DNA of 40,000 nucleotides, taken from positions 291,896 to 331,895 of the forward strand of contig JAWLCL010000005.1 in NCBI GenBank assembly GCA_041687255.1. Direction: 5' to 3'. Under the pieces are notes generated by a model, which saw only the letters and a program-made list of their open reading frames with translations, had not been told where the DNA came from and did not search any database. Made by a program: the position numbers and the translations under genes. The stretch comes from Mariniphaga sp. (GTDB lineage: Bacteria; Bacteroidota; Bacteroidia; Bacteroidales; Prolixibacteraceae). Positions 1 through 40,000 of the stretch are shown here, piece by piece (the first letter of the stretch is position 1; every line of letters starts with the position of its first letter).

Positions 1-44
1 AGATGCTGAAGTTTTTTCTCAAAGAAAAACATACAGGGGAGACA

Positions 45-170
45 ACCTTTAATCTGTTATTTAACAAACTTGAGGGAGATTATGTATGTGGCGCAAATAT
101 TGCATCAAATAATATGATGCATGAAGCGCCGCATCATGGCCCCGCAACGAAGCCGTCTTTGCGAGTTTTC
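45..170 (+). repeat. Interspersed intergenic repeat, module M copy A
   Basis: Shares the exact 12-mer GGGAGATTATGT (74-85) and collinear motifs (GGCGC, GCGCCGCA, AGCCGTCTTTGCG) with 675-790 (+) and with the reverse complement of 7090-7230. ORF 3..257 is only a translation of this repeat. Confidence 0.6.
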
Positions 171-349
171 ACCAAAAATTTTTGGGCACAATTAGAAAAT
201 AACATGGTGCAACACCATCTTTTGCACCTGATTCTATATAATAAGTCTAACAAATGAATGTCATTGATAATATGTTACTTTCAAAACCCCGTCATTGGTA
301 GCGGGGTTTCAATAAAAAACCAAACCTTCAAACAGGTGTTGTATTCTAT

Positions 350-600
350 TCATTGTCACCGGCATTGGCAAATTGGATAGCGCGGCAATCTGTTAATAAT
401 CGCACCGGCCAATAACGATTAAAGTAAGGCTTTTGCCATTCGCAACAGATTGCTTCGCCCCGCTTGCAGTATGCGAAGGGTTGTTTTCTGATAAAAGACT
501 ATGCTTATTTTCACGAAAGCTCCTTTTTTTTGAAGCGAGTCTCGCAATGACGACTCCGTTGGAGAGTAAAGGCGAATGAAGGGCAGCGCGTACGGCTACA
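350..600 (+). repeat. Interspersed intergenic repeat, composite element copy 1 (internal hairpin plus inverted partial module M)
   Basis: Collinear with 6900-7160: CATTGT; inverted pair GCAATCTGTT (385-394) / AACAGATTGC (444-453); TATGCGAAGG; GCAATGACGACTCCGT (545-560), which is an inverted copy of AGCCGTCTTTGCG in module M. Confidence 0.55.
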
Positions 601-674
601 TTTGAAAAAATGATTAATTTACGATTTAAAGTTATTCATTTGAAAGTTCGGTTGAATACCGAGGGGGTTATATT

Positions 675-790
675 ATATAATAAACCTGTGGGAGATTATG
701 TCTGCGGCGCTAATGTTAAATCAAATGACAAAATACCTGTTGCGTCCCATGGTATCTAACCAACAAAGCGGTCTTTCCGGGCGCAGCTAT
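675..790 (+). repeat. Interspersed intergenic repeat, module M copy B
   Basis: GGGAGATTATGT at 690-701, then GCGGCGC and AAGCGGTCTTTCCGGGCGC, collinear with copy A. Confidence 0.55.
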
Positions 791-867
791 GCAATCTCAG
801 GCTATCCTGCAGATGCATTCAAAATAGAAAACACAAACTATTAAACAGGAAAGCGAACCGGAAGTAT

Positions 868-1824
868 TTATGATTCAGAGAACAGTGAATCCACGAATTC
901 CCTTCTCCTGAAAACCTGTAAATGTTCCATTTTCTCACCAATACCGATGTATTTAACCGGTATTTTAAACTGATCGGAAATACCGATTACCACTCCTCCC
1001 TTGGCTGTTCCATCGAGTTTAGTAAGAGCAAGAGCAGTTACTTCAGTTGCCTTAGTGAACTGTTTGGCCTGTTCAAAGGCATTCTGACCGGTGGAGCCAT
1101 CAAGTATCAGCAGCACTTCGTGCGGTGCCCCCGGAACAATCCTGTCCATCACCTTCTTAATCTTCGACAGCTCATTCATCAGGTTCACCTTGTTGTGAAG
1201 GCGACCTGCAGTGTCAATGATTACCACATCGGCATTGTTTTTTTGTGCCGATGAAAGGGTATCGAAAGCAACCGATGCCGGGTCTGAACCCATTTTTTGT
1301 TTAACGATGGGGACATCCACCCTGCGGGCCCAGATTTCAAGCTGCTCGATTGCAGCAGCCCTGAATGTATCGGCTGCGCCCAGATACACTTTTTTACCGG
1401 CCTCCTTAAACTGGTAGGCTAATTTTCCGATGGTGGTAGTTTTGCCAACACCGTTTACCCCAACAACCATAATTACATAAGGCCTCGCGCCATCGGGCAA
1501 ATCGAAATCGGAAGCATCGCCTGTATTGTTTTCTTCGAGCAGGGCAGCTATTTCATCTTTCAGGATTTGGTTCAGTTCCTCAACTCCAAGGTAACGGTCA
1601 CGTGCCACCCGATCCTCAATCCTTCTGATTATTTTCAAGGTGGTATCCACACCTACATCTGAAGATATCAACACCTCTTCAAGGTCATCGAGCAACTCCT
1701 CATCAACCTTTGATTTACCTGCCACAGCACGGCCAAGCTTTTTAAAAACACTCTCCTTGGTCTTCGAAAGGCCCTGGTCGAGGTTCTCCTTCTTACTTTT
1801 TGTGAAACTTCCGAATATTCCCAT
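868..1824 (-). CDS. ftsY: Signal recognition particle receptor FtsY
   Basis: SRP GTPase motifs in the translation (GVNGVGKTTTIGKLA, DTAGRL, TKLDGTAKGG). The start is placed at the internal ATG (MGIFGSFTKSKKE), because the 28 upstream codons of the ORF look non-coding. Confidence 0.93.
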   Translation of the reverse strand: MGIFGSFTKSKKENLDQGLSKTKESVFKKLGRAVAGKSKVDEELLDDLEEVLISSDVGVDTTLKIIRRIEDRVARDRYLGVEELNQILKDEIAALLEENNTGDASDFDLPDGARPYVIMVVGVNGVGKTTTIGKLAYQFKEAGKKVYLGAADTFRAAAIEQLEIWARRVDVPIVKQKMGSDPASVAFDTLSSAQKNNADVVIIDTAGRLHNKVNLMNELSKIKKVMDRIVPGAPHEVLLILDGSTGQNAFEQAKQFTKATEVTALALTKLDGTAKGGVVIGISDQFKIPVKYIGIGEKMEHLQVFRRREFVDSLFSES

Positions 1825-1944
1825 TGAATTATTTTTTGCAGGGATTAAAAATAGTAAATTTTCAGTTGAGGCAGGACATATCCTAAAACAAAAGAAGCTT
1901 TCACCCATACCGATGAAAGCTTCTCCTGCTCATAAAGCCTATTA

Positions 1945-2100
1945 TTATTGTTTTGAGAAATAATCTTTTACTTCGTCGTTGATAATTACCTCTTCTCTAA
2001 ACATGTAAGCACCGGTTTCAGGATTCTTGATCATTTTTATAACTTTTGAATGACCTTTACCTGCACCTTTTTGTAATGTTGCTACCGTTTTCTTTGCCAT
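1945..2100 (-). CDS. Small DUF4295-family protein (51 aa), absent from the ORF track because it is shorter than 60 aa
   Basis: Hand translation gives MAKKTVATLQKGAGKGHSKVIKMIKNPETGAYMFREEVIINDEVKDYFSKQ*. It sits between rpmG and ftsY, as in the Bacteroidota rpmB-rpmG-DUF4295-ftsY operon as I recall it. Confidence 0.7.
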   Translation of the reverse strand: MAKKTVATLQKGAGKGHSKVIKMIKNPETGAYMFREEVIINDEVKDYFSKQ

Positions 2101-2112
2101 AGTTCAAAGTAT

Positions 2113-2301
2113 TTATTTAATTTCTTTATGTACAGTAATTTTCTTTAATACAGGATTGTACTTTTTCAGTTCCAATCGGTCAGGTGTATTCTTACGGTTT
2201 TTGGTAGTAATATACCGCGAGGTGCCCGGCAAGCCACTGTTTTTGTGCTCGGTACATTCCATAATAACCTGTATTCTTGCGCCTTTACTTTTTTTTGCCA
2301 T
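2113..2301 (-). CDS. rpmG: 50S ribosomal protein L33
   Basis: 62 aa, [54 protein letters not shown], typical L33. Confidence 0.95.
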
Positions 2302-2313
2302 TACAGAGTATCT

Positions 2314-2556
2314 TTAAATTTTTTCTATAATTCCTTTTTCTTTTGCATCGTTAATGGCTGCTACTATGCCCTTTTTATTGATAGTACGCAACCCCGCTGC
2401 TGAAACCATTAACTGCACCCAACGGTTTTCGTTTGGCAGGAAAAATTTTTTCCTGAACAAATTTACGTTGAACTTTCTTTTAGTCCTGCGTTTTGAGTGG
2501 GAAACATTATTTCCCACCATCGCACTCTTTCCTGTTATTTGACAAACTCGTGACAT
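2314..2556 (-). CDS. rpmB: 50S ribosomal protein L28
   Basis: 80 aa, [33 protein letters not shown], typical L28. Confidence 0.95.
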
Positions 2557-3010
2557 TTCTATTATAATTTCTTGATGTACAAATCAAACACGTTTTTTAA
2601 CGGCTTGCAAAGAAAATACTTTTTTAATAAATAATCAAGCCGTTCGCAAAGTTTTTCCGCAAACAATTAACATTCGGATGTTAATTCTGTAAAGCAACCT
2701 GTAACTGCGCAATAAACACCCATTTAAAAAATCAACCTACGGGTGGTTTATACTCATAAACTGGGGAATTAATCAACATTTGTAACGTTTTTCTTTTCCG
2801 CTTAGTATAATGATTATCATTCCATCCGTTAATATCCAGCCCTAAAAACTGCCGGAATTACCAGGAACTACCTGCAGAACTGCAGCTATTAGGAATATTT
2901 GCGAAAGAATACCACCGGGTATTGGCACAATTTTTCCTCTTATACGTCAAATGTAAATAATTTCTGCCCGTTGCCTTTCCGCCTGGCCGGATTATTTCTA
3001 AATATCTTTT

Positions 3011-4576
3011 ATGAAAAAAAGAAAGCCTGTAATAATAGCCGGCATCATTCTTATTGTTTTAGCAATCGTAGTCTTTGCGGGGACCTTGATTCTTGGCAAT
3101 TATATTGAAGACGAACTGCAGAACCGGCAAATAGGAACTTACCGTGTGCAAAGCCGTGAAGCAGGTGTCAATGTTCTACTCAGACGCATCTCTATCAGAG
3201 ACGTAGTTGTTGAAGATTCCGCAGCAAATCAAAAAATCACTGTCCCTGAAATCAAGGCGACCGGAATTCATATTTTCCCTTTTGTTTTCAATGATGAAAT
3301 AATAATAAACAAGCTACACATTCAGCAACCCGAAATAACTGTAATGCGAAGCAACGGCGAAGAGGAATCCGGGCAGCAGGAAGATACTTCCACGGAACAG
3401 GACAGGGAAATTGAGCGGGTACATATCAAACAGTTTGAGGTAGCAGATGCAGCAGTTAGGGTACTGAACCGGACTTCCGGCAATGCCGACACCCTGCTTT
3501 CCATTCATTCAGGATTGGAAATTCGCAATCTGAACCTGTTCAGCGACAATCAGCAGCTAAAATTCAATGCACATTCGGCCGAAAAGCTTGAGGTGCAGTT
3601 AACCAACGGCTCATACAACCTTCCCGGAGGTTTGTATAAACTGCAATTCGGTTCGATCAACTTCAGTACAGAACAGGAAACCCTGAACCTGGAAGATCTT
3701 CATTTTTCCTCATTGCATTCAAAATACGATATTGCAAAACAGACAGGTGCAGAAACCGATTGGTACGACATCGTTCTGGAGCAGCTTAATGTGGAAGGCA
3801 TCAACATAAATGCCCTGCTACAGGATACGGCTGTAGTCTTCCGGTCTGCCCGGCTGGAAGGGCTTGATGCCAACATATTCAGGGATAAGCGTCCGCCATT
3901 TCCCGAAAAGCCGGATACAAAGCTGCCCATGGAAATGTTGCAGGCATTGCCGGTTCTTGTATATACCGATTCTATACTGATTAAAAACGGAAATGCAATA
4001 TACGAAGAGCATGCCGAGGAAAGCAGTGAACCGGGAAAGGTAACCTTTAGCCGACTGTATGCCACCATCTACAATCTGGGCACCCTGCAGGATTCTATCA
4101 ACGGGCAGACTGCCATGGCGATAAGGGCAATGGTTATGAATGAAGCGCTGCTTGAAGCAAAATTTGTCTTTCCCAATAATGAATACTCACACCAATACCG
4201 TGTATCGGGAAGCATGGAACCGGTTAGTTTGTCGGCTTTTAATCCGATGCTTGTTCCCGCCGCATTTGTGAAGGTTGAGCAAGGTCGCCTCAGGCAACTC
4301 ATATTTGATTTTACATACGACAATAACAATTCTGAAGGAAACCTGACCCTTCAATATGAAAACCTCGATATCAGCTTGCTTGATAAGGAAGACGGTTCGC
4401 AAAAAACTATAAAAACCTTCCTGACCGAAACTTTCGTTCTGCAGGAAGATAATCTGAAGAAAGACAATTCCTACCAGGAGGGTACAATATCGTTTGAACG
4501 GGAAAAGAAAAAATCGATATTTAACTACTGGTGGAAATCAATTTTTAGCGGCATAAAGGATATTTTGGCTTTTTAA
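3011..4576 (+). CDS. Membrane-anchored hypothetical protein (AsmA/DUF748-like is only a guess)
   Basis: 521-aa ORF with one N-terminal transmembrane helix (VIIAGIILIVLAIVVFAGTLILG). No motif I can name with confidence. Confidence 0.7.
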   Translation: MKKRKPVIIAGIILIVLAIVVFAGTLILGNYIEDELQNRQIGTYRVQSREAGVNVLLRRISIRDVVVEDSAANQKITVPEIKATGIHIFPFVFNDEIIINKLHIQQPEITVMRSNGEEESGQQEDTSTEQDREIERVHIKQFEVADAAVRVLNRTSGNADTLLSIHSGLEIRNLNLFSDNQQLKFNAHSAEKLEVQLTNGSYNLPGGLYKLQFGSINFSTEQETLNLEDLHFSSLHSKYDIAKQTGAETDWYDIVLEQLNVEGININALLQDTAVVFRSARLEGLDANIFRDKRPPFPEKPDTKLPMEMLQALPVLVYTDSILIKNGNAIYEEHAEESSEPGKVTFSRLYATIYNLGTLQDSINGQTAMAIRAMVMNEALLEAKFVFPNNEYSHQYRVSGSMEPVSLSAFNPMLVPAAFVKVEQGRLRQLIFDFTYDNNNSEGNLTLQYENLDISLLDKEDGSQKTIKTFLTETFVLQEDNLKKDNSYQEGTISFEREKKKSIFNYWWKSIFSGIKDILAF

Positions 4577-4659
4577 AGTTAAAACGAGATTTGTTTCCCC
4601 GGATATGTTAGTAAATGATTCCAACGAATTTGTTGGCTCATTAAAATCAAAATAAATTG

Positions 4660-5060
4660 CCCTTACAGGGTGCAGGGAAGTATGAAACCGTCACCTCCCC
4701 GGGGGGATGAAGCCACGGTGTAAAAAAGGAAGGAGACTGCTGCTGTAAAGGGTATTTTTACACCATGCTTTAGCTTGGTGATCGAGCTGAAGCACCTATC
4801 TCTCCATGTACCCAGAATGAAAATATCAGAACATTCAGCTCCCATTGCTGCAACTAAAGCACCAGATAAAAAAAAAGAGAAAGGGAGGTGGAGGTGTCTG
4901 CAGGAAGATCACCGGGCTGAAGCCACGGTGTAAAAAAAGGCTGGCAGGTTTTACACCAAGCTTTGCCCCGTGAGATTTTTCACCATGCTTTAGTTTAATG
5001 ATCGGGGTGAAGCACCTACCCTTCCTTGCACCCGGGATGGAAACATCAGGTCTTTCAGTC
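4660..5060. repeat. Tandem hairpin-forming intergenic repeat (two units, period about 210-220 bp)
   Basis: TGAAGCCACGGTGTAAAAAAGG at 4708 and 4918; CACCATGCTTTAG at 4761 and 4981; TGAAGCACCTA at 4788 and 5007. Each unit folds GGTGTAAAA / TTTTACACC. The outer inverted pair is GGGTGCAGGGAAG (about 4668) and CTTCCTTGCACCC (about 5021). Confidence 0.6.
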
Positions 5061-5232
5061 GGGCAACACCTCTAATCATGCTTTTATCCATTTACTTGAT
5101 CTTCATTTTGAACACAGCTATATGTTAAAAGCAACCCCGGTGAACGTCCTGAAAGAATTTAAAATTTTCCCCTGTCCATATCATTTCCATCAAAAAATTC
5201 ATTATTTTTTACCAAAAACAAACTGCAATGCC

Positions 5233-5715
5233 ATGGATTATCTTTTAATAGCCTTAGGATTCATTTTTATTGTGGGCGGCATACTGGGCAGTATACTTCC
5301 CTTTCTTCCGGGTCCACCATTAAGCTATGGAGGCCTGCTGTTGCTTCATTTCACCGAAGCCCACCAGTTCACCGGCCGTTTTTTAATCATCTGGGGCGTG
5401 GTCACTGTTTTAACCTACCTTATCGATTACTTTATACCAATTTGGGGCACGCAACGTTTTGGCGGAAGCAGACAGGGCATATGGGGAAGTATCATCGGGC
5501 TTATAGCCGGCATCTTCTTTTTTCCTCCTTTCGGCATTATCATAGGCCCTTTTGCGGGAGCCGTCATAGGAGAGCTGATAGCCGGGAAAACCCATTCCGC
5601 CGCCTTCCGTTCAGGTTTTGGCTCTTTTGTCGGATTTCTTTTGGGCACCTTAATTCAGCTTATCGCTGCAGGATTAATGGCCTGGCATTTTGCAAAGGAA
5701 TTGTTCGTCAACTGA
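5233..5715 (+). CDS. DUF456-family membrane protein
   Basis: Start placed at the internal ATG (MDYLLIALGFIFIVGGILGSILPFLPGPPLSY). Polytopic and glycine-rich. The upstream 69 codons of ORF 5026 overlap the repeat region. Confidence 0.8.
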   Translation: MDYLLIALGFIFIVGGILGSILPFLPGPPLSYGGLLLLHFTEAHQFTGRFLIIWGVVTVLTYLIDYFIPIWGTQRFGGSRQGIWGSIIGLIAGIFFFPPFGIIIGPFAGAVIGELIAGKTHSAAFRSGFGSFVGFLLGTLIQLIAAGLMAWHFAKELFVN

Positions 5716-5867
5716 ACATATCCATCTTCCCAGCACAGGTTGCCCTCCCCAACAGGAGTTTTCGATATTTCTCAAAGCCTATGGACTACCGGTCCTGAAA
5801 TTTATTTTTCATGCCCAAAAACCTTATATCACCAACTGTGGTTTTTATAAAAAAGAAACAGTTTACA

Positions 5868-6704
5868 ATGAACGGACTTAAAACATTTGCCCTGCTGGCC
5901 TTGCTTACCTTTCTGTTTTTGTTTATCGGCGGGCTGATAGGTGGTCAGGGCGGCATGTTGGTTGCATTAATACTGGCCGGAATCACCAATTTTGTGAGTT
6001 ATTTTTACAGCGACAAGCTGGTTTTAAAATCTTACAGAGCCCGGCAGCTTTCCTCCGATCACCGGATTACCCGCCTGGTAGAACAACTTGCCCGCAAAGC
6101 CTCATTGCCCATGCCAAAAGTATACATCATCGATCAGGAGCAGCCGAATGCTTTTGCAACGGGCCGCAACCCGCACAATGCTGCAGTTGCCGTCACAAGG
6201 GGGCTGGCAAACAACATGACCGACAATGAGCTTTCGGGAGTGCTTGCTCATGAGTTGGGCCATGTCAACAACCGCGACATCCTGATTGGAACCATAGCGG
6301 CAACAATGGCAGGCGCAATTTCATACCTGGCATGGGCTATGCGCTTTGGTGCCGGCAGCCGCGGAGGAAGCAATACCGGGGGGAACCTGGTTTTCTTTTT
6401 GCTGGCTTTAATTCTGGCACCAATTGCCGCATCCTTAATCCGGATGGCCATTTCAAGGGCACGGGAATACAAAGCCGACAGCTACGGCGCCAGGCTCAGC
6501 GGCAATCCACTCTACCTGAGCAATGCCTTATTGAAACTTGAAAACTGGAGCAAACGAATACCCATGAGCGGAAACCAGGCAACTTCACACATGTTCATTG
6601 TGAATCCTTTTTCAGGGAAAGCCTTTTCAAACCTGTTCAGCACCCACCCGCCAACACAGGAACGAATCAGGAGGCTGAAAGAAATGGCAGATAAAGGATT
6701 TTGA
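5868..6704 (+). CDS. htpX: Zinc metalloprotease HtpX (peptidase M48)
   Basis: HELGHVNNRD (HExxH), four transmembrane segments, C-terminal STHPPTQERI. Start placed at MNGLKTFALLALL. Confidence 0.9.
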   Translation: MNGLKTFALLALLTFLFLFIGGLIGGQGGMLVALILAGITNFVSYFYSDKLVLKSYRARQLSSDHRITRLVEQLARKASLPMPKVYIIDQEQPNAFATGRNPHNAAVAVTRGLANNMTDNELSGVLAHELGHVNNRDILIGTIAATMAGAISYLAWAMRFGAGSRGGSNTGGNLVFFLLALILAPIAASLIRMAISRAREYKADSYGARLSGNPLYLSNALLKLENWSKRIPMSGNQATSHMFIVNPFSGKAFSNLFSTHPPTQERIRRLKEMADKGF

Positions 6705-6769
6705 AAGCGAATGTGGGACAGGTATTTTTTTATGATAACAATTCAAAAACAGGCAGGATTTTATTTAAA

Positions 6770-7235
6770 CAGGCCGAGTATCTGCCTGCAGGAAAGGGCC
6801 GCCTGAATGAACAACCCCTGCCATACAAAACATCAAAGCCGTCATTGCGCGCGATTTACCATTGAAATACAGACCCTTAACTCAGCCACCACAGCTTTAT
6901 CATTGTAAAGAACCATTGTAATCGCATGGAGCAAAGCAATCTGTTCATATAGGTATTTCCAAATACACACAACATCATATGGTCACTGCCAATCGGTACA
7001 GATTGCTGCGCCCCCGTCTGTAATATGCGAAGGTTTATGCTTTGATGCAGGTAAATGCTGAATGATTTGTACAGCCTTTCATTTAAGCAAGCGGGTCCGT
7101 CAGCTGACGGAGCAATGACGGCTCCGTAGGGAGGACAACATGCGGCGCAGAAGTAACTATGGTGTTTAATGTTACATACGCGCCACTGACAATGTCTCCC
7201 ATAAGTTTGTTATATAGAAGGTTGGTTTCAAAAAT
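6770..7235 (+). repeat. Interspersed intergenic repeat, composite element copy 2 (partial module M +, hairpin, module M -)
   Basis: AAGCCGTCATTGCG (6836) and its inverted partner GCAATGACGGCT (7114); GCAATCTGTT (6936-6945) / ACAGATTGC (6998-7006); TATGCGAAGG (7023). The reverse complement of 7140-7230 aligns with module M copies A and B. ORFs 7083..7271 and 7159..7431 are translations of the repeat. Confidence 0.6.
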
Positions 7236-7307
7236 AAGGATTAACAAAAATAAGTTGGAAAGAGCTGTCATTGGTCACCTGCCAACGAATTCACTACACT
7301 CTTCTCA

Positions 7308-7344
7308 TTGCCCTCTGCTATCTGCTCTTTGCCCCAAGCCTCCC
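7308..7344 (+). repeat. CT-rich short repeat module (copy 1)
   Basis: TTGCCCTCTGCTATCTGCTCTTTGCCCCAAGCCTCCC aligns with 21055-21101 (TTGCTCTCTGCTCTCTGCTTTTCGCCCCATGCCCTCTGCCCCTCCCC). A weaker copy is at 20498-20514. Confidence 0.45.
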
Positions 7345-7347
7345 TGG

Positions 7348-8154
7348 CTACTCCTCGTCCTTCCAGAACACACTGCATCGCTGCTCTTCAGCAATTCTCA
7401 AAATAGAAAATCCCAGGTCAATGGCCCGTGAGAAATCGGCACATGCTTTTTCCTTGTTGCCCATTTCGTAATTGGCAAGCCCCCTCAGGAACCAGGCATT
7501 TTTATTGCCGGGTTCCAGCTGGATGGCCTTGTCACAATCGGAAACAACACCCTCCATGTCAGAGGGGAACCGGGTGCCTGCCCGGTTGATGTATGCCCGG
7601 GCATTACCGGCATCGTGCCGGATATAAGTATCGAGGTCGGTGCGGGCATTGGCGGCATCCCCCGTAGCAAGGTAAATCCTGGCTCTTGTTAGATTCATTT
7701 CCGGATTACCTGTTTGTGCCAGCTTAGCCGAAAGTTCATTTAGCCGATCTTCAAAATCTGGCCGGGTCCAGAATCCCATTGTCATTTTAACCCTGCCGTT
7801 GCACAGGTCATCAACCAAATCGAATGAAAGGTAACAGTCGTTGCCTTCCGTCCTGTAAATCCCCGCCTCAGAGCACATCTCCCCTTCCCTGTCGCTGAAC
7901 CGTATGGTGTCGTTGTTGAATTCATACCCGCTGACAACATCAGTATTCCCGTCATTTCCAAAGTCCACCTCCACCGCTCCGTCAGCTTTAAATTCCAGGC
8001 CTACAGGGCCTGACAGGGTCATACGCACCCATTTGCCGGAAAGAAGTTTGCCGGCACCTAAAGGAGTATTGCCTGTCTGTGCAAATGCCTTTGTTAAGGG
8101 CAAACATAATGAAAAGGCCAGAATCAATAACATGTAAATTGATCTTGAATCCAT
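7348..8154 (-). CDS. Secreted TPR-repeat protein
   Basis: Signal peptide (MLLILAFSLCLPLTKAFAQ). C-terminal TPR-like repeats (ARIYLATGDAANARTDLDTYI, AYINRAGTRF, AWFLRGLANYEMGNKEKACADFSRAIDLG). Confidence 0.8.
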   Translation of the reverse strand: MDSRSIYMLLILAFSLCLPLTKAFAQTGNTPLGAGKLLSGKWVRMTLSGPVGLEFKADGAVEVDFGNDGNTDVVSGYEFNNDTIRFSDREGEMCSEAGIYRTEGNDCYLSFDLVDDLCNGRVKMTMGFWTRPDFEDRLNELSAKLAQTGNPEMNLTRARIYLATGDAANARTDLDTYIRHDAGNARAYINRAGTRFPSDMEGVVSDCDKAIQLEPGNKNAWFLRGLANYEMGNKEKACADFSRAIDLGFSILRIAEEQRCSVFWKDEE

Positions 8155-8161
8155 TTTTACT

Positions 8162-8551
8162 TCATTTAAAATTTAACTCTTTGTTTTTGGCCACTAAAAT
8201 GATAATCCCCAGTCGGGCAACCAGGAAAACAAAAATTCCGAAAAGCGGATCGACCAAAGCCATTTTCATACCACCAGCCAGCAGGCTGGGTGTAAGTTCC
8301 CCATGCGCAGCCACCATATCAAATGCCTTAATCAGGCCGAAGGTCCGCCCCAGGAATCCCCAGGCCACAGCAAACCATCCAACATGGCTCATAAGCAATA
8401 CTATTTTTCGATGATTACCAGGTTTTAAGAATCCCCGGACAAGAAGGGCGACTACTGCAAATAACAGCACTAAAAGAGTTACGGTAAAAACCGGTCCCCC
8501 ATCAACAAATTTTCCAGTTATTCCTTCCATGACTATTAAATATTTGTTCAT
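8162..8551 (-). CDS. Small MotA/TolQ/ExbB-like proton-channel family protein
   Basis: 129 aa with three transmembrane segments. FLGRTFGLIKAFDMVAAHGELTPSLLAGGMKMALVDPLFGIFVF resembles the conserved MotA_ExbB core. Confidence 0.6.
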   Translation of the reverse strand: MNKYLIVMEGITGKFVDGGPVFTVTLLVLLFAVVALLVRGFLKPGNHRKIVLLMSHVGWFAVAWGFLGRTFGLIKAFDMVAAHGELTPSLLAGGMKMALVDPLFGIFVFLVARLGIIILVAKNKELNFK

Positions 8552-8741
8552 AATACATCAAATATAAATCAGATCAGGAACCGATTAATTTTTTTGAGAC
8601 CGCTGAACAGTTTTTCCTGACATTCAACAAATTTACCACTCTTAAGTGAATTCCGGAACTGTTCGGGCAACAACCCGTGATAAACCTGTATTTTATCGAT
8701 TAAAAGATGTCGAAAACACTATTTTCCGTAATATTGTTGTT

Positions 8742-9836
8742 ATGAATCTGCTGAAAAAAATAAAACTCAAGGCTGTCCTGTTCCACATCCTGTTGTGGAT
8801 TACAGTCTGGTTTTTCTTTTTCTATTTTTTTAGTTATAATTCAGATGACACCGCCTATGTAACATGGTTTTCCAGTTTCCTTTTGCCATTAACCATGGGA
8901 GTCACTTATTTCGTTGTTTACTACCTAATTCCAGGATATCTACTTACCCGAAAGTATTTTCTGTTTGCCCTTTACAGTTTCTACACCACGGTTTTTACCT
9001 CATACATCATTGTGCTTATCATCTACGGATGCCTCATTTTTCTGCTTAATTTCAATATTGCCATTATGCCACCCATGGGTAAAAACTTTTACTTCATTCT
9101 TATACTGGTAAATCTGGTTGTAGGGGCAGTAAGCTTTATTTCAATACTGAATCATAATTTTAAAACCGCTTCACGCAATAACGAACTGCAGAATAGAATA
9201 CTGGCCGCTCAACTGCAACTTAAAGAGCAGGAACTGCATTACCTGAAAAGACAGATTCACCCACATTTTCTATTCAATACGCTCAACACCATATACGGGT
9301 TCGCCCTTAAACAGTCGAAGCAAACACCGGAAATCATCCTTAAGCTCTCCAACCTGCTCGACTATATACTCTACCAGGTGAACAAACCAAGGGTGAGAAT
9401 TCAGGAAGAGCTGCTTCACATCAAAGAGTATATCGGGCTCGAAAGAATAAGGTTTAAAGATACCCTTATGGTGGATTTCACACAAAACATCGACAATAAA
9501 GAGGTACAGGTTGCACCTATGCTGCTCATCCCGCTGGTAGAAAATGCCTTTAAGCATGGAACGGTCATAAATGGGCAATTGAAAGTTGAAATGCATGTTT
9601 CGGTAAAGAATAACAGGCTCGACTTCTCAATTGCCAATACTTATCTGAAACGCGAAAGTAATGGACCTGGAGGAGGAATAGGATTGGAAAACATCCGTAA
9701 AAGACTGGAATTAAATTACAAAAACAATTACCGGCTTACCCATGAAACAGAAGGTTCCTGGTATCGATCGAAGCTTGAAATATTTAACTTAAACGACTGG
9801 AATAATGAGCAAAACAATTCACTGCCTAATCGTTGA
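8742..9836 (+). CDS. LytS/YehU-type sensor histidine kinase
   Basis: Polytopic N-terminus, then the His_kinase motif HPHFLFNTLNTI and ATPase motifs (PLVENAFKHG, GGGIGLENIRKRL). Start placed at MNLLKKIKLKAVLF. Confidence 0.88.
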   Translation: MNLLKKIKLKAVLFHILLWITVWFFFFYFFSYNSDDTAYVTWFSSFLLPLTMGVTYFVVYYLIPGYLLTRKYFLFALYSFYTTVFTSYIIVLIIYGCLIFLLNFNIAIMPPMGKNFYFILILVNLVVGAVSFISILNHNFKTASRNNELQNRILAAQLQLKEQELHYLKRQIHPHFLFNTLNTIYGFALKQSKQTPEIILKLSNLLDYILYQVNKPRVRIQEELLHIKEYIGLERIRFKDTLMVDFTQNIDNKEVQVAPMLLIPLVENAFKHGTVINGQLKVEMHVSVKNNRLDFSIANTYLKRESNGPGGGIGLENIRKRLELNYKNNYRLTHETEGSWYRSKLEIFNLNDWNNEQNNSLPNR

Positions 9837-10518
9837 CGACGAACCTGTTGCGCGGGAGATTCTGGAAAGCCACCTGTCGAAAATTGAGGCTGTAAAAATT
9901 GAAGGCAGCTGTAAAAATGCAGCAGAGGCCTTTAATATTTTATGCCGTCAGAAAATTGACCTTCTATTTCTCGACATTAACATGCCCGATGTTTCAGGAC
10001 TTTCGCTGGCCAAATCGGTAGGCAACAGTGTAAAAACCATTTTCACTACAGCCTACCGGGAGTATGCTGTTGAAGGATTCGATTTAAGGGCAGTCGACTA
10101 CCTGCTGAAGCCCATATCGTTTGAACGGCTGTTGCAGGCCGTTTCAAAATACCTGGAAGAGCATGTTCCTGTTCCGGTAAATGAGGTAGTTGATCTAACT
10201 GCTGAAAAGCACGATTCGTTGTTTGTCCGTGCCGATCGGAAAATGGTGAAGGTTTGCCTTACTGACATTCTGTACATTGAAAGCCTTGCCGATTACATTA
10301 AAATCTACCTGACCGGCAAAACAATTACCACCCGCGAAACCCTCTCAGGGATTGAGGTTAAACTGCCACAAAAGGAATTTGTCCGCATCCACCGTTCGTT
10401 TATTGTTTCTTTGGCGGCAATTGATTCGTTTACAAATGAATATGTTGAAATCGGCAAAAAACAGATACCCATAAGCCGCAGTTACCGGAAAGAAGCGCTC
10501 GAAATACTGGAACAATGA
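9805..10518 (+). CDS. LytTR-family response regulator
   Basis: REC domain (CLIVDDEPVAREIL, DLLFLDINMPDVSG) plus a C-terminal LytTR DNA-binding domain (FVRIHRSFIV). It overlaps the kinase gene by 32 nt. Confidence 0.9.
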   Translation: MSKTIHCLIVDDEPVAREILESHLSKIEAVKIEGSCKNAAEAFNILCRQKIDLLFLDINMPDVSGLSLAKSVGNSVKTIFTTAYREYAVEGFDLRAVDYLLKPISFERLLQAVSKYLEEHVPVPVNEVVDLTAEKHDSLFVRADRKMVKVCLTDILYIESLADYIKIYLTGKTITTRETLSGIEVKLPQKEFVRIHRSFIVSLAAIDSFTNEYVEIGKKQIPISRSYRKEALEILEQ

Positions 10519-10535
10519 ACAATCAGGCATAACAC

Positions 10536-13226
10536 TTAATTAACTAAAAACAAATAGCGGCCCGACTGCAGTTTTAAAACCGTTTTGCCATTATCCTGCT
10601 CAACCATTTTTATAAAATTGTTCTCGCTTACCGGCCTGCCGCTTTCCCTGATTTTTTTCCCGTCGATATGTAAGGTAGCTGTGCTGTTTGCCGGCACCAC
10701 AACGCGGTACTCCACTTTTTTACCGGATCTTTCCCACGACGATACAATGGTACCGTAAGGGCCCTCGTGTGATGCTTCAAACTTGTTAAGACCATTTACA
10801 AAATTAGGTTTCAGTAACACATTTTTGAACCCCGGCTGCTCCTCATCTGGAAAGATACCACCCAGGGCCTTATAATACCATGCATTAATTTCGCCAAACA
10901 TGATGTGGTTCATTGAGATGTCGCTTTCAGCATCCAGTGGCCAGTTTTCATAAAATGTGGTAGCGCCGTTTACTATCCACCAGCCCCATGAAGGAAATGT
11001 CTCCTGTGAAGCCACTTCCCAGGCCAGATCAGCATAACCGTTTTCGCTCAGTGCATTCAAAATGGCCTTGGTTCCCAGTAAACCCACATCAATATGCTTA
11101 TCATCGGCCACTACTCTTTTAGCCAGATTGTCCGCCACCTCTGCCCTGATGTCTTCTGGCACCAGGTCACGGTGCAGAGCCACGCTCAGTTCAGTCTGCA
11201 ACCCGCTGCCATACATTCCGGTTTCCCGGTTCAGGTACTTTTCGTTTATCGCCAGTTTTATTTTATCGGCCAAAGCTGCATATTTCTCATAGTCGGATTG
11301 TTTTCCCAATATTTTTGCCGCTTTCGAAAGTATAACCGCATCCACATAATAGTAGGCCGAGGAGGTAAACTCCTTTGGCGCCTGCGATTTCACCGGTACC
11401 CAGTCGCCCAGTCCCCAGTCGGTTATGCCTGAAGGATATTGTTCATCTATATAATCGACGTAACGTTTTATATTATCGTAACTGCGTTCAAGCAATCTTG
11501 AATCGCCGTAAAACAGGTAAATGTTCCAGGGAATAATAGCGATGGTGCTGGTCCAGTCGGGGCCATTAGCCCAATGGTATCCCCACCCGCTGGTGGGTAT
11601 AATGGCCGGCAGCACACCATTCGGCTGCTGTTCATCGCGATGGTCGGCCAGCCACTTCTCATAAACCGTAATCCCATCATAGTTGTAAAGCCCCAGTTCT
11701 ACGGCAATATGGGCATCGCCCGTCCATCCGTTTTTCTCACGCTGGGGGCAGTCGGTCGGGTAACCATAAAGGTTCGACAGGTATGAAGCATTGGCCGCCT
11801 GCCAAATCTTATTTAAAGTATTGTTCGAGGAATGTATGGTTCCAACCGGGGGTACATCGCTGTGCATAAAATAAGCAACCAGGCTTTCCTTCGTGAGCTG
11901 AAGGGGTTTATCAGAAGTCACCTCCACATACTGGAAACCTTTGTAGTTGAAGCGGGGCATAAACTCCTCCTCCCCTTTCCCGCCAAGGATAAAAACATCG
12001 GTCTGAAACGGGTCAGAATCATCGGTTGGCCGGTAATGCACATCAATGTTCGACATGTCGGCACGCCCTGTTGAATCGAGCCGTTCCACGTGTTTCAGCC
12101 GAATGGCAGTTCCTTCAGGTCCCGTAACATTAAGTGATGTCACCCCGGCCATATTCCTGCCGAAATTAAAAAGCCAGGTACGTTCACCCTGCTTAATCAT
12201 TTCCACGGCGGAAATCTCCGTCACATGACGGACGGGGTGCAAAACCTGGGCAGTAATGTTTTGGGAAGGAGCGCCGGTAACCATCGCCCCGCGCCATCCT
12301 TCGCCATTAAATCCCGGAGCGTCCCACCCGGGTTGCTCCAGCCGGGCATCGTAATGTTCGGCTGTATAGATGCTGTTAAAGATTACAGGGCTTAGTGCAG
12401 TTTGCCAGTCCGGCCCTGTGACTATATATTCTTCTGAACCGTCTGCATAAGTAATCCGCAAATCCATGCAAAATTTGGGACGGGCACGCCACGGGGCCTT
12501 ATCGAAATACCACACGGCAGTCGACTGGTGATTGTACCACCCATTGCCCAGCAGCACTCCCAAAACGTTTTCCCCCTGCTGCAGGTTTTCCGTAACATCA
12601 TAGGTAACATAAAGATTACGGCGGTCGAAACGGGTATAGGTGGGGTCCAGCTGGTGATCGCCAATTCGTTTGCCGTTAATGGAAAGCTCATACAAACCTG
12701 CCACTGCAATGTATGCCCGTGCCGAGCGGATAGCCTTGCCTGACCGGAATGCCTTCCGGAAATAAGGCGCAGGCTTAAGGTTGTAATCGTAAGTGTCGGT
12801 AATCCACCGGCCTTTCCAGTTTGCCTGGTCCACCATACCGGTTTCAAACCAGGCTGCCGGCGCCCATTCCGACCATTTTCCCGACTTGTCCTGTACCCGC
12901 ACGCTCCAGTAATAGCGTGTGAAAGGCTGCAAATCAGGTCCGTTGTATACCACAGGAATCACTGCCGAATTAACCGCTCCCGGTTCCCACACATTTCCTT
13001 TGCCGGAAGCAACCTCTGATTCTCCGGTACCCACAACCAGCTGAAACGCTTTTTGCAAAAATCCGGTCCGGTTTTGTTCCACCTGCCATGTAAAACGTGG
13101 ATGCAACTCATCGATGCCCAATGGATTGACAAGGTATTCGCATTTCATATTTTTTACATGAACCTGTGCAGGAACCGAAAATCCTGCGAATATCATTAAG
13201 AAAAAAAGTAAGAAATTAGTTTTCAT
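10536..13226 (-). CDS. Alpha-L-rhamnosidase (GH78)
   Basis: 896 aa. N-terminal MKCEYLVNPLGIDELHPRFTWQ, and PTDCPQREKNGWTGDA, both characteristic of bacterial GH78 rhamnosidases. Confidence 0.9.
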   Translation of the reverse strand: MKTNFLLFFLMIFAGFSVPAQVHVKNMKCEYLVNPLGIDELHPRFTWQVEQNRTGFLQKAFQLVVGTGESEVASGKGNVWEPGAVNSAVIPVVYNGPDLQPFTRYYWSVRVQDKSGKWSEWAPAAWFETGMVDQANWKGRWITDTYDYNLKPAPYFRKAFRSGKAIRSARAYIAVAGLYELSINGKRIGDHQLDPTYTRFDRRNLYVTYDVTENLQQGENVLGVLLGNGWYNHQSTAVWYFDKAPWRARPKFCMDLRITYADGSEEYIVTGPDWQTALSPVIFNSIYTAEHYDARLEQPGWDAPGFNGEGWRGAMVTGAPSQNITAQVLHPVRHVTEISAVEMIKQGERTWLFNFGRNMAGVTSLNVTGPEGTAIRLKHVERLDSTGRADMSNIDVHYRPTDDSDPFQTDVFILGGKGEEEFMPRFNYKGFQYVEVTSDKPLQLTKESLVAYFMHSDVPPVGTIHSSNNTLNKIWQAANASYLSNLYGYPTDCPQREKNGWTGDAHIAVELGLYNYDGITVYEKWLADHRDEQQPNGVLPAIIPTSGWGYHWANGPDWTSTIAIIPWNIYLFYGDSRLLERSYDNIKRYVDYIDEQYPSGITDWGLGDWVPVKSQAPKEFTSSAYYYVDAVILSKAAKILGKQSDYEKYAALADKIKLAINEKYLNRETGMYGSGLQTELSVALHRDLVPEDIRAEVADNLAKRVVADDKHIDVGLLGTKAILNALSENGYADLAWEVASQETFPSWGWWIVNGATTFYENWPLDAESDISMNHIMFGEINAWYYKALGGIFPDEEQPGFKNVLLKPNFVNGLNKFEASHEGPYGTIVSSWERSGKKVEYRVVVPANSTATLHIDGKKIRESGRPVSENNFIKMVEQDNGKTVLKLQSGRYLFLVN

Positions 13227-13312
13227 AGTTGCAGCTTATAAATCTACATTAATTGTTCAAATATTTCAGACCGGGATACCCAACTGAGCCGCCCTCCCCT
13301 GTTGAAAGGCAT

Positions 13313-15079
13313 TTAACCCTTTATTATTTTAACCCCTTTTGGAGCTTTAAAAGTAGTTGTCACATTTCCATCATCTGTTTTTTCATGCCTGACCTCCAGC
13401 ACCCCGAAAGGAGTAGGAAAAGTTCCCTCCACCCAATCCAAATCTCCCAGATGGGGTTCCAGTTTAATTTTACTGCCGCCCGGTTCCAGCACCTTAATGC
13501 CCAGCACATGTTCGGTAAGCCATGCAGTAGGACCTGAAGCCCATCCGTGACAGAGGCTGTGGCGGTAACTTACATAGCAGTAATCGCCATAAACCCCGTG
13601 AACATCCACTTTTCCCTCGGGAACCACCTGATCGATGCGTGCGGCATTTTCCTTCCATTCAATGTTAAAATCTTCCCAGAAGGTTGTTGCCCCCAAATCG
13701 AGCATACCTCCCCAATATTCACGTATGTTATCCAGTGCCCCCCGGTAATCGCCTGCAAGTGCCCTGGCCTGCAGCATATAGTAGCCATAAAATGTGGACA
13801 TGCGTTTTGCCCCGTCTTTTGCCAACACATCAGCATTTGCTGTTTCGGGAGCCATGAGGCCGGAAATTGCCAGCAGTGCAGCGGCCTGTTTTGAATTCGC
13901 TGTACCGGGGATATGCTTTTTCAGCTTCTCAACCGACTGCAGACAAAGCGCCAGGGTTTGTTTATCTTCAAGTATTTTACTGAGTTCAGCCCCGGCTTCA
14001 AAAGCCATCACCATCATTGATTGCAAACCTGCATGCACGGCCTCCGGATTCCCGCTTGAAGGCCAGTCGAGGAATCGGTTGCCATCGAGAACCTCTTTTC
14101 CTTCATCATCGATTTTTGATGCCAGATGCTTCAGCAATCTTTCCAGATAATCTTCTTGTTCTTTCAGATAGTTCAAATCACCCTGGTAACGATACCAGTC
14201 GCGGTGAAGGATTATCCACCACATGGAATAGGAACTGATGCCGTTCATCCATGCGGGTAATGGTGTAAGATCACGTGCCAAATCAAGGCTTTTGGGCACC
14301 ACCTCATTGAAACCGAAGACCGAATTGATTGTCATCACCTCGGGATGCAAGTCCCCCACCCACACCAGGCGGTCGCGCTTGATGCCGTCCCACAGATACT
14401 CCTGCATGTTCAGGTGAACGGTATAGGCTCCTGTGAGCCAGATGTCGTTCAGACGTTTATCATTGCTCCGGAACGACCCCAGGTAAGGGATATCGCGGTA
14501 TATGAACGCGGCATTGATTTCTTTAATCTCCAGCCTTGCATCCGGCTCCACCAGGTCGATGCGTACAAACCGGAAGCCGGTCTGCCCCAAATCGATGCGC
14601 CCCAGCCACGGCAAAGTGACTTCAAAATCACGCATTGCATGGTCGTTGGTCGCACCATTTTCCTGCAATTCACTCATGGCTTCAGCAACCGACTCACCAA
14701 ACCGGACACGGACCCTGCCGGCAGGATTGGAATTGCCAATGGTGGTTACAATTTCAATCCCGCCCTGGATTTCCCTGCCAAAATCAAGTACTATTCCCGG
14801 TTGATGACTGCCATCGTGTTCCATCATCAGGTATTCTCCCCGATTCAGGTCGGCCTGCCCATTTCCCGGCTTCAATATGCTTTCACTGTTTTTTATGAAT
14901 TTTCCGGAGTTATCCGATGTCCAAACGATAGAAACAGGCGAAAAAGCCTTACGTGTTAAAGCGGTTTCCCTCACAGCCACATTTTCTGCTGAACTGAAAA
15001 CCGGCGGAAGTTGTGCCGCAGTGTTAAATACAGAAAAAAAACTCAGAACAACTACAGCTAAAATGATATATCCTTTCAA
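13313..15079 (-). CDS. GH78-related six-hairpin glycosidase (alpha-L-rhamnosidase-like)
   Basis: 588 aa with a signal peptide. WDGIKRDRLVWVGDLHPEVM matches the GH78 catalytic-domain motif DG.KRDR..W.GD. Confidence 0.75.
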   Translation of the reverse strand: MKGYIILAVVVLSFFSVFNTAAQLPPVFSSAENVAVRETALTRKAFSPVSIVWTSDNSGKFIKNSESILKPGNGQADLNRGEYLMMEHDGSHQPGIVLDFGREIQGGIEIVTTIGNSNPAGRVRVRFGESVAEAMSELQENGATNDHAMRDFEVTLPWLGRIDLGQTGFRFVRIDLVEPDARLEIKEINAAFIYRDIPYLGSFRSNDKRLNDIWLTGAYTVHLNMQEYLWDGIKRDRLVWVGDLHPEVMTINSVFGFNEVVPKSLDLARDLTPLPAWMNGISSYSMWWIILHRDWYRYQGDLNYLKEQEDYLERLLKHLASKIDDEGKEVLDGNRFLDWPSSGNPEAVHAGLQSMMVMAFEAGAELSKILEDKQTLALCLQSVEKLKKHIPGTANSKQAAALLAISGLMAPETANADVLAKDGAKRMSTFYGYYMLQARALAGDYRGALDNIREYWGGMLDLGATTFWEDFNIEWKENAARIDQVVPEGKVDVHGVYGDYCYVSYRHSLCHGWASGPTAWLTEHVLGIKVLEPGGSKIKLEPHLGDLDWVEGTFPTPFGVLEVRHEKTDDGNVTTTFKAPKGVKIIKG

Positions 15080-15279
15080 AACCCGATAGATTTAAGTTTT
15101 TAATCAGTTCAAAAATAGATTAAATTATTAATGTTTCCCCCGTCCGTCAGATCAATAACATCAGCTAAATTACAAAAATTAATTGCTATACATTTACAAA
15201 TCTTCGATATGACAAATCTCCTTCCTTTCAACGCCTAAATCATATAGCTTTGGCCTTCTGAAATTTGAGCCCGGATGTT

Positions 15280-16242
15280 ATGAAAAAAAATGTACCATTT
15301 ATTTTTTTGTTTGTACTGATGATTGCAGGGTGCCGGCACCATAATGATGCTGTTATTGATTTGGAATCAAAGCCCGTTGAACCAGAATTGTTCGGCAAAG
15401 GAATTGTATCAACAAATATGTATGAACGTGATATTGCCATATCTCCCAAAGGAGATGAAATAGTTTTCACCCTGAGCGATTACGGGCAAACCAGGCGGTG
15501 CCTGGTTATGATTTCAAAAAACGGGAATAGATGGAGCTCAAAAAAGATACTGAGCTTCTCAGGTAAATATGCCGACATTGAACCCTTTTTCTCAACCGAC
15601 GGGAACAAACTTTTCTTCGCATCGGACAGGCCTGTTAATGCCGATGACATTGTGAGCGATTACAACATCTGGGTCTCTGAAAGATCCGCTGACGGGTGGG
15701 ATGATCCAACACCTCTGCCGTCGAACATCAATACGAATAAAGATGAATTCTATCCTTCGGTGAGCAGCAACGGCAATCTGTATTTTACAGCACAACATGA
15801 TAACAGCCATGGAGGGGAGGACATTTTCGTTAGTAAGTATATTAACGGGCAGTACCTTGCTCCGATCCCCTTAGATTCTGCCATAAACACCCGCGGCGAT
15901 GAATTCAATGCTTATGTAAATCCCGAAGAGAACCTGATCATTTTCGGCTCCTATGGCAGAGCCGACGGACAGGGAGGCGTCGACTTGTACATCAGCCGCA
16001 AGGATGCCTCCGGAAACTGGACTCCTGCTTTGAACATGGGGCCTGAAATTAATTCCGAAAAACTTGATTTCTGCCCTTTTATTGATACCGGGAGGGGAAA
16101 TTTTTATTTCACCAGCGACCGGATATTAGCTCCTGTGAAGCAAACACTTGATGTTAAGGAACTGGAACTGCTTTCAAATGATGTATTAAACGGCATGGGA
16201 AACATATACAAGGTAAGCCTGGAAAGCATCGGATTCAAGTAA
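15280..16242 (+). CDS. TolB-like beta-propeller lipoprotein (PD40 repeats)
   Basis: Lipobox in MKKNVPFIFLFVLMIAGC. Repeated PD40-like motifs (FFSTDGNKLFFASDRP, FYPSVSSNGNLYFTAQ, FCPFIDTGRGNFYFTSDR). Confidence 0.8.
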   Translation: MKKNVPFIFLFVLMIAGCRHHNDAVIDLESKPVEPELFGKGIVSTNMYERDIAISPKGDEIVFTLSDYGQTRRCLVMISKNGNRWSSKKILSFSGKYADIEPFFSTDGNKLFFASDRPVNADDIVSDYNIWVSERSADGWDDPTPLPSNINTNKDEFYPSVSSNGNLYFTAQHDNSHGGEDIFVSKYINGQYLAPIPLDSAINTRGDEFNAYVNPEENLIIFGSYGRADGQGGVDLYISRKDASGNWTPALNMGPEINSEKLDFCPFIDTGRGNFYFTSDRILAPVKQTLDVKELELLSNDVLNGMGNIYKVSLESIGFK

Positions 16243-16247
16243 AATCT

Positions 16248-17435
16248 TCAGATCGATTCATTAACAACTGGTTGTTGGGGAATTGAAAACGAAAAGATTG
16301 AACCGGTGGTTTTACTATCCCCTGCTGACCGGCTTTCTACCCAGATTCTCCCGCCATGTTTTTCAACAAATTCCCGGCATAATATCAATCCCAGCCCGGT
16401 ACCTTTTTCCTTGTCCGTACCTTCAGTTGAAAAGCTCTCATCAATTCTGAAAAGTTTATCAATTTTATTTTCCGGGATACCAATCCCTGTATCGGCTATG
16501 GAAATAACCAGGTGATTATTATGCTCCACTGCTGAAACAATTACTTTTCCACCCGGATTGGTAAATTTGATTGCATTTGACATCAGATTTCTAAAAACTG
16601 TGCCAATTAATTGTTTATCGGCATATACTGTTAAATGAGAAGGAAGCTCATGATGAACATCTATTCTCTTCTGACTGGCAGCGGGAATAATTATTGATTC
16701 CACTTCGTTCATAATATCTGATACCTGAACATTCTCCGGGTTAAATTCAAGCCTTCCGCTTTGCGACAATGACCACTCCACAAGGTTCATCAATAAATCG
16801 ACTGCCATTTTTGACGACTGGTGGATTATTCGTGCAATTTGTTCAATTTTATCCCTGTCCAGATGCTGAACCTGTTTAATGAGTATATCGCTGAAACCCA
16901 AAATTGAATTGAACGGATTTCTAAGGTCATGGGCAATAATAGAGAAAAATTTATCTTTTGTGGCATTAAGTCTCCTGAGTTCCTCATTTTGCATTTCAAT
17001 AATTTCCTTATCGCGGAGCTTATCCTGTGTCCGTTCCCATTCTTCATGCATTTCCACGTCGTCTAAAGCTCTGTCCACTGCAAACACAAGACGTCCAAGC
17101 CTGTCTTTCAGCACATAATCTGTGGCACCCTGCTTTACAAGTTCAACCGCCTTGTCTTCACCAATTGTTCCGGAAATGCAGATGAAGGGCGCCCTGGGCT
17201 GCAGTTTTTTTGCCAGCTTCAGGGCTTCAGAAGCATTAAAGCCCGGCAATGTATAATCGGCAAGAATGATATCATAAGTACCGGATTCCAGGAATGAAAT
17301 GAATCCTGCTTCATCTTCTGCAACATTCATTTCTACCTCGTATCCGGCATCCGCAAGCATTTCCTTCAGAAGTTCAGCATCTTTGGGAGCATCTTCAAGG
17401 CATAATATTTTCAGGAATGATTTGATTGCTGTCAT
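16248..17435 (-). CDS. Hybrid response-regulator receiver / histidine kinase
   Basis: N-terminal REC (ILCLEDAPKDAELL, DIILADYTLPGFN), then HisKA (FFSIIAHDLRNPFNSILGF) and HATPase_c (DTGIGIP, GTGLGLILCREFVEKHGG). Confidence 0.9.
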   Translation of the reverse strand: MTAIKSFLKILCLEDAPKDAELLKEMLADAGYEVEMNVAEDEAGFISFLESGTYDIILADYTLPGFNASEALKLAKKLQPRAPFICISGTIGEDKAVELVKQGATDYVLKDRLGRLVFAVDRALDDVEMHEEWERTQDKLRDKEIIEMQNEELRRLNATKDKFFSIIAHDLRNPFNSILGFSDILIKQVQHLDRDKIEQIARIIHQSSKMAVDLLMNLVEWSLSQSGRLEFNPENVQVSDIMNEVESIIIPAASQKRIDVHHELPSHLTVYADKQLIGTVFRNLMSNAIKFTNPGGKVIVSAVEHNNHLVISIADTGIGIPENKIDKLFRIDESFSTEGTDKEKGTGLGLILCREFVEKHGGRIWVESRSAGDSKTTGSIFSFSIPQQPVVNESI

Positions 17436-17446
17436 AGGGTTTTATT

Positions 17447-17881
17447 TTATTCTGGTAATTCATTTAAAACAGCCCAAAAACCACCAATCTGTTTAACTGC
17501 ATCGATAAATTGCTGAAACCCCACCGGTTTTACCACATAGGCATTGACACCCAAATCATACGACTGGGTTAAATCTTCCTCCTCCCGTGATGATGTAAGA
17601 ATAATAACCGGAATTCTTTTCAGCTTTTGATCACTCCTGATGTTACGCAGCACCTCAATTCCTCCCATTCGGGGCATTTTAATATCAAGCAGCAATATTG
17701 CAGGATTTTCAGGCTTCCGTGAGGCAAATTTACCTTCACAACGCAGGTATTCCAATGCCTCCACCCCGTCGTGAACCACCACCACCTGGTTGGCCAGATT
17801 ATTTTCTGCCATTGCCTCCAGGGTAAGTTCCACGTCTTTCGGGTTGTCCTCTGCCAGTAAAATTGTTTTAATTTTTACCAT
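17447..17881 (-). CDS. Single-domain response regulator (REC only)
   Basis: 144 aa: ILLAEDNPKDVELT, LLLDIKMPRMGG, VVKP. Confidence 0.9.
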   Translation of the reverse strand: MVKIKTILLAEDNPKDVELTLEAMAENNLANQVVVVHDGVEALEYLRCEGKFASRKPENPAILLLDIKMPRMGGIEVLRNIRSDQKLKRIPVIILTSSREEEDLTQSYDLGVNAYVVKPVGFQQFIDAVKQIGGFWAVLNELPE

Positions 17882-17883
17882 AA

Positions 17884-18798
17884 TTAATTTTCTTTATCCT
17901 TAGGTAATGAAAAATAAAAAGTTGCTCCTTTATCAGGCTCGGCTTGTGCCCAGGTGAGCCCTTTATGTTTCAAAACAATGCTCCTTACATTGGCCAGCCC
18001 TATCCCGGTTCCTTCAAAATCATTGTATGAATGCAGGCGCTGGAATACCCCAAACAGATTCTGCGCATATTTCATATCAAATCCAACTCCATTGTCGCTT
18101 ACGGAAAAAACATATTCATCTTCCTTTTCGGTTACGTCAATTTTTATAACTGCATTTGCCTTGTTACCCGTAAATTTCACAGCATTATTAAGAAGGTTCT
18201 GCCAGACCTGGTAAATCAAAGATTCATCGCAGAATACCGGGGGCAACTTTGAAACCTGCCATTCTATGTACCTGTCAGAGTTGTTACTTTTTGTCTGTGA
18301 TATAATCTCCTCAACTATTTCATTCATATCCACATCGGCTTTCTGCACTTCCTTTCTGCCGGTGCGTGAAAACTCAAGCAGGTCGTTTATCAGCGTATCC
18401 ATTTGATTTGCCGAATCGGCAATACTGTCGAGGTAATGCTTTGCCTTCTCAGGCATCTGTTCATAGAACCGGCTCAAAAGTAAATCAACATATCCGTTTA
18501 TATGTCGTAAGGGTGCACGAAGGTCATGCGAAACAGAATACGAAAAAGCTTCCAGCTCTTTAGTTGCTTCTTCACGTAATTCTTTTTCCTTGTTTTGTAG
18601 TGCAATTTCCTTCATGGCAAGGTTCAATTTGGCCTGTTCTAATTTTTGGCTGTTATTGGCCATATCGAGTAATTCCCTGACATCCTTCAGATTATCCAGG
18701 TTTATATTGTATAACCTGAAAAGTTCGTTGTACTTTTTTTCAAGAACCTTCAATTCAGTTAACAATTCTTCACTGGATTTTTTTGGATCAGGTTTCAT
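17884..18798 (-). CDS. Soluble histidine kinase with a coiled-coil N-terminus and no recognisable sensor domain
   Basis: HisKA (FSYSVSHDLRAPLRHINGY) and HATPase_c (DNGVGFD, GTGIGLANV). The start is uncertain: I chose ATG at 18798 (MKPDPKK); the ORF track starts at TTG 18918. Confidence 0.8.
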   Translation of the reverse strand: MKPDPKKSSEELLTELKVLEKKYNELFRLYNINLDNLKDVRELLDMANNSQKLEQAKLNLAMKEIALQNKEKELREEATKELEAFSYSVSHDLRAPLRHINGYVDLLLSRFYEQMPEKAKHYLDSIADSANQMDTLINDLLEFSRTGRKEVQKADVDMNEIVEEIISQTKSNNSDRYIEWQVSKLPPVFCDESLIYQVWQNLLNNAVKFTGNKANAVIKIDVTEKEDEYVFSVSDNGVGFDMKYAQNLFGVFQRLHSYNDFEGTGIGLANVRSIVLKHKGLTWAQAEPDKGATFYFSLPKDKEN

Positions 18799-18988
18799 TA
18801 ATAAGGATTTTAAATGAATAAAAGTATGAAAAATATCCCTGCATTTCAATTCTTTCTGTAACATTTTAGCAGGCTGAATGAGAACCGGGCGATATGAATC
18901 TTGCCTTTCAAATTGCAAGTATTTAACTAAATATACCGCTCAATTATTCTGTCTGATTATCTGCTGAAAAGTTCAGTCATAGTTACCG

Positions 18989-19018
18989 CTTGAAAAAAAT
19001 AAAAGTATTTTTTTCAAG
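18989..19018 (-). terminator. AT-rich hairpin downstream of the aldo/keto reductase gene (possible terminator)
   Basis: CTTGAAAAAAA (18989-18999) pairs with TTTTTTTCAAG (19008-19018), with an 8-nt loop. It lies 18 nt after the stop codon. Confidence 0.35.
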
Positions 19019-19035
19019 TCCGGAAACTATTGTTG

Positions 19036-19947
19036 TTATTTTTTAAACTGCACCGATACTTTGTTGAATAAAGCAAAAAACAACAAGCGGTAAATGGTTT
19101 TATTGTACTTTAACTTCCAAAGCATTTGCAGCAGGAATGAGATTCGATCCTGTTTTTTAACAAGCGACTCATTATTATTTAACGCATCAATTGCAGCCAA
19201 ATCGTCATCGGTTAATAAAAAATCGAACACATCGATGTTCTCAATAATTCGTTTAGAATTGTTTGATTTTGGAATGGTAACTACATCTTTTTGATAAATC
19301 CACCTTAATACAATTTGCGCCGGTGTTCTTTGATATTTACGCGCAATCTTTTTGATAAGCGGTAATTGAATGGCCTTGCCTGTCATGAGCGGACTCCATG
19401 CAACCGTTTGAATGCCTTTATCCCTGCAATAGGTATGCAATTCGGAAGACCAGTGAAGCGGATGAAACTCAACCTGGTTCACAGCCGGAACAATTTTGCT
19501 GTTCGACAGCAGATATTCAAGGTGATGAACTTTAAAATTACTTACACCAATGGCGCGTATTAATCCCTGCTCATACAATTCCTCCATTGCTTCCCAGGTC
19601 TCAAGGGATTTTTTTCCCCGGGGCCAGTGAATAAGATACAGGTCGAGGTAATCGGTTTGCAAATCTTTCAACGTTTGATAAAAGGCTTCTTTTGTTGATT
19701 GGTACCCCTGCTGATCGTTTCCGACTTTTGATGTAATAAATATCTGATCTCTTGGCAAACCGCTCAATTTAATTCCCCGGCCAACACCTGCTTCATTATG
19801 ATACTCATAAGCAGTGTCAATCATCCTGTAACCGTTTTTAATTGCATTTACAACTGCTTTCTCAACCGGGCCGTTTTCCTGTAAACGAAAAACACCGAAT
19901 CCTGTCCGGGGCATTTCAACTCCATTGTTTAATTTAACAGTTATCAT
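19036..19947 (-). CDS. Aldo/keto reductase (2,5-diketo-D-gluconate reductase-like)
   Basis: Typical AKR sequence (GYRMIDTAYEYHNEAGVG, LDLYLIHWP, NQVEFHP, IPKS). The last roughly 40 aa (LVKKQDRISFLLQMLWKLKYNK...) look like a non-homologous extension. Confidence 0.88.
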   Translation of the reverse strand: MITVKLNNGVEMPRTGFGVFRLQENGPVEKAVVNAIKNGYRMIDTAYEYHNEAGVGRGIKLSGLPRDQIFITSKVGNDQQGYQSTKEAFYQTLKDLQTDYLDLYLIHWPRGKKSLETWEAMEELYEQGLIRAIGVSNFKVHHLEYLLSNSKIVPAVNQVEFHPLHWSSELHTYCRDKGIQTVAWSPLMTGKAIQLPLIKKIARKYQRTPAQIVLRWIYQKDVVTIPKSNNSKRIIENIDVFDFLLTDDDLAAIDALNNNESLVKKQDRISFLLQMLWKLKYNKTIYRLLFFALFNKVSVQFKK

Positions 19948-20203
19948 TGAAAGAAAAAAAATTAAATATTATCATGTTACAGGGCATCAACAGATGCTTC
20001 TGTTTATAACTTAAATAACATAACATTGCTCTCTTCTTCTGATTCCGAAAGGCGATTAATAAATAACCCGATGACCATCTTTTACTATCACCCGGCTAAA
20101 ACTATTTCCACACAAATAAAAGGAATCTCCCTACTCCACAACTGGTAAAATGTGAACAATAAAATGCTCAGAGTGTTCAACCGCTATTATTGCAGCTCCC
20201 CTT

Positions 20204-20494
20204 TTACAGCATTTGTGGTGCAACAAATATGCTGTTGCTCAGCTCCGCAGCACCCGCATTGCGGAAGGCAATCCATACATCAGGCAATGCCTCATCCGGC
20301 AAGGGTTTCGACAGCTTTCACAAGCAATGGCCTGCTGAACGTTTCACCCCTGAAAACTGACAGTCTGCAACGGAGGCATCGTTAAAGCGGGAAATTACCA
20401 CCAGGGTATCGTCTGAAGCTTTGCCGGCAGCTTCCTCCCCATTTTTCCACCAAACCAGCACTCCTTCAGGGTGAGCCTCCGGGGTTGCGTTCAT
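20204..20494 (-). pseudogene. Possible frameshifted C-terminal gene remnant at the left island junction
   Basis: Three consecutive protein-like minus-strand segments in different frames: MNATPEAHPEGVLVWWKNGEEAAGKASDDTLVVISRFNDASVADCQFSG, then ETFSRPLLVKAVETLAG, then DEALPDVWIAFRNAGAAELSNSIFVAPQML*. The frame is closed by a stop at 20525. No family assignment is possible by eye. Confidence 0.3.
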
Positions 20495-20851
20495 GTTCTT
20501 TGCCCCCTGCTCTCTTTTAAACCCTCAATCTTCACCTTATAAATTCCAAAAACCCGGAAATCGAAATTCTGAACTTTGAATTTTGAACAGTTATTTCTTT
20601 TACAATATTGCCACGACACTTTAAAAAACTGTTCAACACCTGCAGCCGCTGTCGCTGAGCCGGCTGCGCCGGCGATTAACTGTCGTAGTACTTTGCCGGT
20701 TTAATCCGTCTAAAAATCTTGCCGTTCATCCTATAAAACACCAGCGTTTGCATCATTTCATCACTGACTTCCGGCAATTTATCAATTTATGCCATAATGT
20801 ACTGTATTTTTCCCAATCAAATATAACATAAATTTAAATCAATTTCATACA

Positions 20852-20879
20852 AAAGCCAGATCAAAGCCAGATCAAAGCC
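20852..20879. repeat. Tandem 11-mer (AAAGCCAGATC x2.5)
   Basis: Read directly: AAAGCCAGATC AAAGCCAGATC AAAGCC. Confidence 0.8.
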
Positions 20880-21054
20880 TAATTAAATTCGCGATTATTC
20901 GAATTTGGTACGATGAAGGTACGGTGATTGATTAATAAAAATAAAGGTTCAAACAAACTTTTTGTCGGGTGGAACAGATGGAATTATTGGACATATGCTT
21001 GTTCAGCAATAAAGGTTCTTTATCCTTACTCCAGGTCCTCGTCATCCACGCTTT

Positions 21055-21101
21055 TTGCTCTCTGCTCTCTGCTTTTCGCCCCATGCCCTCTGCCCCTCCC
21101 C
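21055..21101 (+). repeat. CT-rich short repeat module (copy 2), just upstream of the recombinase start
   Basis: Aligns with 7308-7344. It lies inside the implausible N-terminal extension of ORF 20928. Confidence 0.45.
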
Positions 21102-21167
21102 TTGTTTTTGAACAAAATATTTTTTAATTTTATTTGTCAATTCATAAAATCATTACTATTGCCTTCA

Positions 21168-22289
21168 TTGCCGAACATAATACTTAAAAGGGGTAAACGA
21201 AAAGGAGCCCCGGTTGTGCAGATAGAGTTTCCATACAACAAGCAGCTGATTGATGTAATCAGGCAAAAAACCAACGCCGCCTGGAGTGCTAATTTAGGCT
21301 GTTGGTACATTCCGGAAAGCAATTTTAACCTGGGAAATTTTTTCACTGCGCTTAAAGATGTGGCTTATATTGATTACAGGGAATTGCAAAAAGAGGGACA
21401 AGAGCAGATAGAGGATAGGCCGGAAAAAGAAAAAGCACATATAAAATTGCCTGCCGGATATCTTGAACGACTGGAGCAGGAACGTTACAGTGAAAGTACA
21501 ATAAAGACTTACACACATTATTTCAGAGATTTCATTTCAGCATTTTCGGAAAAAGATTTACAGTACATTACAAAGGAGGAAATCAATGCGTATATACTAA
21601 AACTTATTCAGGAGAAAGATATATCATCTTCCCAGCAAAATCAGCGCATTAATGCCATCAAGTTTTATTACGAAAAAGTACTTAACCGGAAGAAAGAATA
21701 CTACCAGATTGATCGTCCACGAAAAGAAAGGAGGCTTCCGGATGTACTTAGCAAGGAAGATATTGGCAGGATGATAAAAGCAACCGCAAACCTCAAGCAC
21801 AAATGCCTGATTTCAATTATTTATTCGTGTGGCTTACGACGGAGTGAAGCAGTAAACCTGCGATTGAAAGATATTGATTCCAAACGCATGCTTATAAAAA
21901 TAAGGGGTGCAAAGGGGAAGAAGGACAGATATGTTCCTTTATCGGGAGTGTTATTGGAATTACTGCGCAATTATTACCGGAAGGAGAAACCATCGAACTG
22001 GCTGTTTGAAGGCCTGGGAGGAATGCAATACAGTACCACCAGCATCTATAATGTAGTTAAGAATACAGCACGAAAAGCCGGCATAAAAAAGCGCATCTAT
22101 CCTCATATTTTGAGGCACAGTTTTGCCACCCATCATCTGGAACAGGGAACCGATCTTCGTTTTATCCAGGCTTTTTTAGGTCATGAAAGTTCAAAAACGA
22201 CTGAAATTTACACACATGTATCCAACAAGGAATTATTGAAATTTAAGAATCCGCTTGATGAAATTTTTGACTCCGATGAAAAACATTAA
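21168..22289 (+). CDS. Tyrosine recombinase, Xer-like catalytic core with an extra N-terminal domain; candidate cassette-array recombinase (not a canonical IntI)
   Basis: Catalytic residues are present in GLRRSE, GAKGKKDR, HILRHSFATH and LGHESSKTTEIYTH. The SAM-like core-binding domain includes YSESTIKTYTHYFRDFISAF. The start is uncertain: there is no in-frame ATG, so I chose TTG 21168 (MPNIILKRGKRKGAPVVQIEFPY); TTG 21159 is an alternative. The first 80 codons of ORF 20928 are low-complexity repeat sequence. Confidence 0.85.
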   Translation: MPNIILKRGKRKGAPVVQIEFPYNKQLIDVIRQKTNAAWSANLGCWYIPESNFNLGNFFTALKDVAYIDYRELQKEGQEQIEDRPEKEKAHIKLPAGYLERLEQERYSESTIKTYTHYFRDFISAFSEKDLQYITKEEINAYILKLIQEKDISSSQQNQRINAIKFYYEKVLNRKKEYYQIDRPRKERRLPDVLSKEDIGRMIKATANLKHKCLISIIYSCGLRRSEAVNLRLKDIDSKRMLIKIRGAKGKKDRYVPLSGVLLELLRNYYRKEKPSNWLFEGLGGMQYSTTSIYNVVKNTARKAGIKKRIYPHILRHSFATHHLEQGTDLRFIQAFLGHESSKTTEIYTHVSNKELLKFKNPLDEIFDSDEKH

Positions 22290-22381
22290 CATATTCCATT
22301 AATTTAGCGGTGTATATTCAATAGGATTAAGAAGACATATGAGATATAAATTCAATAATAGAACATACACAAACGTTATAG
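22290..22381 (+). promoter_or_regulatory. attI-like region and first recombination junction (GTTATAG at 22375-22381)
   Basis: GTTATAGCAAA at 22375 is the reverse complement of CTTGCTATAAC (23112-23122), the AAC box closing cassette 1 (10 of 11 match). ATTCAATA occurs as a direct repeat at 22316 and 22350. Confidence 0.5.
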
Positions 22382-22405
22382 CAAATTTTGAAAAAAACCA
22401 AAAAC

Positions 22406-23107
22406 ATGAAAGTTAAAACCATTTATTTCATCCTGACAATTTTATTTATAGCTGGATGTGCCGAGAAAACTCAATTAAATACAGATGAAATTAGGAGTGT
22501 TTTCTCTGGGACTTTTTATACAGAAAATGTTTCTTCAATAGATACGGATGACGGCAAACAGAAGAAAATCCGACTTGTTTTTGAAAATGAAAATCTATAC
22601 AACCACTACTTAGTGAGCAGACCTGCAATTGCAAATTTTTGTGCGATTTCTTTTCTTAAAAACAATCCATCTATTTTCAAATCCAATGACTTAGTAGAGG
22701 TAGAAATAAAAAAAGAGAACAATGTGGTTTCTGACAGTATTTTTACAATGAGTTATGATTCAGCAAAAATTGCATCTCAAATTGACGACTTCAATTACAG
22801 AGAAAAGAAACTTAAATCGTTTTTCGATTATGTACAAAGTCAGGAATATGACTCAATAAAATCTATGACTGGAGACCTTTTCAAAAGTGACTCAACATTG
22901 CATGAATACGTTTTGGAAATAGAAAAAGAAATGCCAGACAGTATCAATAGAATTATGGCAATCGGAATTAGAACTTTAATAAATATTCACGACAAAGAAT
23001 TAGAGGAAATTACAATGTTAACTCAATCAAAAAGTGAATATGCATTATTCAATTTTAAGACTATGAATGAAAATGATAAATTCAAAATAGTTGGAATAAA
23101 ATATTAA
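22406..23107 (+). CDS. Cassette 1: lipoprotein of unknown function
   Basis: MKVKTIYFILTILFIAGC is a lipobox signal. 233 aa with no recognisable domain. Confidence 0.75.
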   Translation: MKVKTIYFILTILFIAGCAEKTQLNTDEIRSVFSGTFYTENVSSIDTDDGKQKKIRLVFENENLYNHYLVSRPAIANFCAISFLKNNPSIFKSNDLVEVEIKKENNVVSDSIFTMSYDSAKIASQIDDFNYREKKLKSFFDYVQSQEYDSIKSMTGDLFKSDSTLHEYVLEIEKEMPDSINRIMAIGIRTLINIHDKELEEITMLTQSKSEYALFNFKTMNENDKFKIVGIKY

Positions 23108-23111
23108 AAAA

Positions 23112-23248
23112 CTTGCTATAACACGGTACATATTGCAGGGCGGGGTTCGGTGGTACGCCAACTGCGGATTCTCGTTTCACAGTTCCGTGTCCTTCGGACA
23201 GGAACGCTCTCCGAAATCCGCCCCGACAACATGTACCAACCGTTATGG
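23112..23248 (+). repeat. attC-like site 1
   Basis: R''-like CTATAAC (23116-23122) and R'-like GTTATGG (23242-23248). Arms GGTACAT / ATGTACC and GCGGATT / AATCCGC pair. Unpaired spacers are asymmetric (AC versus AACC). The central hairpin GTTCC-G-TGTC / GACAGGAAC has one bulged G. Confidence 0.7.
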
Positions 23249-23304
23249 GGCATAATGAAAAACAAGGAGCTTCCACAAAAATGATAGTAAAATAATTTGA
23301 ATTT

Positions 23305-23326
23305 GTTATCTTTGGAGATAACTTTG
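23305..23326 (+). promoter_or_regulatory. Perfect palindrome (putative TA operator) overlapping a TAnnTTTG promoter-like motif
   Basis: GTTATCT ttgg AGATAAC (23305-23322). TAACTTTG (23319-23326) lies 4 nt before the toxin ATG. Confidence 0.4.
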
Positions 23327-23330
23327 CAAA

Positions 23331-23675
23331 ATGAGCAGACAAATCATATTTCACGGAGAATACTTTATTGACTTTTACAAGGAACTTGATGTTGGCGTTA
23401 AATCAAAAATTAAATATGTCTTTGAATTGATAAGGCAAGTTGAAATGGTCCCTAAAAAGTTTTTAGCTCCAATGACTGGTTACGAGGGACTCTTTGAAAT
23501 AAGAGTTGAATATCAGTCAAACATTTATAGGGTTTTCTGCTGCTTTGACGAAGGAAAACTTGTTGTTCTTTTCAACGGCTTTCAAAAGAAAACACAAAAG
23601 ACACCCAAGAAGGAAATAGAAAAGGCAATGAGATTAAAAGAAGATTATTTTAAACAGAAAAAATTGAAATCATGA
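23331..23675 (+). CDS. Cassette 2: RelE/ParE-superfamily toxin (HigB / phage Gp49-like)
   Basis: 114 aa. LFEIRVEYQSNIYRVFCCFDEGKLVVLFNGFQKKTQKTPKKEIEKA is typical of this family. A 4-nt ATGA overlap links it to the downstream HTH gene. Confidence 0.85.
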   Translation: MSRQIIFHGEYFIDFYKELDVGVKSKIKYVFELIRQVEMVPKKFLAPMTGYEGLFEIRVEYQSNIYRVFCCFDEGKLVVLFNGFQKKTQKTPKKEIEKAMRLKEDYFKQKKLKS

Positions 23676-23971
23676 CAGATTATAGTGGAATCAGGACTTT
23701 TGATGAATTACTTGAACGTGAACACGGGAAAATTGGAACTGAAAGCAGAAATGAATTTGAAGAAAAAGCTCAAATGTTTATCGTGAGTGAAATGTTAAAA
23801 GAAGCTCGCAAAGAGGCAAAATTGACTCAACAACAATTGGCAGAAAAGGCTGGTACAAAAAAAAGCTACATTTCGAAAATAGAAAATGCAAAGGGAAATA
23901 TCCAGCTTTCGACATTAATCCGAATTTTTGAGACTGGATTAAACCGAAAAATCGGATTGACTTTTTTGTAA
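23672..23971 (+). CDS. Cassette 2: XRE-family HTH antitoxin (HigA-like)
   Basis: 99 aa with the HTH LTQQQLAEKAGTKKSYISKIENAKGNIQLSTL. Confidence 0.85.
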   Translation: MTDYSGIRTFDELLEREHGKIGTESRNEFEEKAQMFIVSEMLKEARKEAKLTQQQLAEKAGTKKSYISKIENAKGNIQLSTLIRIFETGLNRKIGLTFL

Positions 23972-23987
23972 TGAAAAATAAATTACA

Positions 23988-24123
23988 GCCCCATAACATT
24001 GTGCAAATTACATAACTGGGACAGCAAATCCCCGGACGTCCGGTTCCCGCATGGATTTACCTGCCTCTAAGGGCAGGGAACCATCCAGGAAACCGGTACG
24101 CAACTTGCACCTGACCGTTGTGC
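23988..24123 (+). repeat. attC-like site 2
   Basis: GCCCCATAAC (23988-23997) and GTTGTGC (24117-24123). Arms GTGCAA / TTGCAC and GGTTCCC / GGGAACC pair. Central hairpin CCTGCC tctaa GGGCAGG. The sequence is unrelated to site 1 but the architecture is the same. Confidence 0.7.
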
Positions 24124-24176
24124 CGCATGCAGATAATTTCTTTAAAAAACTACTTGTTTGATATACTAATAACATA

Positions 24177-24184
24177 TACCTTTG
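24177..24184 (+). promoter_or_regulatory. TAnnTTTG promoter-like motif inside cassette 3
   Basis: TACCTTTG lies 20 nt upstream of the antitoxin ATG (24205). Confidence 0.3.
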
Positions 24185-24204
24185 TGATATAAAATTTATT
24201 TATC

Positions 24205-24435
24205 ATGAAAACAGTATCCTTAAAAATAGATGATTCCATATTCGGAGAGACTGAAAAAATTCTTTCAACGGTTAAAAAACCAAGAAACAGATATATAAAT
24301 GAAGCTATTGATTACTATAATAAGCTTCAACAACGAATGATTCTGGAGAAAAAAATGATAAAAGAATCTAACTTGGTGAAAAAAGAGTCAATGTCTGTTT
24401 TAAAAGATTTTGAGGAGATAGATTATGTCGATTAA
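24205..24435 (+). CDS. Cassette 3: small antitoxin (ribbon-helix-helix-like, tentative)
   Basis: 76 aa. N-terminal MKTVSLKIDDSIF is beta-strand-like. An 11-nt overlap links it to the downstream MazF gene. Confidence 0.7.
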   Translation: MKTVSLKIDDSIFGETEKILSTVKKPRNRYINEAIDYYNKLQQRMILEKKMIKESNLVKKESMSVLKDFEEIDYVD

Positions 24436-24769
24436 ACAATATGAAATTTGGATTGCTGATTTGAATCCTCAAATTGGGACTGAGGCTGGTAAAACAAGAC
24501 CAGTTTTAGTACTTCAGACAAATCTGTTAAACAAGATACCACATCCATCTACAATTATTTGCCCTATAACAACTAATGTGAAATTGGATGCTGAAATTTT
24601 ACGTGTACACTTAAAAAAAGGCACCAGCAACCTGATGCAAGATTGTGATATAATGATTGACCAAATCCGGACAATTGATAATAAAAGGTTGATTAGAAAA
24701 ATTGGTGATTTACCGGGTGATTTAATTAATGTAGTTAAAGAAAATATTAAAATAGTTATCGATTTATAA
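24425..24769 (+). CDS. Cassette 3: MazF/PemK-family toxin
   Basis: YEIWIADLNPQIGTEAGKTRPVLVLQTN ... ICPITTN ... IDQIRTIDNKRL is typical PemK/MazF. Confidence 0.88.
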   Translation: MSIKQYEIWIADLNPQIGTEAGKTRPVLVLQTNLLNKIPHPSTIICPITTNVKLDAEILRVHLKKGTSNLMQDCDIMIDQIRTIDNKRLIRKIGDLPGDLINVVKENIKIVIDL

Positions 24770-24777
24770 AAAGCACG

Positions 24778-24909
24778 CCGGCACAACATGCGTAAAAAAC
24801 ATTGCGCGTTAAGTGCTAATTAGAACTTCATTACATTTAATCATTGAACTAGCATCTTGAAAATTAAAGCATTGAAAAGCGCAAAGTTTCTTACCGCTGA
24901 CCGTTAATG
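24778..24909 (+). repeat. attC-like site 3
   Basis: CCGGCACAAC (24778-24787) and GTTAATG (24903-24909). The left arm AACATGCGTAAAAAACATTGCGC pairs with the right arm GCGCAAAGTTTCTTACCGCTGACCGTT. Confidence 0.65.
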
Positions 24910-24976
24910 CAAATTTTTCATCACATAGTTGTCCTTTAGTGAAACTTATTCTATCTTTATATCGTGAAAAACCAAT

Positions 24977-25307
24977 ATGAAATTTAGGACTGCAATATTC
25001 TACAAAGACTATTTTGAGAAATTTTTTCTCAAGCAATCTGAAAAAACCAAAGCGAAAATAATCTGGACTATTCAATTGAAGAACTTGAACGGGTACCAGA
25101 GATTTATTTAAAGCATATTGAGTCAACAGATGGTCTTTATGAAATTCGCATTAAACAAAGCGGTGATATTTTTAGGATCTTTTGTTTTTTTGACCAGGGA
25201 AAGCTGATAATAATAGTAAATGGATTTCAAAAGAAAACGCAAAAGACACCTAAAAGGAGATAGAAAAAGCACTTAAAATTATGGAGGAATATAAAAATGA
25301 AAAGTAA
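24977..25307 (+). pseudogene. Cassette 4: decayed RelE/HigB-like toxin (at least 2 frameshifts), paralog of 23331-23675
   Basis: MKFRTAIFYKDYFEKFFLKQSEKTKAKIIWTIQL, then a frame change to EELERVPEIYLKHIESTDGLYEIRIKQSGDIFRIFCFFDQGKLIIIVNGFQKKTQKTPK, then a second frame change to IEKALKIMEEYKNEK*. ORF 24809..25126 (-) is antisense noise. Confidence 0.8.
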
Positions 25308-25596
25308 TAACAAAATGACTCTAAATGAATTTAAAGATAAACATTATGGAGTTAAAGGAACTCAGAAACGGGATGAATTAGAAAATGGATATGAAGACTT
25401 TAAACTTGGTGCCTTATTGTATCAGGCTCGTATTGAAAAAGGGATGACACAGTCAGAACTGGCAGAAAAAGTGGGTACTACAAAATCTTATATTTCCAAA
25501 ATTGAAAATAACGTTAAAGAAGTAAGGCTTTCAACATTGCAGAAAATAGTTCAATTGGGTTTGGGTGGTAAACTTGATTTATCGATAAAACTATAA
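25297..25596 (+). CDS. Cassette 4: intact XRE-family HTH antitoxin (orphaned)
   Basis: 99 aa. MTQSELAEKVGTTKSYISKIENNVKEVRLSTL is a paralog of 23672-23971. Confidence 0.85.
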   Translation: MKSNNKMTLNEFKDKHYGVKGTQKRDELENGYEDFKLGALLYQARIEKGMTQSELAEKVGTTKSYISKIENNVKEVRLSTLQKIVQLGLGGKLDLSIKL

Positions 25597-25597
25597 A

Positions 25598-25729
25598 CTT
25601 GCATTAACAGTGCAAATTTCATAGCGGTGCCGGTGCCGATTTCAGCAGCGGATTCTCGCATCAAAGTTTAATCTTGAAGGAAAAGAACGCTCCGCAGTCC
25701 GCTACGAAATTTAGCACCAGCCGTTATGG
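25598..25729 (+). repeat. attC-like site 4
   Basis: CTTGCATTAAC (25598-25608) and GTTATGG (25723-25729). GTGCAAATTTCATAGCGG pairs with CCGCTACGAAATTTAGCAC. It shares the central core (GCGGATTCTCGCATC ... GAACGCTCC) with sites 1 and 5. Confidence 0.7.
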
Positions 25730-25746
25730 GCAAAACTAAAACAGAG

Positions 25747-26388
25747 ATGAATAAACTAATTTTAATACTTACAACAATCTTAATTATCGCTAATTCATGT
25801 GTTGGGCAAAATGACTTAGATTCAAAGCAAATTGGAAAATACTTTGACAAAAAAGAAAAAAAAGAATTGGTGAAAATTATTTCGTTTGTTGACAGTTTGG
25901 TACTATCAAAAACTGAATTAAAAGAAATTGATAAAGCCTACCATCAATATTTTGACTTACTTCACGAAAATGCAGCTAATGGTGATTTGGACTGGGCTTT
26001 TGACGAAGAAATGAAATATAATTTTCTATTCAATATTGACTCGACAGTATTCAATAAAATATGGTTTAAATCAACGACTTCGAGAATTGTAAAAACGAGA
26101 GATACGACCTTGTATAATCCTGAAGATTTTATCTCCATTGACTTAAATAATAAAGGAGACTTTGTAAAACTTATATATGACCTTGGAAAAAATAACGAGT
26201 ATTATAAGGACTTTTACGGCGCAATTGAAATTTCGGGAGGTTTGTCTCCTACCATTGTTGCAGGATTTTTATATAACCACAAAAACTTTGATTTTAATAA
26301 TAGTAACGACCGACTTTGGGCAGCGGTATTTTTACTGACACTTGAGGAATCTGTGGAAAAGAAAGTAAAACGATATTTAAATGAATAA
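25747..26388 (+). CDS. Cassette 5: lipoprotein of unknown function
   Basis: MNKLILILTTILIIANSC is a lipobox signal. 213 aa with no recognisable domain. ORF-track start 25726 lies inside the attC GTT box. Confidence 0.7.
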   Translation: MNKLILILTTILIIANSCVGQNDLDSKQIGKYFDKKEKKELVKIISFVDSLVLSKTELKEIDKAYHQYFDLLHENAANGDLDWAFDEEMKYNFLFNIDSTVFNKIWFKSTTSRIVKTRDTTLYNPEDFISIDLNNKGDFVKLIYDLGKNNEYYKDFYGAIEISGGLSPTIVAGFLYNHKNFDFNNSNDRLWAAVFLLTLEESVEKKVKRYLNE

Positions 26389-26394
26389 AGTTCA

Positions 26395-26529
26395 GCCCAT
26401 AACAATGTACTTATTACAGGGCGTGTTTGGTGGTTCGCCAACTGCGGATTCTCGCATCGCAGGTCAGTCCTAGCGGACATGAACGCTCTCCTAAATCCGC
26501 CCCGAAAATTTAACACCTGAACGTTACAG
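26395..26529 (+). repeat. attC-like site 5 (apparent chimera)
   Basis: GCCCATAAC (26395-26403) and GTTACAG (26523-26529). The left arm resembles site 1 and the right arm resembles site 4. The arms are poorly complementary to each other. Confidence 0.6.
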
Positions 26530-26587
26530 GTAATAGCCAAGGGTTCATGCTACGAAAAAATATTTAGCTAATTTAAATGAAAATAAA

Positions 26588-26595
26588 TATATTTG
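26588..26595 (+). promoter_or_regulatory. TAnnTTTG promoter-like motif inside cassette 6
   Basis: TATATTTG lies 21 nt upstream of the MNT ATG (26617). Confidence 0.3.
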
Positions 26596-26616
26596 GATTA
26601 ACAAAATGAAAGCGAG

Positions 26617-26916
26617 ATGATTGATTCAAATAGCTTAATTAAGTATTTATCCGAGAATAAAGCCCGGTATGAAAAGGATTATAATTTAATCAGGATTGGC
26701 ATTTTTGGATCAGTTGCTCGTGGAGAACAGACTGATGGAAGTGATATTGATTTGGTCGTTGAGTTTAAACCAAATACACCCGATTTATACTCAAAAAAGT
26801 ACAAATTAAAAGAAGAGATTCAAGAAAAATTTAAAACTTCGGTTGATATATGCAGATTAAAATATATTAAACCAATTTTTAAACATATGATTCAATCTGA
26901 AGTTAAATATGTATAA
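26617..26916 (+). CDS. Cassette 6: minimal nucleotidyltransferase (MntA-type antitoxin)
   Basis: GIFGSVARGEQTDGSDIDLVVEF (GS...D.D nucleotidyltransferase motif). 99 aa, with an 8-nt overlap with the HEPN gene. Confidence 0.88.
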   Translation: MIDSNSLIKYLSENKARYEKDYNLIRIGIFGSVARGEQTDGSDIDLVVEFKPNTPDLYSKKYKLKEEIQEKFKTSVDICRLKYIKPIFKHMIQSEVKYV

Positions 26917-27259
26917 AACTACACATAAAGATTTTGCATGTATCTTAAATATATTGGATTCTATTTCAAAGATTGAAAAATATTCACACGATTTTTCTGA
27001 CGCCGATAGTTTTTACGAAGACAGCAAATCGTTTGATGCCGTTATGATGAATTTTGTTGTAATAGGTGAAATGGCAGAAAAGCTATCACACGGTTTTATT
27101 GAAAATACTGGTAAAGAAATAGAGTGGCCCAGAATAAAAGGATTAAGAAATATTATTGCACATGATTATTTTGGAATTGATGCAGAAGAAATCTGGCAAA
27201 TAATTCATGGCAGATTGCAGAATTTAAAAAGCTTTTTAGTAAAAATAACTAACGAATAG
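26909..27259 (+). CDS. Cassette 6: HEPN/DUF86 toxin (HepT-type)
   Basis: RNIIAHDYFGID (Rx4H HEPN motif). 116 aa. Confidence 0.88.
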   Translation: MYKTTHKDFACILNILDSISKIEKYSHDFSDADSFYEDSKSFDAVMMNFVVIGEMAEKLSHGFIENTGKEIEWPRIKGLRNIIAHDYFGIDAEEIWQIIHGRLQNLKSFLVKITNE

Positions 27260-27278
27260 GCTACATACCTGTAATCGA
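27259..27278 (+). repeat. attC-like site 6, left part (R'' box), separated from the rest by the intron
   Basis: GGCTACATACCTGTAAT (27259-27275) is the near reverse complement of GTTACAGGTAATAGCC (26523-26538), the 5' end of cassette 6. Confidence 0.6.
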
Positions 27279-27323
27279 GTAGCCTGCCCTGTCAGCAAAC
27301 GCTGACAGGGAGAAGCTCTCACA

Positions 27324-27357
27324 CCACCGTACGTACGGGTCTCGTATACGGCGGTTC
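27324..27357 (-). ncRNA. Group II intron domain V
   Basis: GAACCGCCGUAUACGAGACCCGUACGUACGGUGG, a 34-nt helix with a 2-nt bulge, immediately 3' of the reverse-transcriptase stop codon. Confidence 0.8.
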
Positions 27358-27358
27358 G

Positions 27359-28684
27359 TCAAGTCGTCAGGAAACCGAGGGACATAGTCCCTTCCCAATT
27401 TACAGGTTTACTTTGATTGTAGAGTTCCAGCAAAGGAACATAACCCCGTTTCTTCAACCGTTCAACGGTAATCGTAGTTCCAAGAATGGGGCTTTGGGCA
27501 ATTGCCCATCCACCCATACGTGAACGGCTCCATGAATAGGCTTGTTGGATTTCAACTCCTAACCGAATCAGGTTCTTCTTTTTTCGTTCAGGCTTTTTCC
27601 AGTGGTGCCAAATGCAATAGCGGAGCCGGTTTCTCAACCACCCATCCAGTTCTGCGAGTTTATTTTGGATGCTTGCCATTCGGAAAGCATTTACCCATCC
27701 GCGCTGGACTTCGTTGAGTTTTCTGATTCTTTCGTCGAAACTCAATGGAGTGGTTTTTCGGGTTATCGTTTTTAGCTTTTGCTTAAACTTTCCCCAGCTC
27801 TTTTTCGCAACTACCAGTTGATACTTGCCACGTTCGCCTTTCACATATGTAGGTACAAAGCCAAACCCTAAGCAGGTAAATTGTACAGGCCTGCGGATAC
27901 CACTTTTCTCCCGGTTGATGGCTAACTTTAACTTGTCCCGAAGGAATTTGTAAATGTTGTTGCCTGCCTTCCGGGCAGTTGCTTTTGTTTTAACATAAAT
28001 GCTAAAATCATCGGCATAGCGGATAAACCGTAGTCCCTGTCGTTCCAGTTCTCTATCCAGTTCATGCAGCATGATATTGGACAGTAACGGGCTTAGCGGG
28101 CTACCCTGTGGTACGCCTTTTCGTCGTTTGACTAGTTTCCCTTTTATTTGAATCGGGGCACGCAGCCATTTTCGGATGAGACGCATGGTGTCGCGGCATT
28201 TGATTTTACGGTTTAGCAATTGCAGCAGATAGCAATGGTCAACTTCATCGAAGAAAGTTTTTAAGTCAATATCTACGATGTATTGAAACCCTTCGTTGAT
28301 GTACCCCTGTGCTTTCAAAACTGCCTGATGCAGATTTCTATTTGGCCGGAACCCAAAACTGGATTCCGAGAATTCAGATTCGAATCTTGCATTAATGACT
28401 TGCAAAACCGCTTGTTGAAGTAGTCGGTCGGTTACCGTGGGAATCCCCAGTAATCTGGTTTTCCCGTTCCCTTTCGGGATTTCTACTCCTAAAATGGGTT
28501 GAGGCAAATACTTTCCACTTCTGAGTTTTACTGTCAGTTCTTCCTTGTCGATTGACATGAGTTCCGAGAGTTTGGTTACAGGCATGTGGTCGACTCCTGC
28601 CGAACCGTGGTTCTTCTGGACTTGACGCATTGCCTGCAACAGGTTCTTCCGTGTAAGAATTTGTTCAATCATTTTAGTTTTCAT
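27359..28684 (-). CDS. Group II intron reverse transcriptase/maturase (no endonuclease domain)
   Basis: 441 aa. RT motifs are present, including IRYADDFSIYV (YADD) and PQGSPLSPLLSNIML. The X/maturase region includes RGWVNAF. The protein ends soon after, so there is no D/En domain. Confidence 0.93.
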   Translation of the reverse strand: MKTKMIEQILTRKNLLQAMRQVQKNHGSAGVDHMPVTKLSELMSIDKEELTVKLRSGKYLPQPILGVEIPKGNGKTRLLGIPTVTDRLLQQAVLQVINARFESEFSESSFGFRPNRNLHQAVLKAQGYINEGFQYIVDIDLKTFFDEVDHCYLLQLLNRKIKCRDTMRLIRKWLRAPIQIKGKLVKRRKGVPQGSPLSPLLSNIMLHELDRELERQGLRFIRYADDFSIYVKTKATARKAGNNIYKFLRDKLKLAINREKSGIRRPVQFTCLGFGFVPTYVKGERGKYQLVVAKKSWGKFKQKLKTITRKTTPLSFDERIRKLNEVQRGWVNAFRMASIQNKLAELDGWLRNRLRYCIWHHWKKPERKKKNLIRLGVEIQQAYSWSRSRMGGWAIAQSPILGTTITVERLKKRGYVPLLELYNQSKPVNWEGTMSLGFLTT

Positions 28685-29222
28685 TTCCTGTTTCCCTGTT
28701 CCGCTTAATGTAAGGCTAGAGTTTATTCAAAAGCTTCCTTACAACATTTGGAACAACTTAACGTTCGCCCTTCGGTTCGTCTGTGAGGCCTCCACCGTAT
28801 TCTGGCAGCTCGTTTCCAAAACCTACTATGGCTTCTGCTGACTTCCCGCCAACTGGCGGGACCTCCCCAGGTAAGAGCATCCTCCTTCCTCCGATTCCTG
28901 CTGAATCTACTTGATAAACACACTCCCTTTCGGGCTTTAGGACATCACAATGATGTGCTTGCTCATCCGGTCTATCAAGCCTCGTATCCAGTTCCTGTTC
29001 GTCAGTACCGGAGTTTGTAGTCTCGCTTCCTTCACTGCCTGGGTTACCCCAAACCAGCTTGCGACTTACTAATGCTTCAAGGAGTCACCCCTGCGCATAA
29101 GGGACTTACACCCTCTGGAAATATTTCATGCTCCACTTATGTTCATTGCAATGAAAAATTTGTATTTTTCGAATTTATTCAGAGCTTTCACAAAAGTGTG
29201 CACATGCTCATGCTGGGCACAC

Positions 29223-29351
29223 ACATCATGTATAAAACAATGGGGGTTTATGTGTTCAGTGTAAATCCATTCCCCGTAGCAAATATCTTAACGGCAGACA
29301 ATAATGACGCTCGCAAGTCCCCATCATTTCATACATGTGGGTGTTGGCAGC
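29223..29351 (+). repeat. attC-like site 6, right part (L'' - loop - L' - R')
   Basis: CATCATGTATAAAACAATGGGGG (29224-29246) pairs with CCCCATCATTTCATACATGTGGG (29319-29341), 16 of 19 aligned. This is followed by GTTGGCAGC (29343-29351). Confidence 0.6.
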
Positions 29352-29394
29352 AAGCTAAAAGACAATCAAATATAGATTTAACTACTAACAGATT

Positions 29395-29781
29395 ATGCAG
29401 ACATTTATACACTACTTTTTACATTTAGGCTTTCCATTTTTTATTGCTTACGGATTTTTTAGAAAAGATTGGAAGAAAGTCTATTTGATATTGCTTGCTA
29501 CAATGTTGGTTGATTTAGACCATTTGGTTGCCAACCCAATTTTCCAAGCAAATAGATGTAGTATAAATTTTCATCCTTTGCATACATACTATGCAATGAT
29601 AGTGTATGTCATTCTACTATTTTTCCGCAAACCTTTCAATATAATTGGTATCGGACTTTTATTCCATATGCTGACAGATTTTATTGACTGTATGATGATG
29701 TACTCTAATTGTAAAGACTGTTTTTCAGACTCACCAGCAATAGAGCATTTGATAACGACTTCAAAAATATTGGGAATATAA
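29395..29781 (+). CDS. Cassette 7: small polytopic membrane protein with His/Asp motifs (DUF6122/YdjM-like is a guess)
   Basis: 128 aa with about 4 transmembrane segments. Motifs DLDH, HPLH and HMLTDFID. Confidence 0.65.
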   Translation: MQTFIHYFLHLGFPFFIAYGFFRKDWKKVYLILLATMLVDLDHLVANPIFQANRCSINFHPLHTYYAMIVYVILLFFRKPFNIIGIGLLFHMLTDFIDCMMMYSNCKDCFSDSPAIEHLITTSKILGI

Positions 29782-29837
29782 AAAAATAAAGGGTGACATG
29801 AAAATAATTCATTAACGCATAGAAAACAAGAAAGCCA

Positions 29838-29876
29838 GCTGCCAACAGCACCAACACGCAAGTGGGGGTTCAGTGC
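29838..29876 (+). repeat. attC-like site 7, probably truncated (left box only)
   Basis: GCTGCCAAC (29838-29846) is the exact reverse complement of GTTGGCAGC (29343-29351), which opens cassette 7. I cannot find a convincing right arm or GTT box; GTTCAGTG at 29869 is only a candidate. Confidence 0.3.
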
Positions 29877-30173
29877 TTCTATGAAAGAATGGTCGTCGAT
29901 AAAAACGCTCCAGATTCTGAAGAGTATTTATATGGCTCTCAGGCAAGAGGAAATGCAAAAAAACTTTCTGATTGGGATTTGCTTATATTGCTTAATACTC
30001 CAAATGTTACTTTTGACTTTGAAACCAGGTTTATGGATGAATTTTATGAATTGGAACTGGAAACAGGTGAAATCTTCTCTCCATTGATTTACTCTAAAGA
30101 TGATTGGAAATCAAAATATTCAATTACTCCATTATACGAAAATATACAACGAGAAGGAATCAGATTAAAATGA
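29862..30173 (+). CDS. Cassette 8: nucleotidyltransferase-domain protein (antitoxin-type)
   Basis: YLYGSQARGNAKKLSDWDLLILL (GS...D.D motif). The start is uncertain (GTG 29862 or ATG 29889) and the N-terminus may be shortened. Confidence 0.7.
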   Translation: MGVQCFYERMVVDKNAPDSEEYLYGSQARGNAKKLSDWDLLILLNTPNVTFDFETRFMDEFYELELETGEIFSPLIYSKDDWKSKYSITPLYENIQREGIRLK

Positions 30174-30464
30174 CTGGAACAAAAACCGATTTAGTTAATT
30201 ACAGAATTGCCAGAGCAAAAGACACTTATGAAGATGCTTTAATTCTTTCTGAAAGAGAAAAATGGAATTCCACGATTAACAGATTATATTAATACAACTT
30301 ATTATGCTGTAATAGCTCTCCTGCTCGATTCGGATCTAAATCCAACAACTCATAACGGAGCAAAATCAAATCTCAAGACAGGGAAGATTGATTCAAAATA
30401 TAGCAAAATTTATTCTCAGTTATTCACGTGGAGGCAAAAAGGAGATTATGCAGATTTATTTGGG
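30170..30464 (+). pseudogene. Cassette 8: HEPN-domain gene, frameshifted and 3'-truncated
   Basis: The ATGA overlap with the NT gene is intact. The gene reads MTGTKTDLVNYRIARAKDTYEDALILSEREKWNSTINRLY*, then continues in another frame as YYAVIALLLDSDLNPTTHNGAKSNLKTGKIDSKYSKIYSQLFTWRQKGDYADLF. It stops abruptly where the intron-relic homology begins. Confidence 0.75.
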
Positions 30465-30643
30465 TACGGGTCTCGTATACGGCGGTTCGTCAAGTCATCA
30501 GGAAACCGAAAGACATAGTCACTTTCCAATTACAGGTTTACTTTAATTGCAGAGTTCCAGTAAAGGAGTATCGCTTCCTCAATCGTTAAACTGTAATTGC
30601 TTTTCCAATCCCGATAGCTATCGGGAGGGCTGTGGCAATTGCC
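30465..30643 (-). mobile_element. Truncated, diverged relic of the same group II intron (half of domain V plus the RT C-terminal coding region)
   Basis: GTACGGGTCTCGTATACGGCGGTTCGTCAAGTC.TCAGGAAACCGA ... GGCAATTGCC aligns with 27333-27506 in the same orientation. It ends 10 nt before the sulfatase stop codon. Confidence 0.8.
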
Positions 30644-30652
30644 TAGATGATC

Positions 30653-32188
30653 TTATTTCAGTTCCAAAGTCGTTATTTTCGAAAATTCTTTCCCGCGTAT
30701 CGATACAAAGGTTTGTACCATTTCTTCCAGTTTCTCCGGATTCTTTTCAGCCAGGTTATTTTGTTGTCCGATATCATTTTTGAGATTGTATAGCTGAAAA
30801 TTGGTGGAATTTCCCAGCTCAATATCTACCTGATTGTTTTTTACAGGCCCCCGATAGGGAGGAATCATCAGCCAATCACCCTTACGGAAAGCAGTTCGGC
30901 TTGTAGCTTCCAGCACCAGCATCTCTCTTCCGGTGGTACTCTTCCCCATTAACACCTCCAACAAGTTTTGACTATCGGTTGTATTTTCTTCATCATCGAC
31001 CAATGAAGCCAGCGAGGCCAGCAAATCCAACTGGCAAACCAGTGCGTCGGAAACCTGAGGTTCGATTACACCTTTCCAGTAGGTGATGAATGGCACACGG
31101 GTACCTGCTTCGAACAAACTATACTTACCTCCTCTTAAAGGACCGGATGGTTGATGTCTACCCAGTTTTTCCACTGCATCATCGTAATAGCCATCGTTCA
31201 GAACCGGGCCGTTATCGCTGGTTAAAACAACCAGTGTATTTTCCAGCAATCCTTCTGTTTCCAATGTTTTCATAAACTCACCAATACACCAGTCGGCCTC
31301 TACAATCACATCGCCACGTGGTCCCATACCCGAAGCACCCACGAAACGGGTATGCGGCGTTCGCGGTACATGCGGCTGCTGCATGGCATAATACAAAAAG
31401 AAAGGTTTTTGCTTATGGTTTCTCACATACTCCTGTGCTTTCACCAGAAAATGATCGGCCATATCCACATCGCTCCATTTGGCGCTTTCGCCACCTTTCA
31501 TAAAGCCTATGCGCGGAATACCATTAACGATACTGTTGTTGTGGCCGTGGTGCCATTTCATTGTCAGCAGTTCGGGATTATCCTTCCCTGTTGGCTCACC
31601 TTCAAAATTTTGCTCATAATTTATTTCGATCGGATCATTGGGATCAAGGTTGTCTACATAACCATTTTCAATATAGACTGTTGGAACGCGGTCCTGAGTG
31701 GCTGCCATGATGTAGGAATAATCAAATCCAACCTCATTAGGCCCGGGTGACACCCGTTGGTTCCAATTCACTTCTCCATCCCCCAATCCGAGGTGCCATT
31801 TGCCTACAATAGCAGTTTGGTAGCCATTCTTTTTGAGCATTTTAGGGATAGTTACCTGTTGAGTATCGATAATTAAAGGCGCTGTCCCGGGAAGGATATT
31901 GGCATTTTTATTTCGCCAGGGATAAACACCTGTAAGCAAACCGTACCGGCTGGGTGTGCATGTAGCCGAAGTAGCATGGGCGTCCGTAAATTTAACACCC
32001 AAATTAGCCAGGATATCCATGTTAGGAGTTTTTAATCCAGTGGCGCCATAAGCCCCCACATCACCATACCCCAGGTCATCGAGGTAAATAACAACAATAT
32101 TAGGTTTGACCTCCGGAGCAGGTCTTTCGCCAGTTGCACAGGCGGAAACTGCGGCCAAAAAAGTGGTTGTTAACAGTAAATTTTTCAT
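30653..32188 (-). CDS. Arylsulfatase-family sulfatase (lipoprotein)
   Basis: Formylglycine motif SATCTPSRYGLLTG, and the N-terminal DDLGYGD metal-binding motif. 511 aa. Confidence 0.9.
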   Translation of the reverse strand: MKNLLLTTTFLAAVSACATGERPAPEVKPNIVVIYLDDLGYGDVGAYGATGLKTPNMDILANLGVKFTDAHATSATCTPSRYGLLTGVYPWRNKNANILPGTAPLIIDTQQVTIPKMLKKNGYQTAIVGKWHLGLGDGEVNWNQRVSPGPNEVGFDYSYIMAATQDRVPTVYIENGYVDNLDPNDPIEINYEQNFEGEPTGKDNPELLTMKWHHGHNNSIVNGIPRIGFMKGGESAKWSDVDMADHFLVKAQEYVRNHKQKPFFLYYAMQQPHVPRTPHTRFVGASGMGPRGDVIVEADWCIGEFMKTLETEGLLENTLVVLTSDNGPVLNDGYYDDAVEKLGRHQPSGPLRGGKYSLFEAGTRVPFITYWKGVIEPQVSDALVCQLDLLASLASLVDDEENTTDSQNLLEVLMGKSTTGREMLVLEATSRTAFRKGDWLMIPPYRGPVKNNQVDIELGNSTNFQLYNLKNDIGQQNNLAEKNPEKLEEMVQTFVSIRGKEFSKITTLELK

Positions 32189-32226
32189 GCTTTTATTTTT
32201 TCTGATACTATTGATTCAGTGTCGAT

Positions 32227-33363
32227 TTATTTTAAGGCCCACTCCTTCTTCCACCTGATAACAGGCTGGTCGTCCTCAAACTCAATGGGCAGCCATATAT
32301 AGCGTCCGTCTATGGCATTTTCAGGCATCCAACGATCACCCATAAAGATGAATTCACCTGGTTTATGCGGGTTCTCGATAACGAAGGTGCTTTGTGAGTC
32401 AAAGGTCGTTTCCATTTGTTCTTCCGTTCCACGGCAAGGATTTCCCAAGGATGTCCATGGTCCAAAAATATTATCCGCTACAAACGAACGTGCTGCATTG
32501 GGGGCCCAACCGGTACATCCTGAGGCAATGAGATAATATTTTCCATCTTTCTTAAACACGGCGGGCGCTTCATTGTGACCGGCAGGCATTACAGCTACAT
32601 AGCGATCGGTAAATGCAGTGTATTCATCGTTTAATGCTGATATATGTAAAGTCAGGTTTTCTTCGGAAGAATGAATATGGTAAGCTTTCCCGTCGTCATC
32701 CACAAAGAGGGTCATATCACGGGCCATCTGTCCTTTTTCAAAATCACGATGGATGAACAACCCATCGGAAACTGCTTCCAGCCATTCCTCCGACCAACTT
32801 TTCAGTTCATTTGGAAAGCTCATTTGTTTTTGCTGAGATGTAAAATTCAGCGGCCACACTCCGGCATTAGGATTGATGCTGTGAATGTATTGAAACGGAC
32901 CGTTTGGTGAATCGGCAACTGCAAGTCCGGTTTTTGCAGCAGTATAGCCCATTCCTTTTAATTCATGGTGAAACCACATCACAAACTTCTTCGTTTTGCT
33001 GTTATAAATTACTTTGGGTCTTTCGATGATGCAACCTTTCACAATCGGGCTCTCAGGATCATCAGAGACGCTAAGTGCAATACCTTCATCTTTCCAGTTG
33101 TAAAGGTCATTTGAGGAATAAACATGAACACCAACCATTGCCCTGTTTCCGGCTTTTCCTTCAATTTTATGTTCTCCATACCAATAGTAGGTTCCATCAA
33201 ACTCAAGGAGGCCACCGCCATGGGCATTGATGTGGACGCCATTGTTGTCGGGCCAAATTGCTCCCGGCATAAAACTCTGCTGTTTGGTATTTTGGGCAAT
33301 GCTACCCATACCCATCCACACAATTACGATAACACAAAAAACTTTAAGTGGCTTCATAATCAA
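32227..33363 (-). CDS. Glycoside hydrolase family 43-like protein
   Basis: 378 aa with a signal peptide. Five-bladed-propeller-type motifs (YYWYGEH, VIERPKVIY, GHNEAPAVFKKDGKYYLIASGCTGW). The family call is made by eye. Confidence 0.75.
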   Translation of the reverse strand: MIMKPLKVFCVIVIVWMGMGSIAQNTKQQSFMPGAIWPDNNGVHINAHGGGLLEFDGTYYWYGEHKIEGKAGNRAMVGVHVYSSNDLYNWKDEGIALSVSDDPESPIVKGCIIERPKVIYNSKTKKFVMWFHHELKGMGYTAAKTGLAVADSPNGPFQYIHSINPNAGVWPLNFTSQQKQMSFPNELKSWSEEWLEAVSDGLFIHRDFEKGQMARDMTLFVDDDGKAYHIHSSEENLTLHISALNDEYTAFTDRYVAVMPAGHNEAPAVFKKDGKYYLIASGCTGWAPNAARSFVADNIFGPWTSLGNPCRGTEEQMETTFDSQSTFVIENPHKPGEFIFMGDRWMPENAIDGRYIWLPIEFEDDQPVIRWKKEWALK

Positions 33364-33446
33364 AACATTTTAGTTAAAAGGGGATCTTCTATAATCTATG
33401 TTAATTTACGTTTCCTGCCTTGCCCCGGGTCTTTTACACACCGGAA

Positions 33447-36400
33447 TTAATATCCGGCATCCAGTTCCACCTTTGCCCACAGGTTGCTGTATGATAATTC
33501 CACCGCTTTCTTTAAATCATCATTTGCAGGTTTCTTTTTACCAAGGCCTTTATATCCCAAACCTCTCATGGTGTGGTATCTTGACCTTCTGACTTCGTCA
33601 GCTTCCCGTTCCCCGAAAATAACACCGGCCTCTGAAGTGACGGATGCCTGAAGCTCTTTTTCCGCTTCTGTAACCATGGCTTGAAACACCTTCTCTGCAT
33701 TTTGTTTATCTCCCACTTTTAGAAATGCAAGTCCCCGGTAAAAATCCATAATGGATATTCTTGCCGGTTCCTGTTGTGTCACATCTGTGAAATAATCTTC
33801 AGCCTTCGCTTTTTCCCCCAGTGCTTCATAAGCCAACCCGATATAATAATTCACCTGCAAGTCCCTGTTACCATAACGGGCACTGCCAGCCTCTTCATCG
33901 GGAACCTGCGCCTGCAGAAAGTGATGTAGTGCCTTTTCATAATTCTTTTTATTAAAATTCTTCATTCCCTGAATGAGCTGAGCATTGATTATTGTCTCCC
34001 TTACTCTTGATGATCCTTCGCGATAGGCAAATTCCACTCCGTCAAGATATTCTATCGCCTTATCTGCCTGTCCGGCCAAAGTAAGCACTTCAATCTGCCG
34101 GATAAATGCATCATCACGCTGTTTTACCACTTCATTTTTACCGGCAAATAATTCAAGCCGTTTTTCTACCGATGTATTGTTCAGTTCATATAACGCATCC
34201 AGTTCAGAATAATAAATAGCCACATTTTGCTCAAGAGCTATTGCCTTTTCATAATGTGCAATGGCTTCCGACACATCTTTATAATGCCGGTAATAACCCC
34301 ATCCGAGATTTCTGTGTGCAACTTCCAAATCAGAATTATTTTTTACAGCCTCTTTCCAGCTCTCAATTGCAAGCTCAGGCTGTTTTTCGTAAAAAATATT
34401 GCCAATGTAATAAAAAGCCTTCCCATCGAGAGGGTTATGCTCAAGCGCTGTTTTTAAAACCTCAACTGTCAACAGACGGTGCGGAAATACAAAATCAACC
34501 GGTTTCCCGGCAGCTGTTGTAAAATATTCTTTAGCTTTCAGTAAATCATTCATTTTAACCGAAAGATATCCAAGATAGTAGTCAAATATTGGATTACTTC
34601 CCCGATAAAGATTAAGTACACCTTCTGCTTCATCAAAAAAACCATCATTGATGTAACCTACAGCCAAATCAAGGTAGTTTTCATCAAAGTCCCTCATTTC
34701 CGTCTTCAATGATGAAAGCAGGAGTTCCGCCTTCTTATTATTTCCCGATTCTTTTTCGAGCAGGTACTGTTCATAACGTAACCTGAAATCCAGGGGATCG
34801 GAACCTGCAACATTTGCCAATGTTATCCCGGCATCTTCAATGTTACCCATTTTCCTTTGCAGGGAAGCTTTCAATGCCACTGCCCTGTTGTTTCGGACGT
34901 TTGTTGAGAGCGATTCGTTTACCTCTTTCAATGCCCGGTTAAACTCTCCCTTAAGAACCGACACCTGAGCAAGCTGGTAATAAGCAGGCGAATGATAAGC
35001 ATAATCCCATGCTGCCCTGTAGAGCGTATCAATGGCTTCTTCATAAAGACCCAGGGCTTTTAGGGTAAGCCCCTGAAGATACAATGCCTCACAATCGGAA
35101 GGTCGTGTATAATCGGCTGTAAGCCGTTTAATTGCCCGCGCAAGGTGGGTTCTGGCTTTCAGGTAATCGCCGTTTTTAAGGTAATGATTCCCAACGGCTG
35201 TATTGGTGCGGATATCGCCGGGGTCGCGCTTCAGCGCCTCCCTGTACCAGTCCATTTCATTGTACTGTGGTGCATAAAACTGCTCCACCCTTTTTCCTGT
35301 GAGATAAAGTTCTTCAACTGTTTCCAGCTCTTCAGGAGAAGGGTAACCTTTCCATGGTTCAGGCAATTCCTTTACCGGCTCTATAACTTGCGGCTGATAA
35401 TCAATAAGGACCTCGCCGGTTTCTTCATTCAGCAAAGATGCATGAAGTTCCGACAACAGATATTCATTCTCCATATTAATTGTTTCCGCAAAAGGTTCCC
35501 GCGGAGATATTTCAATACTTCTCTCAAAAACGATGCTTTCCTTGTTTTTTACCACTACCCTGGCACTGTTAACCTGCTGTGTGGAATAGAAACCGAGGAA
35601 TACAGTATTATCTTCCCGCTCTTCCAGATTTACGGCTCCGTTTAGGTTGGCATTTTTAAATCCTCCGATGCCTTTTACCGGATACCAGTACTGCTCCCAT
35701 GTTTTAACCTCGTAAGGCCGAATCCAGGTGTAATCGGGCTGGTTATCGGAATAGGCCCCTACCATTATTTCAACATAGGGACCGTCATTTTCTGTTAACC
35801 GTCCTTCCGTGGCTTGCCCCCTTGGTCCTGAGCCCCATTCCCAAAGCTTGGCTCCCTTTACAACATTATGATCGCCGATATGGACCGTGCCTGAATTATT
35901 TCCGTGATCGTAGCCTCCCATGAAATCTTCCTGCAGGTCGTGCACAAAAAATGAATTGGAGCCTTCAACATTTTTCCACCACGAGATATCCACCCCTTCA
36001 GAGAAATCTGCTCCCCTGTATATTTCAGTGGATACCGGCCAGCGGGTAAAATCGGTTTTCGAATGAAAAGTAGCAATCTGCGCGCTGGGCGGAAAAATGG
36101 TCTGATAGTTTTCATTGGCATGAGCAGCCACATTGGCCCAGTATAAGAAGGTATGGGTAACTGGTGAAGCATTAAAAATGCGGCCTTCTGTTTTAAAATA
36201 TGCTTTCCCGGGAAAAACTGTCACACCAATGGTCCACCGCATCCCATGCCGGGGTTCTGATTCAGCCACCCATATGGTTTTGCTTCCGTCAGCATTTTCT
36301 GTTGTGGTATAATCGACAGGTAAAAATGTCGATGCTCTGTGGTGGTGAAGCACACACCATTCAATGCCGCCTGATACCCAGGCGCCGGTCATGCCAATAT

Positions 36401-36767
36401 TGGAAGGCTTCACCACATTATTTTTGTAAACAAAATTATACCCGTTGGTTTTATCGGTGGCATAGTAAAGTTTTCCACCAATTTCAGGAGTTATGGCCAA
36501 TTCAATGAACTCGTTTTCCAGCACCAGGTGTTTCCACTCCTTCTCCACCCTTTCATGCAAATACTGGTCATTCATCTTCAGGGGGTAATAATGCCTCGAT
36601 GCTCCCTGGTATGCCTCACCCCTGAAAAAGATGGGGCTCTTTTCAGCCGGTGCAACAGGATAGGTAGGCAGAGCAACTAATTTTTCCTGTAATGATACTT
36701 TATTCTGGGCTGAAATATAAGTGGCTGTAAAAATAAACGTCACTAATATCAAAAGGGTATTTTTCAT
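33447..36767 (-). CDS. DUF5107-domain protein with a long C-terminal TPR region
   Basis: 1106 aa. The N-terminus PTYPVAPAEKSPIFFRGEAYQGASRHYYPLKMND matches my recollection of DUF5107. Many TPR-like repeats fill the C-terminal half. Confidence 0.75.
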   Translation of the reverse strand: MKNTLLILVTFIFTATYISAQNKVSLQEKLVALPTYPVAPAEKSPIFFRGEAYQGASRHYYPLKMNDQYLHERVEKEWKHLVLENEFIELAITPEIGGKLYYATDKTNGYNFVYKNNVVKPSNIGMTGAWVSGGIEWCVLHHHRASTFLPVDYTTTENADGSKTIWVAESEPRHGMRWTIGVTVFPGKAYFKTEGRIFNASPVTHTFLYWANVAAHANENYQTIFPPSAQIATFHSKTDFTRWPVSTEIYRGADFSEGVDISWWKNVEGSNSFFVHDLQEDFMGGYDHGNNSGTVHIGDHNVVKGAKLWEWGSGPRGQATEGRLTENDGPYVEIMVGAYSDNQPDYTWIRPYEVKTWEQYWYPVKGIGGFKNANLNGAVNLEEREDNTVFLGFYSTQQVNSARVVVKNKESIVFERSIEISPREPFAETINMENEYLLSELHASLLNEETGEVLIDYQPQVIEPVKELPEPWKGYPSPEELETVEELYLTGKRVEQFYAPQYNEMDWYREALKRDPGDIRTNTAVGNHYLKNGDYLKARTHLARAIKRLTADYTRPSDCEALYLQGLTLKALGLYEEAIDTLYRAAWDYAYHSPAYYQLAQVSVLKGEFNRALKEVNESLSTNVRNNRAVALKASLQRKMGNIEDAGITLANVAGSDPLDFRLRYEQYLLEKESGNNKKAELLLSSLKTEMRDFDENYLDLAVGYINDGFFDEAEGVLNLYRGSNPIFDYYLGYLSVKMNDLLKAKEYFTTAAGKPVDFVFPHRLLTVEVLKTALEHNPLDGKAFYYIGNIFYEKQPELAIESWKEAVKNNSDLEVAHRNLGWGYYRHYKDVSEAIAHYEKAIALEQNVAIYYSELDALYELNNTSVEKRLELFAGKNEVVKQRDDAFIRQIEVLTLAGQADKAIEYLDGVEFAYREGSSRVRETIINAQLIQGMKNFNKKNYEKALHHFLQAQVPDEEAGSARYGNRDLQVNYYIGLAYEALGEKAKAEDYFTDVTQQEPARISIMDFYRGLAFLKVGDKQNAEKVFQAMVTEAEKELQASVTSEAGVIFGEREADEVRRSRYHTMRGLGYKGLGKKKPANDDLKKAVELSYSNLWAKVELDAGY

Positions 36768-36893
36768 ACGGTTTAAGTTCTATTCAATGTAAAACTAAAA
36801 AAATATCCCGATTTTTAAAACAGCAAAATTCTATTCATGAAATCCGATTGCCAGGAATAATGTTAAAAGGCGTCGTTATTTATTTTCACTAAA

Positions 36894-39194
36894 TTATCTG
36901 CTCTCATATTTACCATTTTTGATTAAGCCCATCTTTTCAAATTCAATCTGTTTTATTCCTAAATTTAAGGCAGGTGAATTTTGCATCAGTTTAAACTGGC
37001 TGTTTTCGAAACCTTCAAACAACGGGTCTTCAACAAGGCTGTTTTTTTCGGTATCCTGTTCCTTAAGTTTATTCAATTGGTCTTTACTGCTGTAAGGTAA
37101 TCCTGAAACGTAATAAAGATTATTATGAATATCATAATCAGTTATCTTTGGAAACTCATCCAATGATTCAAGCAAACGGCTGGTAGCACCAAATCTTAAA
37201 AAGGACATAGATTCTCCTGCTGATTGGTAACATATATTATTTTTTGCAACACCTCCTTTAATTGGTCCCCAGGCAGCGATATAAATAAACGCAAGCGGAG
37301 AATGTTTTTCTCCATTGACCATTTCGGTAGGAACATAATCGATGATATAATTATTGGTGATGGTGGCATCGTATTTTGCTACAATTCCACCCCTGGCAAA
37401 CCTATAAATGATATTATCGGCAAAGGTTACATCTTTAGCATAATCATCCGAACGAAGTGAGGCCTGCCGGTGTGGTGAAAAATTATGATGCACATAATTT
37501 CTCCTGACTACATTATTCCAACCGGTACCGGAGAGATAAATGGCATTACCATCATCCATCTCTTCCATAACATGATGTATATCATTGTATTCAATCACAT
37601 TGTCAGAAGAAAAAAGATAAGGAAAGATGGTATCCCAGTCATTAATATGAGCAGAATACCTGTCCCATTCGGGATTAACCACATCCTTTACCTCCTGCCA
37701 ACGCACGGTGCCCGTCAACTCTCTCCTGTTACCCATTCGCTTTACGTTAAAGAATTGTGGTCTGGGTCCGCTAACTACGATGCCGGTATAAGGAATATTG
37801 TGAATTAAATTATGTGCAATTCTGTTTCCCCCACTTTGCCATATGAAAATTGCCGGCGAATGAAGATAGGATTCTCCCCCATTGTGTATCCAATTATTTA
37901 TTATTTCATTGTTTCGGTTTACATCCTTTTTACCGGGCCCATATCCCAATAACAAGATGGGTGTACCCCCTAAATATTTAAATTCGCTGTTAATGATTTT
38001 GTTGTTCCGGCTGTGTAAATCTAATCTAACACCACCTCCTCCGCTGGCAATAAATCTGCATTCATCAATAACACAATCTTCAGTATTCACAAACCTTACC
38101 AGCGCATCCGACTTATTATAAAATGCCCAGTCGTGCTGAATGCCAATATCTCCCTCTTCCATGGTATCCCTGTCACCATGAGCAAAAGTTATTCCCCTGA
38201 AAATTATGTTTCTTATAAGTTTACCTTCTTTTTCATCCCCTTCAAGCCTTATAATTTCTTTGGTTAACGGATAATAAATATCAGCAGGGTTTCCGTCTTC
38301 CGGCCAGTAGTATATTTTATTTGCCAATGTATTGATAACCCATTCTCCCGGCTCGTCTAAATGATCAATTGCGTTCAGTATTCTGAGATTCGGATTGGCA
38401 TCATCACCCGAACCCGACAACTTTGTTATGTAATAAGTTGCAGGAACTGTGGTGTAGGCAACATTCTTTTCAAAGTCGACTGACTTTAACGGCAGAATGT
38501 TTGACACCCAACCATAATGAGGCCTCGCCATTACTTCTATATCCGATATATTGTCCCAGTCACGAAGATCGTTTTCAGCAAAAATGAACCTGCTGTAAGG
38601 TTCCGGGTCATCATAATTTGCCCCCATAAAATCGTCTTTTGAAACATTCATCTCATCAGGTTCTGCAGTAGTCATATTACCGGATATGGCATTTTGAAGA
38701 GATACAGTATCCTTGCTCAGAAATCGTGTTGTTTTACCAGGATTTCCCTTCGGAATGCCGGCAGCCCATATTTTGCCTTTTGCAATTGCCGGCAGATATG
38801 GTAAATCGTTTTCAGCCAACTGCCATTCGGTAATTATTTTTCCTGCACTGAAAACAGGTTTCTCATCCCGATATGCGGAAAAAATTATCCGGTTATTTCC
38901 TGAACCAAATTCCTCTCCACTGAATATTACACTTCGTTCAAAAAAATAGGTTCCTCCTCTGATGTAGACTTTAACCTCTTCATTTTCCATTCCATCAGCA
39001 ATCAACCCGCTAACGGCAATTTTTACCCTTTCCAGGCTTAAAAATGGACTTGATTTTGCACCGGAATTGTTATCATTGCCATCAGGTGAAATATAAAAAG
39101 TAGTTGAATTTTGATTGCAGGAATAAAATAAAACCGCAATTACCAGGTAGAAAAGCAATCGAAGTTGAACCTTTTGATGATTTGATTTTTTCAT
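36894..39194 (-). CDS. Right-handed parallel beta-helix repeat protein (polysaccharide lyase/hydrolase fold)
   Basis: 766 aa with a lipoprotein-like signal (LFYSC). Repeated N.I.NN.I..H-type beta-helix turns (NNKIINSEF, NNEIINNWIHN, RIAHNLIHN). Confidence 0.7.
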   Translation of the reverse strand: MKKSNHQKVQLRLLFYLVIAVLFYSCNQNSTTFYISPDGNDNNSGAKSSPFLSLERVKIAVSGLIADGMENEEVKVYIRGGTYFFERSVIFSGEEFGSGNNRIIFSAYRDEKPVFSAGKIITEWQLAENDLPYLPAIAKGKIWAAGIPKGNPGKTTRFLSKDTVSLQNAISGNMTTAEPDEMNVSKDDFMGANYDDPEPYSRFIFAENDLRDWDNISDIEVMARPHYGWVSNILPLKSVDFEKNVAYTTVPATYYITKLSGSGDDANPNLRILNAIDHLDEPGEWVINTLANKIYYWPEDGNPADIYYPLTKEIIRLEGDEKEGKLIRNIIFRGITFAHGDRDTMEEGDIGIQHDWAFYNKSDALVRFVNTEDCVIDECRFIASGGGGVRLDLHSRNNKIINSEFKYLGGTPILLLGYGPGKKDVNRNNEIINNWIHNGGESYLHSPAIFIWQSGGNRIAHNLIHNIPYTGIVVSGPRPQFFNVKRMGNRRELTGTVRWQEVKDVVNPEWDRYSAHINDWDTIFPYLFSSDNVIEYNDIHHVMEEMDDGNAIYLSGTGWNNVVRRNYVHHNFSPHRQASLRSDDYAKDVTFADNIIYRFARGGIVAKYDATITNNYIIDYVPTEMVNGEKHSPLAFIYIAAWGPIKGGVAKNNICYQSAGESMSFLRFGATSRLLESLDEFPKITDYDIHNNLYYVSGLPYSSKDQLNKLKEQDTEKNSLVEDPLFEGFENSQFKLMQNSPALNLGIKQIEFEKMGLIKNGKYESR

Positions 39195-39217
39195 AGTCCA
39201 TTGGCTTATTAGAAATT

Positions 39218-40000
39218 TTATAACTTTTCATTTAAAAATGATGCGGGAGATTCTTCCCTGCCGGTGAATATCACCTTCAGTTTCTTTTTCATGTTCTGAT
39301 TCTCATAAACTTCTTCAACAATATAATTATTCTCATCCCATTTTTTGGGAGAAACATAATCACCTTTTGCCGTAACCGGATTAACGACCACCAGCTCCTG
39401 TGAAACCAGCAAGGATTGAAGAAATGATAAATCGTAATAACGGATGGCTTCCGGAACTGCTGTCCATAAATACCTTGGCTCATAATTTTTAGTTGTAGCC
39501 ACATCTTCATATGATACCAGCGGATTCATTAAAATGGTTCTTTTTATGTTCCTGTTAAAAACAGCAAAATGCAGGTAAGAAGAACATGCTTCATCTTTTA
39601 CTACTGCAGTGATATTAGTGGCATCGATATCTTCCAATGTTTGGATGGATTTTAACAAAATATCCAGGTCGCTGGCCTGCATTCCTGCAATACTTTTTCC
39701 AACGAGGTTTGCCCCAATAAACAAATTGAATGAAAAATCCTGAATGTAGGAATCTCCCTTAAATGCTGTATTTGACAGTTCTCCTGTTCCCAAAACATCG
39801 GGAGCCATAATGGTATACCCCATATTTAAATATACACTGATTTCGTCCTCGTTTTTTATCAGTTCATCTTTGCCCGCAGCATCCATGTAAAAAAGCAGGG
39901 GCCTTTTTTCTCTGGTATACGGTTTAATGATTACAAAGGGAAGGGGGTAAGAAAAATCATTACCTTGAATAAAATATTTTTCAATTTTATAGTTCTCCTT
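39218..40000 (-). CDS. Alpha/beta-hydrolase-like esterase, 5'-partial (runs off the window)
   Basis: The frame stays open from 39886 up to 40000 (KENYKIEKYFIQGNDFSYPLPFVIIKPYTREKRPLLFYMDAAGKDE...), so the ATG at 39886 is internal. The function call is weak. Confidence 0.6.
   Translation of the reverse strand, partial: KENYKIEKYFIQGNDFSYPLPFVIIKPYTREKRPLLFYMDAAGKDELIKNEDEISVYLNMGYTIMAPDVLGTGELSNTAFKGDSYIQDFSFNLFIGANLVGKSIAGMQASDLDILLKSIQTLEDIDATNITAVVKDEACSSYLHFAVFNRNIKRTILMNPLVSYEDVATTKNYEPRYLWTAVPEAIRYYDLSFLQSLLVSQELVVVNPVTAKGDYVSPKKWDENNYIVEEVYENQNMKKKLKVIFTGREESPASFLNEKL

Follow-up and report, generated by a model that had tools for sequence, protein, structure and literature searches.

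A complete class C group II intron inserted antisense in the attC of a nucleotidyltransferase/HepT cassette in a Bacteroidota integron-type array

The intron within the cassette array

The window, by which we mean the whole stretch of 40,000 nucleotides that was analysed, carries a cassette array on the plus strand, headed by a tyrosine recombinase gene that lies in the same orientation as the cassettes. One of these cassettes contains a nucleotidyltransferase and a HepT toxin gene and is interrupted by a group II intron on the minus strand. The features of the locus are:

21159-22289, plus strand: tyrosine recombinase, 376 aa, at the array head
26523-26532, plus strand: R' of the preceding attC and start of the intron-bearing cassette (GTTACAGGTA), recognised by R''/start complementarity
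26617-26916, plus strand: nucleotidyltransferase gene of the intron-bearing cassette
26909-27259, plus strand: HepT toxin gene of the same cassette
27274-29222, minus strand: complete class C group II intron, 1949 nt, 5' GUGUG to CUACUCGAU 3' (Rfam matches, about 75 related junctions, R'' restoration)
27359-28684, minus strand: intron-encoded protein (IEP), 441 aa, reverse transcriptase (YADD) with maturase X domain and without endonuclease domain (Pfam, TIGR04416, PDB)
30464-30608, minus strand: relic of a second intron, 83% identical, corresponding to about intron nt 1740-1890 (ORF C-terminus to mid domain V)

The recombinase has 23 aa where VchIntIA has 66, the IntI-specific additional domain being missing, and scored 213.8 against TIGR02249, under the cutoff of 265. 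Three other genomes share its attI as far as ACG|TTA, beyond which the sequences diverge. In all seven cassettes the start is an exact complement, over 9-10 nt, of the cassette's own R''. A recombinase without the IntI-specific domain stands at the head of an array with textbook cassette boundaries and a conserved attI. In the Bacteroidota, complete integrons are reported to be rare (PMC9024848). Since this recombinase lacks the additional domain, the label attC is not fully secured in its integron-strict sense. At the far end of the array the intron relic adjoins a truncated HEPN pseudogene.

The preliminary description had read a minus-strand group II intron here and had proposed a covariance search as the check. 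When run, this search matched RF02001 on the minus strand (112 bits, E 2.5e-22, 28876-29053) and the domain V/VI model RF00029 at 27274-27356 (39.2 bits, E 1.3e-5, 0.8 bits short of the gathering score of 40), so that domains I-VI are backed by the Rfam models together with abundant compensatory changes. The 5' end was placed correctly at 29222, where the intron begins with GUGUGCCCAGCAUGAGC; starts at 29224 or 29220 were ruled out, all relatives opening with GTGTGCCC right after NTGT. The 3' end, which had been set at 27279, lies at 27274, because the Rfam match ends there, the branch-point A is 7 nt away and about 50 related copies agree, every one of them ending in CUA(C/U)UC(G/A)AU; the intron is consequently 1949 nt and not 1944 nt long. 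The termini GUGUG (29222) and …CGAU (27274) fit the 5' GUGYG / 3' AY rule and are kept in about 75 related copies. An intron of 27279-29222, lying 4 nt upstream of a ATTACAGG box, has in its favour that GGCUAC finishes in AY-like bases and that ATTACAGG looks like GTTRRRY. However, it would leave the branch-point A and the 3' end 2 nt apart, the alignment to Rfam and every relative continue to …CUCGAU, and it restores no complement of the cassette start, whereas the boundary at 27274 restores 10 nt; we regard it as extremely improbable.

The 441-aa IEP was confirmed as a reverse transcriptase with YADD motif and maturase region. Pfam gave RVT_1 (7e-39) and GIIM (3e-16) as sole matches and thus no endonuclease domain, and TIGR04416 matched with 377 bits against a cutoff of 300. 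Among solved structures the class C enzymes were nearest (GsI-IIC RT, 8e-104; Eubacterium rectale IIC RT, 2e-99), while those of other classes were far behind (LtrA of class IIA, 5e-36; T. elongatus of class IIB, 2e-33). In a neighbour-joining tree the protein nests among IIC introns, and a clustering of the ORF outside class C was not seen. The assignment to class C, which had likewise been proposed before, is also borne out by the catalytic triad of domain V, which belongs to the following ribozyme elements:

28685-29222, minus strand: domains I-III and the 5' part of domain IV, 538 nt, with an AT-rich hairpin inserted in domain I (RF02001; RNAalifold)
28953-28956, minus strand: EBS1 (ACAU) within the conserved loop GCACAUCA, complementary to the AUGU with which the 5' exon ends
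27324-27357, minus strand: domain V, 34 nt, GAACCGCCGUAUACGAGACCCGUACGUACGGUGG, with the class C catalytic triad CGC (RF00029 alignment; covariation)
27274-27323, minus strand: domain VI, an extended stem whose bulged branch-point A (27280) is 7 nt away from the 3' splice site (RF00029 alignment)

In the RNAalifold consensus of 22 family members the helices were 89-100% canonical with many double compensatory changes, and in the family comparison such changes occurred in domains I-III, V and VI. The domain V string recognised earlier is indeed GAACCGCCGUAUACGAGACCCGUACGUACGGUGG, at 27357-27324. Its helix covaries across 53 variants, and in the RF00029 alignment the intron reads AAC-CGC-CGUAU against the consensus GAGCCGUAU, with CGC, the IIC form of the triad (PMC7923331), where the consensus has AGC. 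Domain VI showed strong covariation and a conserved unpaired A. RNAalifold paired nt 1-6 with nt 22-27, which was set aside as a probable misfold. Domain I is presumably closed by the more likely pairs CCCAG/CUGGG and GAGCAU/AUGCUC, judging from the likeness to other IIC introns. All across the family, with its NUGU sites, the EBS1 loop is conserved. Its ACA and the UGU of the site form an invariant core, and only a weak correlation was seen at the fourth position, a pattern that is consistent with the mechanism discussed below and is not independent proof of it.

A conserved block antisense to the intron, TTTG-N19-GAGCTTTC at 29159-29189, may weakly suggest a candidate outward promoter (Pout), which would point into the DUF6122 cassette. 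The loose motif occurs in 20 of 49 distinct copies and the strict Bacteroidetes -7 motif in three of 49, the fit to the -33/-7 consensus being loose.

In summary, the identity of the intron, its class, its intact ORF and its exact ends are established, and the Rfam E-values together with the exact 10-nt complement between R'' and cassette start show that it is not a chance match. To judge from its sequence, this class C retroelement is complete and apparently functional.

An attC site split at R''

The sequences that flank the intron make up the two parts of one attC and the short exon elements recognised by class C introns:

27266-27273, plus strand: left part of the split attC, R'' bases TACCTGTA, joined to AC (29223-29224)
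29223-29351, plus strand: right part of the split attC, with R'' end (AC), L'', central region, L' and R'
about 29227-29245 and about 29319-29337, plus strand: L'' and L', a 19-bp imperfect stem (DNA fold of the restored bottom strand)
29343-29351, plus strand: R' GTTGGCAGC, complementary to R'' GCTGCCAAC of the next cassette at 29838-29846
29223-29226, minus strand: IBS1 (AUGU), 4 nt that close the 5' exon and immediately follow the attC L-box stem (sequence)
27273, minus strand: IBS3, the first nt of the 3' exon (U) (related junctions mostly start T(A/G)(G/T)(C/G); published TTGT/T)

Excision of 27274-29222 restores TACCTGTAAC, an exact 10-nt complement of the cassette start GTTACAGGTA. The restored site has R'' TACCTGTAAC, R' GTTGGCAGC and the imperfect L''/L' between them, and thus the layout of an integron core site. 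Since the true R'' (TACCTGTA|AC) re-forms across the junction, the intron interrupts the R'' box itself (bottom strand GT|TACAGG), where it immediately follows the L-box hairpin and the 4-nt IBS1, and is not 4 nt before a box as had been thought; of the R'' string given previously, GGCTACATACCTGTAAT, the last two bases are intronic. The other elements of that description held up better. The L''/L' pairing was recovered in the DNA fold, the insertion does occupy the bottom strand at the R'' end and runs antisense to the cassettes, and the flanks do form one attC, as shown by the complementarity of cassette start and R'', although its size is about 135 nt (R'' to R') rather than about 149 nt. 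The target family also has an empty-site homologue, the attC at 23113-23248 of the window, which matches occupied sites at four related loci (L017, L018, L021 and L007) and belongs to an attC family other than that of the interrupted site.

The folding energy of the restored attC was no better than that of shuffled sequence (z = -0.32), and its identity as attC therefore rests on comparative evidence. An intron-less allele of the HepT cassette was not found, the closest metagenome HepT relatives being 64-68% identical, and the restored attC had no match among the 170 loci compared. Closely related integrases head arrays with other cassettes, in which no intron-less allele of the intron-bearing cassette occurred.

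The site reads ATGT/T, with the cassettes on the plus and the intron on the minus strand. A hairpin directly upstream of the 4-nt IBS1, and an EBS1 (ACAU) that can pair with IBS1 (AUGU), represent the target pattern of IIC introns, without IBS2. Going by published class C biology, the intron would have reverse-spliced into this attC of the nucleotidyltransferase/HepT cassette, on its bottom strand, where the folded single-stranded attC hairpin would replace the terminator hairpin used by other IIC introns, the EBS1-IBS1 pairing and the contact of a putative EBS3 with the first U of the 3' exon would define the site, and cDNA priming would be replication-dependent because an endonuclease domain is absent. 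The ligated exons on the minus strand are predicted to read …CAUGAUGU|UACAGGUAUG. With the intron in place, 1.9 kb separate R'' from L''/L'/R', and the attC therefore presumably cannot fold, so that the two neighbouring cassettes would be locked together. Since the intron is antisense, it would not be removable from cassette transcripts by splicing. IIC introns are already known to enter attC sites, and the event itself is thus not surprising.

Related introns, their targets and their lineage

Relatives with 60-93% RT identity are abundant in genomes of Prolixibacteraceae/Marinilabiliales, and about 75 related junctions read NTGT|GTGTGCCC…CTACTCGAT|T…. For IIC-attC introns the published insertion site is TTGT/T at R'', with the intron running against cassette transcription (PMC7923331, PMC3001079), and some terminator targeting is retained (PMC7923331). 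It could accordingly be argued that the present family is generic and terminator-targeting, any hairpin with a T-rich tail being suitable, and that the landing in an attC was accidental. In agreement with this, a few relatives (L061, L041, L012) lie after terminator-like hairpins or without evident palindrome, and 22 of the 77 junctions failed the ungapped palindrome test. However, NTGT precedes the intron at 74 of 77 independent junctions (TTGT 41, GTGT 16, ATGT 12, CTGT 5) and is followed by T(A/G)(G/T)(C/G)…, which corresponds to the GT|TRRRY of an R'' box. Moreover, the palindromes found at 55 of the 77 junctions, above the 95th percentile of shuffled controls, have a tight span of about 110 nt (95-121 nt, with four of 162-163 nt), which is typical of attC and not of terminators, and many relatives lie within cassette arrays, in repeated attC families. 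A family without attC specialisation is therefore very unlikely. More distant relatives on plasmids of Persicobacter, Chondrinema and Chryseobacterium occupy attC-like sites too. Among the copies of the family there are also natural minis of 668 nt that lack the ORF, tandems in head-to-tail order and a few insertions at terminators.

Another reading takes the copy in the window to be silent, that is, structurally intact but a fixed passenger that neither splices nor moves, with an effect limited to one disrupted attC. It would agree with an intron content of one full copy and one 83%-identical relic in the window, and with an intron that is antisense to the array and for which a promoter of its own was not identified. 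On the other side, the reading frame runs without interruption and encodes YADD and every domain, each catalytic RNA element is present, and relatives occur as near-identical multiple copies within single genomes (one Draconibacterium assembly has at least 10), a sign that the family has moved recently. We consider a silent copy rather unlikely, though clearly less so than an accidental attC landing.

With regard to lineage, the preliminary description had seen the behaviour of proteobacterial IIC-attC introns in this insertion. The behaviour stands, with respect to both the bottom strand at R'' of attC and the antisense orientation, while the intron itself probably falls outside the proteobacterial IIC-attC clade. 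The tree was built by neighbour-joining from 31 sequences, with three class-1-integron attC introns as the proteobacterial attC clade and without deep IIC-attC members such as those of Geobacter and Nitrosomonas or a curated intron ORF set. The Bacteroidota clade and the proteobacterial attC clade were each supported by 100%, and the group nearest to the former were terminator-targeting Firmicutes introns. With the deep clade members left out in this way, the two attC clades were united as a monophyletic group in one of 300 bootstraps, and the IEP was thus not found inside a monophyletic IIC-attC clade. An ordinary member of the proteobacterial lineage (S.ma.I2 / Kl.pn.I1 type) that had been transferred horizontally to a Bacteroidota integron would explain that target strand, orientation and site (NTGT/T in R'') are as published there, and monophyly has been reported for that lineage at 100% bootstrap. 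Apart from the tree, this is contradicted by RT identities of 37-38% to the three class-1-integron attC introns versus 42-45% to Firmicutes IIC introns, and by RNA ends and a domain V that follow the Firmicutes/Oceanobacillus pattern (GUGUGCCC…CUACUCGAU), unlike those of the proteobacterial attC introns (GUACGCCC…CUACCCGAU, with the 5' end GUACG). Likewise, the published tree used other Bacteroidetes class C introns, of Bacteroides thetaiotaomicron and Microscilla, as class C references beside the IIC-attC set. Such a transfer is accordingly improbable, and the intron belongs with other attC-homing IIC introns of Bacteroidota in one large lineage, which is probably distinct from the proteobacterial IIC-attC lineage.

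Taken together, these data favour, with a probability of about 0.88, a retromobile class C group II intron, consisting of a ribozyme and an endonuclease-less RT/maturase, that was reverse-spliced into the attC bottom strand of a nucleotidyltransferase/HepT cassette in a chromosomal integron-type array, probably of a Prolixibacteraceae-like bacterium, and belongs to a Bacteroidota attC-homing lineage probably distinct from the proteobacterial one. More tentatively, and in our estimate somewhat short of even odds, attC homing by class C introns might have had at least two origins, or be both older and more labile than the view of a monophyletic IIC-attC lineage implies, with a second lineage, abundant in Marinilabiliales and other Bacteroidota, that co-evolved with arrays under a same-orientation Xer-like recombinase without the IntI additional domain. 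If so, this second lineage with its varied copies would offer a natural system in which to test the idea of Leon and Roy that introns help to join attC to genes and thereby create cassettes. A separate lineage would also bear on the evolution of target specificity in class C introns, which combine hairpin recognition with 3-4 bp of pairing. Since the family recognises folded attC-type sites, it marks such sites independently of other criteria, and occupied attC sites would split cassettes or hide them from attC-based integron finders.

Known class C introns in comparison

The proteobacterial IIC-attC introns (S.ma.I2, E.c.I7, Kl.pn.I1 and Kl.pn.I3; Quiroga, Centron, Leon, Roy) resemble the present intron in the class C ribozyme and the endonuclease-less IEP, in the antisense insertion into the attC bottom strand at R'' (T)TGT/T directly after the stem, and in occasional terminator targets. 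Proteobacterial examples among the loci compared, in the attC of blaIMP-4 (L076) and of arr-2 (L080 and L089), have the junctions TTGT|GUACGCCC…CUACCCGAU|TA. They differ in RT (37-38% identity), in their separate and fully supported clade, in termini and in domain V sequence, and also in host phylum, the present host being a member of the Bacteroidota with a same-orientation recombinase that lacks the IntI additional domain. Moreover, they have outward promoters of the sigma-70 type, whereas none is evident here apart from the weak Bacteroidetes-like motif.

The class C introns of Firmicutes (Oceanobacillus iheyensis O.i.I1, B.h.I1, GsI-IIC and Eubacterium rectale E.r.I2) include the nearest solved RTs and form the nearest group in the tree, and we take the intron sequence to resemble the O. 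iheyensis ribozyme. The two groups have in common the 5' GUGUGCC/GUGCGCC, the 3' CUACUCGAU and the domain V sequence, and both use a hairpin with a short IBS1. However, the Firmicutes introns insert behind rho-independent terminators and mostly read in the same direction as the upstream gene (for example L084 and L086), while the Bacteroidota family uses imperfect attC palindromes of about 110 nt, cuts GT|TRRRY and has domain I enlarged by a hairpin of about 85 nt.

A further counterpart is UHB.F1, a class C intron from a hypersaline soda lake (Sonbol and Siam, 2021; PMC7923331), which likewise lies antisense in a cassette, in an environmental array rich in toxin-antitoxin cassettes. UHB.F1 is 5'-truncated and was placed in the IIC-attC lineage, whereas the intron described here is complete and its lineage is apparently a distinct one.

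Boundaries, class and insertion site of the intron

The minus-strand group II intron of the preliminary description is a complete element, as Rfam and ORF profile matches both indicate, and it lies in one attC of the cassette array:

approx. 22300-22375 (attI) to approx. 30610: cassette array
26523: start of the nucleotidyltransferase/HepT cassette, GTTACAGGTA
27274-29222, minus strand: group II intron
27359-28684, minus strand: intron ORF, 441 aa, YADD present

The Rfam model group-II-D1D4-3 matched 28876-29053 (112 bits, E 2.5e-22), and RF00029 (domain V/VI) matched 27274-27356 with 39.2 bits (E 1.3e-5), 0.8 bits below its gathering score. The intron ORF scored 377 bits against the NCBIfam group II RT/maturase equivalog (cutoff 300), and its only domain matches were RVT_1 (7e-39) and the maturase domain GIIM (3e-16), in agreement with the earlier statement that an endonuclease domain is absent. 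The nearest solved structures are those of class C, namely GsI-IIC (8e-104) and the Eubacterium rectale IIC RT (2e-99), whereas LtrA (IIA) and the Thermosynechococcus IIB RT gave 5e-36 and 2e-33, respectively. In the RF00029 alignment the domain V triad of the intron is CGC, the class C form (PMC7923331), compared with AGC in other classes. The nearest structures, the missing endonuclease domain and this triad together uphold the class C assignment. The ribozyme probably resembles that of Oceanobacillus iheyensis, as the preliminary description suggested.

While the 5' end proposed earlier (29222) was correct, the 3' end at 27279 had to be moved to 27274 on the basis of the end of the Rfam match and the 3' ends of relatives, which gives a length of 1949 nt and places the branch A (27280) 7 nt from the splice site. 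Relatives came from 75 loci (RT identity 71-92%), obtained by scanning a single genome for each species; their approximately 75 distinct copies start with GTGTGCCC or, in a minority, GTGCGCCC, and end, where the 3' end was captured, with CTA(C/T)TC(G/A)AT.

All seven cassettes follow the classical integron rule that the bases after the start G|TT are the exact complement of the cassette's own R'' (9-10 nt). For the nucleotidyltransferase/HepT cassette this complement, TACCTGTAAC, is present only after removal of 27274-29222, which joins TACCTGTA (27266-27273) to AC (29223-29224), whereas the earlier boundary, with the intron 4 nt before the box, restores no such complement. The intron therefore lies inside the R'' box on the bottom strand, and the overall interpretation as a class C intron antisense in an attC is sound with the coordinates corrected. 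The bottom-strand junction reads …CAUGAUGU|intron|UACAGG, equivalent to GT|TACAGG, directly after the L-box stem of the attC (19 bp and imperfect in the predicted fold) and the 4-nt IBS1. A loop kept across the family, GCACAUCA, holds EBS1 (ACAU, 28953-28956), the complement of AUGU.

An RNAalifold consensus was built from the pre-ORF 5' part of the intron, 18 full-length relatives and three copies that naturally lack the ORF. Its helices were 89-100% canonical, and many had double compensatory changes: helix 243-253/304-314, for example, in 9 of its 11 pairs, 362-369/372-379 in 7 of its 8 and 480-489/504-514 in 8 of its 9, counts that are large even though the method itself rewards covariation and thus biases them toward structure. 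Strong covariation was also found in domains V and VI among 53 variants, with conservation of an unpaired A at a distance of 7 nt from the 3' end. Domain I has a hairpin specific to the family, about 85 nt long and with covarying stems (window 29151-29190), that contains a near-invariant block, AAGCUC…AAAAUACAAAU; its cassette-strand sequence is TTTG-N19-GAGCTTTC (29159-29189). This block may be a weak Bacteroidetes-type outward promoter, in a position similar to that of P1out in proteobacterial introns, or an RNA tertiary-contact or protein-binding element; its fit to the -33/-7 consensus (PMC7366714) is loose, with the strict motif in 3 of 49 copies.

Since the intron holds R'' and the remainder of the attC 1.9 kb apart, the site could probably not fold, in which case the nucleotidyltransferase/HepT cassette and the next one (DUF6122) should behave as one unit. 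Being antisense, the intron would not be removable from cassette transcripts and may block their read-through, as demonstrated for S.ma.I2.

The host array and its decayed elements

The cassettes of the array encode toxin-antitoxin systems (Gp49/HTH, MazF, nucleotidyltransferase/HepT) as well as small proteins of unknown function, and at its head is a tyrosine recombinase of 376 aa in the orientation of the cassettes. The alignment of this protein with VchIntIA falls into two blocks; the protein has 23 residues in place of the 66 of VchIntIA and thus lacks the IntI-specific additional domain. It scored below the integron-integrase cutoff and above that of NF040815, and its best PDB matches are archaeal XerA. 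Its homologues in other genomes head arrays with different cassettes. In three other genomes the region downstream of its gene matches exactly as far as ACG|TTA and then diverges, as would be expected of an attI, and the attI holds two ATAAATTCAATA-like repeats. Despite the lack of the additional domain the cassette boundaries in the array are exact (window 21159-22375). A tool requiring the IntI C-terminal signature would probably class this array as a CALIN (attC cluster, no integrase).

Decayed elements were also observed. A degraded Gp49-like toxin gene copy (24960-25260), 73% identical to 23523-23608 and with a broken reading frame, lies 5' of the second HTH antitoxin gene (25297-25596) and is therefore read as part of a decayed toxin-antitoxin cassette. 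At the far end, beside a sulfatase gene, is the relic of a second intron copy:

30464-30608, minus strand: 145 nt, corresponding to intron nt 1740-1890, 83% identity

The relic is broken off within domain V and adjoins a HEPN-like pseudogene (30171-30463, internal stop); a deletion has evidently eroded the array at this end.

The intron family in Bacteroidota

Relatives are almost confined to Prolixibacteraceae and other Marinilabiliales (Mariniphaga, Draconibacterium, Marinifilum, Labilibaculum, Prolixibacter, Sunxiuqinia), often with multiple copies per genome. The 5' junction is NTGT in 74 of 77 distinct non-tandem cases (TTGT 41, GTGT 16, ATGT 12, CTGT 5), and at 55 of the 77 an imperfect palindrome exceeds the 95th percentile of the shuffled sequences, with spans clustering at 95-121 nt, the size of an attC. 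The 3' exons start with T(A/G)(G/T)(C/G)…, completing GT|TRRRY. The first attC of the window (23113-23248), a member of an attC family 90-95% identical across genomes, is an empty counterpart of occupied sites (…GTACCGTGT·TATAGC, compared with …GTACTGTGT|intron|TATAGC in locus L017). Its conserved core is shared with the attC at 26393-26532 and is 90-95% identical in several Prolixibacteraceae genomes; attC sequence families are thus common to different species. A few copies (L061, L041) lie behind hairpins resembling terminators, as has also been reported for IIC-attC introns. More distant relatives, which are 60-69% identical and carried by plasmids of Persicobacter, Chondrinema and Chryseobacterium, also occupy attC-like sites.

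Two kinds of unusual copies, ORF-less and head-to-tail, were located in the retrieved loci:

ORF-less minis: L034 1806-2473; L037 7309-8644; L039; L042 6365-7032 and 8325-8992
Head-to-tail junctions: L010 6390/6391; L062 6362/6363 and 8275/8276; L075 6369/6370; L037 7976/7977; L042 6364/6365; L023 6069/6070

The minis, 668-nt derivatives numerous in Marinifilum genomes, retain the first 527 nt and, at the 3' end, roughly the last 90 nt (starting at about nt 1827 of the full copy); they occur in different attC sites and are thus presumably mobilised in trans. The head-to-tail copies abut without spacer (…CUACUCGAU|GUGUGCCC…) and, because these junctions do not match the NTGT/T rule, may have a different origin, for instance template switching or recombination. 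One Draconibacterium assembly has a second, different group II intron directly behind the class C intron (L007 6391-8266; RF01999 66 bits, RF00029 62 bits, 417-aa ORF). The same pair occurs at at least seven different attC sites (L007, L008, L009, L010, L011, L014, L032), as if the two introns move together.

Relation to IIC-attC and Firmicutes introns

For comparison, three attC introns of class 1 integrons were recovered from plasmids:

L076: after blaIMP-4; probably Kl.pn.I3, judging by this context
L080: after aadA6
L089: after arr-2, the arr2 context being listed for the Kl.pn.I1 record AJ971342

Their junctions read TTGT|GUACGCCC…CUACCCGAU|TA. The window RT is 37-38% identical to these three, compared with 42-45% for Firmicutes class C introns that follow terminators. 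In a neighbour-joining tree of 31 RTs (300 bootstraps), sampled without deep members of the published IIC-attC clade or a curated reference set, support was 100% both for the Bacteroidota clade and for the proteobacterial attC clade, and the two were joined as monophyletic in 1 of 300 replicates, while the Bacteroidota clade nested with Firmicutes introns (63-78%), a placement with which RNA termini and domain V are consistent. These sequence comparisons suggest, with a probability of about 0.7, that the Bacteroidota clade is a lineage separate from the proteobacterial IIC-attC introns. None of the papers in the library searched connects attC sites in Bacteroidota to group II introns. The 2010 study of IIC-attC introns used introns of Bacteroides thetaiotaomicron and Microscilla as part of its reference set for class C.

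A further class C intron was observed in a class 1 integron of Vibrio parahaemolyticus pVb0499 (L082, approx. 2350-4300), where the aadA1 attC meets the 3' conserved segment (…CCCGAU|TAGAT…); it has the same orientation as the cassettes, opposite to the usual IIC-attC arrangement.

Insertion of an intron into an attC is a known kind of event; the intron responsible here probably represents a distinct lineage that has been very successful in Bacteroidota.
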